From the NCBI GenBank assembly GCA_965243025.1, contig CBDETY010000003.1:3488001-3552000 (forward strand): a DNA stretch of 64,000 nucleotides, read 5' to 3'. The position numbers and the translations under genes were made by a program. Source of the stretch: Candidatus Latescibacterota bacterium. GTDB lineage: Bacteria > Latescibacterota > UBA2968 > UBA8231. This document shows, piece after piece, positions 1 to 64,000 of the stretch (positions are counted from its first letter, which is position 1; each line of letters begins with the position of its first letter). The notes below the pieces were generated by a model that ran no database searches, had not been told where the DNA came from, and saw nothing but the letters and a program-made list of their open reading frames with translations.

Positions 1-250
1 AATCGAGGTCGGTGCGCTTGTGGCCCTCGGCGGGCTGCACCTCCCTGTTGGCCCTGGCGGCGACAGTGGAGACGCAGACGGCCACGCCCCCGCGGCGCAT
101 TTGCGGCAGGCTGGCGTTGGCGCAGCCGCGGCCGAACCCGGACATGTGGAATTCGCGCCGGTTGATCCGGGAGGTGGTCTCGGTTATGTCCCGGTTCCAG
201 GCTAGGGCGAAGAGCGCGAGGTCGAGGTGGCCGTCGAACAGCAGCTTCAT
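1..250 (-). CDS. Membrane dipeptidase (peptidase M19 / amidohydrolase family), 5' part only; runs off the window edge
   Basis: Not in the ORF track. Manual translation from ATG at 250 gives MKLLFDGHLDLALFALAWNRDIT...SLPQMRRGGVAVCVST, which has the N-terminal DxHxD metal motif and the LPxMRxGGV segment of M19 dipeptidases. The frame is open to position 2. Confidence 0.75.
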   Translation of the reverse strand, partial: MKLLFDGHLDLALFALAWNRDITETTSRINRREFHMSGFGRGCANASLPQMRRGGVAVCVSTVAARANREVQPAEGHKRTDLD

Positions 251-412
251 GGTCGCCGAATATGGCGGATCGGGGCCCCCCGTCAAATCCCTTTCTCCCG
301 TTGCCGGACGCCCCGATCCGGCGACCGGGAGGCGACCGTTCCGGGCGCGAAGTATCCCTTGACGGAAGGGGCATTTCGCCCTATATCACTTGGCAGCCGG
401 ACTGCGTTCCGC

Positions 413-3046
413 ATGTCGATCAATTCCCGTAACATACTGTTATTCATACAATTATCATTGGCCGCGACCATGCTCCCCAAGGTCGCGGAGGGGCAGTTTC
501 CGCCCGCCCACCGCGAGGTGGCCGAAGTCGGCATCTACGGCCCGGAAAGCCACGCCGGAGCCATGGCTCCAACCCTCAGGAAGTGGCTTCTCCCGCAAAG
601 CCTCTACTACGAGTACCGCTGGCGGAGCTGGGATTACTCCAATTTCGCCAACGTTCCCTACCTCAACTACGTCAGCTCCGAGATCAACGGAGCGAGGCAG
701 TACAACCCGTTCGGAGTGTACATCTCCCGGGGCTGGCGCATTTTCGACTGGACCGAAAACAACCCGCTGCCGGCAGGCAGCAGGATCTTCAAGTCGACGG
801 AGTACCGCTCCTGGTTCAGCAACCTCGTCGTCTCGTCGGCCCACAAGGGCCAGTTCCACACCTCCTTCACGGTCAGCGACGGCATCCGCACCACGTTGAC
901 CCCGCTGACGTTCTCGAAGCCGGTTTTCAACGGCATGCAGTGGGATTTCCAGACCGACAAGTACGGCTTCACGGTTATCAGCTCCCGCGCCAGCGCGCCC
1001 GCCGACGCCGTCAGCAGGACCGACGTCAGCGTGCGCAACTCCACCCGGATCCTGGCGGGAAGGGGCGTCGCCCAGGTCGGCGATTTCGCGTCTCTCGGCC
1101 TCACCTACGTGAACGCCCACCACGCCGACAACGACGTCAGCCTCGACGACAACTCGCTCAAAGGAGTCCTGACCGAGTCGCAGAACACCGGCAACATCGA
1201 AACCATCGTGATCCGGATTGTCGACGATTCCCCCGAGACGCCCGAATCGGGTGCGGTCCTTTTCCTCGAGCGGGTGCTGGTCGACGGCGCCGTTCAGGAT
1301 ATCGATCCGCTGGTCGAAGGCGGGATCCGCGAGGACGGCGTCCTCAAGGCGAGGGGAACCGACGCGGTCCTGCTGACCTACGACATCCGCAACAAATTCC
1401 GGGCGACCGATGAGACCCCCAGCTTCCGCGACGCGAAAAAGCTGGAATTCGAGCTGATCATGGCCAACGACTACCGCGTCGAGGTCAGCTCCAACAAGCA
1501 GCTCGACAGACTGGGCGAGAACATCTTTCTGCCGGTATTCCAGGCCCGCGGCAACATCGTCGACGGCTCCAACCAGCGGTTCCTCCGGTTCGAGTACGGC
1601 CTGCCGACGGCCAACGAAGTGATGGGCATGGATTTCGAACTGACCAACGTGCGCGGAGTCGACCTGCGCGCCGAATACGCCCTCAACCGCCGTTTCAGCC
1701 GCTACCCGAACCAGAACTTCCGCAAACTCGATTCCATAGAAGAAAAAGGTCAGGCGGCTTACGCTACGGCCTCTTGGGCCTACTCCCCCTGGTTCGCCTA
1801 CGGGGAAGTCTTCTCCATCGATCCAGACTACAACACCTCGGCCTTCATCACCAACGCCAACGGGGGCATCGACTACAGCGCGGATACCCGCCACCGCTTC
1901 GAATTCGTCGACGACAACGACGACCAGGACCGCTTCGCCGACTGGACCCGCGCCGGTCAGTCGGGACAGACCATGTTCGTGGGCGACATCGGGGCGGTCA
2001 ACGGCACGGACTCCGAGATATTCCCCGGCCTCGACGAGAACAACGACTTCGTTTCCGACTTCAACCAGAACCGGAACCTGGAACCGGATTACGTCGAACC
2101 GTTCCTTCGTTACGGAGTCGACGCCCCTGAATTCCTGTTCGGCGTCGACATGAACAACAACACCATCGTCGACCGCTTCGAGGACGACGATCTTCCCGAC
2201 TACCCGTTCGAGCGGGACCGCAAAGGATACAACGTGTACGGCGGTCTCGCGCTGCTCAAAAACCTCAACGCCACGGTCGGACGGCTGTTTCAGGAGCAGC
2301 AGACCAGCGGGCGCCGCAACCGGACTCAATACGGGATGCTGACCGGCCGCTGGCGCTACCCCGGGTTCCAGTTCTCCCTGTTCGAGTACGCCAGGAGCGC
2401 CAGGGACAACATCGCCGAGGACCGCCTTCGCTGGACCGATCCGGAGGGCCTGTCGCGGTTCAGCGATCCCCTCGACGCTCAGGATACGTTCATCAACAAC
2501 CTGTATCTCGACGCCAGGTACCTGGGCATTCCGAGGACGAACCTTTCGACCAGGCTGAAATGGGACTTCTACCGGCAGCGCGGGGAGCAGGCCGACCTCA
2601 AGCGCAACCGCTCCTTCTTCGGCTGGGTCCACAAGGCGGACTACGAGTTCAACTGGGGCGGGAGCCTGACTTTCTATCCCAAGTGGAAAAGCACTTTCAG
2701 GCGCGAGGTGTCCAGCCGCGCCGGTCTGCCACTGAAGCGGGATATTCAGGAGACGGTTTTCCTGATAACCCGCTACTCGATACTTCCCGAGACCTGGCTC
2801 GACTTCGGCCTGGAGTTCAGCGTTTTCGAAAACCTCGAAGGAGTTCCGGAAATCCCCCAGAGCGGTGTCACCGACGACTTCCGCAGCCTGGTCCTGGCCT
2901 GCCTGTTCTCCAATTCTTCCGCCTACCTCGGATACAAGCTCACTCTCAATGCAGGGTTGCAATGGGAGCGACAGAGCTTCAAAGAGGAAACGATAAGCGA
3001 GTCGATCGCCCTGGTCCGCATCTACGCCGCCACCGGCGAGATATAG
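413..3046 (+). CDS. Large secreted/outer-membrane hypothetical protein with Asp/Asn-rich Ca-binding-like loops
   Basis: ORF 227..3046. The likely start is ATG 413 (MSINSRNILLFIQLSLAATMLPKVAEG-Q, signal-like), because the longer start overlaps the divergent dipeptidase gene. It has aromatic-rich alternating beta-strand patterns and the motifs DDNDDQD, DENNDFVSD and DMNNNTIVD. Confidence 0.75.
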   Translation: MSINSRNILLFIQLSLAATMLPKVAEGQFPPAHREVAEVGIYGPESHAGAMAPTLRKWLLPQSLYYEYRWRSWDYSNFANVPYLNYVSSEINGARQYNPFGVYISRGWRIFDWTENNPLPAGSRIFKSTEYRSWFSNLVVSSAHKGQFHTSFTVSDGIRTTLTPLTFSKPVFNGMQWDFQTDKYGFTVISSRASAPADAVSRTDVSVRNSTRILAGRGVAQVGDFASLGLTYVNAHHADNDVSLDDNSLKGVLTESQNTGNIETIVIRIVDDSPETPESGAVLFLERVLVDGAVQDIDPLVEGGIREDGVLKARGTDAVLLTYDIRNKFRATDETPSFRDAKKLEFELIMANDYRVEVSSNKQLDRLGENIFLPVFQARGNIVDGSNQRFLRFEYGLPTANEVMGMDFELTNVRGVDLRAEYALNRRFSRYPNQNFRKLDSIEEKGQAAYATASWAYSPWFAYGEVFSIDPDYNTSAFITNANGGIDYSADTRHRFEFVDDNDDQDRFADWTRAGQSGQTMFVGDIGAVNGTDSEIFPGLDENNDFVSDFNQNRNLEPDYVEPFLRYGVDAPEFLFGVDMNNNTIVDRFEDDDLPDYPFERDRKGYNVYGGLALLKNLNATVGRLFQEQQTSGRRNRTQYGMLTGRWRYPGFQFSLFEYARSARDNIAEDRLRWTDPEGLSRFSDPLDAQDTFINNLYLDARYLGIPRTNLSTRLKWDFYRQRGEQADLKRNRSFFGWVHKADYEFNWGGSLTFYPKWKSTFRREVSSRAGLPLKRDIQETVFLITRYSILPETWLDFGLEFSVFENLEGVPEIPQSGVTDDFRSLVLACLFSNSSAYLGYKLTLNAGLQWERQSFKEETISESIALVRIYAATGEI

Positions 3047-3097
3047 CAGCGCCGGTGGGTCTCTCCTCCTGACTCACCTTGCTTCCGAACTCCACCT

Positions 3098-3128
3098 GGC
3101 GTGCCAATTGAGCACGCCGTTTCTGTTT
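3098..3128 (+). terminator. Possible intrinsic terminator between convergent genes
   Basis: GGCGTGC-caattga-GCACGCC hairpin followed by gtttctgttt. Confidence 0.35.
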
Positions 3129-3153
3129 CAGAAAACGGATGGAGGGTGGCCGT

Positions 3154-4278
3154 TTACCCTGCCAGGTGGTGCCTGAGCCGCCCGATGACCGTGTCGACCT
3201 CGTCTTCTATCAGGTGCGCCACGGCAACGCGGATGCGCGCACCGTACCGGCGCGTCCAGATGCCCGGGTCCTCCCCTTTCAGCGCCGCTACGACCTCGCC
3301 GGCCGTCTTCCCGAGGGCCTGCTCGTCGAGGGTCACCAGGACGCCGTTGCTGAGGCTGTTCTCCTCCACGTGGCGCGCCGCTTCGATATGGGAAACCCCG
3401 TCGAGACCGTCGATGATGCGATCCGCCCTGACCCAGTGCTCGGCGATGCGGGCTTCGTGGTCCATGGCCAACCATTCCCTGAGCGCCACGATAACCGCGA
3501 CGATTTCCTGGCGGTCGAGCTTCAGGGGACGCCCCAGAGTTTCGTAGTCGCTGGTCTCGAAGCCGATGAAACTGTGCAGGAAAGCTGCTTCGAGAAGCTC
3601 CCGGGGACCGCACAGGATGCCGGTGGAATTGGGGGCACCGATGTACTTGGCGCCGAAACCGGCGAGGCCGCCGGAGGAGGCAAGACCTCGCATGGTCTCG
3701 AGGGGGTAGACCTGGTAGGCGGCGTCGACCGTGACCGGCAGTTCCCTCGGGGCGGCCACGGAGATGATCCCCTCGAGGTCGAGAATAGAGTCGTCCTCGT
3801 CACCCGAGGCGAAGTAATGGATCGCCGCGGTGTTTCCGCTGACCGCGCCCTCCAGCTGGGCCGTCGAGGTGCCGGTTTCGTCTCCGGCGTCGACGAGCAC
3901 CCCGCCGAAGATGGTCAGGCAGCGCTGGTAGTGGTAGTGCTGCCGCGCCTGCAGCAGGAACTCGTTCGGGATGCCGGTGGTGTCGGGCAGCTGCTCCATC
4001 CGGCCGGGATTCCCGGCCGACATGCAGGCCGCCGACGCCAGGGCCAGCGCCGCCCCGCAGCCAGGGGTCACCATCGCCGCCTCACAGCCGAGCAGGCCGG
4101 CAATCTCCTCCCCGGTGCCAAGAAGCAGCCTTTCCATCTCGACGTAGTGGCGATTGGCCGCCGCCATCGCCTCCTGCACCGCCGGTGAGAGGCGCGACCC
4201 GCCGAGAACCGTCTGGTAGCCGGCGGCGTTGATAACCGGGGTTGCCCCGAGGCGGCGATAGAGTTGAGCCGGATTCAT
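3154..4278 (-). CDS. SelA-like PLP-dependent enzyme (DgaE / D-glucosaminate-6-phosphate ammonia-lyase-like family)
   Basis: Start at ATG 4278 (MNPAQLYRRLGATPVINAAGYQTVLGGS). Motifs include VTPGCGAAL, VDAA, the PLP lysine in FGAKYIGAPNSTGIL, and LGRPLKLDRQEIV. At about 374 aa it is shorter than bacterial SelA. Confidence 0.8.
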   Translation of the reverse strand: MNPAQLYRRLGATPVINAAGYQTVLGGSRLSPAVQEAMAAANRHYVEMERLLLGTGEEIAGLLGCEAAMVTPGCGAALALASAACMSAGNPGRMEQLPDTTGIPNEFLLQARQHYHYQRCLTIFGGVLVDAGDETGTSTAQLEGAVSGNTAAIHYFASGDEDDSILDLEGIISVAAPRELPVTVDAAYQVYPLETMRGLASSGGLAGFGAKYIGAPNSTGILCGPRELLEAAFLHSFIGFETSDYETLGRPLKLDRQEIVAVIVALREWLAMDHEARIAEHWVRADRIIDGLDGVSHIEAARHVEENSLSNGVLVTLDEQALGKTAGEVVAALKGEDPGIWTRRYGARIRVAVAHLIEDEVDTVIGRLRHHLAG

Positions 4279-4694
4279 CCTGATCTCCTGGTGTGTGCAG
4301 GTAGTGTGCTGTCCGGGAACCGGGTACCCGATTGGGGGGGCAGCGAACCCCGGTCTGCACGCCCCCGGGAGTCTTCCGGGAGGCGGGCAGGCGGGAAGAG
4401 GCCAACGCCCCGGGAGGAAGAGCAACGCCCGGGCAGCGGATTCCCTGCGAAACGTCGCCACTGCCCGGGAAAACGGTCAAATCGTCCCTTCGACGATAAG
4501 CCCGGAGTTTGCAATGATGGTTATCTTTGTGCCGCTCAGCGGGCAGGCTGTCCGAAGGCGGTAGCCCCCGGTTGCCGGGATCGGTCTCATGACGACGACG
4601 ATCCGAAGCCGGACACCCGCCGATCACACCCCGCTTCTTCCCGGCTTCGACTGGAAATCACTGACATGCCCCCAGCGACTGCCCCGGGCCCGGC

Positions 4695-6632
4695 ATGAGC
4701 TCGCGTGGCGCCGCCCAGGGAGCCCTGACACCCCGCTCCCTCTTTATCGGCCTGGTCCTCGCCCTCGGCTGCGGTGTTGCCGGCCCCTTTTTCACTCTCT
4801 ACATACAGGGCTCCAACACCGGGGGTGGCTTCTACACCAATCCGCTTGCCCACTTCCTGCTGTTCGTGATGGCCGGTCTCCTCAACATCCTGGTCGGCTC
4901 CGTCCGCCGCTCCTGGGCCCTCGGACGGGGGGAGCTGGTAACCATCTACATCCTGATGACCCTTGGAAACCAGGCAGTCAGCATGGGTCACTACTGGGTG
5001 CCGATCCTGTCGGGGCCCTACTACTACGCCACCCCGGAAAACAACTGGGAAGAGCTCATTCACCCGCACCTGGCCGACTGGCTCGCCCCCTACCGGATGG
5101 ATTCCCTGCGCGGCTTCTTCGAGGGCTCCAGGGGACAGGCCGCCGTGGCGCAGTGGACGGCCTGGATCCGGCCGCTCCTCCACTGGTTCCCGATGCTGCT
5201 TGCGCTCCAGGCCGCCTCACTCTGCCTGATGGTGATCCTGCGGCGGCAGTGGGTCGAGCGCGAACGCATCATATACCCGCTGGTCCACGTCTCCCAGGCG
5301 ATGATTCAGGACGACCCGCGGCGGTCGCTGGTAAAGCCGTTCTTCCGCAATCCCATGATGTGGCTGGGCTTCGCAATCCCCGCGGTCATCGGCACGCTGC
5401 AGGGTCTTCACGCCTACTTCCCGTTCTTCCCGGAAATACAGCTGCGCACCTCGGTGCAGGTGTACCACGGAGTCCACCTGCCCCTGATTCTCAGCGTCGT
5501 CGCCATCGGGTTCTTTTTCCTCATCAAGCTGGAGGTGGCCTTCAGCCTGTGGATTTTCACCCTGCTGAACATCGTCCAGGAAGGGATCTACACGAACCTC
5601 GGATTCGCCGACAGCAGGGAGCCGGCCCTCAGCGTCTGGAACTACGGGCTGCCGAGTCTGGTGCACCAGAGCATGGGGGCGATGATCCTGCTCGTCTTCG
5701 GGGGTCTGTGGGTCTCCCGCGAGCATCTGTGGAACGTCGCCCGCAAGGCGTTCGCAGGGGCTCCGGACGTCGACGACAGCGACGAGATCATCTCCTACCG
5801 AGGCGCGGTTCTCGGCCTGATCGTCAGTACAGCGGCAATGGCCTTCTGGCTGTGGCGCTCCGGCATGCCTCCACTCGGGGTCCTGTCCCTGCTGTTCTTC
5901 GCTTTCGTCGTCTACGTGGCCCTGACGCGGGTGATTGCCGAGGGGGGAGTGGCCATGCTATACGCTCCCCTCGTGCCTGTCGATGCGGCGCTGTCGGCCA
6001 TCGGCACCGCCCAGTACGGGGCATCGGGAATCGTCGGTCTGGCGGTAGCCCGCATCTGGGCCAACGACATCTTCAATTTCGCCATGCCCCACTGCGCCAA
6101 CGGGCTCAAGCTGAGCGAGGAGATCGCAGGCCGCAAGCGCCCCCTGTTCTGGAGCATGCTCGCTGCCATCCTGATCGGCCTCGTCGGCTGTTCGGCGATG
6201 GTGCTCTTTCTCGGGTATACATACGGGGCCATCAACATGAGCCGCCCGCACTTCATCTGGCTGACCAACTATGTCTACGACTTCGCCGCCGCCCGTATCG
6301 AAACACCTTCCGGTGCGGACTTGCCCGGCTGGCTGCACACCGGAGCAGGCGGCCTTGTCATGGGTCTGATGATGGCGGCGCAGCGGCTCTGGGCATGGTG
6401 GCCCCTGCACCCGATCGGCTATCCGGTCAGCTCGGTCTTTTCCTGGATGGGGTTCAACGCCTTCCTCGCCTGGCTCCTCAAGAGCCTCGTACTGAAGTAC
6501 GGCGGGCCGAATGCCTACGGAACAATCCGGCCGCTTTTCCTCGGCATGATAATCGGGCAGTTCGCCATGTACGGGCTGTTCTGGATCCTCGACCCGATCA
6601 CGGGAATGGTGGGCAACCGCCTGATGCAGTGA
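4695..6632 (+). CDS. Polytopic inner-membrane protein, DUF6785/DUF6784-like (putative transporter)
   Basis: 645 aa with many hydrophobic helices. Characteristic segments are LRRQWVERERIIYPL, TRVIAEGG, WWPLHPIGY, LKYGG and RPLFLGMIIG. Confidence 0.75.
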   Translation: MSSRGAAQGALTPRSLFIGLVLALGCGVAGPFFTLYIQGSNTGGGFYTNPLAHFLLFVMAGLLNILVGSVRRSWALGRGELVTIYILMTLGNQAVSMGHYWVPILSGPYYYATPENNWEELIHPHLADWLAPYRMDSLRGFFEGSRGQAAVAQWTAWIRPLLHWFPMLLALQAASLCLMVILRRQWVERERIIYPLVHVSQAMIQDDPRRSLVKPFFRNPMMWLGFAIPAVIGTLQGLHAYFPFFPEIQLRTSVQVYHGVHLPLILSVVAIGFFFLIKLEVAFSLWIFTLLNIVQEGIYTNLGFADSREPALSVWNYGLPSLVHQSMGAMILLVFGGLWVSREHLWNVARKAFAGAPDVDDSDEIISYRGAVLGLIVSTAAMAFWLWRSGMPPLGVLSLLFFAFVVYVALTRVIAEGGVAMLYAPLVPVDAALSAIGTAQYGASGIVGLAVARIWANDIFNFAMPHCANGLKLSEEIAGRKRPLFWSMLAAILIGLVGCSAMVLFLGYTYGAINMSRPHFIWLTNYVYDFAAARIETPSGADLPGWLHTGAGGLVMGLMMAAQRLWAWWPLHPIGYPVSSVFSWMGFNAFLAWLLKSLVLKYGGPNAYGTIRPLFLGMIIGQFAMYGLFWILDPITGMVGNRLMQ

Positions 6633-6643
6633 GGGAAGCCGGC

Positions 6644-7855
6644 CTACTCGAGGCCGATGGAGCCGTCCGCCTCGACGACGACTGGCCGGTCCCAGGCCTT
6701 CGGCGGGTGATCCCCGGCGGCTTCCTCGTTGAACTCCAACCCGATGCCGGGGGCTCCCGTCATCTCGATCCATCCGCCTGTAACGCCCGGCATTCCGGAG
6801 AACAGATCCCGGTTCAGCGGGGAGCCGACATCGGTGTTCACTTCCTGGATCAGGAAGTTCGCCACCGACATGTCGATATGCGCGCAGGCGCACAGCGCCA
6901 CCGGGCTGCCGGCGTGGTGAGGGGCCAGCACCACGTGGTAGAGCTCGGCTACCGCCGCGCGTTTGACGGTCTCGAGGATGCCGCCGCATGCCGTCGGCTC
7001 GAGCTGCAGAATGTCGACGGCCCGTTTCTCGATCACCGACTTGAACAGGTCGCGGTGCACCACGCGCTCCCCGCCTGCGATCGGAATGGCGGTCTGTCCC
7101 TTGATCTGCACCAGGGAATCCGGGTTCTCGGTCAGCGCCGGCTCCTCGAGAAAGAACGGGTGGTACGGCTCGATCTCCCTGGCGAGGCGAATCGCCTCGG
7201 CGGGAGAAAAGCTGCGGCCGTGGTAGTCGAGGCAGATCTCGATGTCGTCGCCGACCGACTCCCGTACCCCGCGAACCCGGTCCACCATGGCGGCGAGCTC
7301 GCGGTGGGACGATCTCTGCTCCCCGTGGTGCCACGTCGGCCTGGGGGGATCGTAGGTGTACTCCTCTTCCTGGGGGCTGAACTTCAGCGCCGGCCATCCG
7401 GCGTCGACGACGGCCTGCACCCGTTCATGGAAGGTGCCGTAGTTCCCCGCGGGCCAGCAGCCGCCGCTTGCGTACCCGCGAACGCGGTCCCGGCTCGGTC
7501 CCCCGAGCATCTTGTAAACCGGAAGCCCGCAGTCCTTGCCGGCGATGTCCCAGAGCGCCTGCTCCACCGCGCTCAACGCCGCGAGCTCGGCAGTTCCGAG
7601 GGGGTAGCGCAAGCCGCGGTAGATCGCCTGCCAGTGGTGGAGAACCCTGGTCGGGTCTTCTCCGATCAGCCAGCGCCTGTACTTGCGCACGCACCCCTCG
7701 ATCGGCTCGTCGAGGCTGTGGAAAGCTTCGCCGACGCCCGTTATCCCGCGGTCTGTGTGGACCGTCAGGAGCACGTAGTTCGCCGTGTTTCCCAGGCCGA
7801 ACTCGACTTTGCCGCCCTTGTTGATGATATACAGCTTTACGTCCGATATCTGCAT
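6644..7855 (-). CDS. Mandelate racemase/muconate lactonizing enzyme family, galactonate dehydratase (DgoD)-like
   Basis: TDRGITGVGE, ALSAVEQALWDIAGK, LDYHGR, FLEEP, IAGGER, LAPH, IQE and PGIGLE. Confidence 0.85.
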   Translation of the reverse strand: MQISDVKLYIINKGGKVEFGLGNTANYVLLTVHTDRGITGVGEAFHSLDEPIEGCVRKYRRWLIGEDPTRVLHHWQAIYRGLRYPLGTAELAALSAVEQALWDIAGKDCGLPVYKMLGGPSRDRVRGYASGGCWPAGNYGTFHERVQAVVDAGWPALKFSPQEEEYTYDPPRPTWHHGEQRSSHRELAAMVDRVRGVRESVGDDIEICLDYHGRSFSPAEAIRLAREIEPYHPFFLEEPALTENPDSLVQIKGQTAIPIAGGERVVHRDLFKSVIEKRAVDILQLEPTACGGILETVKRAAVAELYHVVLAPHHAGSPVALCACAHIDMSVANFLIQEVNTDVGSPLNRDLFSGMPGVTGGWIEMTGAPGIGLEFNEEAAGDHPPKAWDRPVVVEADGSIGLE

Positions 7856-7865
7856 CTTCGGTCTG

Positions 7866-8879
7866 TCACCCCGTTTCGGTTTCCTTGCGCAATATCAATG
7901 AAGCGACGGCCCGGTCACATACGGCCATGTCCGGACCGGGGCGGCGGTCCATGCCGAAACCAAGCCGGCGGAACGCCTCCATTTTCTCCTCGTCTTCGAT
8001 GCAGACGGCCGCTTCGCTTGCCCCGGCTCCCCGTTCGCTTCCCCAGCTACAGGCCCTGTCCATGAGTTCGGGCCATCCTTCCAGGTAGAGCGGGTGGATG
8101 AATCCGTCGATCCGGCAGACACCGCCCTCCGCCATCCGGGCGCTGGCCAGGCCGACGGTGCGGCCCCGGTCGCAGCGCAGCTCGAACCAAGTTCCTCCGG
8201 TGCTCAGCAGGGACTCGTACCTGGGGTACAATCCCATTACCGAGGGCTGCACCTGGTAGCGGTTCGAATGGATGCCAACGTTGGCGTCGAGAATCTTCCA
8301 GTCATGCGGCGTGTGGATGAGCGGAATCATCGCCACCCGGACCTCCGGCGATGCCGGCCGGATCTCTCCGGGCTGCCCGCCGCGAAAGTAGTCGACGAGG
8401 TATTCCTCCGGGGATTGCCCCCGGCTCAAAGCGACCATGGCGTTCGAACCGCACAACTTGCGCCAGCCGAGGCGGTGATACACCCGCGCCGCATCCGGAT
8501 TGCCGGTTCCGAGAAAGAGGGCCTCCCCCCCGTTCTCCCTGAAATCCTGCAGGGCGCGCTCGCAGGCGGCCGCCGCCATGCCCTGGCGACGGTGGCGGGT
8601 CGCGGTGGCTACCTCTCCGAGACCACCGATTTCGGGGTCGCGGCGCGCTACCGTCACGTGCGAAGTAGCCGCGGTTTCCCCGTCTGGTGAAATGCTGTAG
8701 AACAGGTCGCTGTTGAACTTCGCCTCGGCCCCGATCAGGGTGTTTTCGAGGAAGTCGTACGAGGTTTCGAAAATACCCTCCCACAATTCGACGAACTGTT
8801 CCTTCTGGCTCTCCTCGAGAGGCGGCTCGGTCCGTTCGATCCGGTGGGGGAAGTCCGAAGAGGGCGTCGATCCGGTCAT
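7866..8879 (-). CDS. GNAT-family N-acetyltransferase (probably tandem GNAT domains)
   Basis: Acetyl-CoA motif A VATATRHRRQGMA and motif B NPDAARVYHRLGW, plus a second degenerate end motif EAFRRLGF. Confidence 0.75.
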   Translation of the reverse strand: MTGSTPSSDFPHRIERTEPPLEESQKEQFVELWEGIFETSYDFLENTLIGAEAKFNSDLFYSISPDGETAATSHVTVARRDPEIGGLGEVATATRHRRQGMAAAACERALQDFRENGGEALFLGTGNPDAARVYHRLGWRKLCGSNAMVALSRGQSPEEYLVDYFRGGQPGEIRPASPEVRVAMIPLIHTPHDWKILDANVGIHSNRYQVQPSVMGLYPRYESLLSTGGTWFELRCDRGRTVGLASARMAEGGVCRIDGFIHPLYLEGWPELMDRACSWGSERGAGASEAAVCIEDEEKMEAFRRLGFGMDRRPGPDMAVCDRAVASLILRKETETG

Positions 8880-8957
8880 GGCGTGTTCGGTTTCTTGAAT
8901 TGCAGAGGAGGCCTAATGTAGGTTGTTGCCGAAAAACCGGAAAAGACAGGACGACAC

Positions 8958-9899
8958 ATGATCTATCGCACCCTTGGACGCACGGACCTCGTGGTGCCCG
9001 TCATGGGAATGGGCACTGGCGGACACAATCAACTGGGGCAGAATGCCGGCGTGCCGGAAGCGGATATTCACAGGCTTCTGCACGAGGTCTTCGACCTCGG
9101 CATCCACTACTTCGACACCTCCCCTGGTTACGGCGAAAGCGAGCTGATTCTCGGACGAGCCCTCCGCCACCTGCCCCGCGATCGCCTCGTTGTATCGACC
9201 AAGGTGGCGCTTGCCGACGATGAGGGCGCCCCTTTTTCAGGTAGCGAAGTCGTTGCCTCGGTCGAAGCCAGCCTTCAGCGGCTCCAGTTCGATTTCATCG
9301 ACCTGCTGCTGGTGACCACGCGGTATCCCCAGGCTCTCGAGGCCGCGGTCGGAGAGCACCTGCCTGCTCTGGGAAAGCTGCTGGAACAGGGGAAGATCCG
9401 GTTCATCGGCTCCAGCGAGGTGACCAGGTCGGACGACGATCACGAATGGCTGCGGGCCTTCCTGCCGACAGGACTGGCTGACGCCGCAATGGTCGGCCAC
9501 AACATGCTCAACCAGTCCGCAGAAGGGTGGGTATTGCCGTACTGTATTGAGCAGGAGATCGGCACGATAAACGTATTCACCGTCCGCAACGTGTTTTCGG
9601 ACCGCAATCGACTTGGACAGGTGGTGGCGGAACTCCGCGCCGACGGCCTGCTTGCGGAGGGTTTACCCGGTCAGCCGTTCGACCACCTGCTGGCGGACGG
9701 CGGCATACAATCCCTGCCCGAGGCCGCCTATCGCTACGCGGCGTTCACCGAGGGGATCACCACGGTGATGTGCGGGAGCATTCGACTCGAGCACATTCAG
9801 CGCAACATCGCCAGCCTGGAGAAAGGTCCCCTGCCCACCGACAGGATCGCCTGGTTGCGCCGCAGCTTCGGCCACATCGCCAGGGCGATCGGGAACTGA
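8958..9899 (+). CDS. Aldo/keto reductase
   Basis: YRTLGRTDL, MGMGT, FDTSPGYGESE, VSTK, SLQRLQFDFIDLL and GKIRFIGSS. Confidence 0.9.
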   Translation: MIYRTLGRTDLVVPVMGMGTGGHNQLGQNAGVPEADIHRLLHEVFDLGIHYFDTSPGYGESELILGRALRHLPRDRLVVSTKVALADDEGAPFSGSEVVASVEASLQRLQFDFIDLLLVTTRYPQALEAAVGEHLPALGKLLEQGKIRFIGSSEVTRSDDDHEWLRAFLPTGLADAAMVGHNMLNQSAEGWVLPYCIEQEIGTINVFTVRNVFSDRNRLGQVVAELRADGLLAEGLPGQPFDHLLADGGIQSLPEAAYRYAAFTEGITTVMCGSIRLEHIQRNIASLEKGPLPTDRIAWLRRSFGHIARAIGN

Positions 9900-9935
9900 A
9901 CCGGACAGAAAGCCCTGGGCAACCCTTCAGTCCGG

Positions 9936-11030
9936 CTACCGAAGCTTGCCGCGGCCGAGGATCGGCCAGATGGTCTCGACGACCCCGTTGCGGACGCCGT
10001 AGAGGTGGTCGTGCAGGAACAGAGTGGCGTCTATGTACCCCAGCTGGAAGTCGAAAGCATCGCCAACCCGGACGTCGTGGTCAGGTCCGCGGAGCTTCAT
10101 CACCAGGTGTTCGGCCGATGTCGTAATCTCCTCTACATCCTCGATTCCCACTGCCACCGGCTGCCCCGGCCATGCGGGCAGCGCCTTGAAACCTGCGTCG
10201 AAGATCATCCGCTCTGGTACAGGCCGGCTCGTGACCGTCGAGCGCACGTAGATGCAGATGTCGGTCTCGACGTGGCGCAATGAATACCGGGGGTCGTTGA
10301 AGATCGCCCCACCGGCCTGGATCTCAGTGATTCCGTCCAGAAATGGCGTCACCTTGTAGGTACCGCTGCCCCCGCCGCTTACTATCGGAACCGGAAGTCC
10401 CGCGCTCCGGCACATTTCCGCGGATTCGACCAGCAGCCCGACGGACCGCTCGATGGCCTCCCGTTTCTCGCCTCGCTCGAAAAGACTCACAGCGTGTCCT
10501 TCCCAGGCCATCAGTCCCTGGTAGTCAATGCCTGCTGTTTCCGCTGCCAGTCGTGAGAGATCAACCGCGGCTTGCCCCGGGGCGGCACCGGCTCGCCCCA
10601 TGCCCGTGTCCACCTCGACCAGGACACCGACTTCCACCCCCTTTTCGACAGCCGCTTCCCCGATTGCAGAAAGGTTGTCCGGATTGTCCACGGCGACCTT
10701 GACGTCCACTTGCCGGCACAGGTTGGCGAGCCGTGCGACTTTCCGTGGCCCTACGACCTGGTTTGCCACCAGGATGTCCCGGATTCCGGCGGCCGCCATC
10801 ACCTCCGCCTCCCCAAGCTTCGCGCAGGTTACCCCGATTGCCCCGGCTGATATGGCCTGATGTGCGATGGCAGGTACTTTGATCCCCTTGGTGTGGGGGC
10901 GCCAGTCGACTCCTGCTTCGGAGAAATGCCGGGCGAGTTCGGCGATGTTCTTCTCCATCACGTCGAGGTCGACCCAGAGGAATGGCGTATCCAGCTCGTT
11001 CTTGTGTAACCCTGTCTCTCCCATATCCAT
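9936..11030 (-). CDS. DSD1 / D-threonine aldolase-like fold-type III PLP enzyme
   Basis: LDTPFLWVDLDVMEKNI, RPHTK (PLP Lys), CAKLGEAEVM, EVDTGMGRAG, MAWEGH, SGGGSGT, EIQAG, DAGFKA and SAEH. Confidence 0.85.
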   Translation of the reverse strand: MDMGETGLHKNELDTPFLWVDLDVMEKNIAELARHFSEAGVDWRPHTKGIKVPAIAHQAISAGAIGVTCAKLGEAEVMAAAGIRDILVANQVVGPRKVARLANLCRQVDVKVAVDNPDNLSAIGEAAVEKGVEVGVLVEVDTGMGRAGAAPGQAAVDLSRLAAETAGIDYQGLMAWEGHAVSLFERGEKREAIERSVGLLVESAEMCRSAGLPVPIVSGGGSGTYKVTPFLDGITEIQAGGAIFNDPRYSLRHVETDICIYVRSTVTSRPVPERMIFDAGFKALPAWPGQPVAVGIEDVEEITTSAEHLVMKLRGPDHDVRVGDAFDFQLGYIDATLFLHDHLYGVRNGVVETIWPILGRGKLR

Positions 11031-12917
11031 TTAATCCAACTCCTCAAAGGAGCCTTCCCTGTACATATAGGCCGAATCGTCGAAAATGTAGCGCTGGTGG
11101 AACTCGGACCAACGCGCACCACCGGCTACGACGAGGCGGCCGTTGAGGTCGCTGGCCGAACCCCAGGACTGCTCCGTCGGCAGATCGGGTCCTGGAAGCC
11201 ATTGGCCCTCTGCGGGGTCGTAGCGGAAGGTGCGCTTGATGCGAACCCCTCCCATCACCCAGATCTCGCCGTTGTGGGCTGCCACTTGAGCAGCCTGCGG
11301 CATATTTTGCAGACGGGGCAGCTCTTTCCAGATGCCGGTCTTCGCGTCGTACGAGAATCCTGCTTCCTTGGAGATGCAGTAAATGATTCCGTTGAGAGTC
11401 GCTCCAGCGAACTGACGCATCGGGTGCGGAAGAGGGTTCTCCATCCTCCAGCCGGGCTCCTCCGGACCGATGCTTTCGACCGATGCCATGGGGGAGGAGT
11501 TGTCGCTGGCCCCGCCGATCGCGTAGATCCTGCCAGCGGCGGTCACGACCACTGGCTCCATGCGCGCTTCGTTGAGCGCCGGCCCCCGGCGCCAGGCCGA
11601 GGTGCGGGGGTCGAAGATCTGAACGGCACCGGTCGGTACTCTCACCTCGTCGACATTGTCGGCGCCGCCGACGACCCAGACCTCCTGTTCCAGTGCGGCG
11701 ATCCCGTTGTAGCAGAGCTCGGCCTGCAGCTTCCCGGCAACCTCCCATGCTCCGGTGGCGTCGTCGTAGGCCCACAGCTCGTCGAACCAGTGATGCTCAG
11801 CCGGGTATCCCCAGCCACTGGTTACACCTCCCGCCGTGTAGAGACGGCCACCGATCTCGACGGAGAAGATGTCGTGGTTTCCTCCCGGCATCGGATTCAG
11901 GGCTTTCCAGTGGCGTTGCCAGGCCATTTCGTCCGCTTCCCTTCGATAGAGCCCGGTTCCCACGCTGAGCCACACGTTGCCGCGCGAATCGGAAACAGCC
12001 GCCTCTACAGGGGCCGGCAGCAGTTCGAGTGTAAGGTGGGCCATTTCCGCCCTGCCTTTGCCGCTGTTGTAATCTATCTCGATAACTTCTCCAGAGGCGA
12101 AACAAACCAGGGCCCTGCCATTCGGCGAACGGGCAAGAGCCGAAACTTCACCCGGGGGCAGGCTCAGCGTCGGCGGCAGCTCCATCCAGCCTTCATCTGT
12201 GCCCGGGTCGATACGGCGCAGGCCGCTCGGCCCCGCGATCCATACAAAGCCGACGGCATCCGCAAGAATGAACCTCCAGGATCTTCCTTCCGATGGGGTG
12301 ACATCCTGCCAGTGGGTCGGGTCGCCGGCGGACAGCACGAAAACCCTTGTATCCGGACCTCCCGCAGAGGTCAGGGACCAGGAGTTCCCGAACAGATCAC
12401 GAGTCATCGGCACCAGAAAGCCCCCCCCACCCGGAATGGGAACAGGATCGAATGTTCCATCTGCTCGCCTGAGGTTGGGGCATCCCTCGACACGGATCGC
12501 ACCATCCGTGGAGCGAACAACGTTTCCATTGCCGGTCGGCGCGCCACCGAAAGCGGCGGTAACCTCGATGGCCATGACCTCCAGTCCGTCAGTGGCAGCC
12601 GTAGATTCCTCAATTGACAGACGGAGGACACGCATGGCTTCTCCTCCAGCAACGAGGTAGACCAAACCCTCCAGGGAGGCAGCTGCGGAAGCAACAGTTC
12701 CCTCGTAGACCATCCGGACACTTTCCTCCAGGACCAGGGCCAAACCTGGCCGGGGCTCTTCGAGGACGACGAAAACGCGGCCATCCGAGTCCTCAACGAG
12801 CATCCGTGCCGGGCCGGGGAGCTTGGCTACGTGGGTCATCGATGTATCTACCTCTCCCGCCCGCACTGCGGAGCAAGTGAAAACGAAGGCCGCCGCCAAC
12901 GTGTTGGACAAACTCAT
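11031..12917 (-). CDS. Secreted double beta-propeller protein with C-terminal Kelch repeats
   Basis: Start ATG 12917 with a signal-like MSLSNTLAAAFVFTCSAVRA. N-terminal DxxGxxW repeats (DAVGFVW, DSRGNVW) are followed by Kelch units GRLYTAGG, EVWVVGG, GRIYAIGG, EIWVMGG and GRLVVAGG. Confidence 0.75.
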   Translation of the reverse strand: MSLSNTLAAAFVFTCSAVRAGEVDTSMTHVAKLPGPARMLVEDSDGRVFVVLEEPRPGLALVLEESVRMVYEGTVASAAASLEGLVYLVAGGEAMRVLRLSIEESTAATDGLEVMAIEVTAAFGGAPTGNGNVVRSTDGAIRVEGCPNLRRADGTFDPVPIPGGGGFLVPMTRDLFGNSWSLTSAGGPDTRVFVLSAGDPTHWQDVTPSEGRSWRFILADAVGFVWIAGPSGLRRIDPGTDEGWMELPPTLSLPPGEVSALARSPNGRALVCFASGEVIEIDYNSGKGRAEMAHLTLELLPAPVEAAVSDSRGNVWLSVGTGLYRREADEMAWQRHWKALNPMPGGNHDIFSVEIGGRLYTAGGVTSGWGYPAEHHWFDELWAYDDATGAWEVAGKLQAELCYNGIAALEQEVWVVGGADNVDEVRVPTGAVQIFDPRTSAWRRGPALNEARMEPVVVTAAGRIYAIGGASDNSSPMASVESIGPEEPGWRMENPLPHPMRQFAGATLNGIIYCISKEAGFSYDAKTGIWKELPRLQNMPQAAQVAAHNGEIWVMGGVRIKRTFRYDPAEGQWLPGPDLPTEQSWGSASDLNGRLVVAGGARWSEFHQRYIFDDSAYMYREGSFEELD

Positions 12918-13060
12918 TCGGTACCCCTCCAGAATGGGCGATCCTAACTTCGAGAATGGACCTCTGCTGTCAACGCGCTGTGCGGTTATCGTCCAGACCT
13001 TGACACACGCCGAAACCTGGTCAATGCTTGGTCCCAAGTCTCAACAGATGGAGGAATCTC

Positions 13061-13912
13061 GTGATTGTAGGATCGGCACCATACCAGTACGAGCGGGTCG
13101 AAGGCTGGGGACGCGGGCCTGATGGGCGTGTCATGGGGGTGAACTCGGGAATAGCCGTTGATTCAGCGGACCGGGTTTACGCAGTCGACCGCGAACCCGA
13201 ACCGGCCATCGTGGTGTTCGACCGGGATGGTCGCTACCTGACCTCGTGGGGTGAGGACCTGTTTTCCCTCCCACACGAAATCTGGATCTCTTCCGACGAT
13301 CGCCTTTTCATACCGGATTGCCGCGATCACAGTGTGCGAATCTGCACAACCGAGGGGGAGGTGCTTCAAACAATTGGAACCCCGGGCAACTGCGGCGCAC
13401 CGGGCGAGCCATTCAACATGCCTACAAGGGCGGTTCAGGCTCCTTCTGGAGACATTTTCGTAAGCGACGGCTACGGACAGCAGTTCGTTCACTGCTTCAG
13501 CTCTGACGGAACCTGGAAGCACTCCTGGGGCGGAAAGGGGTCCCTGCCGGGCCAATTTACGCTGCCACACAATATTTTCGTCACCCCCGACCAAAGAGTC
13601 GCCGTTGCCGATCGCGAACCAAACAACCGCCTCCAGTTCTTTGACAGTGGCGGCGGTTTTCTGGAAAAATGGCCGGGGCGCCTGTTTCCCTGTGGGCTTT
13701 TTATCGATTCCGATGGTACCGTTTTCGTCGCCGAGGGCGGCGGCGTGAGCATCTTCAGTCTAGAGGGGGGGCTGATTTCGCAGTTTGTCGTAACCGGGGG
13801 ACCGGCCGATCGACTTCATGGGGCTCATTCCCTGTGGGTTGATCGTCATGGAGACCTCTATGTTGGTGAAGTCGGCGTGGAAAACCTGGTCTTCAAATTC
13901 ACCCGCGTTTGA
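13061..13912 (+). CDS. NHL-repeat beta-propeller (peptidyl-alpha-hydroxyglycine alpha-amidating lyase-like)
   Basis: GTG 13061 follows a GGAGGA RBS. Repeats are GIAVDSADRVY, FSLPHEI, FNMPT..GDIFVSDGYG, GQFTLPHNI..VADRE and HSLWVDRHGDLYVGEV. Confidence 0.85.
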   Translation: MIVGSAPYQYERVEGWGRGPDGRVMGVNSGIAVDSADRVYAVDREPEPAIVVFDRDGRYLTSWGEDLFSLPHEIWISSDDRLFIPDCRDHSVRICTTEGEVLQTIGTPGNCGAPGEPFNMPTRAVQAPSGDIFVSDGYGQQFVHCFSSDGTWKHSWGGKGSLPGQFTLPHNIFVTPDQRVAVADREPNNRLQFFDSGGGFLEKWPGRLFPCGLFIDSDGTVFVAEGGGVSIFSLEGGLISQFVVTGGPADRLHGAHSLWVDRHGDLYVGEVGVENLVFKFTRV

Positions 13913-13991
13913 TACCTGCGCATTCATACCGTATACCGGAAACAGAACCGACCGCACAAGGCATGGATCTTCCAGCTGCTCATCCGGACAC

Positions 13992-14030
13992 AAAAAAGCC
14001 CGGCGATCAAAAAAAAGACCGCCGGGCTTT
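13992..14030 (-). terminator. Intrinsic terminator closing the exbB/exbD/DUF4159 operon (probably bidirectional)
   Basis: AAAGCCCGGCG...CGCCGGGCTTT inverted repeat, followed on the minus strand by a T6 run. It lies about 20 bp past the stop at 14052. Confidence 0.8.
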
Positions 14031-14051
14031 CTATTCAGCCTGAGCTATTCC

Positions 14052-15383
14052 CTACTGGGTGTACTGAGTTACATTGGCGATGCCGCCAGGTTGGGTCAGC
14101 GCGTAAACTATCAGATTGACCCCGAACTGCAGGCCGCGCTCTCTCGCATCGGCGTTGGGGTCCCCCCAATACCAACTGATGTTCAGGTCACTGAAAACCA
14201 CCGCGACCCGACCTCGAAGTTCAAGCATTTCAAGGTCGAATACGTTTCCCCCTGGAGCCCCACCCATCGGGGGACCGTCCTCAAAATCGAAAAAGCTGTA
14301 GTAGAGATCATGGTCCTTCGGAATTTTCTGCCATTTGCTGCCATCGCTTCCGAGTACCACGGGGTCCGACATCAGCGCCTTGAATTGCCGGTCGAAAAGA
14401 GTCCCCTGAACGCCGGCATTTTTATTGTCAAGACCGGTTTCCGGATCGGCCTGACGGATCTCTTCTGCAAAAAGAAAACCGCCATTCTTCAGGTACTCAC
14501 CGAGGTTTTCCTTCTCCGTGTTGGTAAATTGAAATACCGCATTGTTACCGGTCAGATAGATAAATGGCGCTTTCATCACGGTGGGATCACTGAGCCGTAA
14601 AGTAGTACCTTCGATACGTGCATTCACACGCGAGTGGTCGCGTATATAACGCATCAATTCCTCTACGGCGGTCGGAAAGCGATCAACACTTTTGTCGGCC
14701 AGATCGTAGTCGACCACCGTCATGTTGAAAAAGCCTTTGATGTTTCGCTTGTTGTCCGGATCCTGAATGAGGATCGCTTGGAAACGACCAAAGTCGAGAT
14801 CTCCGACGTTCAGCAGTTCCTGCTTCAGGCTCATGGCTTCCTGTACTGGTGCTGCAGTTTCGGTCAACTCGATCATTTCGACCTGGTCGAAGGCGAGTTC
14901 CTCTGCTTTTGCTCCACTGAAAGCCCCCAGAACCTGAGTGCCGGGCAAAACCGCGCCAAGGAGATCGCTTCCCACTGAGCTGACATCGACGATTGCGGAA
15001 ATATCTTCAGGTGCTTGCATTGCCTGGGAGAGCAACATCTCCATCTGGACTTCAGATATTTCCGGCTGTTTCGCGAGATCGAAGTTTTTCTGCAAAATGG
15101 GAGGGGGAGCCTGGAAGTAGATCAACTTTTCTTCCTCTTCTACCACCGTAAGCTGCATGTAGTAGGCGACTCCCCAAGCTCCGGCGTGGACAATCACGGA
15201 TAGAATCAGGGCGGCATTCAGGCCCAGGCGGCGTCCCGTCGTAGCTTTCCATAGCGCCATCAGGAGTACTGCAAGGGCGGCCGCGCCCACGGCGAACGCG
15301 AACCATTTCGAGATGATGAGCAGCAGGTGAATCAGTACTGCTACCCCGAAAATCGCGTATAGCTGTTTTTTTCGTTCGTCCAA
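14052..15383 (-). CDS. DUF4159-domain protein with N-terminal TM helices (TonB/TolA-like SxxxH) and an acidic linker
   Basis: The C-terminal part has PFIYLTG..EKENLGEYLKNGGFLFAE..HDLYYSFFDF..GRVAVVFS..QFGVNLIVYALT, the DUF4159 pattern. The N-terminal TMs include LILSVIVHAGAW, followed by EEEEK..APPPIL. Confidence 0.8.
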   Translation of the reverse strand: MDERKKQLYAIFGVAVLIHLLLIISKWFAFAVGAAALAVLLMALWKATTGRRLGLNAALILSVIVHAGAWGVAYYMQLTVVEEEEKLIYFQAPPPILQKNFDLAKQPEISEVQMEMLLSQAMQAPEDISAIVDVSSVGSDLLGAVLPGTQVLGAFSGAKAEELAFDQVEMIELTETAAPVQEAMSLKQELLNVGDLDFGRFQAILIQDPDNKRNIKGFFNMTVVDYDLADKSVDRFPTAVEELMRYIRDHSRVNARIEGTTLRLSDPTVMKAPFIYLTGNNAVFQFTNTEKENLGEYLKNGGFLFAEEIRQADPETGLDNKNAGVQGTLFDRQFKALMSDPVVLGSDGSKWQKIPKDHDLYYSFFDFEDGPPMGGAPGGNVFDLEMLELRGRVAVVFSDLNISWYWGDPNADARERGLQFGVNLIVYALTQPGGIANVTQYTQ

Positions 15384-15436
15384 AGTAATTCAGTCCTCAG
15401 CTCGGTGTTTGGCTCCGGTTTGCTCTACTCAGACGA

Positions 15437-15856
15437 CTATTTCCCGCGTCCTCTCTGCGGCTCCGTCGCAATCACTTGATCGACAATGCCTACCTGTCTG
15501 GCAATATCCATGATCTGAACGATCTGGCCGTGGGTAGCCCGTTCGTCACCTTGGATAATGATCAAGGTGGTGTTATCCAGCAGAGTCCTCTTGGCCTGCA
15601 GTTCCTCTTTGAGATTGGCAAATGTAACGCTCTTGTGGTTGAGCTTCATATTGCCATCCTGATCGACTACAATGAAGAGGTTTTCCTTCTCGGGAGCCTG
15701 AGACTCCTCTGCCTCCGGCAACTTGATGTCCAGACCAGGGGTGATTGCGAACACCGCCGTTACCATGAAGAAGATGAGAAGCTGGAACACCACATCGATC
15801 ATCGGTGTGAGGTCGGGCTTCTCGTCCTGACTTCCACGCTTTTGGACGGCTGCCAT
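15437..15856 (-). CDS. exbD: Biopolymer transporter ExbD/TolR
   Basis: DLTPMIDVVFQLLIFFMV with the essential TM Asp, plus IKLPEA and IQGDERATHGQIVQIMD. Confidence 0.92.
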   Translation of the reverse strand: MAAVQKRGSQDEKPDLTPMIDVVFQLLIFFMVTAVFAITPGLDIKLPEAEESQAPEKENLFIVVDQDGNMKLNHKSVTFANLKEELQAKRTLLDNTTLIIIQGDERATHGQIVQIMDIARQVGIVDQVIATEPQRGRGK

Positions 15857-15902
15857 CTTTCCTTGTCCCTCCCTACCTGATTATGAATGCAAGAATGCCC
15901 GC

Positions 15903-16556
15903 TCAGGCAGCTTGCGAGGACTGCCAACGACGAAGCAACGCGTCGACGAAGCCGTGTCCGTAAGCTTCGAACTGGACGTACCTGCTGTCGGCACGAGTGC
16001 TGAAGTAGGTGTAAATGGCGATCGAGGGCACGGCAATTACCAAGCCGGTAACCGTGGTGATCAGCGCTTCTGATATACCCGCTGCAACGATGGTCGGCTC
16101 ACCGAGACCCTTTTCCGCAATTCCCTCAAATGCCCGGATCATTCCGTTCACCGTTCCAAGCAATCCCAGCAGCACCACGGAGTTTGCAACGAACTGAATA
16201 ACCGACAAGTAGCGCTCCAGATAGCCAAGGGCGGCGCGCTCGACGGTACCGTTCATTTCCGCTCGCATTTCTTCCATTGTGCGCTGTTCTCTCGAAAGGT
16301 GCTCGAAGCGCTCGATACCTTCCAGGAAAACCTCACCTTCCAGCTTGCCCACCTCGCCGCAGTGCTCCCGCAACTGATCGAAACTAGTCCCCGAATCAAT
16401 TCGGGTATTCATGTCGTTGGTTGCCTCAGCCAGCTCTTCTTCGCTACGCATCCGCGAATACGTCCAAATCCTTTCAAGGAAGAACCCCACAGCCATAATC
16501 GACCAAAGGCCCAGCGGATACATGAAAGGTCCACCATCGCGAAAGAAATCTAACAT
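15903..16556 (-). CDS. exbB: MotA/TolQ/ExbB proton channel protein
   Basis: GGPFMYPL, LLGLLGTVNGMIRAF and GISEALITTVTGLVIAVP. It is adjacent to exbD. Confidence 0.92.
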   Translation of the reverse strand: MLDFFRDGGPFMYPLGLWSIMAVGFFLERIWTYSRMRSEEELAEATNDMNTRIDSGTSFDQLREHCGEVGKLEGEVFLEGIERFEHLSREQRTMEEMRAEMNGTVERAALGYLERYLSVIQFVANSVVLLGLLGTVNGMIRAFEGIAEKGLGEPTIVAAGISEALITTVTGLVIAVPSIAIYTYFSTRADSRYVQFEAYGHGFVDALLRRWQSSQAA

Positions 16557-16595
16557 GTGCTACAATCCTCCCTGTTAGAGCTGCAGGCTGGAAAG

Positions 16596-19500
16596 CTATA
16601 TGACGCGAGCTTCTTCCAGAGCTTGCAGCTGCTGCTTTGAAAAATCAACTTGAGGTGAGAATCTCGCCGCTTCGCTATACTTTTCCACCACTGTTTTGAA
16701 AACGTCCGCTGCCTTTCGATAGTCTTCCTGGGCCATGTAAGCGGCACCGATGTTGACGGCCGCGTTCACGGCTTGATCGCTTTCCGGATACTTATCCAGA
16801 ACCTGCTGGAAAATCTGGATTGCCTCAACATACTGTTCCTTGTCGAACAGCTTCTCCCCTTCCGCGTAGACGTTGTAAGCGTCGATCTCCGAGAGGTGAC
16901 CGAGAAGGACTGTTGCTTTTCGACGCAACTTCTTGTCTTCGTCCTTCTTCAGACGGTCATCGGGATAAATCTCCAGAAACCTCTGGTAACTCTCGGTCGC
17001 TTTATCGTAGACTTTCTCACTGTAGTAGAAATCGCCGAGCGTGAACTGACTTTTTGGACCGTAGTAACCGTCGGGATGTTTGTCCACGATCCGTTCGAAT
17101 ATCGGCAAGGCCTCTTCCTTTCGGCCCAAATGAATCAGAGCCCACGCCTTGTTGTAGAGGGCGTCATCCACGTATTCCGATCTCGAATACCGACTCAGGA
17201 CGCGGTCGTATTTCCCCATCGCTTCTGAAAAGATCTTGTTCTTTTCCTCCCTCATCAGACCTTGGGCCAGGTTGAAAACCGCTTCTCCTGACCGGAACAG
17301 AGCTTCCGGGGCAAAGCGGGACGTTGGATAGCTCTTGGCCAGCTGATCGAATGCAGTGCTCGCTTCACGCCATTTCCCCATGCGGTAACTCGCCCAGGCA
17401 TCGTAGTAGTGAGCGTATACCGCTTTCTCATCGTCCGGATAAGTCTGGTGGTATTTCCGGAAGGCTTCCACCATCAAAGGAAGGTACTGGACGTTGCCCC
17501 CTCCTGACAGTGAGTTATAGGCCACACCAATCTGGAACTGAGCATTCCTGGCCCAGCCAATTTGAGGATAATTGTCGATGATGGTTTGGTATGTGGCGAT
17601 CGCCTGCTCGAGGTTTCCCGAGCGGAAAAAGCTGTTTGCCTGCACGAACAGCGCATTTGAAATGCTTTCGACATCGACGGCAAGATCGATGAGCTGTTGT
17701 GATGCCTGGATGCTACGATCGTATTGCTCCAATCTGAAATACGCGCTTGCCAGACGGATCAGCACACGCACCTTGTCTTCTTCGGATTGCAGCTTCTCCA
17801 GCATGTTTTCATAGGTGCGTATCGCATCTTGCGGATCTTGTTTCTCAGCCATCGAAATCAGCTGCAGTTGAGCATTGCGCGCCAGCGTCTCATCTCCTGA
17901 ATCGATGACCTTGTTCAGCAGTTCAGTGGCTTCGTCATCCTTGCCTTGAGCAGACAACGAGAGCGCCATGGAGAACTCCACCTTCAGAACCATTGTTTCC
18001 GGAAGGTCGGATTCAAGAAGCCACATGTAGTCCGCGACTGCGTTGGTGTATCGATTGGCGTAATGATAGGCAAGGCCGCGGCCATAATGTGCATCCCGTA
18101 CGACCCCGGCTTCCGGGTATTCCTCGATTACCTTCGTGTACCTTGAAATGGCGTCGACGTAGTTTTTGTTGTTCAGGTCCAACTGGGCGATCTGGTAGTG
18201 AGCGGTGGCTTCGAGATCGCGATCTCCGCTAACTCCCGCCAACAACTCGCTCAGAAGTTCTTTGCCCTGCTCCGGCCGCCCTTCTCCGATATGGATATTT
18301 GCCGCTTCGACCAACGATGCAACGTATACTTCTCGCGCTTTCCGTCCCACCCGCGAAAAAGCTGCAATAGCTTCCTCAAGTCTCCCAGCTTGTTTATAGA
18401 GGATCCCCAAGCCATAATTCCCGTCTGCCGCATGTTTTGTGTCACCGTAGTTTTCAGCGATCGTCTCATAGGCTGAAATTGCTTCCTCAAAGCGCTGTTG
18501 CTCGGTGTTTACCCGCCCGATTCGCAACAGACATAGCGGTGCCTGATTGGATCTCGGAAAACTCTCGACGACCTCTGTATAAAGGCTCTGAGCCTCTTCA
18601 TAATCCCCCAGTTTTTCCGACGACCATCCTGCACTGTAGAGCGCCTGAGCGCGAAGCGAAGTTTCGCTGTCGGGGTAATTCTGCGTCACGAGCCGGTATT
18701 CGGTGCGAGCCTCCTCGTAACTCCCAGCGAAGTAACGCGCTTCTCCCTTCTGATACTGGGCGTTGGCTGGATAAGGGGTATCGCCATAAAGGGTGATCAC
18801 CTGGTTGTAAGTGTTCCAGGCATCGTCAAAGCGCTCCCATTCCATATAGTTATCGCCAAGGCGCATCTGCACTTTTGCCTTGTAGAACCGTTCCTCCGCT
18901 GTTTCCTGAGCGGAAATCAACTCTCTATAGGCTTCCTCGAATTCTCCCTGTTTTCGGTAGATTTCAGCAACCCGCAAGGATGACGTTTCAAACAACTGCC
19001 TGTAATTTTCAAAATCGACATTCTTGCCTTCGCGAAAAGACCCACGGAGCAATTCGTACATTCGGTCGTACAAATCACGCACCTCTCGATACGCTTCAAT
19101 CGCTTCGTTCGGCCGATCCATCTCGTCAAATGCCTGTGCTTTCAAGTATGTCGCTGAAGCAATTACAGGACTTAGCGGATAGCGGTCGAGTACAGCCTGA
19201 GCTTCGTCCACCGAGCGCTGGTACTCAGCTTTTTCATAGTAACAGGAAGCGATGCGAAACTGAGAGTCCGGGGCATACCGGTCCTCGGGATACCTCTCCA
19301 GCATGCTTGTCAGGGTAGTGATGGACTGATCATAGGACTCGAGGTTGAACTCGCTCCAACCGGCGTAGAACAGAGACTCTCCAGCCAATTTCGAGTCGGG
19401 AAACATCTCGACATAGCGCTTGTACTCATCTGCGGCCTTGTCGAATTCTTTCTGGAGGAAACGAGTTTCCGCAACACGGAATTGGACGAGCTGTCTGAAA

Positions 19501-19847
19501 TCTTCTGCTACTCCTGTCTGCTCGGTAACCTGGTGGAAGGCGTCAACAGCCTTTTCATGTGAGCCGCTTCGCATGTGAGCGTTACCGAGCTGATACCAGG
19601 CGGCTGCCAGTATCGGCAACTCCAGTTCATCTCCGAAACTTACAACTACACTGTCGGTTCGAACCGCCCGGCTGTTGAACTTGACGATCTTGCTGTACTC
19701 GATTATCGCGCCTTCGTACTCGCCGAGGGCATATAGTGATTGGCCCGCGTCGAATTTTGTTTTCAGGCTCTGAGGAACGGGTAGGAAGAGGCTAGTTCCC
19801 ACTCCGAGCCCCAAGACGATCAGTCCCAACCAAACCGTCATGACCAA
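16596..19847 (-). CDS. Very large tetratricopeptide-repeat protein with an N-terminal membrane anchor/signal
   Basis: 1083 aa. A hydrophobic N-terminus (VWLGLIVLGLGVGTSLFL) precedes many CpoB/BamD-like TPR units of the form YPxSxxAxxAx[YF]xxG. RBS AAGGAG upstream; the start may be ATG 19841. Confidence 0.9.
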   Translation of the reverse strand: MVMTVWLGLIVLGLGVGTSLFLPVPQSLKTKFDAGQSLYALGEYEGAIIEYSKIVKFNSRAVRTDSVVVSFGDELELPILAAAWYQLGNAHMRSGSHEKAVDAFHQVTEQTGVAEDFRQLVQFRVAETRFLQKEFDKAADEYKRYVEMFPDSKLAGESLFYAGWSEFNLESYDQSITTLTSMLERYPEDRYAPDSQFRIASCYYEKAEYQRSVDEAQAVLDRYPLSPVIASATYLKAQAFDEMDRPNEAIEAYREVRDLYDRMYELLRGSFREGKNVDFENYRQLFETSSLRVAEIYRKQGEFEEAYRELISAQETAEERFYKAKVQMRLGDNYMEWERFDDAWNTYNQVITLYGDTPYPANAQYQKGEARYFAGSYEEARTEYRLVTQNYPDSETSLRAQALYSAGWSSEKLGDYEEAQSLYTEVVESFPRSNQAPLCLLRIGRVNTEQQRFEEAISAYETIAENYGDTKHAADGNYGLGILYKQAGRLEEAIAAFSRVGRKAREVYVASLVEAANIHIGEGRPEQGKELLSELLAGVSGDRDLEATAHYQIAQLDLNNKNYVDAISRYTKVIEEYPEAGVVRDAHYGRGLAYHYANRYTNAVADYMWLLESDLPETMVLKVEFSMALSLSAQGKDDEATELLNKVIDSGDETLARNAQLQLISMAEKQDPQDAIRTYENMLEKLQSEEDKVRVLIRLASAYFRLEQYDRSIQASQQLIDLAVDVESISNALFVQANSFFRSGNLEQAIATYQTIIDNYPQIGWARNAQFQIGVAYNSLSGGGNVQYLPLMVEAFRKYHQTYPDDEKAVYAHYYDAWASYRMGKWREASTAFDQLAKSYPTSRFAPEALFRSGEAVFNLAQGLMREEKNKIFSEAMGKYDRVLSRYSRSEYVDDALYNKAWALIHLGRKEEALPIFERIVDKHPDGYYGPKSQFTLGDFYYSEKVYDKATESYQRFLEIYPDDRLKKDEDKKLRRKATVLLGHLSEIDAYNVYAEGEKLFDKEQYVEAIQIFQQVLDKYPESDQAVNAAVNIGAAYMAQEDYRKAADVFKTVVEKYSEAARFSPQVDFSKQQLQALEEARVI

Positions 19848-19893
19848 AACTCCTTGCCGGTTGTTCTACGCACAGAAGAAATGGGGTTAGGGG

Positions 19894-20829
19894 TTACAGC
19901 TTGTAAGAAATGGAGAAGCGGTGCGACCCATTGGTTTCGGTCAGGTCGAGCGGGATATGGTAGCCGTAGTCGAACAGCATTTTGTTCCACTGGTACCCGA
20001 GACCGGCATTGAGATCCCCACTGACATCCTCCTCAAGAACCCGGCTACCTCCGGCTCGCAACATCAGCCCTTCAACCAGGACGGTTTCGCCGCCGAGCAC
20101 CAGGCTCCTCTCAGTTTCCCCACCCAGATCGCGCATGACCCACTGGACCGAAACCATTGAGGTTTCCGCCACTGGGGCGGCTATCCCGACGTGCACATCC
20201 ATAGGCAACTTTCCGGCATCAGGATCGCCCGGAACGGATGTCTTTGCCACGTTCGGTTGGTTCAGGTTCTTCAACAGCACCCCCAGATTCGCCCCCCGCA
20301 ACGGCGACTTCCACAGCACGCCGATATCGACGCCCGGGGCTCCATTGCTGGTGTTCGACAGCGGATCAGCTCCCATAACCGGGTCGTCTGGAATGTCCCC
20401 GACGCTCCAGAACAGGTACTTCGCGGTCAAACCCAGGGACAAATTGCGGTTCAGTTGGTAAGAAAGGCCGAAGAATGCCCCGTTCTCACTCATCAGATCG
20501 GAGCCAATACGTTCATAGCCCAGACCCAGAGCCAGCTTTTCCCCCATAGGCTGGACAAAACTGGAGATGTGCTGCCCCAGATTGTCGCCGTCAATCCCGC
20601 CGAACAGCAGAGACACGTTGGTGTAGGCCAACTGACGGCTCTCGACCTGGGTCAGCCCCGCGGGGTTGGCGAATACCGCGTCGCCGTTGTCCGCTACCGC
20701 CGCAAAAGCGTTGCCCAGCGATGCCGAGCGTGCTCCCGCGCCGATATTCTGGATGTTCACAACTGCGTGCGCTGTGGTCGCCAAGGCCGTTATGGCGCTG
20801 GCGATTGCGAAAAAACGCCCTGCCTTCAT
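19894..20829 (-). CDS. PorV/PorQ/UPF0164 (FadL-like) outer-membrane beta-barrel
   Basis: Signal peptide, then GAGARSASLGNAFAAVADNGDAVFANPAGL. Further strands VDIGVLW, GVLLKNL, LRAG and FDYGY, ending in HRFSISYKL. Confidence 0.8.
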   Translation of the reverse strand: MKAGRFFAIASAITALATTAHAVVNIQNIGAGARSASLGNAFAAVADNGDAVFANPAGLTQVESRQLAYTNVSLLFGGIDGDNLGQHISSFVQPMGEKLALGLGYERIGSDLMSENGAFFGLSYQLNRNLSLGLTAKYLFWSVGDIPDDPVMGADPLSNTSNGAPGVDIGVLWKSPLRGANLGVLLKNLNQPNVAKTSVPGDPDAGKLPMDVHVGIAAPVAETSMVSVQWVMRDLGGETERSLVLGGETVLVEGLMLRAGGSRVLEEDVSGDLNAGLGYQWNKMLFDYGYHIPLDLTETNGSHRFSISYKL

Positions 20830-20859
20830 GAGCTCGATCCTCCTTGTGGTATTTCCCTG

Positions 20860-21639
20860 TTACTTGCTCGCAGTCTCGATTACAGGCTCGGCATCGCCGT
20901 ACCTGCGCCCGATGTCTCGTTCAAAACCGTAGGTGATATCGACCGCCTCGACCGGTTCATTCCGGTAGTCGAACCTCAGAACGCAATCGTGAACGATGAC
21001 ATTTATCTCGCGAACATCCGGGTGAAGTGCAGGAAAGATTACGAATCCTTCCTTCTCCTGTCCGCTGAAGATCTCTTCGTTCTTGAACATGGTGCGGTTC
21101 AGCAGATCCATCCGCTCCTGGTAACGGTTGTACTCATTACCGCGATACCCGATAGCATAGGCTCGGTAGTAGGTGTCCATCTGCTGTTTCCCGAGACTCC
21201 AGTACTCCCGGTTGTTCGATGCGACGAGCTGAACCCTTGCGGGATCAATCTTCACCTTCGGATAGGCGTAATTCTTGACGCTGAGGCGAAACACCGTAAA
21301 CCGGGTTCGCTCCTGCTCCCCTTCCCAGAACTTGGTATTCCCGTAGGTGTAGGGATTGGTGGACTTCGGTCCCGAATTCGAATGGGAAGCAAACTGCCGG
21401 TTGAGTTCCTCGTCGGTCATGGGGCGAAGCCTGACCTCGAGGCGATCCTGCGTGAAGGTGATACTGCCGTCGTCAGCGACACTCATCGCGCTCTGCTGGC
21501 TTTCGGCAGGTCGCAAGGGTGTGGCGTAGTGATAGTATCCACATGCCACCAAACCCACCGAAACGAGAGCAATTGCTGCGGAGTTAAGGAAGCGGGTTTT
21601 TTGCCGTGCTTTCGGTCCCAAATCCGGTCTCGCGAACAT
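20860..21639 (-). CDS. Hypothetical lipoprotein
   Basis: Lipobox GLVA-C, a beta-rich Ig-like body (FTVFRLSVKN, GQEKEGFVIF) and an upstream GGGAG RBS. Confidence 0.7.
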   Translation of the reverse strand: MFARPDLGPKARQKTRFLNSAAIALVSVGLVACGYYHYATPLRPAESQQSAMSVADDGSITFTQDRLEVRLRPMTDEELNRQFASHSNSGPKSTNPYTYGNTKFWEGEQERTRFTVFRLSVKNYAYPKVKIDPARVQLVASNNREYWSLGKQQMDTYYRAYAIGYRGNEYNRYQERMDLLNRTMFKNEEIFSGQEKEGFVIFPALHPDVREINVIVHDCVLRFDYRNEPVEAVDITYGFERDIGRRYGDAEPVIETASK

Positions 21640-21766
21640 GATCGAACGGACTCCCTAGTTGAGATCCTGTGCCTGCCCGGAGCCGATTTCCACGGTGCCC
21701 CGGGTTGTCCGAGATAAATACGAAAGAACCTTCAGCCGATGCAACTCCGCCGTAAGATAGTTCATT

Positions 21767-22687
21767 TCACGGGCGGATGGAAGCTTTTATTTGACCCCAC
21801 GACTTATCCACAATTGCGGTTTCTGCGGCCCCGCCGAGACCAACCAACTCAAGGTCGCTGAACCTCTCGGACAGCCGGAAGGCATTGTGCCCGCCACTCA
21901 GAGACCACTTGGCGTCGTAGAGTTCGGAGTGGGTGTCGAAATCGTTGAACTCCGCGTTGAATCCGAGCACCTCCCCTTCGCGTAAGTCGTGTTCCACACT
22001 GAGGAAAGAAGCTCCGACATCGATCCTGTCAAATGGGGTCAGCGCCAGTTCATAGGCGACGACCCCGGGGCTTGTCACAACCACCGCGGCCTTGGTGAAC
22101 TCCCCATCCGGTTCTGAATACCACCCCGCAGCCGAGAAATTGACGAAAAAATCGCCATCCGGGGGCGGGGGGCCGGACAGGATGAAGTGGTTTGCCTCAG
22201 TGCCGTTCAGACGCAACTGCTCCTCCTCGCTCAACTCCGAAAAATCCGCGAATTGACCGCCCGAATGATCGGCATCCAGGAAAATCTCCAGATCGTCGTC
22301 CTGGAATATCAGAGCCGGAGGGGTCCCCTCGGGACGATCAACCTGATGCACATCATCCACGACCACTGCACTTATATATAATTGATTAGAAGCGTCGTTC
22401 CAACCTACGCAGAGTGTGGTTCGGAAATCTGAGGGGTCCACCACAGCCCCGCTGACAAGATCTGTAAGCTGTTCTGTTGACACGCAAAAGTCGGAATCCA
22501 CAATTCCCCAATCCGACAGGTCGCCGTCGACCACAGGTATGAGATGGTCGGAAAAGTGAAATGCCCGCATGCTGACTCCGGGAGGTTGGTGAGCAATCGC
22601 CACCGAAACGGCTTCAGGTGTGCAGACCGCAACCGTAACCAAGGCAAGAAAACTCATCGCCGGCTTGCGGGTTTCAGCATCGACCAA
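21767..22687 (-). CDS. Secreted CBM9/DOMON-like sugar-binding-fold protein with a C-terminal SWGQIK tail
   Basis: Signal-like N-terminus, then PVVDGDLSDW, GWNDASNQLYISAVVVDD, DDLEIFLDAD, YELAL and LGFNAEFND. It ends ETAIVDKSWGQIKASIRP. Confidence 0.75.
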   Translation of the reverse strand: MVDAETRKPAMSFLALVTVAVCTPEAVSVAIAHQPPGVSMRAFHFSDHLIPVVDGDLSDWGIVDSDFCVSTEQLTDLVSGAVVDPSDFRTTLCVGWNDASNQLYISAVVVDDVHQVDRPEGTPPALIFQDDDLEIFLDADHSGGQFADFSELSEEEQLRLNGTEANHFILSGPPPPDGDFFVNFSAAGWYSEPDGEFTKAAVVVTSPGVVAYELALTPFDRIDVGASFLSVEHDLREGEVLGFNAEFNDFDTHSELYDAKWSLSGGHNAFRLSERFSDLELVGLGGAAETAIVDKSWGQIKASIRP

Positions 22688-22692
22688 GGACT

Positions 22693-23556
22693 CTATTCTT
22701 TCTCCTCCGTCCCGGAAACACCCTCATCCTGCATCTCGCCGCTCTCGTCGTGGAAGCGAATCAGCTTGATGTCGTGCAGTCCGATTCCGAAATCCCCGGT
22801 GCCGGACCTGCCGGAAAAGGCCGAGCCCACTCGCTTCTCGTAAATGCGGTTGGTTTCTCCGGCCAATCGCACGGTGCTGGCATCGACCGTGCCCTGGGTG
22901 GTGCGCCCGGTGCGGAATGTGACGGTCACGGTCCGGGATTCGGTTCCGGCTGCGGCCTTCGCGAAATCGAGCCGGCTTATCCTTGCCATCTCCTTTGAGC
23001 GCATTTTCAAACCCTGGAAATACTCGAACCGCCGCTTTCCGCGAAATCGGAGGTTGGAGACTTCGAAGCGTTCACCCGCCTCGTTGATGACCGTGGCCTT
23101 GAGTTCGACCTGAGGCCGGGCGGGGTCGGAGTGATGGAACAGTACGTCGCTGACCTCCGACATCAGGATCAGAAAAGGGCCGAGTTCCGTGACCCCACCA
23201 AAACGCTGCATCACGGAACCCCCGCCGAAACTGTCCTGATGAGGGGAGCTTCCGCTGCCGCCGGAAAAAACGGTGGCGTTGACCACTTCACCGGTTCGCA
23301 GGGTCACGGCAACCTGTTGCTCTTCGTCGTTCTTGTCGCCTTGCATTGTCAGCCGGTCGAGATCCTGCATTTTGAGGATGCGACGATGGTTGCCTACGTA
23401 GATCTCTATATCGTCGCCGCCCTGGTATGTGAGCCTGGAAACTTCGTGGCGGTTTCCGGCTCGATCCACGACGGTGGCTACGATGTCGGACTGTTGCGCT
23501 TCGACTGAACAAACAGCCGCCCCCGAGATTGCGATCAGTGCGGAAAGGATCTTCAT
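22693..23556 (-). CDS. Secreted hypothetical protein with two internal repeats
   Basis: Signal peptide VEA-Q. Repeat 1 is ATVVDRAGNRHEVSRLTYQG...VTLRTG...VSDVLFH; repeat 2 is ATVINEAGERFEVSNLRFRG...VTFRTG...IKLIRFH. Confidence 0.7.
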   Translation of the reverse strand: MKILSALIAISGAAVCSVEAQQSDIVATVVDRAGNRHEVSRLTYQGGDDIEIYVGNHRRILKMQDLDRLTMQGDKNDEEQQVAVTLRTGEVVNATVFSGGSGSSPHQDSFGGGSVMQRFGGVTELGPFLILMSEVSDVLFHHSDPARPQVELKATVINEAGERFEVSNLRFRGKRRFEYFQGLKMRSKEMARISRLDFAKAAAGTESRTVTVTFRTGRTTQGTVDASTVRLAGETNRIYEKRVGSAFSGRSGTGDFGIGLHDIKLIRFHDESGEMQDEGVSGTEEKE

Positions 23557-23621
23557 GGTTTATTCTCTGGCAAGTTGCGCTGATTCTGTTTCAGCATCCC
23601 CGTCATGACAATCGGTGCGGG

Positions 23622-24296
23622 CTACTCGATTCCGCCCTCCTCCTCGAGCTGCTGCGACTCGGTTTCGATGTTTATGTGAGTTATTCCGCCGTAGGTTACC
23701 TCTACCGGCCGGAACTCGTCGAGTCCGCTCGGTGAATTTTCGATACGCACCTTGTACGACCTTCCCGCCGGGACTATGAAATAACGAATCTCGGAGGAGG
23801 TCATTCCCTTGCCCAGAACAGTACGCATGTTGTAGTCCATGATGAGGAAGGGGATCTGTCGCCCCAAGTCCTCACCTCCGGTGAACCTGACAGAGAATCG
23901 CCCGAGGTTGACGGGGACATACTTCTCCTCTCCCAATCCGATTTCGACGTTCCGAATCTCCACATTGTCGTCGATGTCGGTATTGACGACGACCGTGTAG
24001 AGTCCCGGCGGAATATCGCACATCAACCGGAATTCCTGAGCACCCATCTCGTAATAAGCCGGGGAACTCGCCGAAAGACGGGGTGTATCGGAATACACCT
24101 CTTCATCGGTGTCCTGATCGATGACGTAGAAATTCAACTCGTTGATACCGCCAGCATCCAGAATAAGTCTACCCATCCCCTCCGGAATCGGTGCAGGACC
24201 ACCTCCCCCTCCGGAAGTAGTCGCACACCCGGTTGCGAGCAGGCAGCAGACGAGCAGTTGTAAAGCTATACGGTGAATTTCTCTTGATTTTGCCAC
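23622..24296 (-). CDS. Hypothetical lipoprotein (tandem beta-sandwich, carboxypeptidase-regulatory/PEGA-like)
   Basis: Lipobox LATG-C followed by a Gly/Pro tether. The motifs PPGLYTVVV and PAGRSYKVRI suggest two beta-sandwich units. GAAGGAG RBS upstream. Confidence 0.7.
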   Translation of the reverse strand: MAKSREIHRIALQLLVCCLLATGCATTSGGGGGPAPIPEGMGRLILDAGGINELNFYVIDQDTDEEVYSDTPRLSASSPAYYEMGAQEFRLMCDIPPGLYTVVVNTDIDDNVEIRNVEIGLGEEKYVPVNLGRFSVRFTGGEDLGRQIPFLIMDYNMRTVLGKGMTSSEIRYFIVPAGRSYKVRIENSPSGLDEFRPVEVTYGGITHINIETESQQLEEEGGIE

Positions 24297-24737
24297 GAGA
24301 CCTTGCTCCTTCCATCTGGCTTGAAATCCGGCAGACTACCTGAGAACTTGACGAGCCGATGTATCACTGTCAACGCTGGCCTGGTCCGACCGCTTCAGAA
24401 GGATCTTCCTGACGGCGAACATGCCCTCCCGTGGGGACCGTCGGCAGGGTTGGACGACAATGCGGGTCTTCAACGTCGTCGAAGAGAGGGACGATGCTGT
24501 TGTGGTCAGATTTCGACCTCGAGCCCACCAGTTGGAGAGTTGAGGGAATGATGGACCGTCTGTTCCGGGGGGCCATACCGAGTCCCCTGTTGGGTGTGTC
24601 TTGGCGCCGGTGTTGGAGCCTCACCCTCCTACCCGACCATGTACGGATACGAAGAGGGCTGTTTCCCGCGCAAAGCCCTCGGTGTCTGCTGCCGGAAACC
24701 CCGGATCACCCTGTCGAGCACCGTCCCACGCCTGTCT

Positions 24738-24775
24738 GAGGTTCTGCACCTATTTAGAGGTTCTGCACCTATTTA
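24738..24775. repeat. Perfect 19-bp tandem duplication (GAGGTTCTGCACCTATTTA x2)
   Basis: The copies are at 24738-24756 and 24757-24775. The second copy contains the stop codon of the 24773..25255 gene. Confidence 0.9.
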
Positions 24776-25255
24776 ATTGAATAGGTCTTTGACCTTCCCC
24801 CAAGTGGTGACGTCGACTTCTGTACCGATCGGTGGAGTTGGGGAGAGTCGGTGAATCGTCGCCTCGAAATCATCTCCCGAGACGGTTGTTGTTCCGCCGT
24901 TCTCCTTTACCAGAAGGAGGCTGCCGCGGTGCCCGGACCGAAACCAGTCTTCTGCCAACTCTGAAACGGACTGGTCTTGCTGCAGGAAATCATCGACGGA
25001 GAATATCTCGAAACCGAGCCGACCCAGCCCCGGAGAGCGGATATCTCCCGTATCCACTACCCCGAAAACCCGGATCTCCTCGATCTCGGCGGTCGCCCGT
25101 TCCAGATCCTGTGCCCTGCGTAACTGTTCATGTGAGTCGGGATCGAACAAGAGGAATAACTGGACGAATCCCGGATTTTGGGCTTCGGCGCCTGGGATGG
25201 CCAAGCCCAAGGCAAGGGCGACCATGACAGCTTTGTGAAAACAGGTGCGTCTCAT
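24773..25255 (-). CDS. Small secreted hypothetical protein with a C-terminal TTWGKVK tail
   Basis: Signal peptide AEA-Q and an alpha/beta body that may be a Cys-less thioredoxin-like fold. It ends PPIGTEVDVTTWGKVKDLFN. ATGA overlap with the upstream gene. Confidence 0.7.
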   Translation of the reverse strand: MRRTCFHKAVMVALALGLAIPGAEAQNPGFVQLFLLFDPDSHEQLRRAQDLERATAEIEEIRVFGVVDTGDIRSPGLGRLGFEIFSVDDFLQQDQSVSELAEDWFRSGHRGSLLLVKENGGTTTVSGDDFEATIHRLSPTPPIGTEVDVTTWGKVKDLFN

Positions 25256-26337
25256 TCAGCCCTGATCGTGAACGCCGGCTCGATTTCTCCCTGACCCTCC
25301 AGGATATTGACCTGTGACAGGTGGTCGTTGAGCACCTGTCCGACCTGGATCACCCCCACTCGCCTTGGCACGGCATATCCGAGGACCGCGTCGGTTTGTG
25401 GATCGCGAAGCTCGCGCCCCAGATCCCAGACCCCGAACTTGTCCCCGTTCCGGACCCCGTCCGCGGAGCCGACGTTAATATAAGCGCGGCCGGCATCGAT
25501 ATCTATGATTTTCGGCTCGGATACACTCAGCTCGGGGGCAGGGCGAACAACCGCTTCGACTCCCATGCCCAGTTGTTGCAGGCACTCGCCCACGGACTGC
25601 CCTACCAGGGTTTTGTGGAACTCCGGCGAACCCCATTCCGCTTCCCCCAGAAAGAAATACTCCCTGTCCATGGGAACATGTGCGGCCGGGTTGACGATAC
25701 CAGTGCGCTTGCTGTCGATCTGTCCCTCACATCGATACTCACCTGCAGGCTGGCCGTCGATGGCATTGTAGAAGAAGAGCTTTATCTCCGTAATTCCCTG
25801 ATAGCTCCTGTATCCACCCAGGGGAACAGTGGCGCGAAACCTTTTCATGCTGATGTCTCCGATTTCGCCGAGGACAACGACATCGGCTTCCAGCTGTCGT
25901 CCCAGATGTACGGCCTTGCCCGACTCGATTTTCCCGAGCCGCTCTTTTTTTCCGAGCCGCACGAACCCCGAATCCGGTGGAATGATTCGATAGGCATTGT
26001 AACGTCCCAGGGTATCGGCCAGTCCGCGGGCGAGCTGCCCGTAAATGTCCCAAGGCCCCTTGTATTTCGACAGATCGCGAAACGGTAGAATCAGGAGAAC
26101 CTTCTTGAGGGCATCTATGCTGTCTTTCTCAGTGACTGAGGATTTCACCGTCTCTTCGGCGGGTGCCGGCCGCGGGGAAGCGGCCGGTTCGGCCGTCGCT
26201 GATTCGGCGGCTTCCTGGTCTTGGGAAACGGTTCCACCGATCGATGCCAGATGAGAGCATCCCGTGCCGATGGCAATCAGCAAAGCCATGCCGGCAAAAG
26301 AGAGGGAACACCGCAGTTTCTGTTTCGAAATCACCAT
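25252..26337 (-). CDS. Lipoprotein with a CsgG/TolB-N-like alpha/beta domain and a FlgT C-terminal-like beta domain
   Basis: Lipobox GTG-C, then VLLILPFRD...AVHLGRQLEADVVVLGEI (CsgG/FlgT middle-domain pattern). The C-terminal part reads AYINVGSADGVRNGDKFGV..ELRDPQT..VLG. Confidence 0.7.
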   Translation of the reverse strand: MVISKQKLRCSLSFAGMALLIAIGTGCSHLASIGGTVSQDQEAAESATAEPAASPRPAPAEETVKSSVTEKDSIDALKKVLLILPFRDLSKYKGPWDIYGQLARGLADTLGRYNAYRIIPPDSGFVRLGKKERLGKIESGKAVHLGRQLEADVVVLGEIGDISMKRFRATVPLGGYRSYQGITEIKLFFYNAIDGQPAGEYRCEGQIDSKRTGIVNPAAHVPMDREYFFLGEAEWGSPEFHKTLVGQSVGECLQQLGMGVEAVVRPAPELSVSEPKIIDIDAGRAYINVGSADGVRNGDKFGVWDLGRELRDPQTDAVLGYAVPRRVGVIQVGQVLNDHLSQVNILEGQGEIEPAFTIRAE

Positions 26338-26371
26338 GAGATCCTCATTCCACCTGAGACATCTGGCCGTC

Positions 26372-27649
26372 TCAGCGACTCGGACTCAATCGCGGCAGCA
26401 CGTAGGGTCCTTTCGGGACTACGGCTACACGAGGCTTGCTGCCAGATTCGCGAAGAGCTCCGTCTATCCCCGCCTCCACCGATGGAACTACCTCGACCAT
26501 CGGAAAAGAGGCCTCGAAATCGCGGGCGATCTTTCGAGAATACAGTTTCACGCGTGCCTTGGCGAGCACCTTGCACAACTCCTGAAGCTGCCATTGGTCC
26601 ACGACGAAGAAATCGGGTGACTCCAATTTGCAGACGAACTCCTCGACCCTGGTTGTCTGCAGCAACAATTCGCTGAATTCCGGACTTCCCAGCCCTTCGT
26701 CGCAACTCGCCGCAATTACGATGGTTCCACCCTCGCGCAGGATCGGCAGCACCGCAGTCATGCCCTTGACAGCCTGGTAAAAGGTCAGGTCGAGGGGAAA
26801 TCCGGCGCTGGTCGTGACCACGACGTCTACAGCCTCGTCGACGGTAGCCAGGGCTGCCGCTTCGACGAAGGCCACGCCCTCGGCGTGGGCATCCTCCAGA
26901 TCGCCGCAGAATATGCCGGTGATCTGGCGCTGTTCATTCATCGCCACGTTGAGAGTGAAGTCGACCCCGACAGTTCTTGCCACTTCCAGCGCCTGCTCGT
27001 GAAACGGGTTGCCTTCGATGATCCCTTCGGCGGATCCGGGGTGTCCCATCAAGTCCGGCCCGTGCAGCACCCTTACTGTGTCGACTCCCATCAACCCGGG
27101 GCAGATCGCCTTGCGCCCTCCCGAGTATCCGGCCATCAGGTGAGGTTCGATCAAAGATGTCGCGATCTTCAGATCGGCTTCCAGGTAAAGGCGGTCAACC
27201 CAGATCGGAGCTCCTGCCGAGGTTACTCCGAGGTATGCAAGGCTGCCCCGGTCCCTGGCCCGGTGGTTCTCGATGCGGTATTCCTGCGCGATCTCCGCTC
27301 CGACGAGCTCAACCAGCTCCTCCCCCTCGTTGGGGCGGTGCAGGCCGGTGGCGATAAGGATGGTAATGGCATCGCGCCGGATTCCGGCGTTTTCCAGAGT
27401 GGCCAGAACGGGTGGGAGGATCGTGGAGTTGGGAACAGGCCTGGTGATGTCGGAGATGACGACACACGCGTCCGAGCGGCCCCGGGCAAGATCGAGGAGC
27501 GGCGGCGTTCCGGAAGGCGCCCGCAGGGATTCGCAGAGCCGCTCTTCGATGCGGTCCAAACCGGGAATTGCCGCCATCGACAGGATCTGCGCGTCGTCCG
27601 GCACCTCAGCTTCGATACCGTTGCGGCCGTAGTCGAGAGCGACTTTCAC
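26372..27649 (-). CDS. larA: Nickel-pincer-dependent lactate racemase-family (LarA) hydroxy-acid racemase/epimerase
   Basis: GTG 27649 overlaps the upstream stop. Conserved LarA motifs are present: SDITRP, ATGLHR, EPHLMAGYSGGRK, VLH and FYQAVKG. The substrate cannot be determined. Confidence 0.88.
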   Translation of the reverse strand: MKVALDYGRNGIEAEVPDDAQILSMAAIPGLDRIEERLCESLRAPSGTPPLLDLARGRSDACVVISDITRPVPNSTILPPVLATLENAGIRRDAITILIATGLHRPNEGEELVELVGAEIAQEYRIENHRARDRGSLAYLGVTSAGAPIWVDRLYLEADLKIATSLIEPHLMAGYSGGRKAICPGLMGVDTVRVLHGPDLMGHPGSAEGIIEGNPFHEQALEVARTVGVDFTLNVAMNEQRQITGIFCGDLEDAHAEGVAFVEAAALATVDEAVDVVVTTSAGFPLDLTFYQAVKGMTAVLPILREGGTIVIAASCDEGLGSPEFSELLLQTTRVEEFVCKLESPDFFVVDQWQLQELCKVLAKARVKLYSRKIARDFEASFPMVEVVPSVEAGIDGALRESGSKPRVAVVPKGPYVLPRLSPSR

Positions 27650-28551
27650 GATTCGGCATCTCCGGTGCGTTGCAGGATCCTGGTTCTGAGGTAGTCGGCA
27701 AACACCGGACCGTTGTGGGGATCGGCGAGGGCAAAATCGGCAAAGGCCCGGTAGTAGGTGGTCGGACTGCCGATGTCGTACCGCCTTTCGTCCGGAAGCA
27801 GGCGCACGCACTGCACGCCTTTGCCCTCGTCGATCAGTATCTGGATGGCATCAGTCAACCAGAGTTCCCCTCCATGGCCGGTTTCGATTTTCTCTATCGC
27901 CGCGAACACGCGGCGGTCGAAGATGTAGCGGGCCGCGACCGCGAGATGGCTGGGAGCGTTTTCGGGGCGAGGCTTTTCGACGATCTCGGAAATCTCGAAA
28001 CAGTCGCCGTCGCCGGTTCCCAGGCACGGCCTCACAATTCCATAGCGCTGGACCTCTTCCGCCGGCACCTCCCAGACGGCGATAGTCGCCGCCATCTCGT
28101 TGCGCAGGTGGGCGGCGATCATGCGCCCGACAACTCCCGGTTTATGGGGGGAGTGGATGATCGTATCGCCGAATCCGACCAGGAAGGGCTCATCGCCGAC
28201 AAACCTGGCGCCAAGTCGAATCGCATCGGCGTTGCCCAGAGGCCGCCGCTGCCGGACGTAGAAGAACTCCACTCCTTCCTTCTCGTAGTCGAGCTGGGCG
28301 ACCGATTCTCCTTTTTCCCGGAGCAGACTGTCGAGTTCGGGATCGTCGTCGAAATGGTCTTCTATCGACCGCTTCTTGCGGCCGGTAACGAAGAGGAGCT
28401 TGTCGACTCCTTCCTCAACAAGCTCCTCGACAACATGCTGCACCACTGGCTTGGTGCCGACCGGAAGCATCTCCTTGGGCTGCGATTTGGTTGCCGGCAG
28501 CAGCCGGGTACCCCTTCCGGCAACCGGCAAAACCGCTTTTGAAATAGTCAC
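27646..28551 (-). CDS. galU: UTP--glucose-1-phosphate uridylyltransferase-like sugar-phosphate nucleotidyltransferase
   Basis: KAVLPVAGRGTRLLPATKSQPKEMLPV, IEDHFD, YVRQRRPLGNADA, VEKP, GELWLTDAI and RYDIGS. Confidence 0.85.
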   Translation of the reverse strand: MTISKAVLPVAGRGTRLLPATKSQPKEMLPVGTKPVVQHVVEELVEEGVDKLLFVTGRKKRSIEDHFDDDPELDSLLREKGESVAQLDYEKEGVEFFYVRQRRPLGNADAIRLGARFVGDEPFLVGFGDTIIHSPHKPGVVGRMIAAHLRNEMAATIAVWEVPAEEVQRYGIVRPCLGTGDGDCFEISEIVEKPRPENAPSHLAVAARYIFDRRVFAAIEKIETGHGGELWLTDAIQILIDEGKGVQCVRLLPDERRYDIGSPTTYYRAFADFALADPHNGPVFADYLRTRILQRTGDAES

Positions 28552-28623
28552 GATAGGGCTGAGAATCCACGGCCTGGGCAGCGGTGCGGGCTGCCGCTGT
28601 AACTGACCTAACTTGCAGTAAAT

Positions 28624-28638
28624 TATGGTATTACCATA
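28624..28638. promoter_or_regulatory. Palindromic operator-like site TATGGTA-T-TACCATA (GntR/FadR-type) in a divergent promoter
   Basis: A perfect 7-1-7 inverted repeat in an AT-rich patch between galU and the HAD gene. The TGGTnnnACCA core resembles PdhR/LldR-type boxes. Confidence 0.55.
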
Positions 28639-28719
28639 GATGCATCAAGCGCGGATGCTTTCTGAAAGGAGACAGCGGTTTCCCTTGACCGACCTCTCGG
28701 GAGCCCTGAATTTGGCGCT

Positions 28720-29616
28720 GTGAAACCCCATGCGGCACGGCCAGTTTTCCCAGGCAAAGAAATCGAAGTTCACGGTCTGAAGCGGTTGCCGCCGAATCGC
28801 ATCCGGCACGCGCTGTTCGATTTCGACGGAACCTTGTCGCTGCTTCGCGGCGGCTGGCAGGAGGTGATGACCGCCCAGTTCGTCACGGTGCTGGGCAGCG
28901 CCGAAACAGCGGAGACCCCGCAACAGCTCGAGCGCATCTGCGGCGAATTCATCACCAGGCTTACCGGAAAACAGACGATCTACCAGATGCTGCGGCTCGA
29001 GGAGGAGATGCGAAAACGGGGTGCGGACTGCGCCCCCGCCGCAGAGTACAAACGACAATACCTCGCTCTGCTGAACCGGCATATATCCGGGCGTCTGCAG
29101 AGCGTGCGCAGCGGCCGGCGCCCACCGGAGGCGTACATGGTCCGCGGGGCAGAACGGCTGCTGAAGAGGCTCTGCCGGGCCGGGATTGTCTGCCACCTCG
29201 CCAGCGGCACCGATCAGGAGTACGTCGTAGAAGAAGCGGAGCTGCTGGGGCTGACCCCCTGTTTCGGGAACCGCATCCACGGGGCTCGGGAAGACTACCG
29301 GTCCTTCTCCAAGAAAATCGTCATCCAGGACATTCTCAGAACCCACCTGCTGGACGGATCGCAACTCGCGTCCTTCGGGGATGGCTACGTCGAGCTGGAG
29401 AATGCGCGCGCCGCCGGGGGGGTGGCCGTCGGGGTCGCAAGCCTGGAAAACGGAGAACAGGGGTGGGATCCCTGGAAAAAGGAGCGCCTGCTCGGGGTCG
29501 GCGCACAGATTCTGGTTCCAGACTGGAGCGAGGCGGACCTCATCCTCGACTACCTGGGAGTCGCCTGCCCCGAAAGCGGCTGCAACGATCCGGTCCCCGG
29601 GGTGGAGTCGAAATGA
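28720..29616 (+). CDS. HAD-superfamily hydrolase (phosphatase)
   Basis: Motif I LFDFDGTL, motif II LASGT, motif III K (FSKK) and motif IV FGDGYVE. Confidence 0.85.
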   Translation: MKPHAARPVFPGKEIEVHGLKRLPPNRIRHALFDFDGTLSLLRGGWQEVMTAQFVTVLGSAETAETPQQLERICGEFITRLTGKQTIYQMLRLEEEMRKRGADCAPAAEYKRQYLALLNRHISGRLQSVRSGRRPPEAYMVRGAERLLKRLCRAGIVCHLASGTDQEYVVEEAELLGLTPCFGNRIHGAREDYRSFSKKIVIQDILRTHLLDGSQLASFGDGYVELENARAAGGVAVGVASLENGEQGWDPWKKERLLGVGAQILVPDWSEADLILDYLGVACPESGCNDPVPGVESK

Positions 29617-30653
29617 CGGCCAACGGCCTGCGGCGACTGCTGCGTTCCTTCCGCGAACTCACCATTGCGGTAGTCGGCGATTTCTTTCTCGACTCCTACT
29701 ACGACTGCCGGCGCGACCTGGAAGAGACGTCGCTGGAGACGGGCAAGCGGTGTTACCAGGTCGTCAACACCCGCAGGCAGCCGGGTGCCGCAGGAACGGT
29801 TGCCGCCAACCTCGCCGCCCTTGAAGTGGGCGCCGTCGAGGCGGTGGGCTACTGCGGCGACGACGGCGAGGGGTACGAACTGCGGCGGGCGATGGGAAAG
29901 CTCGGCCTTGGAACCGATGGTTTCTACACCGCGGACGATCGCTTCACCCCGACCTACGCAAAGCCCTGCTTCGTCGACTCCGGGCGCGTCCTGGAGGAGC
30001 TCGAGCGCATCGACATCAAGAACCGGCGGCCCACCCCGAGGCTCCTGCAGGAGCGGATTACCGGTTTCATCAGGGACAATGTCTCGCGCTGGGACGGCGT
30101 CATCATCGTCGATCAGGCGAACGAGGCGAACTGTGGAGTCGTCACGACGCGGGTGCGCCGCTTTCTCACCCGTCTCGCCCGGGAACGCGGGGACACGGTC
30201 TTCCTGGCCGACTCCCGCGAACGGATCGGGTTGTACCGGGACGTGATCGTCAAACCGAACGAGCGCGAGGCCGCGTCCGTTCTTGCCGAATCCCGTTCGG
30301 GCAAGGCGCGGATTCCCCTTGGGGAATCGCGAAAACGGGCGGCGCGGTTGTCGCTGCGCACGAGGCGCCCGGTCTTTCTGACCCTTCAGGAAAGGGGGAT
30401 GCTGGCTGCCGCCGGCGACCGGGTCGAGCACCTGCCCGGATTTCCCCCCTGCGGACCGGTCGATCCGGTCGGCGCCGGAGATTCCACCTCGGCCGCCATC
30501 GTCGCCTCGCTGAGCGCGGGAGCCGGCCTTTCTGAGGCTGCGTTCGTAGGAAATCTCGTCGGGTCCGTGACGGTGCAGCAGATCGGTACTACCGGGACAG
30601 CCAGCCCGGCACAGATCGTCAGGCGTTTCCGGGAGGTTGGCAGTGGCGCATGA
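29613..30653 (+). CDS. PfkB-family carbohydrate kinase (RfaE/HldE kinase-domain-like)
   Basis: ATGA overlap at 29613. Motifs AVVGDFFLD, PGAAGTVAANL, KPNERE and DPVGAGDS. Confidence 0.85.
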   Translation: MTANGLRRLLRSFRELTIAVVGDFFLDSYYDCRRDLEETSLETGKRCYQVVNTRRQPGAAGTVAANLAALEVGAVEAVGYCGDDGEGYELRRAMGKLGLGTDGFYTADDRFTPTYAKPCFVDSGRVLEELERIDIKNRRPTPRLLQERITGFIRDNVSRWDGVIIVDQANEANCGVVTTRVRRFLTRLARERGDTVFLADSRERIGLYRDVIVKPNEREAASVLAESRSGKARIPLGESRKRAARLSLRTRRPVFLTLQERGMLAAAGDRVEHLPGFPPCGPVDPVGAGDSTSAAIVASLSAGAGLSEAAFVGNLVGSVTVQQIGTTGTASPAQIVRRFREVGSGA

Positions 30654-31749
30654 ACGAGAGGACCTGACCCGGATCAAGGTCCAGCCTCTGGCTGTCCGCC
30701 GCAGCAAACAGGCATTCGAGGCCATTCGCGTAGACCCGCGGTCTCCGCCACCCCCTGCCGGAGACCTGGCCCCGAAGATTGAGACGGTCGCCGAGCGCAT
30801 TCGCGGGGCGCGCGCATCAGGAGCCTCGGTGGTGCTGGCCTTTGGCGCCCACCTCGTGAAAAATGGCCTGGGAAGGGTGGTCGAAGAGCTGATGGCGGCC
30901 GGCTGGATCACCCATCTGGCGACCAACGGTGCGGGAGTCATCCACGACTGGGAGTACGCTTTCCTGGGTCGCTCGGAAGAGGATGTGCGCTCCCACGTCG
31001 CCGAAGGGCGCTTCGGCTGCTGGGACGAGACCGGCCGCTGCACCCTCCTCGCCGTACTTACCGGGGCGCTGGCCGGTATGGGGTACGGAGAATCGATCGG
31101 CAGGTTCGTGCTGGACGGCGGCTGCGAAATCCCGCGCCGCGAGGACTTGTGGCATGCCGTCGCCGATGCCTGTGAGACTGGAAACCCCGACCTGCTGCCG
31201 GCGCAGACGGAACTGCTGCGTTCCCTCGAACGCTTCGAGTTGCCCGAGGGATTTCTCCGCGTCGAGCACCGCAACCCGGAAAATTCACTGGCCGCGGCAG
31301 CCTGTCGTCTCGGCGTGCCGCTGACGGTCCATCCCGGGATCGGCTACGACATCGTCTACACTCACCCGATGGCAAACGGTGCGGCGATGGGACGCGCGGC
31401 AGGCATCGACTTCGCGGTTTTCGTCCGCGCCGTGAGGCAACTTCGCAAGCGAGGCGTGCTGTTGTCGGCAGGTTCGGCGGTAATGGCTCCGCAGGTGTTC
31501 GAGAAAGCCGTGTCGATAGCCAACAACCTCCGTCGCCAGGAGGGGGCCGGTCCGCTGACCCCCTTCATCGCCGTCAACGACCTGGCGGAGATCGACTGGG
31601 ACTGGTCGCGCGGGGAGCCGCCGAGCGAACATCCCGCGTACTACATCCGGTTCTGCAAGAGCTTCAGCCGCATGGGCGGGGAGATGGTCTACCTGGGCGG
31701 GGACAACCGCACTGTCCTGCAGAACATCCACAGCCTTCTGGCTCAGTGA
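30643..31749 (+). CDS. Deoxyhypusine-synthase-like NAD-binding-fold protein of unknown function
   Basis: GTG 30643 after GGAGG. Motifs VVLAFGAHLVKNG, THLATNGAGVIHDWE, PLTVHPGIGYDI and GSAVMAPQVFEKA. Confidence 0.65.
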   Translation: MAHEREDLTRIKVQPLAVRRSKQAFEAIRVDPRSPPPPAGDLAPKIETVAERIRGARASGASVVLAFGAHLVKNGLGRVVEELMAAGWITHLATNGAGVIHDWEYAFLGRSEEDVRSHVAEGRFGCWDETGRCTLLAVLTGALAGMGYGESIGRFVLDGGCEIPRREDLWHAVADACETGNPDLLPAQTELLRSLERFELPEGFLRVEHRNPENSLAAAACRLGVPLTVHPGIGYDIVYTHPMANGAAMGRAAGIDFAVFVRAVRQLRKRGVLLSAGSAVMAPQVFEKAVSIANNLRRQEGAGPLTPFIAVNDLAEIDWDWSRGEPPSEHPAYYIRFCKSFSRMGGEMVYLGGDNRTVLQNIHSLLAQ

Positions 31750-31892
31750 TTGTTTTCAGGGGTTGGATCTCGAAGAGACCGAAGGGCAGAACGGCTCACC
31801 AGGGGCTCGGTTCCCCAGCGATACCTCGCCCTTCTTGCGCCCGTCAGCGACGCCCCGGATGCACCTGGACCGGCGCTGGAAGGGGACCAGGG

Positions 31893-33734
31893 TCAGGACA
31901 GAGCCGCGGTGATGGTCCCGGCGTACCGCTCTTCCACCGCCTTGGGGACCACCTTCTTCAGACCCCGGGTCAAGGTGCCGTCCTCCTCGCTGAGAGCCGC
32001 GGGCAGGACGACGACGTTGACCGGGCGTTCGTGTGCCGGCAGCCCGGCAAGGTCGGATTCCTGGAGAAGCTGACTCCGGATCCGCTCCGCGACTTCCGGG
32101 TGGCTGCGGATTGTCTCTTCGTCGCCCGAAACCCCCTCGATCTTCTCCGCTTCCTCAAGATCGATGGTCGCCAGGACAACGGGCTGGCTGCGGGTCTGGT
32201 CTCCAGACACCAGAACGTGCTCGACGAGGGCGGCCCTGGAGTAAACCCGCTCGAGCAACTCCGGGTTGATGAACTCGCCGTTGGCGAGCTTGAACTGGCG
32301 GCCGACGCGTCCCTGAAACGTCAGAAAGCCCTCTTCATCCATGCTGAACAGGTCCCCGGTCCGGTACCATCTCCTGCCATCCTTTTCCACCAGGACCTCG
32401 GCGTTCCGCTCAGGATCGTTGAGGTATTCCTTCATCACGTTCGCACCCGACACCCACAACTCACCTGCTCCCGGACCGGGCCGACTGGTGCCGGACGCCG
32501 GATCGGCCGAGGCGAGCACTTCGCCCTGCTCGTCCACCAGCCTGACCTCGAAAAGCGGCCTTCCAACCGTTCCCGTCTTGCGTCCTTTGAGGTGGTTGGT
32601 CGCTATCAGCGGAGCGCACTCCGTGGTTCCGTATCCCTCCAGGGTGCGAATGCCCAGGACGTCCTGAAAGAAATCGAGCGCTTCCGGATCCGCCTTGGCA
32701 GAGCCCACGATGAGCAGCTCGAGGTTGCCCCCCACCCGCTTCGACAGTTGCTCCTTGATCTTGGCCACGATCTTTCCGCCTATGGTAGCGCTGACAAGCC
32801 GGTCCCCGAGGCTTGCCTCTCCACGGGCAATCCGCTGCCTGGCGCCTACCGCCCGCTCCACGAGACGCCCCTTCATCCCCCCCGCGTCAATTTCCTTGCG
32901 CACGTTTCCGTAGACCTTGTCGAGGACCAGGGGAACGGTGAGAAACCCCTCCGGCTCCGAAACGCGGATGTCGTTGAGAACCCGGTCCGGGGAACGTGCG
33001 AGGTCGAGCTCCCACCCCTTTGCCAGGGGATAGTAGATGTTGAGAATCCCCATCGAGTGGTAATCGGGCGCGGACTTGAAGAAACGGAAGTGGTCGCTCT
33101 CGACGACGACGTCCCAGACCTGGCGGATGTTGGCGACGATGTTCGCGTGCGTCTGGACCACACCTTTCGGCAGGCCGGACGACCCGGACGTATAGATGAC
33201 CTTGGTCTCGTCGGAGGGGGACACCGCAACGTCCGGCGGCGCCGCTTCGCAGCCGGCGACCTGCTCCCATGCAGTGGCATCTTCACGGCTGCCGTCAGTC
33301 AAAATCAGCTTCGGCGGCTTTTCCAGGGACGCGGCAACCGCGTCCACCTGGTCCACTGATTTCCCGTCTACGACGAGATAGGAGATTCCCGAGTGGTTGA
33401 TGTTGTGAGTCAGGATCTCTTCGGGGAGCTTGTTGCACAACGGCACCGTGCAGACGGCGAGCAGGTCGCAGGCGAGAAACACCAGCAACGGCTCGAACCC
33501 GCCGTCCGTGAGTATGCCGACGCGGTCTCCCTTTCCGACACCGAGGTCGGCAAGCCCGGCGGCCACGGCGTTCCGCATGCGCCCGAGTTCGGCATAGGTG
33601 ATCGGTTCGTAGGATGGCCCCTGGCTGCCGGGGCCTTGCCTGAGAACGCGAACCGCAGTCCGCGCGCCGCAGCGATCGATGCTCTGGTCGAGAATGGTCT
33701 TGAGGTTTTCAGCGTCCATTTCGATTAATCCCAT
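31893..33734 (-). CDS. AMP-binding enzyme, long-chain fatty-acid--CoA ligase-like
   Basis: IYTSGSSGLPKGV, EGYGTTE, GELWVSGANVMKEY, WYRTGDL and GRVGRQFKLANGE. Confidence 0.9.
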   Translation of the reverse strand: MGLIEMDAENLKTILDQSIDRCGARTAVRVLRQGPGSQGPSYEPITYAELGRMRNAVAAGLADLGVGKGDRVGILTDGGFEPLLVFLACDLLAVCTVPLCNKLPEEILTHNINHSGISYLVVDGKSVDQVDAVAASLEKPPKLILTDGSREDATAWEQVAGCEAAPPDVAVSPSDETKVIYTSGSSGLPKGVVQTHANIVANIRQVWDVVVESDHFRFFKSAPDYHSMGILNIYYPLAKGWELDLARSPDRVLNDIRVSEPEGFLTVPLVLDKVYGNVRKEIDAGGMKGRLVERAVGARQRIARGEASLGDRLVSATIGGKIVAKIKEQLSKRVGGNLELLIVGSAKADPEALDFFQDVLGIRTLEGYGTTECAPLIATNHLKGRKTGTVGRPLFEVRLVDEQGEVLASADPASGTSRPGPGAGELWVSGANVMKEYLNDPERNAEVLVEKDGRRWYRTGDLFSMDEEGFLTFQGRVGRQFKLANGEFINPELLERVYSRAALVEHVLVSGDQTRSQPVVLATIDLEEAEKIEGVSGDEETIRSHPEVAERIRSQLLQESDLAGLPAHERPVNVVVLPAALSEEDGTLTRGLKKVVPKAVEERYAGTITAALS

Positions 33735-34169
33735 GGGTTGCCGTTGGTTCCTGCGGAAATCGGGATGGGCCGAAGACGATTCTCACAACCTGACCTGCGA
33801 CCAAAGCCACCCTGAAGCCGCAGGCAAGCCATAGGCCGGGCGGCAGATTCCTGCCCTCGAGTGCCGCAATCCGACCCGTCCCCCTGCACGGAGGAATAAT
33901 CCCGTACAATCCCGGGGATGGCAAGCGACGACTCCTGCGCGTCGAGCTGCTTTCGTTGTTTGACTTTCCCCTGGGGAACACTCAGTATGTGCCCGGTCCC
34001 CTGAGAATTTTACAAGCAGATCAGGTAGCTGATATCGTCAGCTCCGCCGTGTCGGAAATCCAGGTGTCTTCGGATCTCATTTCCATCCCCGGCAGCCGGG
34101 GCTTTCACGGGCGGACGGGATTTCCTCTGAAGGACCTGTTGTGAAAATTTTTTTACCGCGATCCGGCAT

Positions 34170-35873
34170 ATGAGCCCCGAACCAGACGCGCGGGCGGCAT
34201 GGACGCGGCCCCTCCGGTCGTCGGCTTTCCGTCTTCTCTGTCAGGTCCTGCTCATTCCGGCTGCAAGCTGGTCCCAGATGATCGGTCCGGGGACGGGCTC
34301 TCAACCCCGCTACAGCTCAGGTCCTCAGTACAGCGCCAGCATGGGCAGCGTAACCGTAGGGAACGAACAACTCTACCGGATCAGCCTGAGGCCCGATATA
34401 CCGCTGGGAAAGTGGGGGCTGGCTTTCGACCTCGAGCTCTTCATCGACGAGAAGGGGAACTTCAGCGACAAGGGCTGGTCGTTCGGAAGCAGCAGCGAGA
34501 CCCTGGACAGCATCCTTCGCAAGATCTACTACGTTCGCTACGGCCAACCGGAGGATTATCTGTTCTTCAAGATCGGCGCCCTCGATCGCGTTACCCTGGG
34601 ATACGGGTTGATAATGGACCGCTACCGAAACACGCTGCAGTACCCGGGAATAAAGAAAACGGGGGTGCGGTTCCAGACCCGAAGCTGGCCGGGGGGCGTG
34701 TCGATCGAAGGGATGGTCAACAACATCCAGGACTTCCAGCAGGGGGGTGCCTTGATCGGCGCCAGGGCGGCCCGCGATGTAGTGGAAAAACTGGAGGTCG
34801 GTCTCACTTTCGTCGTCGACCTCGACCAGTACAGCGGCCTCCACGACCGCGACGGCGACGGCTACCCGGATGCGGTCGACGCCTTTCCGAAGGATGCGGT
34901 CGAGGCCCTCGACAACGACGGCGACGGTGTCCCGGACCAGCTCGACATCGATGACGACAACGACGGCGTCCTCGACATCGACGAGGAGAGCGGCCTTCCC
35001 GGGGGGGCCATCCCGGTGCTGGAGGAGCTGGAACGTTCCTATCCCGACAGCTTCATGGTCGACAGGGATGTCAGCCGCAAAAGGCCCTTCCACAAGGACA
35101 GGGTGGGTGGTGACCGCTTCACCATCGTCGGTCTCGACGCCGGCTATTCGATCTTCGAGCACGGCCGCTTCGACCTGTTGCTCTACGGCCAGATCGCGGC
35201 AATGCTGGACGACGACGACGCACTCAGCGACGCCGAGGCCGAGGAGCAGGGTGTCGTCGCCGGCAATCGCAAAGCCGCGGGGGTCGGCCTGACGGTCCCC
35301 GGCCTGTGGTTGCGCGCCGGCCCCGTCGACGGCCGGCTCGAGTTCCGCCACTTCCGGGAGGACTTCGATTCCAGCTATTTCGACAACCTGTACGAGCTGG
35401 ACCGGGCCCGCATCGACCTCGCCACCGGCAAGGCGACACCCAAGGATTCCCAGCTGCGCCGCGGCCAGTCGCTGTCGGGGGGGTTCGGCCGCTTGCAGAC
35501 CGACATCTACCGGGTTCTCGACGCCTATGTCGATTACCAGCATCTGGTCGGGGCCGGACACCCCAAGCGTCAGCTTCACCTCGCCGCCAGGCTTTCCCCC
35601 GAGCTTCTGAGAATGATTCCCAGGATCTCGCGCGCCCAGGTATTCTTCCAGAAGAACAACATCGGCGCGCGCCTGGATCAGGAGGGAACCCCCGGCTCCA
35701 GAGATGGTTTCTTCGAGCCGACGGAGGATACCTTCTACGGCTACCTGCTCGGAATGAAGATGTCCGGGGGCGTGTCTGCCGTAACGGAGACCCGCTTCAT
35801 GTTCGAGCGCTCCGCCGACGGCACGCTCGAACGCCGCAAGGTGATGACCATAGAGACGGTCTTCAAGTTCTGA
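34170..35873 (+). CDS. Putative outer-membrane beta-barrel protein with an inserted thrombospondin-type-3-like Ca-binding loop
   Basis: Signal-like N-terminus, amphipathic strands and a C-terminal Phe (ETVFKF). The insert reads DRDGDGYPDAVDAFP..DNDGDGVPDQLDIDDDNDGVLD. Confidence 0.7.
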   Translation: MSPEPDARAAWTRPLRSSAFRLLCQVLLIPAASWSQMIGPGTGSQPRYSSGPQYSASMGSVTVGNEQLYRISLRPDIPLGKWGLAFDLELFIDEKGNFSDKGWSFGSSSETLDSILRKIYYVRYGQPEDYLFFKIGALDRVTLGYGLIMDRYRNTLQYPGIKKTGVRFQTRSWPGGVSIEGMVNNIQDFQQGGALIGARAARDVVEKLEVGLTFVVDLDQYSGLHDRDGDGYPDAVDAFPKDAVEALDNDGDGVPDQLDIDDDNDGVLDIDEESGLPGGAIPVLEELERSYPDSFMVDRDVSRKRPFHKDRVGGDRFTIVGLDAGYSIFEHGRFDLLLYGQIAAMLDDDDALSDAEAEEQGVVAGNRKAAGVGLTVPGLWLRAGPVDGRLEFRHFREDFDSSYFDNLYELDRARIDLATGKATPKDSQLRRGQSLSGGFGRLQTDIYRVLDAYVDYQHLVGAGHPKRQLHLAARLSPELLRMIPRISRAQVFFQKNNIGARLDQEGTPGSRDGFFEPTEDTFYGYLLGMKMSGGVSAVTETRFMFERSADGTLERRKVMTIETVFKF

Positions 35874-35896
35874 ACCTCGAACCCCAACGGACCACC

Positions 35897-37009
35897 ATGA
35901 AGATCACCGCCGTATCCGCTCTCGTTCTGCGCCTGCCGGAGGTCACCGACAAGTGCGAAGGCACCCAGGACACCTGCCTGATCAGGATCGACACCGACGC
36001 CGGAATCACCGGATGGGGCGAGGTCGACTCGGCCCCGACCGTGGTCAAGGCGGTCGTCGAGGCGCCGCTGTCGCACCAGATCGCCAACGGGCTCGCAAAC
36101 ATCCTGGCGGGGGAAGATCCCATGGCGATCGAGGTTTGCATGGCGCGCATGTGGGAAGGGGCAAACTACTACGGCCGCACCGGAGTCGGCGCGCACGCCA
36201 TGGCCGGAGTCAACCAGGCGCTCTGGGACATCAGCGGAAAAGCGCTCGGCCAGCCGGTCTGCCGCCTGCTCGGCGGACCCCACGAAACGAAATTCCGAGC
36301 CTACTGCTCGATTCTGTTCGGCGATACCCCTGGGCAGACCTTCGAGCTTGCCCGCAAACACGCCGACCAGGGGTTCACGGCGATCAAGTTCGGGTGGGGT
36401 CCGATGGGGCAGAGCGAAGCCAACGACATCGAGCTGGTCCGCCAGGCACGCCTCGGCGCCGGCGAAGAGGTCGACGTGCTGATCGACGCCGGTCAGGTCT
36501 GGGACTGGAAAACCGCCCTGAAACGGGCGGAGCAGTTCGCGGAGTTCCGTCCGTTCTGGATCGAGGAGCCGTTGAACCCCGACGACGTCGAGGGATACCG
36601 GATGCTGAGCGAGGCCAGCCCCATCCCCATCGCCGCCGGCGAGGCCGAATCCCGTCTCGACAGCTTCGAACGCCTGCTGGTCGACGGCGGGGTCGACTGG
36701 ATCCAGCCGGATCCGGGCCGCTGCGGCATCTCGACCATGGTCGAGGTCGGCCGCCTGGCGGCGCGCCACCACCGGCGCTTCGTCAACCACAGCTTCAAGA
36801 GCGGGATCACCATCGCCGCCTCCCTCCACGGGCTGGCGGCTGCACCGGGTGGCGAGGTTTTCGAGTACTGCATGGCCGAGTCCCCCCTGCGGCACGAGCT
36901 CACGAAAGAGACCTTCCCGGTCGAGGACGGTTTCGTATCGATCCCGGAAGGCCCAGGTCTGGGGGTAACCGTCGACGAGCAGGTGCTCCAGAACTACCTG
37001 GTCCCCTGA
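35897..37009 (+). CDS. Mandelate racemase/muconate lactonizing enzyme family protein
   Basis: Start ATG 35897 (MKITAV). Motifs TDAGITGWGE, ALWDISGKALGQP, LIDAG, WIEEP, AAGE, IQPD, NHSF and GPGLG. Confidence 0.88.
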   Translation: MKITAVSALVLRLPEVTDKCEGTQDTCLIRIDTDAGITGWGEVDSAPTVVKAVVEAPLSHQIANGLANILAGEDPMAIEVCMARMWEGANYYGRTGVGAHAMAGVNQALWDISGKALGQPVCRLLGGPHETKFRAYCSILFGDTPGQTFELARKHADQGFTAIKFGWGPMGQSEANDIELVRQARLGAGEEVDVLIDAGQVWDWKTALKRAEQFAEFRPFWIEEPLNPDDVEGYRMLSEASPIPIAAGEAESRLDSFERLLVDGGVDWIQPDPGRCGISTMVEVGRLAARHHRRFVNHSFKSGITIAASLHGLAAAPGGEVFEYCMAESPLRHELTKETFPVEDGFVSIPEGPGLGVTVDEQVLQNYLVP

Positions 37010-37154
37010 CGGTCAGAATCCCCCGGAACCTGCGCACCCAAGGCGTTTTCTGCATTTCAAGCCGGTTTTTTTTATAAACCGCCTCGTTTTTCTTATCCGC
37101 TTTTTGAATCAGGCCTGATTTTCCCGCAAACCTGCCCCTGAAATCAGAGCGGCC

Positions 37155-37183
37155 TTGCGATAATGCGGAATTCCGCATATACT
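37155..37183 (+). promoter_or_regulatory. Sigma70-type promoter for ilvBN with a 16-bp palindrome in the spacer
   Basis: TTGCGA-17 bp-TATACT. The perfect palindrome ATGCGGAATTCCGCAT lies at 37163-37178. Confidence 0.55.
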
Positions 37184-37227
37184 TGACACTCCATCAGCGA
37201 ATTTTCTGAAAATAACGGAGATTTGAG

Positions 37228-38931
37228 ATGAGAGGTGCGGACGTTGTCATCGAGGCGGTCGAAAGGGCCGGTGTCGAGTACATATTCGGCCACCCCGGCG
37301 GGGCCGCCATGCCGATCTTCGACGCCCTGTGGCATTCGACGAAGACGAAGTTCATCCTCACCCGCCACGAACAGGGGGCGACCCACATGGCCGACGGGTA
37401 CGCCCGCGCAACCGGCAAGCCGGGGGTCGTCCTCGTAACCTCGGGTCCCGGCGCCACCAATACCATTACAGGGCTGCTCACCGCCCACATGGACTCGGTG
37501 CCGATGGTGGTCCTGACCGGACAGACTCCGACCGAGATGCTCGGCAAGGACGCCTTCCAGGAGGCCGACGTGTTCGGCATCTCGATGCCGGTGGTCAAAC
37601 ACTCCTACCTCGTCAAGGACCCCAACGACATCCCCCGGGTGATGATGGAGGCGTTCCACATCGCCACGACCGGCCGCCGCGGCCCCGTCCTCGTCGACCT
37701 GCCGAAGGACGTGACCCAATCGGAAGGCTGTACCGCACCGTGGCCCGAAAAGGTTTACCTCCCGGGATATCACAACGACCCGAAGCCCGCCGCAGAGCTG
37801 TTGATGGAAGCAGCCCACCTGCTGCGCCGAAGCAAACGCCCGCTGCTGTATCTGGGAGGTGGGTGTATCAGCGCCGGCGCGCACAACGCCGCCCGGGCAT
37901 TTGCCGAAAAAACCCGCATGCCGGTGACCAACACCCTGCTCGGCAAGGGGAGCTTTCCCGAGACTCACCCGCTTTCCGTCGGCATGCTCGGAATGCACGG
38001 CACCGCCTACGCCAACAAGGCGGTTGTCGGCTGCGACCTGATCATGTCGGTGGGCGGGCGCTGGGACGACCGCATCACCGGCAAGCTGGCCGAGTTCTGT
38101 CCCGAGGCAAAAAAGATCCACGTCGATATCGATCCCGCCGAGCACGGCAAGGTCGTGATGCCGGACGTCTTCATCGAAGGAGACGCCCTCCAGGTGCTCG
38201 AAGAGCTGATCAACCACGTCGAGCCGCTCGACACCGCCGACTGGCTCGCCCGGATCGACGAGTGGAAGCGCAAGTACCCCCTCAAGTACGGCCGCAAAGG
38301 GGGCCTCAAGATGCAGACGGTGTTCGACCGGCTTTATCACCTGACCGAAGGGAAGGCGATCGTCACCACCGACGTAGGCCAGCACCAGATGTGGGCGGCC
38401 CAGTTCTACAAGACCTCCTATCACCGCCAGTGGCTGTCTTCGGGAGGATCCGGGACCATGGGGTACGGGTTTCCCTCCGCCATCGGGGCCCAGCTTGGCC
38501 GCCCGGAGGAGCCGGTGATCGCCATCGTCGGAGACGGCGGATTCCAGATGACGTTGTGCGAGCTGGCGACGGCCGCCATCAACGACATCCCGGTGAAAAC
38601 GCTGGTCATGGACAACGCCTACCTCGGGATGGTTCGCCAGTGGCAGAACCTGTTCTTCGAGAACCGTCTGTCCGGAGTCGATCTCGAGGGCAACCCGGAC
38701 TTCGTCAAGCTCGCCGAGTCCTACGGCGTCAAGGGACTGCAGTTGAAGCGCACCGCGGACATCGACAAGATCCTGACGCGCATGCTCGAGCACGACGGTC
38801 CCGTGGTCGTGCACGCGCACTGCGAGAAAGAGGACAATGTCTGGCCGATGATACCGGCGGGAGCAGCGGTGAAGGAGATGATGCTCGAGCCCCCCAGGCG
38901 CAAGCTCGCTCCGCCGAAGGGGAGCACGTGA
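37228..38931 (+). CDS. ilvB: Acetolactate synthase large subunit
   Basis: [52 protein letters not shown], the TPP motif GDGGFQM and LGMVRQWQ. Confidence 0.96.
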
Positions 38932-39476
38932 TGGCTGCGGGAAACGGCAAGACCGCGGCCGCCCGCGTCGAAGCGGCTCCCCCGGCCACCAGCAGGACGA
39001 CAATCGGGTTGCTGGTCAACGACCGGCCCGGCGTCCTGATGCGCATCAGCCAGGTGTTCAGCAGGCGCGGCTACAACATCGAATCCCTGGTCGTATCCTC
39101 TGCCCACATCCCCCACTGCTCGCGCATGACGATCACCTGCAGCGGGCCCGGGGACGTGCTCAACCAGATCATCCTGCAGCTCGACAAGCTGGTCGACGTG
39201 ATCCACGCACGGGATCACACCGACGACGATGCGGTGACCCGGGAACTGGCGTTGTTCAAGGTCTCCTGCTCCGTCGAGGAGCGCACCGAAGTCCTGCAGA
39301 TAACCGAGGTCTTCCGCGGCAAGACCGTCGACATCTCCGACGAGACGCTGACCATCGAAGCGACCGGTACGACGGAAAAGATGGACGCCCTCGAACGCCT
39401 GCTGAGCAAGTTCGAGCTGCGCGAAATGGTGCGCACCGGCAAGGTCGTGATGGCCAGGGGCGACGAGATCACCTGA
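38931..39476 (+). CDS. ilvN: Acetolactate synthase small (regulatory, ACT) subunit
   Basis: TGATG overlap with ilvB. Motifs LVNDRPGVLMRISQVFSRRGYNIESL, QLDKLVDV, RELALFKV and EMVRTG. Confidence 0.95.
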   Translation: MAAGNGKTAAARVEAAPPATSRTTIGLLVNDRPGVLMRISQVFSRRGYNIESLVVSSAHIPHCSRMTITCSGPGDVLNQIILQLDKLVDVIHARDHTDDDAVTRELALFKVSCSVEERTEVLQITEVFRGKTVDISDETLTIEATGTTEKMDALERLLSKFELREMVRTGKVVMARGDEIT

Positions 39477-39563
39477 CCGTCGTTCAGCCCCGGCCCTGCT
39501 TTATCCCGGGTGCCGCCCGGCACCTGGCATCCCGAAACAGAAACGGATCGGAAGGAAACCCCG

Positions 39564-39596
39564 GCTCAGGCGCCCCGGTGGACCGGGCGCCTGAGC
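39564..39596. terminator. Strong GC hairpin between convergent ilvN and TonB-receptor genes
   Basis: GCTCAGGCGCCCCGGT-GG-ACCGGGCGCCTGAGC, with one bulge. There is no U-tract, so a terminator or REP-like role is uncertain. Confidence 0.35.
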
Positions 39597-39750
39597 GAAC
39601 CGCGCCGGCGGATGTACCGCGAACGGGGCAGGCGTGGGAGCCCGGGTTTCAGCCGAAGCGCCTGAATGCCCCGGTGTGCCCGGACCGGGATTCTCCCCTT
39701 CAAGCTGCAGGGCGGCCTAATTCGCCCGGATTGCGCCGGCCGCGCAGGAA

Positions 39751-42690
39751 TCAGAAGTCCACCCCGAGCTGCAGGTAGGCGAGCCGCCCGATCTCCGGTG
39801 CGCCCGCCCAGGAGCGGTAGCTGCTGTCGAGGACGTTGTCGACGTTGAGCATCAGCGACAGATTCTCTCCGAACGGGAGGCCGTAGACCGCGTTCAGGTC
39901 CACCACCGTGTAGGGGTCGACATCGCCGACGAAAACACCGGAGTCCTGCCGGAAGGAGCCGTTGTAGCGAACCCCGCCTCCGACGCGCAGGTTCCAGTCC
40001 GGCATTCTGCACGAGGTCGACAGCTTGAACTTCTGTTTCGGAGCGTTGAGGGAAACGTCGGCAATGCCGTCGAGAGCCTCGAAGAAGGCATCGTTGACGA
40101 ACGAGAAGTTGCCTGAGACCGACCACCGGTCGGTCGGGTAGTAGACGGCACTCAAATCCAGGCCGTACAGCGTTATCGAGCCGAAGTTCCGGTAGGTCAT
40201 GAGCACGGCGTTGGGATCGTACGCCTGTTCGGGAGTCACGGTTCCGAACGGAATCCCCGCCGCCCCGCCCGCAAACAAGGTGGTGAGCTCGTCGACGGGG
40301 GAACCGTTTTTGTTCCCCTGGATTATGCCGGGAATGGAAACCTCGTCGAGAGCCCCCAGGACCTGGGCCGCGTCGGCGTTGTCGGGATCCCCCAGAGACG
40401 CTGTGAACGCCGGACCGAGAGCGGCGGCAAGGCTTCCGGGATCGAGGAACACGTTTGGAGTCTCGACTTTCAGAGGCCCGACGAAATCATCTATGTCACT
40501 GCGGTAGACGTCGGCGGCGACGACGAGCCTGTCGCCGACGATTCCCTTGTATCCGAGCTCCACTGTCTGGGTGATGGTCGGCCTGGTGCGGGGCACGTCG
40601 AAGACACCGGCCGCCGGGTCGAAGCTGCCGGTCTCGAGATTGAGAGTCAGCATCGCATTCGCGAGCCCGGGCAGCTGCTCGGGCACCAGGCTGGGCATCG
40701 CCCCCACCACCACCTCTGTCTGGGCCTCCGCCGTAGCCCTGGCGTCGTCGGCTTCCATTCCCATGGCCAGCAACTGCTGCGTGAGCAATTCCGGCGCGAG
40801 CACCTGCAGCTGCGCGGTGAAGCTGGCGAGCACCGCCTGCCGCGCCACCCCCCACATCACACCGGTCGCGACCGGGTCGTCCATCGCTATGAACCCGTCC
40901 TCATGAATCGAATACCCGGGATCCCCGGGGGACAACCCGAGAACCCCGAGCTGACCGGCGATCAGGGGCTGGAACGGTGTGCGGTACATCGGCCGCCCGT
41001 TGCTGTGGCGGAAGGTGAACCCCCCGTCGAATCCCTCGCGGTAGGTCCCCTGAGCCCGGATGTCGATGGCGGGAGAAAACCCGAGAACCGGTTCGAAATT
41101 TCTGCCGAGGCCGTACGGGTCGGCCTGGCCCAGCCGCTCGAGATAGAGGTTGTTCGTCGAAGGGGTGTCGAAGGCGCGGTTGTAGGTCAGTCTCAGCGTC
41201 TGGGTCTGGCGCGGCTTGAAGACCAGTCCGGCGCGCGGGGACAGCACCCCGTCGTCGAGGCGGTTGTGCTGGTCGTAGCGCAACGCAAGTACCAGATCGA
41301 GTTGCTCCCCGAGGTCGGTCTCGCTCTGGAGGTAAGCGCCGTACTCGTCGGTGCCGTCCTCGTCTTCGTTCCGCCCGGTGATCGTACCCTCGGTGTCAGG
41401 CCGGGTCAGCAGCGCGTCGATCCCGTAGGTCAAGCGCTGTCCGCCGCCGAGCGCATACGCGTGCTGGAGCTGGAAGACGTTCAGGTTGGACTTGTCGACG
41501 ATCGCGTCCCCGTTGCGAAGCAGGAAGGTGTCGCCCGCGTCGCTCCAGTTGCGGTACCACTGGGCGAACAGGTTGCGGTAGATGAACCGCGCCTGGACGT
41601 AGTTGTAGGCCCAGTCGACGGCCTGGCCGGCGCCCAGGCCGGTCAGTTCGATCTGGTCACCGCGGTTGTAGCCCCCCGACACCACTGCCGACAGATCTTC
41701 GTCCATGCGATAGTCGAGGCGCGCTTCCGCGCTCTGCCTCTCGATGCCGAAATCCCGGGCGGTGAGATCGGGATTCGCCTCCCTGGCTTTCAACTCGACC
41801 GGATCCTCGTACTCCCAGTCGTTGCCGGTGTAGTACTGCGCCGAGAGCTTGAAAGCCAGGTTGGGGTTGATGATGCCGGCGTGGCGGACCGCCCCTTTGC
41901 GCAGCGATCGCTCCCCCATTCCGACACGCACGTTCGTGCCTGCAGAGGCGAACGGAGAGCGCGTGATGATGTGCATGACCCCCCTGGCGCTGTTGGGGCC
42001 GTAAAGGGCGGATCCCGGCCCCAGCACCACCTCGATGCGCTCGATGTCCTCGTTGACCACCGGGATGAAGTTGTAGGCGTTCACCCGCAGCGACGGCACG
42101 CGGGCGATGCGGTTGTCGGTGAGGGTCAGCATGGCCCCGGAGAAGACGTTGTTGAAGCCGCGCACCACCGCGTTGCTCTGGACGAGCCCGCTTTTTGCGA
42201 AATCGACGCCGGGAAGGTCGCGCACGTGGTCGCCGACGCTGAGGACCGGTCTGTCCCGGATGTCGGCTCCCTCGACCACGGCGACCGAAGCGGGGGCGTC
42301 GAGAGCTTTTTCCTGGCTGCGGGAGGCGGATACGATACTCTGCTCGAGGTAGATCACCGCTTCCGGAAGCTCGACGTCGAGCCGCTTCGAAGCGCCCGCT
42401 TCGATCTCGATGTCCGCCATGGAGAGGGTTCGGTAGCCGATGTGACTGACCTCGAGCTGGTAGCTGCCGGGTTCCAACCCGGCGAAGCTGTACTCGCCGT
42501 CGGCCCTGGCCGCGGTTCCCATCGGTTCTTCGAGAGACGGCCCGGACAGAACGAGGTTCGCCCCCGGCAGGGGAACCCCCCTCTCATCGGATACCAGGCC
42601 GGAAATGGATGCGCCTTCCCCCAGGGCGGGGTGTGCCGCGAGCACAGTCGTGAGCAGTGCGGCGAGTAGACCTTGTCGTCGGTTTGTCAT
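39751..42690 (-). CDS. TonB-dependent receptor with an N-terminal carboxypeptidase-regulatory-like domain
   Basis: Signal peptide, then ISGLVSDERGVPLPGANL. The plug has VSASRSQE..APASVAVV and DIERIEVVLGPGSALYG, and the C-terminus is NVDNVLD..GRLAYLQLGVDF. Confidence 0.93.
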   Translation of the reverse strand: MTNRRQGLLAALLTTVLAAHPALGEGASISGLVSDERGVPLPGANLVLSGPSLEEPMGTAARADGEYSFAGLEPGSYQLEVSHIGYRTLSMADIEIEAGASKRLDVELPEAVIYLEQSIVSASRSQEKALDAPASVAVVEGADIRDRPVLSVGDHVRDLPGVDFAKSGLVQSNAVVRGFNNVFSGAMLTLTDNRIARVPSLRVNAYNFIPVVNEDIERIEVVLGPGSALYGPNSARGVMHIITRSPFASAGTNVRVGMGERSLRKGAVRHAGIINPNLAFKLSAQYYTGNDWEYEDPVELKAREANPDLTARDFGIERQSAEARLDYRMDEDLSAVVSGGYNRGDQIELTGLGAGQAVDWAYNYVQARFIYRNLFAQWYRNWSDAGDTFLLRNGDAIVDKSNLNVFQLQHAYALGGGQRLTYGIDALLTRPDTEGTITGRNEDEDGTDEYGAYLQSETDLGEQLDLVLALRYDQHNRLDDGVLSPRAGLVFKPRQTQTLRLTYNRAFDTPSTNNLYLERLGQADPYGLGRNFEPVLGFSPAIDIRAQGTYREGFDGGFTFRHSNGRPMYRTPFQPLIAGQLGVLGLSPGDPGYSIHEDGFIAMDDPVATGVMWGVARQAVLASFTAQLQVLAPELLTQQLLAMGMEADDARATAEAQTEVVVGAMPSLVPEQLPGLANAMLTLNLETGSFDPAAGVFDVPRTRPTITQTVELGYKGIVGDRLVVAADVYRSDIDDFVGPLKVETPNVFLDPGSLAAALGPAFTASLGDPDNADAAQVLGALDEVSIPGIIQGNKNGSPVDELTTLFAGGAAGIPFGTVTPEQAYDPNAVLMTYRNFGSITLYGLDLSAVYYPTDRWSVSGNFSFVNDAFFEALDGIADVSLNAPKQKFKLSTSCRMPDWNLRVGGGVRYNGSFRQDSGVFVGDVDPYTVVDLNAVYGLPFGENLSLMLNVDNVLDSSYRSWAGAPEIGRLAYLQLGVDF

Positions 42691-42873
42691 CGCTGCTTCC
42701 TCCCCTTCGCGCGATTTGCGAGATGTTTCCCCGATGTGATCTCCAGATTGAAACCCGTGGATTGCACGGGCATTCCAAATATAGCGAAGGCGAGCTGGCT
42801 CTTGATAGCAGGTTTCCGACTTTTACCTTGATTTGCATCATGTAACAGAACCTCAACGTTTCCGGAGATTCGA

Positions 42874-43890
42874 ATGACCGAAAGCATGAAGCTCGCCCTG
42901 CTCGGGTGCGGCGCCATATCGCATTTTCACATCGACGGGATCCGCGAAAGCGCCCCGCGCATAGAGATCACCGCGGCAATCGACACGGACGCGGCAAAGG
43001 CGGGGGAAGTCGCCGAAAAGACAGGTGCCGAGATTTTCACCTCCCTGGACGACGCCCTCGACCGCGGCGACTTCGACGCGGTGGACGTCATGCTCCCCCA
43101 CGATCTGCACGAGTGGGCGGCATGCAAGCTGTTCGAAGCCGGCAAGCACGTGCTGCTCGAAAAACCGATGGCCCCGACCCTCGACGCCTGCGACCGCATC
43201 GTGTCGGCAGCCGCCGGCAGCGGCGTCGTTTTCATGGTCGCCGAGAACTCGCAGTACTGGCCGGAGATCGTCGCCGCAAAACGGCTGATCGACGACGGCG
43301 CCATCGGCGACATCCTGACCGCGAGGGCGGCGTTCGTCATGGAGTTCGACGACTACTGGTTCAAGGACGAGAAGCCATGGAGGTACGACAGGAAACGGAC
43401 CGGCGGCGGCATCGCCGTCGACGGCGGCTCCCACTGGATCCGGCCCCTGCGCATGTGGATGGGAGAAGTGGACGAAGTCGTCGCCGTGGTCGACAGGCCC
43501 CTCGAAAGAATGGAAGGGGAATCGCTGGCCCGGGCCCTGCTGCGTTTCGAGTCGGGACGGGTGGCGATGTTCGACGCCATGATGCTCGACGCGGTGCTCG
43601 CTCCGGATTCCTGGTGGCGCATTACCGGCACGCGCGGCGAGATCCTGATCGACGGGGGGTTCGACGGCGGGCTGCGGCTGTTCGACAGCGACCATCGCGA
43701 CGGCAAGCCGGTGATGGAACCGATGGGTTACCCGAAGTCGTTCGGCCCGGAGCTCGACGACTTCTCGAAGGCCGTTCTCGACGGAAAGCAGCCCGAAGCG
43801 GGTCCCGAAATGGCCCTCGGCGAGCTGAGAACCGCGCTGGCGATCTACCGCTCGGCGGCTAGCAACAGGTGGGAAAAAGTGTGGGGCTGA
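42874..43890 (+). CDS. Gfo/Idh/MocA family oxidoreductase
   Basis: LGCGAIS, PHDLH, GKHVLLEKP and GGGIAVDGGSHWI. Confidence 0.92.
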   Translation: MTESMKLALLGCGAISHFHIDGIRESAPRIEITAAIDTDAAKAGEVAEKTGAEIFTSLDDALDRGDFDAVDVMLPHDLHEWAACKLFEAGKHVLLEKPMAPTLDACDRIVSAAAGSGVVFMVAENSQYWPEIVAAKRLIDDGAIGDILTARAAFVMEFDDYWFKDEKPWRYDRKRTGGGIAVDGGSHWIRPLRMWMGEVDEVVAVVDRPLERMEGESLARALLRFESGRVAMFDAMMLDAVLAPDSWWRITGTRGEILIDGGFDGGLRLFDSDHRDGKPVMEPMGYPKSFGPELDDFSKAVLDGKQPEAGPEMALGELRTALAIYRSAASNRWEKVWG

Positions 43891-44088
43891 GCCGGTTCCC
43901 GACTCCTTGCCGGGGTCCCGGCCCCGGGATATATTCGAGCCTCTCTTTCACAGTGCCTCCGCCTTCGGGCGACAACTGAAGCCGCGCCCGAGCCGGCGCT
44001 CATCCCCGGCGCCCGAGGATCCCGGAGGCCGATCTCAAAATTCGCGGGCAGTGGTTGCGCACCGCCCTCACCCGACTCGCCAATCCCG

Positions 44089-46743
<2,655 letters not shown>

Positions 46744-46757
46744 ACAAGGGAGCATCG

Positions 46758-47600
46758 ATGTCCCCTGAGCTGGCTGCCGAACCTGAAGTTTCCTCCGAAC
46801 CTGCAGGGCTTCCAGGTGCTCCGCCTGCAAAGCGGGTGGGGCGGATCATCGCCGTGGCCAACCAGAAAGGAGGCGTCGGCAAGACGACGACGGCTGTGAA
46901 CCTCGCCGCCTGCCTCGCGGTTGCCGAACAGCCGACACTTCTCGTCGACATGGATCCGCAGGCCAACGCGACCAGCGGCTGCGGGGTGGAACCACGCGAG
47001 GTCGAGGGCGCCAACGTATATCACGCCCTGCTCGGCCATCAGTCTGTCAGGGACGTCGTGCGCCCGACGCAGATTTCCCACCTGTCCCTCGTCCCGTCGC
47101 ACATGAACCTGACAGGTGCCGAGGTCGAGATGGTCAGCATGATCGCGCGCGAGCAGAAGCTGCAGACCGCGCTCGCCGAGCTGCAGCAGGAGTACTCCTA
47201 CATCATTCTCGACTGCCCGCCGTCCCTGGGGCTGCTGACTCTCAACTCCCTGACCGCAGCCCACTCCGTTCTCATTCCGATCCAGTGCGAGTACTTCGCC
47301 CTCGAGGGGCTCGGCAAGCTGCTGAATACCATCCGACTGATTCAGCGCCACCTCAACACCGGGCTGCAGATAGCCGGCGTCCTGCTGACCATGTTCGACT
47401 CCCGCCTGAACCTCTCGCGGCAGGTCGCCGACGAGGTTCGTTCCTATTTCGGGGCGAAGGTCTACCGGACCGCGATTACGCGAAACGTGCGCCTGGCCGA
47501 AGCGCCCGGGCACGGACAGCCGATCGTTCTTTACGACATCGTTTCTCCCGGGGCCCAGAACTACATGAGCCTCGCCGGAGAAATCATTCGACATGGCTAA
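46758..47600 (+). CDS. parA: ParA/Soj chromosome-partitioning ATPase
   Basis: ATG 46758 after GGGAG. Motifs NQKGGVGKTTT, DMDPQANAT, DCPPSLG, PIQCEYFALEG and RNVRLAEAP. Confidence 0.95.
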   Translation: MSPELAAEPEVSSEPAGLPGAPPAKRVGRIIAVANQKGGVGKTTTAVNLAACLAVAEQPTLLVDMDPQANATSGCGVEPREVEGANVYHALLGHQSVRDVVRPTQISHLSLVPSHMNLTGAEVEMVSMIAREQKLQTALAELQQEYSYIILDCPPSLGLLTLNSLTAAHSVLIPIQCEYFALEGLGKLLNTIRLIQRHLNTGLQIAGVLLTMFDSRLNLSRQVADEVRSYFGAKVYRTAITRNVRLAEAPGHGQPIVLYDIVSPGAQNYMSLAGEIIRHG

Positions 47601-48465
47601 GAAGCAGGTGTTGGGAAAAGGCATCCACGCCCTGATCCCCGAATACGGAGAGGCAGGCGCCGAAGGGGACGTCCGGGTCGTTCTGCTTCCCATCGACGAC
47701 ATCGAACCGAACCCCCACCAGCCGCGCCTCGATTTCGACGAGGAGAGCCTGCGCGGCCTGATGCGCTCCATCCAGGAGAAGGGGGTCATCCAGCCCGTCT
47801 CGGTGAACCGTTCCGGCGAGGGGTACCACCTGATCGCCGGGGAACGCCGCTGGCGCGCCGCCAGGATGGCCGGCCTGGAGACGATTCCCGCCATCGTGAA
47901 CGAGATCGACTCCGCCGAGGAGTTGATGGAGCTCTCGCTCATCGAGAACATCCAGCGCGAAGATCTCAATCCGATCGAAGAGGCCCAGGGATACCGCGAG
48001 CTGATGGACACCTGCCTGCTGACCCAGGAGGATATCGCCCGCAAAGTCGGCCGCGACCGCTCGTCCATCGCCAACACCGTACGGCTTCTGAAGCTGCCCG
48101 AGGAGCTGCAGAATTTCCTGCGTTCCGGCCAGTTGCAGATGGGGCACGCCCGGGCCCTGATCCCCCTCGAGCGCGACGACGCCCTCAAGCTCGGACGCCT
48201 CGCCGTCTCCCAGGGCATGACCGTCCGCGATCTCGAGAGCGCCGCCCGCAAGGCCGGTTCCGGACGGCGCCGGCGCCGCGAGCCGGCTGTCAACGGCGAA
48301 CAGCCCGCCGATCCCTTGCTCTCGGCGTACGAAGAGCGGCTTCGCCACTTCTTCGCGACCTCCGTTGGCATCCGGCGCAGCTCGAAGAAGGGGCGCATCG
48401 AAATCGAGTTCTACGACGACGGAGATCTCGAGCGCATCCTCGAGCTGCTCCTGCGCGACGAGTAG
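47593..48465 (+). CDS. parB: ParB/Spo0J partition protein
   Basis: LGKGIHAL, PNPHQPR, IAGERRWRA, ENIQREDLNPIEEA and the HTH TQEDIARKVGRDRSSIANTVRLL. Confidence 0.95.
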   Translation: MAKKQVLGKGIHALIPEYGEAGAEGDVRVVLLPIDDIEPNPHQPRLDFDEESLRGLMRSIQEKGVIQPVSVNRSGEGYHLIAGERRWRAARMAGLETIPAIVNEIDSAEELMELSLIENIQREDLNPIEEAQGYRELMDTCLLTQEDIARKVGRDRSSIANTVRLLKLPEELQNFLRSGQLQMGHARALIPLERDDALKLGRLAVSQGMTVRDLESAARKAGSGRRRRREPAVNGEQPADPLLSAYEERLRHFFATSVGIRRSSKKGRIEIEFYDDGDLERILELLLRDE

Positions 48466-49784
48466 TGCCCGGCGGCCTTCCTCCGCACCGTCTCACCTCC
48501 GGCTGCCAGTTGCCCGCAAGCCTGGGGATGGTGTTGTGGGGAGCTGTTTCCTGCAGCCTCCTCCACCAGGAGCTGCCCAACGAACCCCCGGCCCTCCAGG
48601 TGAGTTCCGCCGACACCACCCGCGTCCGTCGCGGCGGGTCGGTTTCGCTGGAAGTCCGGGCTTCCGACCAGGACGACGATCCGCTGCTGTACTCCTGGAA
48701 CGATTCGGGTGCCGGCAGTTTCAGCGACACCACGAGCCCCGCAACCATCTGGACCGCCCCCCTTTCCATTCAGGGCGGCTCCGAGTTCTTCCGGGTTTCG
48801 GCGACGATCAGCGACCGCCAGCCCGAAACCGATGACATTATCGAGACGTTTCTCATCGAGGTGATCCAGTCTCCTCCCCTGTTGCGGGGGACGGCGACCG
48901 ATACCCTGGTCTCATTCCGGGAGCAGGTAGTGGTTCTCGAGGCAATCGCCGAGGACGAGGAGGGCGATCCCTTGACGTTTGGCTGGCAGCTTGCTGAAGG
49001 ATCCCCCCAAGCCCTGCTCCAGGGCGGAGGGAGGCAGGCGAACTTCATCCCGCTGTTCCCGGAGACCTATACGGTCCTCCTCGAAGTGACCGATGGCGCC
49101 GACACCGTGCGGTCGGAGATTCTGTTGCAGGTAACGGTTCCCGAATTGCCGGAAACCGGCATGGCGGCCCTCGAACTGACGGACGAAGACGGCGCCGCCA
49201 TCCCCTACCAGATCGACCTTTACGAATACCCGAATCGGAAAGGAGAACAGCCGCTGTTGACGAATTCCTGGTTCGAAGCGGCCCGCCTGTGCGCCGATCA
49301 GGGGAAACGGCTCTGCTCTTCGGCGGAGTGGGAGCACGCCTGCAGGGGCCCGGAGGGCCTGTTGTTTTCTTCGACCGACGTGCGGGAGAACCTTCCCGAA
49401 AACTTCGGGCGTCGCTACTGCAACACCGCCGGGTCGGCTACCGCGGGGGATTCACCGGGATTCGAGGACGTCGCTCCCTCCGGTCATTTCCCGAATTGCA
49501 GCAGCTCTGCCGGTGTCTACGACCTCATCGGCAACGCCTTCGAATGGACCATGGATCTCACTGCCCTGTCGGAGCGGCAGGGGAATTTCAGGCTCAGCGG
49601 GGTCGCCACTGATTTCGCTGACTGTACGAATTCAAGCGCGGGCTTCGAGCCTATTCCCGCTGCCGGCGATTTCGACATCTACTCCGAAACGGAGATCGAG
49701 AAGCTGATGCAGGACCGGATCTTCTCCCCCTACGTCCGTGAGGATGGACTGCAACTCGGTTTCCGCTGCTGCCGCGGAGGGTAG
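48465..49784 (+). CDS. Putative lipoprotein with two PKD/Ig-like domains and a C-terminal FGE/SUMF1-like domain
   Basis: Possible lipobox GAVS-C. Repeats ASDQDDDPLLYSW and AEDEEGDPLTFGW are followed by IDLYEYPN, GKRLCSSAEWEHAC, GVYDLIGNAFEW and LGFRCC. The exact start is uncertain. Confidence 0.75.
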   Translation: MPGGLPPHRLTSGCQLPASLGMVLWGAVSCSLLHQELPNEPPALQVSSADTTRVRRGGSVSLEVRASDQDDDPLLYSWNDSGAGSFSDTTSPATIWTAPLSIQGGSEFFRVSATISDRQPETDDIIETFLIEVIQSPPLLRGTATDTLVSFREQVVVLEAIAEDEEGDPLTFGWQLAEGSPQALLQGGGRQANFIPLFPETYTVLLEVTDGADTVRSEILLQVTVPELPETGMAALELTDEDGAAIPYQIDLYEYPNRKGEQPLLTNSWFEAARLCADQGKRLCSSAEWEHACRGPEGLLFSSTDVRENLPENFGRRYCNTAGSATAGDSPGFEDVAPSGHFPNCSSSAGVYDLIGNAFEWTMDLTALSERQGNFRLSGVATDFADCTNSSAGFEPIPAAGDFDIYSETEIEKLMQDRIFSPYVREDGLQLGFRCCRGG

Positions 49785-49961
49785 CAGGGAGCGGGCCGGG
49801 CCTTGCATCCCCCGGGCAAGTTCCCCGGGTCCATTTCCCCGCAGCCCTTTCCCGCGAATGCGAAAGAAACCCGAATTCCGCCGATGCCCTGCTCCTGCCG
49901 TTCCCCCCGCCTGCCCATGGTCATTCCATTCGGGCATGCTCTTCCTGCCTCCTGAAGGGCG

Positions 49962-50741
49962 ATGAACGCCGATCTGCTCCGCCAGCTTCTCGATGATGTC
50001 GCCGCGGGCCGGGCAAGCCCTGGCGAAGCGCTTTCGCGGTTGCGGGACCTTCCCTTCGAGGAGGTCGGCGGGTTCGCCCATGTCGATCACCACCGGGCCC
50101 TTCGCCGCGGCTTTCCCGAAACCATCTTCTGCGAGGGAAAGACCGCGGACCAGGTGCTGGAAATTGCCGCACGCATCCTGGCGAAGCGGGCGGTTGTCCT
50201 GGCGACCCGGGTCGACGGCGACCTGGCGCGGGCCATGGCCGAGCGCTTCGACGACGCCGAGGTCGACGCCACGGCCCGCACCGTGGTGGTGCGTCCGCCC
50301 GGGGACCAACCGCTTCCGGAAAAAGGGCTCGTCCTGGTGGTGTCTGCAGGGACTTCCGACATACCGGTCGCCCGCGAAGCCGCGGTGACCGCCTCTGTCA
50401 TGGGGGCCCGCGTCGAGACGATTTTCGACGTCGGCGTCGCCGGCATCCACAGGCTGCTCACCCACGCCGGACGCCTGCGGGAAGCCGAGGTGATCGTCGT
50501 TGCCGCCGGCATGGAAGGCGCGCTGGCCAGCGTCGTCGGCGGGCTGGTGGAGACTCCGGTGATCGCGGTGCCGACGAGCATCGGCTACGGCGCCAGTTTC
50601 CAGGGACTCGCCGCCCTGCTGACGATGCTCAACTCCTGTGCTTCCGGGGTCCTCGTGGTCAACATCGACAACGGCTACGGCGCCGGGTACGCCGCGGCCC
50701 TCATCAACCAGCGATCCTCGAGCCCGGACCGAGGTGGGTGA
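49962..50741 (+). CDS. larB: Nickel-pincer cofactor biosynthesis protein LarB
   Basis: DHHRALRRGFPETIFCEGK, SAGTSDIPVARE, DVGVAGIHR, AGMEGAL, PTSIGYGA and NSCASGV..VNIDNGYGA. Confidence 0.93.
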   Translation: MNADLLRQLLDDVAAGRASPGEALSRLRDLPFEEVGGFAHVDHHRALRRGFPETIFCEGKTADQVLEIAARILAKRAVVLATRVDGDLARAMAERFDDAEVDATARTVVVRPPGDQPLPEKGLVLVVSAGTSDIPVAREAAVTASVMGARVETIFDVGVAGIHRLLTHAGRLREAEVIVVAAGMEGALASVVGGLVETPVIAVPTSIGYGASFQGLAALLTMLNSCASGVLVVNIDNGYGAGYAAALINQRSSSPDRGG

Positions 50742-51402
50742 GAACCGCCCCGCCGCCGCGACCGTGGCCGTCCTGGCCGGAGGGCGCAGCCGCAGGATGG
50801 GCGGCGGCGAGAAAGCCCTGATCCGGCTCGGGGGCGCCACCCTGCTCGAACGGGTCCTGACCGCGGCGCGGCCCCTCGGCCTGCCGGTCCGTGTCGTCGC
50901 CGGAACCGCCCCGTCGCCGCAGCTGCGCGCCGCCGCCGCGGCTGGATCCGACCTTGGGATCGCCGGCGACCGATACCCCGGCCAGGGGCCCCTCGGGGGC
51001 ATTCTCACCGCATTCGAGGTCGACTCGCCGGAGCGGGTCCTCGCCCTCGCCTGCGACCTTCCGTTTCTCACCCCCCCGCTGCTCGAGTTCCTGCTCGAGC
51101 AGTCCCAGGCCGATTGCGACGCCGCGGTTCCCGAGGACCGCACCGGCCTGCAGCCCCTGTGCGCGGTGTACCGCGAAACCTCCCGGCCGCTCCTGCACCG
51201 GTCGCTGGCCGGGGGAAAACTCGGGGTCGGCGCCTTCGCCCGCAGCCTGCGGCTGCGCCTGCTTGGGCCAGGAGATTACGCCCACCTCGACCCTTACGGC
51301 ATGGCCTTCGCCAACGTCAACACGCCGGAAGACCTGGCCGCGGCCGAGCGGTTCCTTGGACGAACGAAGCCGCAGGCGCCCGGGGAAGGGCTCAGAAGCT
51401 GA
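50734..51402 (+). CDS. mobA: MobA-like molybdenum cofactor guanylyltransferase (NTP transferase)
   Basis: The likely GTG 50734 overlaps the larB end. Motifs LAGGRSRRMG..KA, GPLGGI, LACDLP, QPLCAVY and NVNTPED. Confidence 0.8.
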   Translation: MGENRPAAATVAVLAGGRSRRMGGGEKALIRLGGATLLERVLTAARPLGLPVRVVAGTAPSPQLRAAAAAGSDLGIAGDRYPGQGPLGGILTAFEVDSPERVLALACDLPFLTPPLLEFLLEQSQADCDAAVPEDRTGLQPLCAVYRETSRPLLHRSLAGGKLGVGAFARSLRLRLLGPGDYAHLDPYGMAFANVNTPEDLAAAERFLGRTKPQAPGEGLRS

Positions 51403-52285
51403 CGTCGACGACGGTCAGCAACAGCAGCAGCGGCAGATAGAGCACCGAGGCGCGCAGCAACCGCCGCGCCTCGATGGTGGAGCGGGTGACGTTCAGGGCC
51501 ACCGCCGACGCCAGCATTCCGAGACCGAGGATGAGGGCGCCGGAGAGATACAGCGATCCCGAAAGCCCGAGAAGCACCGGGACGGTGGAGGAGGCGATCA
51601 GCAGGACGGAGAAGGCGACGATGTGCCGGCAGGTCCGCCTGCCGTCCTTCTCGAGGACGGGCAGCATCTTGAAGCCGGCGCGGGCGTAGTCATCCCTGAA
51701 GATCCAGGCGATGGCGTAGAAATGCGGGTGCTGCCAGGCGAACAGGATGGCGAACAGCGCCCAGGCTCCCGGCTCGAGCTCGCCGGCCGCCGCGGTCCAT
51801 CCCCCGACAGGCGGCAGGGCCCCGGGAATCGAGCCCAGCGAGGTGTTCAGCCAGGTCAGCCGTTTCATCGGCGTGTAGATCACGACGTAGAGGAAAGCGG
51901 TCAGCAGAGCGAGAAAGGCGGTAAGCAGGTTGACGGTGTTGATCAGGATGACCAGCCCGGCGAGAATCAGGCACAGGCCGTACGACACGGCCGCCGCCGG
52001 GGTGATCACCCCCAGTGGAAGCGGGCGCGACCGGGTGCGCCGCATCGAGCGGTCTATCTCGCGCTCGAAGTAGTGGTTGAGGACCGCCGAGCCTCCCGCT
52101 GTCAGCGCCGTGCCTAGCAGGGTCAGGGCCAGGAGGGAGGAGGAGTGAATGCCGCGGCCGCCGAGAAAGAAACCGAGGGCGGTCGTCACCAGGACGAGCA
52201 TCGTAATGCGCGGCTTGGTGAGCTCGAGATAGGCTGCGAAACGCTGCAAGGATCTACTTCCGGAATCTGGTTGTTGCGGAGGCAA
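51392..52285 (-). CDS. cyoE: Heme o synthase (protoheme IX farnesyltransferase)
   Basis: LELTKPRI, NHYFEREIDRSMRRTRSRPLP, YTPMKR, GALPPVGGW and WQHPHFYAIAW..DDY. Confidence 0.93.
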   Translation of the reverse strand: MPPQQPDSGSRSLQRFAAYLELTKPRITMLVLVTTALGFFLGGRGIHSSSLLALTLLGTALTAGGSAVLNHYFEREIDRSMRRTRSRPLPLGVITPAAAVSYGLCLILAGLVILINTVNLLTAFLALLTAFLYVVIYTPMKRLTWLNTSLGSIPGALPPVGGWTAAAGELEPGAWALFAILFAWQHPHFYAIAWIFRDDYARAGFKMLPVLEKDGRRTCRHIVAFSVLLIASSTVPVLLGLSGSLYLSGALILGLGMLASAVALNVTRSTIEARRLLRASVLYLPLLLLLTVVDVSF

Positions 52286-52315
52286 ACTTGAACCGGTTGA
52301 AGCGAAGCAGCATAG

Positions 52316-54484
<2,169 letters not shown>

Positions 54485-54568
54485 TCTCTTCGGTCTTCGT
54501 ACCTCTGCCTCGCGGGGAACAGGAACAGGACGCGGCCGCCCGTTCAGGGGGAACCGCGGGACGGGCTC

Positions 54569-56011
54569 TCAGAGAGAGTCGAAGCGCCACCGATCCAGGG
54601 GCACCATGGTCTCGCAGTCCACCTCCACGCCGACGCCGAGTCCGGGGACCTGGAGCGAGCGCAGATCGATACGGCCGCCGCGGATGTCCAGCCGCGTCAT
54701 CCCCCCCTCCCGGCGATACAGCCCGGCGTGCACCTCCTCGCAGCCGGTCCTCTCCGCTTCGCTGAGGTGGTCGAGGCCGCGCACGTAGTGGTGGCCGTTG
54801 CGCTCGACATGGCCGATGCCGAGCGCCGCCACCTGCGCCAGGTCCTGATGAAGCGGCACCACCGGAAGATTCATCAGGTCTTCGGCCGTCATCATGAAGG
54901 GGGCGCCGGAATCCGCGCCGAGCTTGAGGGTCAGGGCCCGGTTGGCGACCGCCTTGATCAGGCCCTTGCAGTTCTTCGCCGAGACCCCGGAGTATCCGAC
55001 TTCGGCTGCGCGCGCAAAAGAGTCGAGGGCGTCGTCGGACTCGTCGATGACGACCGGTTTCAGTGCGGAAAGCGCGCGGATGCCTTCCGCGAGATCCCCA
55101 TCCAGGGCGCGGCCGCGGTCGAGGGGCTGCTCGATGTAGATGACCGACTCGTACAGCCTCCGCAGCCGGTGGTCGCCGCGCATCCCCCTCAGCAGCTCAA
55201 GCAGCTCATCCGGTTTTTCGTACTGCTCGTTGCCATCCAGCGACACGGAGTACCGCCGGTCTCCGGCGAGCACCTCGGCGATCCGCCGCAGGCGCTCGAG
55301 GTCGCTGTCGAGAACCCCGCCGAGCTTGACCTTCAGGTAGCGGATCCCCTCCTCGATGTATTCCTCCAGGGCCTGCGGAAGCCCGTCGTCCAGGCGCTCA
55401 TCCGCGGGTATCTCGCCGGTGCGTATAGGATCGGCCATGCCGACGGTATGGCGGACCGCGGCGAATTCCAGGGGCTTTTCGGGGACCGCCCGGGAAACGG
55501 AGATTCCCCGCAGTTCCCCGTGCAGGGCGGACAGCTCGATCCCGAGGGCATCACTCCGGAGGAGCTGGTGGTAGGGCAGGCCCCGCGCCCTGCCGATGGC
55601 GTCGATCAGGGCTCTCTCGAAGAGGCTGCTGCCGTGTCCGGCGGTGAGCCGGTTGAGCCCGGCGGCGCGCCCCGCCTCCAGGGTTCCCTCGTACCCGTCG
55701 CGCCAGACATCGAAAAGCGAGCGGGGGCGACGGCTTGCTACGCGGTAGGCCTTCTCCGCCGCCCGCGCCATCGCGATCAGGTCGGCGACGTTCTCCCCGT
55801 ACTCCTTTGCCGGATCCTTGTCGAACCACTTCGGAGGCAGGATGTCGGCCGCCCAGCCGCGCGCCGGCGTGCTGTCGCCAAGCTCCGCGGTGACACCCAC
55901 GTGAAGGATCGGCACCGAGACGAGGGTGGCCGCGCCGTACCGGAACGGCATACGGGTGCGCACGTTGCGCATGTAGAAGCGCGCCTCCTTGAGAGCGACC
56001 GCCTCGGCCAT
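54569..56011 (-). CDS. Divergent enolase-superfamily protein (MLE-like KxK motif)
   Basis: Start ATG 56011. Motifs RTRMPFRYG, YLKVKLGG, LDGNE, YIEQP, IDESD and AKNCKG. Confidence 0.7.
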   Translation of the reverse strand: MAEAVALKEARFYMRNVRTRMPFRYGAATLVSVPILHVGVTAELGDSTPARGWAADILPPKWFDKDPAKEYGENVADLIAMARAAEKAYRVASRRPRSLFDVWRDGYEGTLEAGRAAGLNRLTAGHGSSLFERALIDAIGRARGLPYHQLLRSDALGIELSALHGELRGISVSRAVPEKPLEFAAVRHTVGMADPIRTGEIPADERLDDGLPQALEEYIEEGIRYLKVKLGGVLDSDLERLRRIAEVLAGDRRYSVSLDGNEQYEKPDELLELLRGMRGDHRLRRLYESVIYIEQPLDRGRALDGDLAEGIRALSALKPVVIDESDDALDSFARAAEVGYSGVSAKNCKGLIKAVANRALTLKLGADSGAPFMMTAEDLMNLPVVPLHQDLAQVAALGIGHVERNGHHYVRGLDHLSEAERTGCEEVHAGLYRREGGMTRLDIRGGRIDLRSLQVPGLGVGVEVDCETMVPLDRWRFDSL

Positions 56012-56024
56012 GGAAAGCGCTTCC

Positions 56025-57410
56025 TCAGGCTGCGGGTTGCGGCAGGTCCCGGCCCATGCGGTCGAGGCCGTACCCGAAGCCGGCACCGCGGACCGACGTG
56101 ATGTCGATCTCGCCAGCGCGCCGCCGGTAGACGCCTGGATGCACCGCGGCCTCCGGGTTCGAGGCCTCCGGGTAAAACTGCATGCTGTTGGTCTCGACCC
56201 CCATGATGGTCCCGGCGTGAGCCGCCAGCAGGGCGTGTGGTATCTGGGCGAGCATCGGGTTGGTGAGATCCTGGACCATAAGGGCCATTCCGTGCGCCCG
56301 GGCCCAGCACAGGCTCAGCAGCGCCCCGGTCTGCGTCTTGCAGGTCTTCAGGGCCACTCCCGTCCAACCCAGCTCCCTGCCGCGGCGGACGAGGCGCCAG
56401 TCGTGGGCGCTTTCGTCCATGAACAGGGGCTTGCGCGCGGCGACGCCGTGCACGTCGATGGGGTGCTCCTCGAGATCGTACGGGAACGGCTGCTCGACGT
56501 AGAGAATCATGCCGTAGGTGCGCGGGTGCTCCACCATCAGTCTGTCGAGGATCCCGTTGACGTACTCGGGGTCGCTGACCGTGCAGTTGAAGTCAGCGGA
56601 TAGCCAGAGCGCCCCGCAATCGACGGCTGTCTCACCGACCTTGCGCAGGCGCTCGTAGTCCCAGGCCTCGTCGTTGCCGCGCAGCTTGACCTTCAGGCAG
56701 GTCAGCCCGTCGGTGCGTATCCAGTCCCTGAGCAGTACCGGGTAGCCGTCATCCGGTTCGTCCCCGTTGAGCTCCGACCTGTCCAGCGGATCGAGGCCGC
56801 CGACGAGATGCCAGGCCGGCAGGCGGTTCCGCCGCGGCCGCAGAAAGTCCGCCGGCCAGGTGCCGGCGAAGTCAACACCGGGTGCAGCCGGCTCGAGGAA
56901 AGCGCCGAGGTCGCGGTTCATGAACCCGCCGCGGTAGGTCTCGTAGGAAGGCAGGTCGTGCAGCTTTCCGTAGGCGTCGTGAAGGGCGATGTCGAAGGGT
57001 GAACAGCATACCAGGGCGGCGAGATACGGCAGCTGCTCATCGCGCCCGCGGTTGTGCCTTGCCAGCGCCTTTTGCAGCCCCTCCTCCTGGAAGCGGTGAC
57101 CGATTTCGAGGGGGTGGCCCGAGGCCTGGTAACGCGACCACTCGGAGGCCAGATCGATGCAGAAGCTCTTCAGGGACTGGTGGCGCTCCTCGTACCCCAG
57201 GCGGTCGCTCGGCCAGACCCACTGCACGCTCAGCGGCGTCTCACCCCAGCCGACAGCGGTCTCCCCCCCGGAGCCGGCCACCTCGACCGCCGCCCGCGCG
57301 CAGGTGACGTGGGTCAGGGTCTCGGGGCCGAACTTCAGGGGAACCCGCGTCTCCACCGGCAGGAAATACAGGGATGCCGCCGTTACGCGGGCATCGCGAG
57401 GGTTCGGCAT
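56025..57410 (-). CDS. Divergent enolase-superfamily protein, paralog of the downstream gene
   Basis: The real start is ATG 57410; the ORF-track extension overlaps argH. Motifs TRVPLKFG, GWGETPL, FDIALHDAYG, CLKVKLRG, ADFN, YVEQP, MDES and LKTCKT. Confidence 0.75.
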   Translation of the reverse strand: MPNPRDARVTAASLYFLPVETRVPLKFGPETLTHVTCARAAVEVAGSGGETAVGWGETPLSVQWVWPSDRLGYEERHQSLKSFCIDLASEWSRYQASGHPLEIGHRFQEEGLQKALARHNRGRDEQLPYLAALVCCSPFDIALHDAYGKLHDLPSYETYRGGFMNRDLGAFLEPAAPGVDFAGTWPADFLRPRRNRLPAWHLVGGLDPLDRSELNGDEPDDGYPVLLRDWIRTDGLTCLKVKLRGNDEAWDYERLRKVGETAVDCGALWLSADFNCTVSDPEYVNGILDRLMVEHPRTYGMILYVEQPFPYDLEEHPIDVHGVAARKPLFMDESAHDWRLVRRGRELGWTGVALKTCKTQTGALLSLCWARAHGMALMVQDLTNPMLAQIPHALLAAHAGTIMGVETNSMQFYPEASNPEAAVHPGVYRRRAGEIDITSVRGAGFGYGLDRMGRDLPQPAA

Positions 57411-57415
57411 GCGTT

Positions 57416-58813
57416 TCAGACCGGGTCCGTCCCGGCGAGCCGGGCCCGCGCCGCCTCGAGCTGGCCGGCTACCGCCTCCGGCCCGGTTCCGCCCCGGATG
57501 TTGCGCCGGGCGAGACTGCGGCGCAGGTCGAGAACCTCGAGGGCGTCCTCCCCGAAGGCCTCCGAGTGCTTCTGCAGGGCTTCCAGCCCGAGCCCGCGCA
57601 GCCCGCAGCCCGCTTCGAGGGCAATGCGCACCACACCCCCGACGACGCGATGGGCCTCGCGAAAGGGGATCCCCTTGCCGGCGAGGTAGTCGGCGAGGTC
57701 GGTCGCCAGTACGGTGTCGTCGACCGCCTCCTCCATGCGCCCGGGGTGGATCTTCATCGTCGACCAGGCCGCGGTGAACACCTCGAGGCAGTCCGCCGCT
57801 GTCTCGAACGAATCGAAAATGGGCTCCTTGTCCTCCTGCAGGTCCTTGGAGTAAGTGAGGGCCAATCCCTTCATCGTCGTCAGCAGCGCCAGAAGATTGC
57901 CGTACACCCTTCCTGTCTTTCCGCGGATCAACTCGAGGGAGTCGGGGTTCTTCTTCTGGGGCATCATGCTCGACCCTGTGGCGTACGCTTCGTCGAGCTC
58001 GACGAAGCCGAACTCGGCCGAAGCCCAGATCACCAGGTCCTCGCAGAACCGGCTCAGATGCATCATCAGAATCGCCAGCGCCCCCAGCGCCTCGAGCAGG
58101 AAGTCGCGGTCGCTGACCGCATCGATGCTGTTCTCGCTGACCCGGCTGAACCCGAGCTCCCGCGCCATGAACTCCCTGTCGAGCCGGAAGGCGCTGCCGG
58201 CGAGGGCCCCGGAACCGAGCGGGAGCACGTCGGCCCGCGCGGCCGCGTCCCGCAGGCGCCCGCGGTCGCGGTCGAGCATCCAGAACAGGGAGAGGGCGTA
58301 ATGGCTGAACAGAATCGGCTGCGCCTGCTGCAGATGGGTGTATCCCGGCAGAACGACCGTCTCGCAGTCCTCCGCGGTCCTCACCAGGGTTTCCTGCAGC
58401 CTGGAGACCCTGCCGAGGATCCCGGCGACCGCCCCGCGCAGGTACAGACGTTCGTCGACGTTGACCTGGTCGTTGCGGCTGCGCCCGGTGTGCAGCTTGC
58501 CGGCAAGCGGTCCGATCAGGGAGGTCAGCCGCCCCTCGACAGCCATGTGGATGTCTTCGAGGCCGGGCTCGAGGTCCCCGTCGTCCGCGGCCATTTCCTC
58601 TCGCACGCGCTCGAGGCCGGAGACGATCTCGTCGCATTCGGCCGGCGTCAGCAGGGAGGCGCGGGCGAGGGCCCTGGCGTGGACGACGCTCGCGGCGACG
58701 TCGACCTCCAACAGCTTGCGGTCGAAACCGATGGAGGCGTTGAAACGCTCCATCAGCTCCGCGGTCCCCGAGCCGAAGCGTCCCCCCCAGGGTTTGTCGT
58801 GGCTGCCCGTCAT
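57416..58813 (-). CDS. argH: Argininosuccinate lyase
   Basis: WGGRF, EDIH, LHTGRSRNDQV, PGYTHLQ, TGSSMMPQKKNPD and DLQEDKE. Confidence 0.97.
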   Translation of the reverse strand: MTGSHDKPWGGRFGSGTAELMERFNASIGFDRKLLEVDVAASVVHARALARASLLTPAECDEIVSGLERVREEMAADDGDLEPGLEDIHMAVEGRLTSLIGPLAGKLHTGRSRNDQVNVDERLYLRGAVAGILGRVSRLQETLVRTAEDCETVVLPGYTHLQQAQPILFSHYALSLFWMLDRDRGRLRDAAARADVLPLGSGALAGSAFRLDREFMARELGFSRVSENSIDAVSDRDFLLEALGALAILMMHLSRFCEDLVIWASAEFGFVELDEAYATGSSMMPQKKNPDSLELIRGKTGRVYGNLLALLTTMKGLALTYSKDLQEDKEPIFDSFETAADCLEVFTAAWSTMKIHPGRMEEAVDDTVLATDLADYLAGKGIPFREAHRVVGGVVRIALEAGCGLRGLGLEALQKHSEAFGEDALEVLDLRRSLARRNIRGGTGPEAVAGQLEAARARLAGTDPV

Positions 58814-58828
58814 CGCCGAAGCAGGGGG

Positions 58829-60025
58829 CTATCCCTGTCTCAGGACCTCGTCGAAAACGTCGACGGCCTCGTCGATCTGCCCCTTGTCGATGACCAGGGG
58901 GGGAAGAAAGCGAACGATGTCGGTGCCGCAGGGGGCGACGAGGATGTTGCGCTCCCGGAAGGCGGCAAGGTAATCGGCGGCAGGCTTGCCGGTGACCACC
59001 GCTCCCTGAATCAGCCCCCGACCCCTGACTTCGCCGACCTGGTCCGGCCAGCGCTGGTGAAGCTTCTCGAGGCCGGCTCGCAGGTGCTCCCCCTTCTCCC
59101 GCACCCCTTCGAGGAACCCCTCGGCCATCATTTTCTCCATGACCTTCAGGGCCGCGGCGCAGGCGACCGGGTTGGCCCCGAAGGTCGCGGCGTGGTCTCC
59201 CGCCTCGATGGCGTCGGCGACCGTCTGGCGCACCAGCGAGACCCCGATCGGCAGGCCGCCTCCGAGCGCCTTGGCCAGGGTCATGATGTCCGGCTCAACC
59301 CCGTACTGCTGGTACGCCCACAGCGACCCGGTGCGGCCCATGCCGACCTGGATCTCGTCGAACACGAGCAGCATGCCGCGCTCGTCGCACAGCGCCCGCA
59401 GACCCCCCAGGAACTCGTTGGAGGCGACGTGGATGCCCCCTTCCGCCTGCAGCGGCTCCACGAGGATCGCGGCGGTCTCGTCGGTGGCCAGCTTCTCGAC
59501 CGACGCGAAATCGTTGAACTCGGCGAAGTCGATTCCGGGAAGCATCGGTTCGAACCCCTTGTGGTACTTCGGTTGCCCGGTCGTCGAAACCGAGCCGTAG
59601 GTGCGGCCGTGAAAGGAATTGTTGAAGGCGATCAACCTGTTGCGAGGTTTGTCGGGCCGCGTGTTTCCCCACTTGCGGCAGAACTTCAGGGACGCTTCCC
59701 AGGCCTCCGTCCCGCTGTTGCAGAAGAAGGCGCGGTCGGCGAACGAGTTTTCCACCAGGATCTTCGCGAGCCTCGTCGAAGGGACGGTGTGATACAGGTT
59801 GGAGCAGTGGATCAGGAGGGCGGCCTGCTCCTCGATCGCTTTCAGCACGTCGTAGTCGCCGTGACCGAGCGCGTTGACCGCCAGTCCGCTGACAAAATCG
59901 AGGTAGCGGTTGCCGTCGAGGTCGAACAGGTAAACGCCGTTGCCTCTTTCGAGGACGAAATCAGGGCGCCCGTAAGTCTGCAGGATGTACTGTCTTTCTC
60001 CCTCTACTACCTTGTCGGTCCTCAT
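58829..60025 (-). CDS. argD: Acetylornithine aminotransferase
   Basis: YLDFVSGLAVNALGH, CNSGTEA, SFHGRT, EPLQAEGG, FDEIQVGMGRTG and LAKALGGG. It lies within the arg cluster. Confidence 0.93.
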   Translation of the reverse strand: MRTDKVVEGERQYILQTYGRPDFVLERGNGVYLFDLDGNRYLDFVSGLAVNALGHGDYDVLKAIEEQAALLIHCSNLYHTVPSTRLAKILVENSFADRAFFCNSGTEAWEASLKFCRKWGNTRPDKPRNRLIAFNNSFHGRTYGSVSTTGQPKYHKGFEPMLPGIDFAEFNDFASVEKLATDETAAILVEPLQAEGGIHVASNEFLGGLRALCDERGMLLVFDEIQVGMGRTGSLWAYQQYGVEPDIMTLAKALGGGLPIGVSLVRQTVADAIEAGDHAATFGANPVACAAALKVMEKMMAEGFLEGVREKGEHLRAGLEKLHQRWPDQVGEVRGRGLIQGAVVTGKPAADYLAAFRERNILVAPCGTDIVRFLPPLVIDKGQIDEAVDVFDEVLRQG

Positions 60026-60056
60026 GTCGTCTGCTCCGTGATTGCGGTTGATTTCC

Positions 60057-60941
60057 CTACTGCACTATCTGCGTTCCTATGCCTTCGTCGGTGAAGAACT
60101 CGAGAAGCATCGAGTGCGGAATGCGCCCCTCCACGACATGGGTCTTGCGCACCCCCGCCCGCACCGAGTGAACGCAGGCCCGCACCTTCGGGATCATGCC
60201 CCCGGCGATGACCCCGGAGGAAATCAGCTCCTCGACCTCGTCCACGTGCACCGTCGACATCAGGGTGGAATCGTCGGCCGGGTTGCGCATGATTCCCATG
60301 ACGTCGGTGAGGAACACCAGCTTCTCCGCCCGCAGGGCGGCGGCGATCTCCCCCGCTGCCGTGTCGGCGTTGACGTTGTACGACTCTCCACCTTCGCCCC
60401 GGCCGATCGGCGCCACCACCGGGATCATGCCAGCGGCGATCAACTCCTCGACAGGGCCCGGATCGATGCGCTCGACCTCGCCGACGTAGCCGATGTCGAC
60501 CGGGGCTCCGTTGCCGTCCCGGGCGGTGTGCCTGCGGACGTGCATGATGCCTGCCAACCTCGCCGAAACCCCGGCAGCCCTCCCCCCCAGGCGTTCGAGC
60601 TGTCCGGCTATCGCGGCGTTGACCACGTCGAACAGAGTCTCCTCCACGACCTTCATCGTCTCGGCGTCGGTAATCCTCAACCCGTTGACGCGCCGCGTCT
60701 CGATTTTGAGCTCCTTCAGCCGCCGGTCTATCGCCGGGCCCCCTCCGTGTACGATCACCGGGTTGATCCCCACATGCTCCATGAACACGATATCCCTGAG
60801 GATCGTGTCCTCCCCGGGCGCGCCGCTGCCGATGCTTCCCCCGTACTTGACCACCACCGTCTTGTCGCGGAACTCCTGGATGTAGGGCAGGGCCTCGACG
60901 AGAATGGCCGCCTTGTCGATAGAGGTCTGCAGGGTTGTCAC
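60057..60941 (-). CDS. argB: Acetylglutamate kinase
   Basis: EALPYI, VVKYGGS, VHGGGPAI, GLRITD, NVNADTAAG, GGMIPKV and GIGT. Confidence 0.96.
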   Translation of the reverse strand: MTTLQTSIDKAAILVEALPYIQEFRDKTVVVKYGGSIGSGAPGEDTILRDIVFMEHVGINPVIVHGGGPAIDRRLKELKIETRRVNGLRITDAETMKVVEETLFDVVNAAIAGQLERLGGRAAGVSARLAGIMHVRRHTARDGNGAPVDIGYVGEVERIDPGPVEELIAAGMIPVVAPIGRGEGGESYNVNADTAAGEIAAALRAEKLVFLTDVMGIMRNPADDSTLMSTVHVDEVEELISSGVIAGGMIPKVRACVHSVRAGVRKTHVVEGRIPHSMLLEFFTDEGIGTQIVQ

Positions 60942-61417
60942 GTCGCTTCCTCGCTCTCCGCGACCCCGCCGCCCTGGAGCCGGCTGGCGATCCGGGAACC
61001 CTCCTCGGCCGTGCGCGCCAGGGCGAAGATCGTGTTTTCTCCCGCCAGGGTGCCCAATATTTCCTCCCAGCCCATGCGATCTATCGCTTCGCAGACGGAC
61101 TGCGCGTGCCCGGAAACCGTCTTGACAACCACCATGTTGTCCGCCCGGTCGACCCCGAGGAGGTAGTCCCCCAGCTCTCTTTCGAGAATACGGCGATCGC
61201 GAAGGGTGACGCCTGCCTCCGGCAAGGCGTAGCGGAACCCGCCGTCGGGCCGGGGCACGCGAACGACCCCGAGCTCCCGCAGGTCCTTCGACAGGGTCGA
61301 CTGGCTAACCGCGATCGACATCCCGGCAAGGGAGCGAGCCATTTTTTCGTGCGTATCGATCTGGTCGCGCTCGAGAAGTTCCCTGATCCTGGCCTGGCGC
61401 AGTTCCTTGGCCTTCAT
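60938..61417 (-). CDS. argR: Arginine repressor
   Basis: RQARIRELL, VSQSTLSKDLRELG, VVVKT..GHA and LGTLAGENTIF. Confidence 0.9.
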   Translation of the reverse strand: MKAKELRQARIRELLERDQIDTHEKMARSLAGMSIAVSQSTLSKDLRELGVVRVPRPDGGFRYALPEAGVTLRDRRILERELGDYLLGVDRADNMVVVKTVSGHAQSVCEAIDRMGWEEILGTLAGENTIFALARTAEEGSRIASRLQGGGVAESEEAT

Positions 61418-61459
61418 GGTCTCCGAAGCCTGTCCAGTGTCCCCCGACCGTATAATCTG

Positions 61460-61523
61460 GGTCGATAATTATTCAAAACAACGAATAAAGATTATAACCT
61501 ATTCCGCCTCCGGAGGTTGTCAA
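61460..61523 (-). promoter_or_regulatory. argR promoter with two tandem ARG-box-like sites
   Basis: The minus strand has TTGACA (61523-61518), 16 bp, then TAGGTT, with TATAAT a few bases on. It is followed by cores ATAATCTTTATTCG (61495-61482) and TGAATAATTATCGA (61475-61462), which resemble TGAATnnnnATTCA as 18-bp boxes 2 bp apart. Confidence 0.7.
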
Positions 61524-61555
61524 TCCGGGGCTGGGCGACGGAACGGCGGGAAGGA

Positions 61556-62377
61556 TCAGGGTTCGATCGCCAGCTCGTCCGGGCGGACGGAGGATTGTCC
61601 CCGGACAGACATCAGCTCGGTCAGACGGCGCTTGAGCTCTCTCGTGTCGAGGCCTCGGTACAAGCCGCCTCCGGCGGTCAGCGAAATTGCCCGGGATTCC
61701 TCGGAGACGACCACGGTGATGGCATCCGTCTCCTGGGAAAGGCCGAGGGCGGCGCGGTGCCGGGTGCCGAGCCTCTGGTCGGCGACCTTGTCTGCGAGCG
61801 GCAGGGTGCAGCGGGCGGCTACAAGGGTTTCTCCAAGCACCACGACCGCCTGGTCGTGGAGGGGCGAGCGGGGAGTGAAAATCGTGGTCAGCAGGTCCGC
61901 CGATACCTTGGCGTCCAGCGGCACTCCCGATTCGATCACCGACTGCAGGCCCGCTTCCCTGCCGATGACGATCAGGGCGCCGTACCCTTTCTGGGAAAGC
62001 TGCTCGGCGCCGTTGGCGATTTCGTCGATGACCCGGGAGGGCTCGGTCCTGTAGAACCACCTCAGCAGCCGACTCTGACCGAGAACGAGCAGCATGCGGC
62101 GCAGCTCCGGCTGAAACACGATCACAAGCAGGATGATGAGGATCGACTGCACCTGCGTCAGCAGGTAGGAGGTCGCCGTCAGCTCCTGCCAGTGGGCGGC
62201 GAGGGCAATGGTCACCAGCAGGAACAGCCCGACCAGCATCTGCGCCGCCGGGGTGCCGCGGATCAGGTTGAGGAGGCGGTAGAAGATGAAGGCCACGATG
62301 GCGATGTCGACGATGGAGAACACCGAAACCGGAAGGAACCCGAACAGCCTGAAGAGGATTAGTTCGTCGGCTATCAC
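61556..62377 (-). CDS. cdaA: Diadenylate cyclase CdaA (three TM helices plus DisA_N/DAC domain)
   Basis: GTG 62377 overlaps the folP stop. Motifs VIVFQPELRRML, GALIVI, PLHDQA and GTRHRAALGLSQETDA..VVSEE. ftsH-folP-cdaA synteny supports the call. Confidence 0.9.
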   Translation of the reverse strand: MIADELILFRLFGFLPVSVFSIVDIAIVAFIFYRLLNLIRGTPAAQMLVGLFLLVTIALAAHWQELTATSYLLTQVQSILIILLVIVFQPELRRMLLVLGQSRLLRWFYRTEPSRVIDEIANGAEQLSQKGYGALIVIGREAGLQSVIESGVPLDAKVSADLLTTIFTPRSPLHDQAVVVLGETLVAARCTLPLADKVADQRLGTRHRAALGLSQETDAITVVVSEESRAISLTAGGGLYRGLDTRELKRRLTELMSVRGQSSVRPDELAIEP

Positions 62378-63264
62378 AGTTGCGCTCCGGACTCGGGGGA
62401 CAGCGCCCCCGGTTGAGAGGAACGCGCGACGGCCTCGGCGGTGCGCACCGCCCTGAATGACGCGGCGACGTCGTGGACGCGCACCGCGTTTGCGCCCCGG
62501 GCAACCGCCACGGCCGCGGCCGCCAGGCTCGGCTCGAGGCAGTCCCCGGCCGAAAGCCCGAGCGGCTTCCACAGAAAGGACTTGCGGGATGCGCCGACGA
62601 TTACGGGACAACCCAGGCTGCGAAAGCGGGACAGCTCCGCGATCAGGGTAAAATTGCCGCCTGTCGATTTGCCGAACCCCAGACCGGGATCGATCCCGAG
62701 GTTCCGGCGGCAGACGCCGGCGGCCGCCGCCGCGTCGATTCGGGAGCGGAGATAGCAGGCGACCTCACCGAGCAAATCCTCGTAACGGGTATCGAGCTGC
62801 ATTGTCTCCGGAGTGCCGCGGCGGTGCATCAGGATCACAGCCGCCCCCGCTTCGGCGGCTGCCGGGGCCATTTCCGGGTCGCCCAGGGCGCTGATATCGT
62901 TGACGATGTCGGCGCCGGCGGCAAGCGCCTCCCGGGCTACTTCGGCTTTTGTCGTGTCGATGGAAATGGGAACCCGGGACCGCGCCCGGACCGCTTCGAT
63001 TACGGGAATTACCCGGCGGCACTCCGCGTGGGCGCTCAGGGCCGCAGCGACTCCGTACATCGGCGGACGGGAGGATTCGCCGCCGATATCGACGATGTCG
63101 GCACCTTCGGCTTCCAGCAGCAGCGCCCGGTCCACGGCCCGTCCGACCTCGTCGTAGCGCCCGCCGTCGTAGAAGGAATCGGGGGTGACATTGAGGATTC
63201 CCATGATCCGGACGCGGGAGCGGAAATCGAGACTGAGGTTCCCGCCCCGCAAGCTCCAGATCAC
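62374..63264 (-). CDS. folP: Dihydropteroate synthase
   Basis: MGILNVTPDSFYDGG, DIGGESSRP, ISIDTTK, NDIS, IDPGLGFGK, GASRKSF and RVHDV. Confidence 0.96.
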   Translation of the reverse strand: MIWSLRGGNLSLDFRSRVRIMGILNVTPDSFYDGGRYDEVGRAVDRALLLEAEGADIVDIGGESSRPPMYGVAAALSAHAECRRVIPVIEAVRARSRVPISIDTTKAEVAREALAAGADIVNDISALGDPEMAPAAAEAGAAVILMHRRGTPETMQLDTRYEDLLGEVACYLRSRIDAAAAAGVCRRNLGIDPGLGFGKSTGGNFTLIAELSRFRSLGCPVIVGASRKSFLWKPLGLSAGDCLEPSLAAAAVAVARGANAVRVHDVAASFRAVRTAEAVARSSQPGALSPESGAQL

Positions 63265-64000
63265 GCGCTCGTGCCTTCTTCCGCGGCGCTGCCGTCCGGC
63301 GGAGGTTCCGTACCTGCGGGGGCTGCGGACGGAGCCGGCTCCCGGGCGGACCCGCTACCGGTTTTCAGGTCATGGTCCGGGTCCGGATCGGGGTTCGGGT
63401 CCGGATCGGGGTCCGGGTTCGGGTTCGGGTTCGGGTCCGGGTCTTGTTCCGGTTCCCTGACGATCTGCTTGCCGGCCATCACCAGCTCGATCTCCTCGTC
63501 GTCGAGGACTTCGTACTCGAGCAGGGCGTCCGCTATGGCGTCGAGCTTGCCGCGGTTGGCTTCGATCAGCCGGGTCGCCTTCCTCTCCGCTTCGACGACC
63601 AGCCTGTGGATCTCCCGGTCGATGGTCTGGGCGGTCTGCTCACTGAAGTTGCGGGTCCTCGTGAACTCCTTGCCGAGAAACACCTCGTCCTCCTCGCCGC
63701 CCAGCGACAGCGGCCCTATATCCTCGCTCATTCCCCAGTCGCAAACCATCGACCTCGCCAGGGCGGTCACCTGCTTGTAGTCCGCCTGGGCTCCGGTCGA
63801 GCGCTCCCCGAAGGCTACCGCCTCGGCGCAGCTGCCTCCCAGGGCAGTGGCCAGGTGGGCCTTGAGCTTCGATTCCGTCAGCGAGTGGCGTTCCTCGGCC
63901 AGGAACGAGACCATTCCCATGGTCTGCCCGCGCGGCACGATGACGACCTTGTTGATGGGCGGCGAACCCGGAGTGAGCTTGGCGACAAGGGTGTGCCCCG
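63261..64000 (-). CDS. ftsH: ATP-dependent zinc metalloprotease FtsH, C-terminal (M41) part; truncated by the window edge
   Basis: The frame is open to the window end: GHTLVAKL..KVVIVPRG, LGGSCAE, STGAQAD, WGMSEDIGP, FLGKE, IDREI and ALLEYEVLD. Confidence 0.93.
   Translation of the reverse strand, partial: GHTLVAKLTPGSPPINKVVIVPRGQTMGMVSFLAEERHSLTESKLKAHLATALGGSCAEAVAFGERSTGAQADYKQVTALARSMVCDWGMSEDIGPLSLGGEEDEVFLGKEFTRTRNFSEQTAQTIDREIHRLVVEAERKATRLIEANRGKLDAIADALLEYEVLDDEEIELVMAGKQIVREPEQDPDPNPNPNPDPDPDPNPDPDPDHDLKTGSGSAREPAPSAAPAGTEPPPDGSAAEEGTSA
63375..63443 (-). repeat. Hexanucleotide-unit repeat encoding (D/N)P x11 in the FtsH tail
   Basis: GACCCG/AACCCG-type units translate to DPDPNPNPNPDPDPDPNPDPDPD. 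Confidence 0.85.

Follow-up and report, generated by a model that had tools for sequence, protein, structure and literature searches.

Which protein takes up the movement of an ExbB-ExbD motor if the gene behind exbD encodes neither the TonB nor the TolA C-terminal domain? This question is raised by the window, a stretch of 64,000 nucleotides from a Candidatus Latescibacterota bacterium, in which a gene for a 443-aa protein with a DUF4159 domain occupies the place where tonB or tolA normally lies. To our knowledge, TonB and TolA were before 2025 the sole known heads linking 5:2 proton motors to the outer membrane. We estimate with a probability of about 60% that the DUF4159 gene product is a TonB/TolA analogue, serving a TolQ/TolR-type 5:2 proton motor as its third, force-transducing subunit, and we infer its coupling to the motor from comparative genomics. 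The argument is based on the following features:

14052..15383, minus strand: gene of the membrane-anchored DUF4159 protein, 443 aa, the proposed transducer (ORF and PF13709)
15312..15377, minus strand: helix 1 (residues 3-24) with G13-x-A15-x3-H19 (model helices, orthologue alignment)
15243..15308, minus strand: helix 2 (residues 26-47) and, after it, a cytoplasmic loop, KATTGRRL, in which T48, G50 and R52 are invariant (model, alignment, composition)
15159..15230, minus strand: helix 3 (residues 52-75) with S62-x3-H66 (model, alignments)
15024..15128, minus strand: residues 86-120, in which KLIYFQA, a short hydrophobic stretch, is followed by PPP, with the invariant motif PPPILxKNFDLAKxPEISEVQMEML (orthologue alignment)
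14832..15023, minus strand: acidic linker, residues 121-184, predicted to be disordered (pLDDT <50 for 128-180) yet conserved in sequence
14064..14831, minus strand: globular DUF4159 domain, residues 185-440, with the conserved N-terminal extension LDxGRFQAILIQDP (pLDDT >90; match to 4i66)
15437..15856, minus strand: exbD/tolR-like gene, 139 aa, with the invariant transmembrane residue Asp21 (PF02472, E 2.5e-29)
15903..16556, minus strand: exbB/tolQ-like gene, 217 aa (PF01618, E 5.3e-25)
16596..19847, minus strand: TPR protein, 1083 aa, whose N-terminus is a hydrophobic leader and whose repeats resemble those of YbgF/CpoB and BamD (TPR families of Pfam)
19894..20829, minus strand: PorV/FadL-type outer-membrane beta-barrel, 311 aa (NF033709, PF11751, model)
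20860..21639, minus strand: lipoprotein, 259 aa, without a Pfam or NCBIfam match (sequence)
21767..22687, minus strand: secreted CBM9-like protein, 306 aa, marking the upstream limit of the conserved block (PF06452, E 7.5e-8)

The gene and its operon

The DUF4159 gene is separated from exbD by 53 nt on the same strand and starts with a TTG codon, 10 nt upstream of which a GAGGA sequence falls inside the gap. Some gene calls, which yielded 402-aa entries, use Met42 as the start and thus predict a product with one helix. This start was rejected because helices 1 and 2 are conserved in 117 of 120 orthologues and because the frame is open up to the TTG codon with its upstream GAGGA. The orthologues are the best 120 of the 316 sequences found in a homologue search with the 443-aa protein, and they share at least 71% identity. 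The DUF4159 gene is probably co-transcribed with exbB-exbD and the giant TPR gene. In a related strain, contigs from RNA libraries (two runs of one study) span exbD and the DUF4159 gene, but such libraries possibly contain DNA and a bridging contig does not prove a single transcript. Likewise, parts of the gene (approximately 14840-15120) are uncovered in the RNA-library runs X16-X19, a contig gap that proves nothing. The stretch also occurs in sponge and marine metagenome runs.

The motor proteins resemble the Tol type most closely, with scores below the model cut-offs. The best NCBIfam model for the exbD product is TolR (6e-19, 68.9 bits versus a cut-off of 127.3) and that for the exbB product is TolQ (4.8e-23, 82.1 bits versus a cut-off of 221). 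Asp21 of ExbD is invariant across 26 sequences. The TPR protein matches TIGR02795 (tol_pal_ybgF) in 10 stretches (E 3e-97). The adjacent barrel matches the PorV_fam model NF033709 below its cut-off (E 3.5e-20, 72.8 bits versus 90) and PF11751 right at the cut-off; its model has 14 strands with a mean pLDDT of 66, and Foldseek ranks highest, at E values near 1e-8, the FadL homologue 3dwo together with two type 9 secretion complex chains, 8gl6_F and 6h3i_F. Relatives of the 259-aa lipoprotein were found beside other exbBD or DUF4159 loci (L073, L059, L075 and L076). The operon contains no gene for a sigma factor or regulator. A Zorya-like reading of the locus was dropped because PADLOC assigned no defence-system family to six operon proteins.

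Anchor, linker and head of the DUF4159 protein

The three N-terminal helices of the protein were predicted by AlphaFold2. Of the two stretches pointed out in the initial annotation, AVLIHLLL was located in helix 1 and SVIVHAGA in helix 3. Residues 1-8 contain three K+R and the loop between helices 2 and 3 contains three K+R and no D+E, while an EEEE stretch follows helix 3; this positive-inside charge pattern places the DUF4159 domain in the predicted periplasmic position that the transducer interpretation had called for. Short DUF4159 relatives have signal-peptide-like leaders. The conservation of the Ser/His pair depends on the helix. Among the 120 three-helix orthologues, the His of helix 3 is retained in 106 (replaced by Glu in 10 and by Leu in 4) and the Ser in 76 (replaced by Ala in 44), so the expected conservation is incomplete here, but an S-x3-H anchor was found in all nine loci with single-helix orthologues that were read. 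In helix 1, His19 occurs without exception in the 117 sequences that include this position, and Ala15 and Gly13 each occur in 114 of 120. Helix 1 is absent from the single-helix orthologues, and phmmer alignments of relatives of about 400-430 aa begin at query residues 40-90 or thereabouts. As judged from these alignments, the homologue of helix 3 in distant orthologues and in the paralogue family is their single S-x3-H anchor. Since the more distant orthologues have one such anchor helix, helices 1 and 2 are, by sequence comparison, a lineage-specific addition. The extra helices had been noted as atypical, and the extra His-bearing helix is the one with the invariant His.

The linker, which had been described as an acidic, Pro-containing, low-complexity stretch of roughly 100 aa, has this composition and length (19 D+E, 4 K+R and 7 P among the 108 residues 77-184), but the term low-complexity does not apply because it is conserved. 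Most positions of residues 86-120 are invariant in 120 of 120 orthologues, and residues 93-96, 99-105 and 107-116 are identical throughout. The post-anchor stretch of the paralogues (xLTTxFVKRxPRLTKPLELKKRP) aligns without gaps with this motif. The D-box of TonB sits right after the anchor (PMC10907165), which is also the position of residues 86-120. By analogy, this segment is therefore proposed as a candidate motor-box/D-box-like attachment region; a conserved hydrophobic stretch precedes the PPP at the D-box position but does not follow the published D-box pattern exactly. Further downstream, residues 121-180 are predicted to be disordered (AlphaFold2, pLDDT <50), and many of the later linker positions are invariant in an alignment of 20 sequences.

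The statement that DUF4159 replaces the TonB C-terminal domain was borne out. In a Pfam search of the 443-aa protein that reported matches at E values up to 0.01, PF13709 (DUF4159) was the sole match (E 1.2e-27, 97.2 bits versus a cut-off of 25.9, residues 223-429, profile positions 4-202 of 202), and TonB_C (PF03544), which is present elsewhere in the genome, was not found; the NCBIfam search gave no match. The domain model is most similar to 4i66, the solved DUF4159 protein Hoch_4089 of Haliangium ochraceum (Foldseek E 2.6e-10, TM 0.83 on the target; VIA Z 22.3, rmsd 2.0, 188 aligned residues, 26% identity; sequence match E 7.3e-6). The two proteins share the same domain fold. However, the chain of 4i66 has 200-209 residues, about the size of the domain, and leaves no space for an anchor or linker, whereas the window protein has in addition the conserved N-terminal strand/helix extension, the linker and the membrane anchor. 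Next among the solved folds come class I glutamine amidotransferases (VIA Z 8-9.5), followed by ThuA-like proteins (Z 8.3) and the non-catalytic GIFT domain of IFT52 (Z 8.3-8.4). The GIFT domain (IFT52/GldG) and ThuA-like proteins exemplify the flavodoxin-like, class-I-amidotransferase-like fold as a non-catalytic or binding module (Foldseek E 6e-3), a likeness to DUF4159 that is confined to the fold, has middling scores and is accompanied by no detected sequence family link. With the whole-protein model, neither the 50 best VIA rows nor the Foldseek list included a vWA, TonB_C or TolA structure, an absence that excludes nothing. In an alignment of 142 sequences, G217, Y297, G301, G302, H358, F367, P372, R392, W406, N423 and A428 are near-invariant. 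The amidotransferase nucleophile is not conserved, since no Cys is among these positions, and the predicted fold of DUF4159 is class-I-glutamine-amidotransferase-like without conservation of this residue. DUF4159 is also located at the periplasmic end of fusion proteins with BlaR1/M56 or ECF sigma factor domains, as expected for a periplasmic binding module. A search of the ESM Atlas yielded DUF4159 clusters only, the commonest labels being Latescibacterota and Gemmatimonadota; the cluster members of 10 representatives carry almost no names or taxa, and the label Latescibacterota is attached to P0134 only. In full-text searches of the literature, DUF4159 was met only in a Pfam database paper, and no paper on a DUF4159-headed transducer was found.

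Linkage to the motor and the paralogue family

The position of the DUF4159 gene directly after exbD is not a peculiarity of the window. Among 47 related loci, exbD lies directly upstream of the DUF4159 orthologue in all 46 that are testable, the 47th beginning at a contig end; the arrangement is more than chance. The exbB gene is present in 45 of the 47 loci and the TPR gene is syntenic in 41, the remaining six contigs stopping short of it; the order TPR-exbB-exbD-DUF4159 is retained wherever the contig extends. The PorV-like barrel was found in 28 of the 30 loci reaching far enough, the lipoprotein gene in 9 of 47 (tblastn) and the CBM9-like gene in syntenic position in 9. Moreover, the linkage persists where the motor genes have been exchanged: in L045, L046, L048 and L056, exbB and exbD are merely 24-31% identical to those of the window and two exbD genes are present, but the DUF4159 gene (61-70% identical) is still located downstream. 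In five genomes without a DUF4159 orthologue, the best match to the window ExbD has 28-39% identity, suggesting that the orthologue and the window-type ExbD are absent together. The DUF4159 gene is co-inherited with exbB-exbD and the giant TPR gene throughout the phylum.

The linkage holds for this orthologous lineage but not for DUF4159 genes in general, of which 1 of 15 in the source genome adjoins a motor. There, 12 of the 13 anchored paralogues lack an adjoining motor, and none of the DUF4159 matches adjoins one in two further genomes (0 of 16 in G003 and 0 of 5 in G060). In three other genomes, anchored DUF4159 genes of a second, paralogous lineage are linked to TPR-exbB-exbD-exbD: in G006 and G012 the order is TPR-DUF5683-lipoprotein-exbB-exbD-exbD-DUF4159, and in G055 the DUF4159 gene lies 1.8 kb upstream of exbB. 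The motor-linked type 2 paralogue of G055 has no His in the anchor. The anchor-helix His is present in 13 of 13 anchored paralogues of the source genome; of the 150 representatives listed, 38 match the post-anchor motif, and 35 of these have an anchor-helix His. The cytoplasmic N-terminus of the paralogues also contains a conserved motif, RFxxPSxxLxL. The number of DUF4159 matches per genome ranges from 5 to 42 in parts of the Latescibacterota. Most paralogues are solitary and thus resemble orphan tonB genes, many of which share few motors; the 29 Plug-domain genes of the genome, which mark TonB-dependent receptors, are all more than 15 kb away from any DUF4159 gene.

Force transduction and its alternatives

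Like TonB, the DUF4159 protein has an S-x3-H anchor, a conserved post-membrane segment, a long flexible periplasmic linker and a gene that follows exbB-exbD. In contrast to TonB, it has no TonB_C domain, its linker is acidic with 7 Pro among 108 residues instead of being a Pro/Lys/Glu-rich rod, and its operon lacks a TonB-dependent receptor. A canonical exbB-exbD-exbD-tonB locus is present elsewhere in the source genome. With TolA, the protein shares the S-x3-H anchor, a motor that scores best against the TolQ/TolR models (below the cut-offs) and a co-encoded CpoB/YbgF-like TPR protein, but the TolA C-terminal domain is missing and the outer-membrane component of the operon is a PorV/FadL-type barrel. 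A Tol-like role in envelope maintenance or for a surface protein seems more likely than TonB-box-dependent import because TolB_N has no match in the source genome (96% complete), the single OmpA-domain (Pal-like) gene at C3:1798188 is far from every ExbD gene, and the motor has its highest scores with the TolQ/TolR models. Canonical Tol-Pal was not found in the Latescibacterota data examined.

The closest published precedent is a class of vWA-headed proteins encoded downstream of TPR-tolQ-tolR, which was presented as a new class of force transducers (Williams-Jones 2025, Mol Biol Evol; PMC12204202). As described there, these proteins have a single-pass SHLS-type His anchor, a disordered motor-box stretch, a domain II (about 100 residues) and, as the head, a globular domain unrelated to TonB/TolA, and the anchor-and-linker chassis is thus able to bear other heads. 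The DUF4159 protein agrees with that description in its SHLS-type anchor, linker, non-TonB head and gene order (TPR-exbB-exbD-gene). It probably differs in its head, which Pfam assigns to PF13709 only and which superposes on 4i66, and it differs in the two extra N-terminal helices and the one tolR-like gene of the window form, and in the family expansion in parts of the phylum; the main text of PMC12204202 does not mention Latescibacterota. Hence, topology, anchor and linkage of the orthologues stand in favour of the transducer interpretation, but the novelty of the class, as it had been proposed, is partly pre-empted, and the DUF4159-headed protein is rather probably a variant of a known transducer type. 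If so, DUF4159 would be a further head on this chassis and the widespread domain would obtain its first testable role. Moreover, the operon would point to an uncharacterised envelope machine, consisting of a PorV-type barrel, a giant TPR protein and lipoproteins, in an uncultured phylum.

The proposed mechanism starts from an inner-membrane protein with its C-terminal 370 residues on the periplasmic side. By analogy with the solved Ton and Tol complexes, a His-bearing anchor helix would dock on the outside of the ExbB pentamer, namely helix 3 where the protein has the ancestral single helix and perhaps helix 1 where it has three, and the periplasmic ExbD dimer may hold the invariant post-membrane segment in the manner of the TonB D-box or a motor box. 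Proton flow would shift the anchor and put tension on the acidic linker of about 100 residues. The DUF4159 domain, a putative non-catalytic class-I-amidotransferase-like binding module, would then pass the pull to an outer-membrane-associated partner from the same operon, for which the barrel, the TPR protein and the lipoprotein are candidates. The TPR protein may bind the conserved disordered linker, comparable to the binding of TolA by CpoB. Counting against a transducer are the departure of the post-anchor stretch from the exact published D-box pattern, the imperfectly conserved Ser/His of helix 3 and the location of most anchored DUF4159 genes away from motors.

Other functions have to be weighed. 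The protein could be a membrane-anchored periplasmic sensor, similar to an anti-sigma factor or BlaR1, that is co-transcribed with the motor and signals ligand or protein binding by DUF4159 across the inner membrane without force. Fusions of DUF4159 relatives to ECF sigma factor domains (P0137, P0140 and P0171) and to the BlaR1 peptidase M56 (P0218, P0267 and P0269), the cytoplasmic motif of the paralogues and the missing motor link of most of them agree with this idea, and the ECF sigma fusions hint at a sensing instead of a force-transducing role for some family members. For the window protein, however, a sensor function is unlikely: with about eight cytoplasmic residues before helix 1 and an eight-residue loop it has no output domain, and the adjacency to exbD persists after replacement of the motor genes in an operon devoid of regulators. 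The synteny would be equally compatible with a motor accessory that does not reach the outer membrane, such as a stator anchor bound to peptidoglycan or the TPR protein, an assembly factor or a regulator positioning ExbBD. The conserved disordered linker could be a peptide bound by the co-encoded 1083-aa TPR protein, and an mBio survey of 2025 reports non-flagellar B subunits having only a compact peptidoglycan-binding fold (PMC12505986). Yet an S-x3-H anchor followed by such a motif typifies moving transducers and not stator anchors (PMC12204202; PMC10907165), and neither Pfam nor NCBIfam detected a peptidoglycan-binding family in the 443-aa protein, which makes an accessory quite improbable. 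A membrane-tethered periplasmic hydrolase or amidotransferase-like enzyme, connected to the operon by a shared pathway only, is very unlikely. The nearest folds past 4i66 are those of amidotransferases and ThuA-like proteins, and the near-invariant polar residues H358, R392, N423 and Y297 could make a site, but none of the near-invariant residues is a Cys, the non-catalytic GIFT domain fits equally well and no enzyme family was matched in Pfam or NCBIfam.

Starting from the preferred reading of the protein as a force transducer, it may tentatively be speculated that DUF4159-headed proteins form, in parts of the Latescibacterota, an expanded family of PMF-driven transducers that share few TolQR-type motors, as orphan TonBs share ExbBD. 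The window operon would then replace Tol-Pal by pulling on a PorV/FadL-type barrel and a CpoB-like TPR scaffold, with DUF4159 as the outer-membrane-directed force-delivery head; this extended scenario is rather doubtful. The extent of the paralogue expansions points to a modular system with many heads and few motors, and most of the DUF4159 proteins that were read in the expanded family carry a TonB-like His anchor.

Operon organisation and motor linkage

The genome around the window (6.8 Mb, three contigs) is 96% complete with 6% contamination, and the relatives of the window are labelled Candidatus Latescibacterota or, for some MAGs, Gemmatimonadota. On the minus strand, genes encoding secreted proteins, lipoproteins or membrane proteins form a run from about 26.3 kb to 14.05 kb.

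Downstream end of the operon (window coordinates)
21767-22687, minus strand: CBM9-like protein
20860-21639, minus strand: 259-aa lipoprotein outside the known families (no Pfam or NCBIfam model)
19894-20829, minus strand: PorV/FadL-type barrel
16596-19847, minus strand: 1083-aa TPR protein
15903-16556, minus strand: ExbB/TolQ
15437-15856, minus strand: ExbD/TolR
14052-15383, minus strand: 443-aa DUF4159 protein, the target

The target gene is the last of the operon because its neighbour (13028-13912, plus strand) runs convergently. The operon block (window 14000-26000) has a G+C content of 52-59% versus 62-68% on both flanks, which could be caused by transfer within the phylum or by a constraint on composition. 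The operon proteins are highly conserved between genera; for instance, ExbD is 81-87% identical in most loci. RNA-library contigs of a related strain (two runs, one study) span exbD and the DUF4159 gene, and one extends into exbB, giving a weak hint of co-transcription. Among the sequencing runs examined (X9-X11, X14, X16-X19), four labelled sponge metagenome contain >40% of the sampled words of window 13900-16700, and sponge metatranscriptome libraries contain related strains (90-99% alike).

Scanning one genome per species yielded 47 loci with a target orthologue. The DUF4159 gene lies directly 3' of exbD in 46 of them, and the remaining locus (L054) starts at a contig end. DUF4159 (PF13709; residues 223-429, E 1.2e-27) is the sole Pfam family in the target. 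The initial annotation was right in placing a gene for a His-bearing anchor with a DUF4159 domain behind exbD. exbB is present in 45/47 loci and the TPR gene in 41/47, every miss being at a contig end. The PorV-like barrel occurs in 28 of the 30 loci extending far enough; the barrel query did not find it in L053 and L057. In four loci (L045, L046, L048, L056), the motor genes are just 24-31% identical to those of the window and include two exbD genes, and the DUF4159 gene (61-70% identity) still follows them directly. Here the motor was swapped with the linkage retained.

A search of a sample of 61 genomes of the phylum with the linker region gave a match in 34 and a strong match (E at most 1e-20, covering the whole linker in every case except one) in 17. 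The strong matches fall into families f1 (own genome and 4/5), f5 (1/2), f8 (5/6), f10 (2/3), f11 (1/1) and f12 (3/3), and no linker match was found in f2 (0/16), f3 (0/3), f7 (0/5) and f13 (0/1), whose genomes are mostly >90% complete. In five genomes lacking the orthologue, the closest match to the window ExbD is just 28-39% identical, so the motor and transducer lineages of the window are absent together.

Architecture of the DUF4159 protein

AlphaFold2 modelling with 142 relatives (mean pLDDT 80.8) gave N-terminal helices at residues 3-24, 26-47 and 52-75, a stretch of moderate confidence with a single short helix (76-120), a disordered segment (121-180) and a globular part with pLDDT above 90 (185-440). 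Lys/Arg clusters lie ahead of the first helix and in the loop joining the second to the third, which is itself followed by four Glu. This charge distribution predicts a cytoplasmic N-terminus and a periplasmic DUF4159 domain, as had been proposed; consistent with it, short DUF4159 relatives have signal-peptide-like leaders. The domain superposes on 4i66, a solved uncharacterised DUF4159 protein (Z 22.3), followed by class I glutamine amidotransferases, ThuA-like proteins and the IFT52 GIFT domain (Z 8-9.5). Amidotransferase activity is unlikely because Cys is absent from the near-invariant residues of the family in the 142-sequence alignment.

Of 316 homologues, the best 120 (at least 71% identity, at least 91% of length) were aligned. 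Among these, all 117 sequences covering the site carry the helix 1 His, and T48, G50 and R52 of the cytoplasmic loop are invariant. The proposed conservation of the helix 3 pair stood only in part: His occurs in 106/120 (Glu in 10, Leu in 4 instead) and Ser in 76/120 (Ala in the other 44). By contrast, all distant orthologues listed (48-70% identity; loci L045, L046, L048, L051-L054, L056, L057 and representative proteins P0121, P0127, P0133, P0134, P0152) have one helix only, and each carries S-x3-H in it. The TonB/TolA-type motif is thus ancestral, and the two extra helices are a later gain in the lineage of the window, where the invariant His sits in helix 1.

The linker had been described as low-complexity. 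However, the segment PPPILxKNFDLAKxPEISEVQMEML is the same in 120/120 of these homologues except for both x positions, Leu97 (116/120) and Leu117 (119/120); it is therefore a conserved region rather than a spacer, and it probably binds a partner. According to Loll et al. (2024, PMC10907165), the ExbD dimer captures a short Pro-flanked strand of TonB right after the anchor, the D-box. Williams-Jones et al. (2025, PMC12204202) report the motor box as a general feature of TonB and TolA.

The wider DUF4159 family

The own genome has 15 DUF4159 matches: one canonical secreted protein, one secreted member of the target's subfamily and 13 membrane-anchored proteins, all 13 with an anchor-helix His. 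The anchored paralogues share a plan of a short cytoplasmic motif (RFxxPSxxLxL), an (S/A)-x3-H anchor, a post-anchor segment (KPLTTxFVKRxPRLTKPLELKKRP) that aligns without gaps with LIxFQAPPPILxKNFDLAKxP of the target, a variable stretch, LDTGxYxAMVIQDP and DUF4159. Searching 1.84 billion representative proteins gave 889 relatives of the target at E up to 1e-3; among those listed, 35 of 38 motif-bearing representatives have a His upstream of the post-anchor motif (10 S-x3-H, 19 A-x3-H, 6 other).

The expected linkage to exbBD holds for the orthologous lineage but not for DUF4159 genes generally. In the own genome, the target gene alone lies near an exbD gene, and in the five other genomes checked 1/6, 1/12, 1/14, 0/16 and 0/5 DUF4159 matches have an ExbD match no more than 1.5 kb away. 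Paralogous tonB genes likewise include one or two that are linked to a motor and many orphans. In a second locus type, another anchored DUF4159 lineage is motor-linked. Genomes G006 and G012 encode, in this order, a ~900-aa protein, a ~1100-aa TPR protein, DUF5683, a small lipoprotein, exbB, exbD, exbD, DUF4159 and a protein related to the 259-aa lipoprotein; in G055, exbB-exbD-exbD is found 1.8 kb downstream of the DUF4159 gene. The own genome's copy (L060) lacks the motor genes, and a TPR-exbB-exbD-exbD-lipoprotein locus (L073) lies elsewhere.

DUF4159 is also fused to ECF sigma factor domains (P0137, P0140, P0171) and to BlaR1 peptidase M56 (P0218, P0267, P0269), where it serves as the periplasmic end module of other signalling chassis; P0199 has a CarboxypepD_reg domain ahead of it. 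Eight DUF4159 genes stand in tandem within 21 kb in G006 (C5:77818-98448), and genome G001 has 42 matches versus 1-2 in 19 genomes of the window's class (f2, f3). Two near-identical 593-aa anchored proteins with a C-terminal extension of ~170 aa (own genome, C3:4222684-4224462 and 6380896-6382674) and two equally scoring MotA_ExbB matches (C3:844457 and 2425967) suggest large recent duplications.

Putative function and known transducers

The comparative tests proposed with the reading of DUF4159 as the force-delivering head of a new transducer class were all favourable for the orthologous lineage, so that this reading is supported in part. We put the probability that the target acts as a transducer of the ExbB-ExbD motor at about 0.6. 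By analogy, its His anchor would dock on ExbB, the post-anchor strand would sit in ExbD and the head would engage an outer-membrane partner.

A canonical exbB-exbD-exbD-tonB locus lies elsewhere in the own genome, which also has 29 Plug-domain receptors, none of these receptors near a DUF4159 gene; TolB_N gave no match, and the single OmpA-domain gene is far from any motor. The motor genes of the operon score best with TolQ/TolR models, the TPR protein has 10 YbgF/CpoB-like stretches, and the outer-membrane component is modelled as a 14-strand PorV/FadL-type barrel. On these grounds, our preferred reading is a putative Tol-like machine for the envelope or for surface proteins, with the DUF4159 protein as transducer.

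Full-text searches found DUF4159/PF13709 named only in the 2015 Pfam paper, and searches on novel transducers and motors gave no DUF4159 head. The terms 'DUF', 'amidotransferase', 'Latescibacter' and 'Gemmatimonad' are absent from the main text of Williams-Jones et al. (2025), and main-text passages of PMC12505986 name other DUFs, not DUF4159. The target can therefore be placed beside the TonB/TolA-like anchors with a vWA head encoded downstream of TPR-tolQ-tolR (PMC12204202). It is of the same kind, with DUF4159 instead of vWA, but belongs to another phylum and a much larger paralogue family.

At the start of the mature barrel (residues 22-43, window 20700-20765; pLDDT under 50), VVNIQN-x-GAGARS is near-invariant in orthologues; if this is an exposed N-terminal strand, it would resemble a transducer-binding box, which is pure speculation. 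In several locus types (window 20860-21639; L073:8645-9412; L059:5741-7033; L075:10321-11514; L076:10034-11227), the lipoprotein family recurs beside exbBD and anchored DUF4159 genes; its members have in common a stretch like R-x-MTDEELNR-x-F ... NPYTYG ... RFTVF ... Y-x-KV. The own genome also encodes three giants of 1539-1669 aa with a Peptidase_M28 domain and an FtsX-like permease (L059:279-5285, L069:482-5098, L074:2049-7025). Two adjoin anchored DUF4159 paralogues, and the third is divergent from an exbD-exbD pair with type 9 secretion cargo genes behind it.

Follow-up and report, generated by a model that had tools for sequence, protein, structure and literature searches.

Shared C-terminal tags have repeatedly led to sorting machines, namely the sortases, exosortases, rhombosortases, myxosortases and T9SS. 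The C-terminal helices of PBP5/6 are amphipathic membrane anchors, and the β-signal of outer membrane proteins (OMPs) is the last strand of the barrel, which has an aromatic end and is read by BamA/BamD. In the tripartite CTERM signals (LPXTG, PEP-CTERM, GlyGly-CTERM, MYXO-CTERM and others) a signature motif precedes a transmembrane helix, a basic cluster forms the end, and the signal is cut by a membrane sortase-type enzyme (Haft 2023, preprint 10.1101/2023.06.07.544157). The C-terminal domains (CTDs) of T9SS are folded β-sandwiches of ~70–100 aa. According to PMC11969387, CTDs of 43–55 aa, the shortest reported, are functional and the last 22 residues of Hbp35 are enough for secretion of GFP; specialised shuttles are often encoded beside their cargo (PMC12618676).

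The window analysed here, a stretch of 64,000 nt from a Candidatus Latescibacterota bacterium (GCA_965243025.1, CBDETY010000003.1:3488001-3552000), encodes two proteins, and only two, that end in a common short tail. Both genes lie on the minus strand. The first (21767..22687) encodes an exported CBM9-like protein of 306 aa ending in ...GGAAETAIVDKSWGQIKASIRP; its 17-aa tail, TAIVDKSWGQIKASIRP, is encoded at 21770..21820 (minus strand), directly followed by the stop codon (21767-21769). The second (24773..25255) encodes an exported protein of 160 aa ending in ...PPIGTEVDVTTWGKVKDLFN, with a 16-aa tail, TEVDVTTWGKVKDLFN, at 24776..24823 (minus strand) and the stop codon (24773-24775) directly after it. 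In translation the two tails share [ST]-x-V-x3-[ST]-W-G-x-[IV]-K in the same register, at a distance of 5 and 4 residues from the stop, respectively. Both proteins have Sec-type N-termini as judged by a heuristic, and their bodies show no similarity in BLASTP (best E 0.38). The 306-aa body matches Pfam CBM9_1 (PF06452, 7.5e-8, 32.9 bits against a cut-off of 23.4) and, in Foldseek, the CBM9 structures 7nwn and 1i82 (E ~1e-12, target TM-score 0.77–0.80). By profile and modelled β-sandwich fold it is a CBM9 member, with sugar binding only putative, and body clustering places it among 68 paralogues in the genome. The 160-aa protein falls in no Pfam or NCBIfam family and its body forms a singleton when the carriers are clustered. 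The start of its gene overlaps the end of the upstream gene for a 361-aa lipoprotein (lipo361) by 4 nt. In the relative L109 its place after the lipo361 homologue is taken by a 181-aa tail-bearing ORF (...NTWGKIKILFN), which has no BLAST match to the 160-aa protein at E ≤ 1e-4.

The tail is not confined to these two proteins. When the 6.8-Mb genome is translated in all six frames, 104 of 146 matches to WGx[IVLM]K lie within 8 aa of a stop, compared to 9–19% for five scrambled motifs (reversed, 7/46; GW swapped, 7/50; K and I swapped, 4/45; FG, 17/89; K to R, 50/259). The K is followed by 0–12, mostly polar residues with a peak at 3–5 (85/146 matches). A W-A variant (SWARIKASL), found in addition to W-G, is C-terminal in 39 of 81 cases. 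A tail profile yields 128 matches of at least 10 bits, 116 of which end within 6 aa of the C-terminus, and the consensus reads [PDG]-[ST]-[AP]-V-[EQ]-x-x-[ST]-W-[GA]-x-[IVL]-K-(A), with 2–9 further residues before the stop. Outside the main family the residues after K show little conservation. Many tails of this genome end acidic or polar (ASLEME, KKGG, KDERF) and few end in an aromatic residue. The original observation on two proteins is hereby confirmed, far beyond chance and on a larger scale than first noted.

Tail carriers are predominantly exported. A signal peptide was predicted in 78 of 96 carriers and in 1139 of 4287 control ORFs of this genome, and in 62/77 and 66/67 carriers of other lineages, by a crude heuristic with a background of 20–51%. 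Nearly all of the carrier signals are of type I rather than the lipoprotein type. When the tail is removed, the 96 carriers fall into 18 body clusters, one holding the 68 CBM9-like paralogues and 17 the remainder, and 87 carriers from other genomes fall into 36. Among the bodies Pfam recognises CBM9, PD40 propeller, Cache, FGE-sulfatase, fasciclin, Temptin_C, LTD and β-helix types. Enrichment both at C-termini and on signal-peptide proteins, which had been named beforehand as two of three checks of a portable tag on unrelated Sec substrates, is observed.

Selection acts on the tail as a peptide, as its codons vary synonymously: 94 tails comprise 86 distinct DNA strings, the Gly codon is GGC in 40, GGG in 24, GGA in 21 and GGT in 9, and Ser alternates between AGC and TCC. 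WG.IKA is invariant in an alignment (A1) of proteins whose bodies are only 20–34% identical to the CBM9-like protein of the window, and from phylum to phylum T, W, G and K hardly ever change. The linker before the tail varies in length. Pfam profiles stop short of the tail, at residue 160 of 179 in a fasciclin carrier and at residues 290 of 315 and 306 of 326 in two FGE-sulfatase carriers. In the AlphaFold model of the 306-aa protein, residues 287–306 have a pLDDT below 50 and contain a short helix (297–303), and a second, unrelated carrier has a helix at 119–129. Both models leave the tail unpacked outside the sandwich and without a sheet, at low to moderate confidence. The third condition named beforehand, that the tail is an integral part of each fold, thus finds no support in the domain boundaries or the two models, and all three checks speak for the tag. 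These data show a peptide-selected tail outside the folded domains; as detailed next, it is common to many related phyla.

The original prediction expected similar tails in Latescibacterota-like genomes; we could verify this, and the range extends over many related phyla. The titles of genomes with the tail are Latescibacterota, Gemmatimonadota, Eisenbacteria, Krumholzibacteriota, Ignavibacteriota (cultured strains among them), Calditrichota and Neomarinimicrobiota. At 78 public loci, titled Eisenbacteria, Latescibacterota, Krumholzibacteriota, Gemmatimonadota, Melioribacteraceae and Fibrobacteraceae, 81 of 83 tail matches lie 2–9 aa from the stop. In an AT-rich scan 74 of 79 matches were C-terminal, and 69 of 72 tail ORFs belonged to one small family. 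Five genomes of other lineages contain 12–50 tail-pattern matches each, against 0 in the control. In five Ignavibacteriota/Calditrichota genomes the strict pattern occurs once per genome, on a small conserved FN3-like protein, a pattern equally compatible with a sorting tag and with a binding motif confined to a single structural protein. No Pfam or NCBIfam model matches the tail, and our literature search found no published description of it.

The tail resembles the tripartite CTERM class in that numerous unrelated exported proteins of one genome carry a short motif at their very C-terminus, behind a variable linker and with lineage-specific expansions. It differs in that it ends 2–9 residues after K and has no hydrophobic segment or membrane helix. 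We reject a CTERM assignment, given the 0–12 mostly polar residues after K and the lack of a match to the NCBIfam CTERM models (LPXTG, PEP-CTERM, GlyGly-CTERM, MYXO-CTERM and WGxxGxxG-CTERM). We know of no cognate enzyme. The OMP β-signal, too, is a short motif at the C-terminus of exported proteins and is read by conserved machinery of the envelope, as we propose for the tail. This assignment was also rejected: the carriers are soluble domains (CBM9, FN3, fasciclin, FGE-sulfatase) and an aromatic end is rare.

As the tail is present on two proteins of the window, on about 100 others in this genome and on many across phyla, it has the look of a tag for addressing or anchoring that has not been described before, and we infer that it serves as a sorting or attachment signal. 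On balance we favour a portable motif of ~17 residues for post-Sec sorting or retention that is read by a conserved envelope component. The tail, joined through a variable linker to the C-termini of Sec-exported, mostly non-lipoprotein carriers of many folds, would be bound after export by this component. Binding would then decide what becomes of the carrier, which could be retained or attached at the cell envelope or surface, or else passed on to an outer-membrane route. In the tail itself, T-x-V-E is probably extended and leads into a short amphipathic turn or helix formed by W-G-x-I-K-A. It is quite possible, if short of probable, that the tail (T-x-V-E-x-x-[ST]-W-[GA]-x-I-K, ~17 residues, no membrane helix or fold) constitutes a new class of C-terminal signal, ancient in the Fibrobacterota-Chlorobiota-Bacteroidota group and recognised by a conserved receptor in the envelope. 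Its first carrier may have been a single-copy envelope protein of the FN3-like type seen in Ignavibacteriota; in genomes titled Latescibacterota, Gemmatimonadota and Eisenbacteria the tag may later have spread to as much as ~2% of the proteome.

By our estimate the tail marks 2% of the genes of this genome, and it marks dozens of proteins in poorly known phyla, which include sponge symbionts and sediment and soil lineages according to record titles. It is invisible to current domain libraries and its carriers are therefore annotated by their bodies only or not at all. With a profile for the tail, a defined set of secreted or surface proteins could be recognised in these lineages, and a phylogenetic-profiling search for the reader would open up. 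A bench test is feasible, since cultured Melioribacteraceae have one tagged protein each.

A possible but unlikely alternative is that the tail needs no reader at all and that W-G-x-I-K-A-L-[YF]-R forms an amphipathic helix in the leaflet interface, tethering exported proteins peripherally. The AlphaFold helices over W-G-x-I-K-A in two unrelated carriers are consistent with this, as is the amphipathic arrangement in which W, I and L/Y are flanked by K/R, and an anchor without machinery would account for the failure to find a reader gene that co-occurs with the tail. The likeness to the PBP5/6-type anchors is that of a short, here predicted, amphipathic C-terminal helix on exported soluble proteins; the tail is, however, much shorter and has a conserved non-helical upstream half. 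The predicted helix spans only 7–11 residues with 3–4 hydrophobic side chains, the acidic or polar ends of many tails fit a membrane anchor poorly, and the T-A-V-E half is conserved although it lies outside the helix. Membrane-targeting helices are usually less conserved in sequence than the T, W, G and K of the tail, whose near-invariance across phyla sets it apart from the PBP5/6-type anchors too.

That the tail is an ultra-minimal T9SS signal, read by the translocon or a PorV/PorP-type shuttle in place of a folded CTD, we regard as improbable. As had been predicted, the tail itself is not a T9SS CTD. The type A models (TIGR04183/PF18962) match neither protein of the window, nor four 40-aa tails even at E ≤ 10, and the tail proteins have no match to type B CHU_C (TIGR04131). 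When the tail profile was aligned with 57 of this genome's CTDs, hhalign gave a probability of 0.09%. A folded CTD sandwich (at least ~43 aa) is rejected, as the tails have 16–17 aa and AlphaFold predicts no sheet, only a short helix. The two signals nevertheless have much in common: both sit at the C-terminus of Sec-exported proteins of mostly extracellular type, both are found in one and the same group of phyla, and each is used by ~100 proteins here (116 CTD matches vs ~116–128 tails). This genome encodes SprA, PorU, PorV and ~8 PorV/P-like barrels. SprA is present in all tail-bearing genomes checked (10/10 in other lineages and nearly all in this phylum), and by record titles tails are seen only in phyla of the T9SS-carrying group. 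The functional short CTDs, the Hbp35 end and the adjacency of shuttle and cargo genes noted above also speak for this alternative. Against it, SprA is equally present in tail-free families (f2, 31/31; f4, 22/22; f14, 5/5), so that T9SS occurs in relatives that have no tail. Nor do tail genes gather around those for T9SS cargo: 14 of 94 lie within 5 kb of one, where 13.0 are expected. Large neighbouring proteins match CHU_C and FlgD_ig, and in conserved operons the CBM9-like protein has the tail whereas its neighbours have these full domains, which suggests different fates.

The tail genes of the window lie in an envelope cluster on the minus strand, and the original prediction that the neighbouring machinery may read the tail found no support; a reader in the cluster (PorV-like barrel, lipo259, TPR, ExbB/ExbD), at least in this phylum, is very improbable. 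Beside lipo361 (25252..26337), taken here as context only, the cluster contains a 224-aa lipoprotein (23622..24296) and a 287-aa exported protein (22693..23556), both outside Pfam families and conserved in distant families (L099, L103, L106 and L109, the lipoprotein in the same operon). It continues with the candidate partner lipo259 (20860..21639), a 259-aa lipoprotein of a multi-copy family outside Pfam, and a 311-aa PorV/PorP-like outer-membrane barrel (19894..20829), the reader candidate of the original prediction. The barrel scores 22.3 bits for PorP_SprF (PF11751), exactly the cut-off, 72.8 bits for PorV_fam (NF033709, cut-off 90) and 35.7 bits for TIGR03519 (cut-off 90.55). The next gene encodes a 1083-aa TPR protein (16596..19847) with CpoB/YbgF-, BamD- and PorW-like repeats by Pfam/NCBIfam; its homologues in L099, L102, L103 and L109 are 43–64% identical and occupy the same position. 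The cluster is closed by a trio (14052..16556) of ExbB/TolQ-like (15903-16556; MotA_ExbB, 5.3e-25), ExbD/TolR-like (15437-15856; ExbD, 2.5e-29) and DUF4159 (14052-15383; 1.2e-27) genes, which also follows the TPR gene in L099. The lipo361 homologue of L109 (52% identity) has the same position, ahead of the tail-bearing small ORF. The earlier label of lipo361 as CsgG-like could not be upheld, as the best indication is a sub-threshold FlgT_C match in Pfam (E 0.0032) and a PDB sequence search gave no useful match.

Across 168 genomes of the phylum (families f1–f14), clear barrel orthologues (E < 1e-30) are found in f1, f5, f6, f7, f9 and f12, all tail-bearing, and the tail-free f2, f3, f4, f10 and f14 have barrel matches at paralogue level only. 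Lipo259 is present in f1 (75/75), f5–f9 and f11–f13 and absent from the tail-free f2 (0/31), f3 (0/3), f4 (0/22) and f14 (0/5). It adjoins CBM9-like tail genes, in several families directly after them (L113, L116, L056, L012, L109), and L109 retains both tail genes within the cluster. These co-occurrences rest on few evolutionary events, because related genomes are not independent. Lipo259 follows the CBM9-like family, not the tail itself, and only the window copy of its 9 paralogues in the genome adjoins tail genes. In f9 and f5 the core cluster is kept but lacks tail genes, and weak lipo259 homologues occur in f10, which has no tails. In five tail-rich genomes of other lineages no orthologues of the cluster were found, with no match to lipo259 and with barrel matches at paralogue level only. 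The content of the cluster (TolQ/R-like, TPR, and a PD40 propeller in L099) rather resembles a Tol-Pal-type envelope system. As candidate readers, SprA, a PorU-like protease and a PorV2-like barrel do not track the tail either; all are also found in tail-free families.

PDZ-type proteases read C-terminal peptides, and an exposed, unstructured C-terminal tail, as modelled by AlphaFold, could be what a periplasmic C-terminal protease or a factor of quality control recognises, with no role in placement. We give such a processing or turnover tag a very slight chance: the distance from motif to C-terminus varies from 0 to 12 residues, unlike in PDZ ligands, and a degradation tag on ~2% of a proteome and on a conserved single-copy Ignavibacteriota protein seems unlikely. 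Finally, the CBM9-like majority of carriers here and the single small family of the AT-rich scan would agree with the tail being no tag, only the homologous end of one expanded family or an integral strand of each fold, but the probability of this is negligible, as it is contradicted by the further body clusters here and elsewhere with their unrelated Pfam domains, by tails that begin past the end of complete domain profiles, and by two models that place the tail outside the sandwich.

The window holds two genes, both on the minus strand, whose products share the same C-terminal tail, and they are the only two of this type in it. The first (21767-22687) encodes a 306-aa protein with a CBM9_1 domain (Pfam, 7.5e-8) and the C-terminus ...GGAAETAIVDKSWGQIKASIRP. 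The second (24773-25255) encodes a 160-aa protein, here called tail-160, with the C-terminus ...PPIGTEVDVTTWGKVKDLFN; it matched no family in Pfam or NCBIfam, and its ESM Atlas clusters were labelled only 'hypothetical protein'. The two bodies show no mutual similarity by BLASTP (best E 0.38) and both N-termini are of the Sec type by a heuristic; one tail is thus shared by two unrelated Sec-type proteins, as the original prediction held. A homologue search with the 40-aa tail region yielded just three close relatives, the query being too short a motif.

Within this genome (GCA_965243025.1, 6.8 Mb) roughly a hundred proteins have come to carry the tail. The motif WGx[IVLM]K was found 146 times in the six-frame translation, with a stop within 8 residues in 104 of these matches and a spacing of 3–5 residues from K to stop in 85. 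Control motifs lay near a stop in 7/46 matches when the motif was reversed, 7/50 when G and W were swapped, 4/45 when K and I were swapped, 17/89 for FG and 50/259 for K changed to R. The predicted C-terminal enrichment in the proteome was thus confirmed. The W-A variant (SWARIKASL) is C-terminal too (39/81). A profile built from 94 tails and searched against ORFs of at least 100 aa at a threshold of at least 10 bits gave 128 matches, 116 of which finish no more than 6 residues from the C-terminus. We estimate that about 2% of the genes in this genome carry the tail. With the tryptophan as position 0, the consensus reads -8 [DGP], -7 [TS], -6 A, -5 V, -4 [EQ], -1 [ST], W, [GA], R/x, [IVL], K, A.

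Counting WG-type carriers of 100 aa or more, 78 of 96 have a predicted signal peptide, as against 1139 of 4287 control ORFs. The heuristic is crude, with alternative starts allowed and a high background, and its figures therefore serve for comparison only. Almost all of the carrier signal peptides are type I. When the tail was removed, the 96 carriers fell into 18 BLAST clusters, with sizes of 68, 4, 4, 3, 2, 2 and 2 and 11 singletons. One two-member cluster (…EGSGWGTLKDHD…) is regarded as a chance match, as the upstream T-A-V is missing. The bodies recognised by Pfam include CBM9, the PD40/DPPIV propeller, sCache_2, FGE-sulfatase, fasciclin, Temptin_C and a lamin-tail domain; in other genomes they include right-handed beta-helix/PMP repeats and, again, FGE-sulfatase. 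The variety of bodies and the excess of signal peptides among carriers, which had been expected, support the main claim that the tail is a portable C-terminal tag of exported proteins. The 94 tails are encoded by 86 distinct DNA strings, with synonymous codon variation: glycine is encoded by GGC (40), GGG (24), GGA (21) and GGT (9), and serine by both AGC and TCC. It is therefore the peptide that is constrained, and a DNA-level repeat is ruled out. Many tail genes elsewhere in the genome have a low third-position G+C (0.47–0.62, where 0.62 was the gene-call cut-off used).

The tail lies outside the folded domains. In the fasciclin carrier the Pfam profile is complete by residue 160 of 179, and the FGE-sulfatase profile is complete by residue 290 of 315, or 306 of 326 in a carrier from an Eisenbacteria-titled MAG. 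Among 17 aligned CBM9-like carriers the bodies are 20–34% identical to the window protein and are joined to the tail by linkers of different lengths; every tail keeps W, G, I, K and A. AlphaFold2, run on the CBM9-like alignment, predicted residues 34–283 to be well folded, with a body that matches the CBM9 structures 7nwn and 1i82 (Foldseek E about 1e-12), and gave residues 287–306 a pLDDT below 50, with a short helix at 297–303. A second model (63 sequences) was made for a 131-aa carrier, unrelated to the first, of a cultured Melioribacteraceae strain; it shows an FN3-like sandwich by Foldseek and a C-terminal helix at 119–129 with a block-mean pLDDT of 57–70, below most of the body. The profile ends and the models argue against the tail being an integral element of each fold.

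The distribution within the phylum was assessed in 168 genomes with a strict DNA pattern for [ST]WGxIKA, using the same pattern read backwards as control. This genome has 71 matches (control 0) and two congeners have 30 and 58. At least one match was present in 73 of the 75 genomes of the family, and eight further families (f5–f9 and f11–f13) are positive. No match was found in four families (f3, 0/3; f4, 0/22; f10, 0/13; f14, 0/5). Matches in 3 of the 31 genomes of f2 were treated as chance; the two with a listed sequence (TGATGGGG…) begin with a stop codon.

The tail also occurs in other phyla, which bears out the suggestion that it recurs in Latescibacterota-like genomes. A GC-rich pattern for VExx[ST]WG[RS]IKA, scanned over 185,579 species genomes, gave at least 78 loci. 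Among the matches listed, 81 of 83 end 2–9 residues ahead of a stop by our count, typically as PVExx[ST]WG[SR]IKA[LM][YF]R, and the record titles name Eisenbacteria, Latescibacterota, Krumholzibacteriota, Gemmatimonadota, Melioribacteraceae and Fibrobacteraceae. The two exceptions among these are a chance match in Pseudoalteromonas and an Eisenbacteria ORF (L059, from a MAG) that runs on for 323 residues beyond the now internal motif, perhaps after the loss of a stop or the fusion of two genes. On a contig binned as an archaeon (L138, a Woesearchaeota-titled MAG) there is a 281-aa ORF whose tail (…PVTWGTIKAMYRTR) is convincing; the archaeal assignment may be a binning error. An AT-rich scan reported 119 loci, and the following figures come from 79 of these (L117–L195). 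The match is C-terminal in 74 of the 79, and the titles point to Ignavibacteriota, Calditrichota, Neomarinimicrobiota and Delongbacteria; Rosettibacter primus 4148-Me and Stygiobacter electus 09-Me are among them. Of 72 tail ORFs, all but three fall in a single family of small (~135 aa) FN3-like proteins with a signal peptide (e.g., at L129, L140 and L170), which is also found in Neomarinimicrobiota- and Delongbacteria-titled loci. With the strict pattern, the five Ignavibacteriota/Calditrichota genomes examined have exactly one match each, which is the FN3-like protein, ending VKRTWGSIKA[LM]FR, and this small protein may be the ancestral carrier. No orthologue of it was found as a small tail protein in this genome, where the FN3-like domain occurs only in a ~1990-aa protein just past the end of the window (C3:3554974-3560943(-)) made of some 17–19 repeats of the body domain of the Ignavibacteriota tail protein (HMM E 8.6e-49). 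Five tail-rich genomes of other lineages (2.6–4.6 Mb) have 12, 45, 50, 37 and 50 matches (control 0).

The tail is thus a conserved short linear motif, ancient across these phyla, and the domain libraries and papers searched do not contain it. No model in Pfam or NCBIfam touched it, even at E ≤ 10 on isolated 40-aa tails. In the literature, motif-string searches brought up nothing beyond human SOD1 peptides and chance strings of letters, and no description of the tail came from keyword searches, although a mention confined to supplementary files would escape both. According to a preprint (Haft, 2023), known small CTERM signals are tripartite and include a membrane helix, whereas the tail has no such helix. 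A sorting or attachment signal is the reading best supported by these data, and on balance we hold it to be probable. That the tail acts as an amphipathic membrane anchor in need of no machinery seems unlikely.

A minimal T9SS signal is a decidedly doubtful alternative. SprA is present in 10/10 tail-bearing genomes checked outside the phylum, which keeps a T9SS link possible, but within this group of phyla its presence has no discriminating power. A full T9SS is encoded in this genome, with SprA, PorU, PorV, about 8 PorV/P-like barrels and 116 CTD matches, and the tail profile gave no alignment with these CTDs (hhalign probability 0.09%), in agreement with the claim that the tail is not a T9SS CTD. 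PMC11969387 puts the shortest T9SS CTDs at 43–55 aa, and reports that the last 22 residues of Hbp35 are enough for GFP. Tail genes were not enriched near CTD genes: 8, 14 and 22 of 94 lie within 3, 5 and 10 kb, against 8.5, 13.0 and 21.5 expected. Two near-identical PorU copies and a PorU-like paralogue are present in this genome. The two copies, each 1312 aa with near-identical ends, lie outside the window (C3:3585441-3589379(-) and C3:6051394-6055332(+)) and look like a recent duplication; the true PorV adjoins only the first.

If the tail is a sorting or attachment signal, an envelope component would recognise it, and several candidates for such a reader were rejected. SprA occurs in 163 of the 168 genomes of the phylum, all tail-free families included. 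The 1842-aa PorU-like protease has orthologues in the tail-free f2–f4 and is missing from many tail-bearing g14 genomes. The PorV2-like barrel (NF052325) occurs in 157 of 168 genomes and in all families, with its cut-off never exceeded. In 78 listed loci of other lineages, no recurrent peptidase or barrel was found beside the tail genes; the recurrent neighbours were CTD cargo, TPR proteins, ABC/SBP proteins and housekeeping genes. In Ignavibacteriota the FN3-like tail gene lies between the MatE and SpoIID/Maf genes, and its other neighbours encode an LPG_synthase_TM-like protein and YtxH.

The original prediction was that the machinery encoded around the two tail genes may be the reader. The order of this cluster, 5′ to 3′ on the minus strand, is lipo361, tail-160, lipo224, sec287 (an exported protein), the CBM9-like tail gene, lipo259, a PorV-like barrel, a 1083-aa TPR protein, ExbB-like, ExbD-like and DUF4159, where the lipo names denote lipoproteins of the given length. 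In this phylum only tail-bearing families have clear orthologues of the barrel, and lipo259 (20860-21639(-), no Pfam family) occurs in all tail-bearing families and is absent from f2, f3, f4 and f14. This co-occurrence is suggestive, with few independent contrasts. Against it, f10 has weak lipo259 homologues and no tails, and the core from lipo224 to DUF4159 is kept without the two tail genes in the distant family f9 (L099). Most of the core (lipo224, sec287, barrel and TPR) is kept in f5 (L103) and parts in f6 and f12; in a relative (L109) the cluster is found complete, both tail genes included. A complex prediction that combined the barrel and lipo259 with the C-terminal 45 residues of the CBM9-like protein scored 0.01 against a mark of 0.32 and is counted neither for nor against this reader. 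Since lipo259 comes after CBM9-like tail genes specifically, only one of its nine paralogues in this genome lies near a tail gene, and the five tail-rich genomes of other lineages gave no match to it (and only paralogue-level matches to the barrel), we take the cluster to be a Tol/Exb-type envelope system associated with the CBM9-like family and not the general reader, and we consider it very improbable that these genes read the tail.

The envelope operon itself (14052-24296(-)), made up of lipo224, sec287, lipo259, the barrel, the TPR protein, ExbB-like, ExbD-like and DUF4159, has counterparts at L099, L102, L103, L106 and L109, and resembles a system of the Tol-Pal/Exb type that has a FadL/PorV-like barrel; no published description was found as far as searched. 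At L099 it is preceded by a PD40 propeller lipoprotein and followed by a second barrel. The stretch at about 14000-26000 of the window has a lower G+C (52–57%) than its flanks (63–68%). The lipo259 family is multi-copy, with 9 members here and up to 16 matches in relatives, and has many invariant residues, including an NPYTYG block. In small genomes lipo259 is found in operons with a CBM9-like tail protein and discoidin-domain proteins carrying FlgD_ig/CHU_C T9SS domains.

In the CBM9-like tail family a conserved histidine immediately follows the predicted signal-peptide cleavage site (…AxA|H[VSQ]G/PP…). The 306-aa protein of the window reads …VAIA|HQPPG, and the same histidine is seen in dozens of paralogues and in MAGs from other families (the alignment of CBM9-like carriers). 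Because this N-terminal histidine sits on a CBM9/DOMON-like sandwich, it suggests that the family may bind a metal or haem and not plain sugar. The model of the CBM9-like protein is also similar to the gamma subunits of ethylbenzene dehydrogenase and nitrite oxidoreductase, which bind haem.
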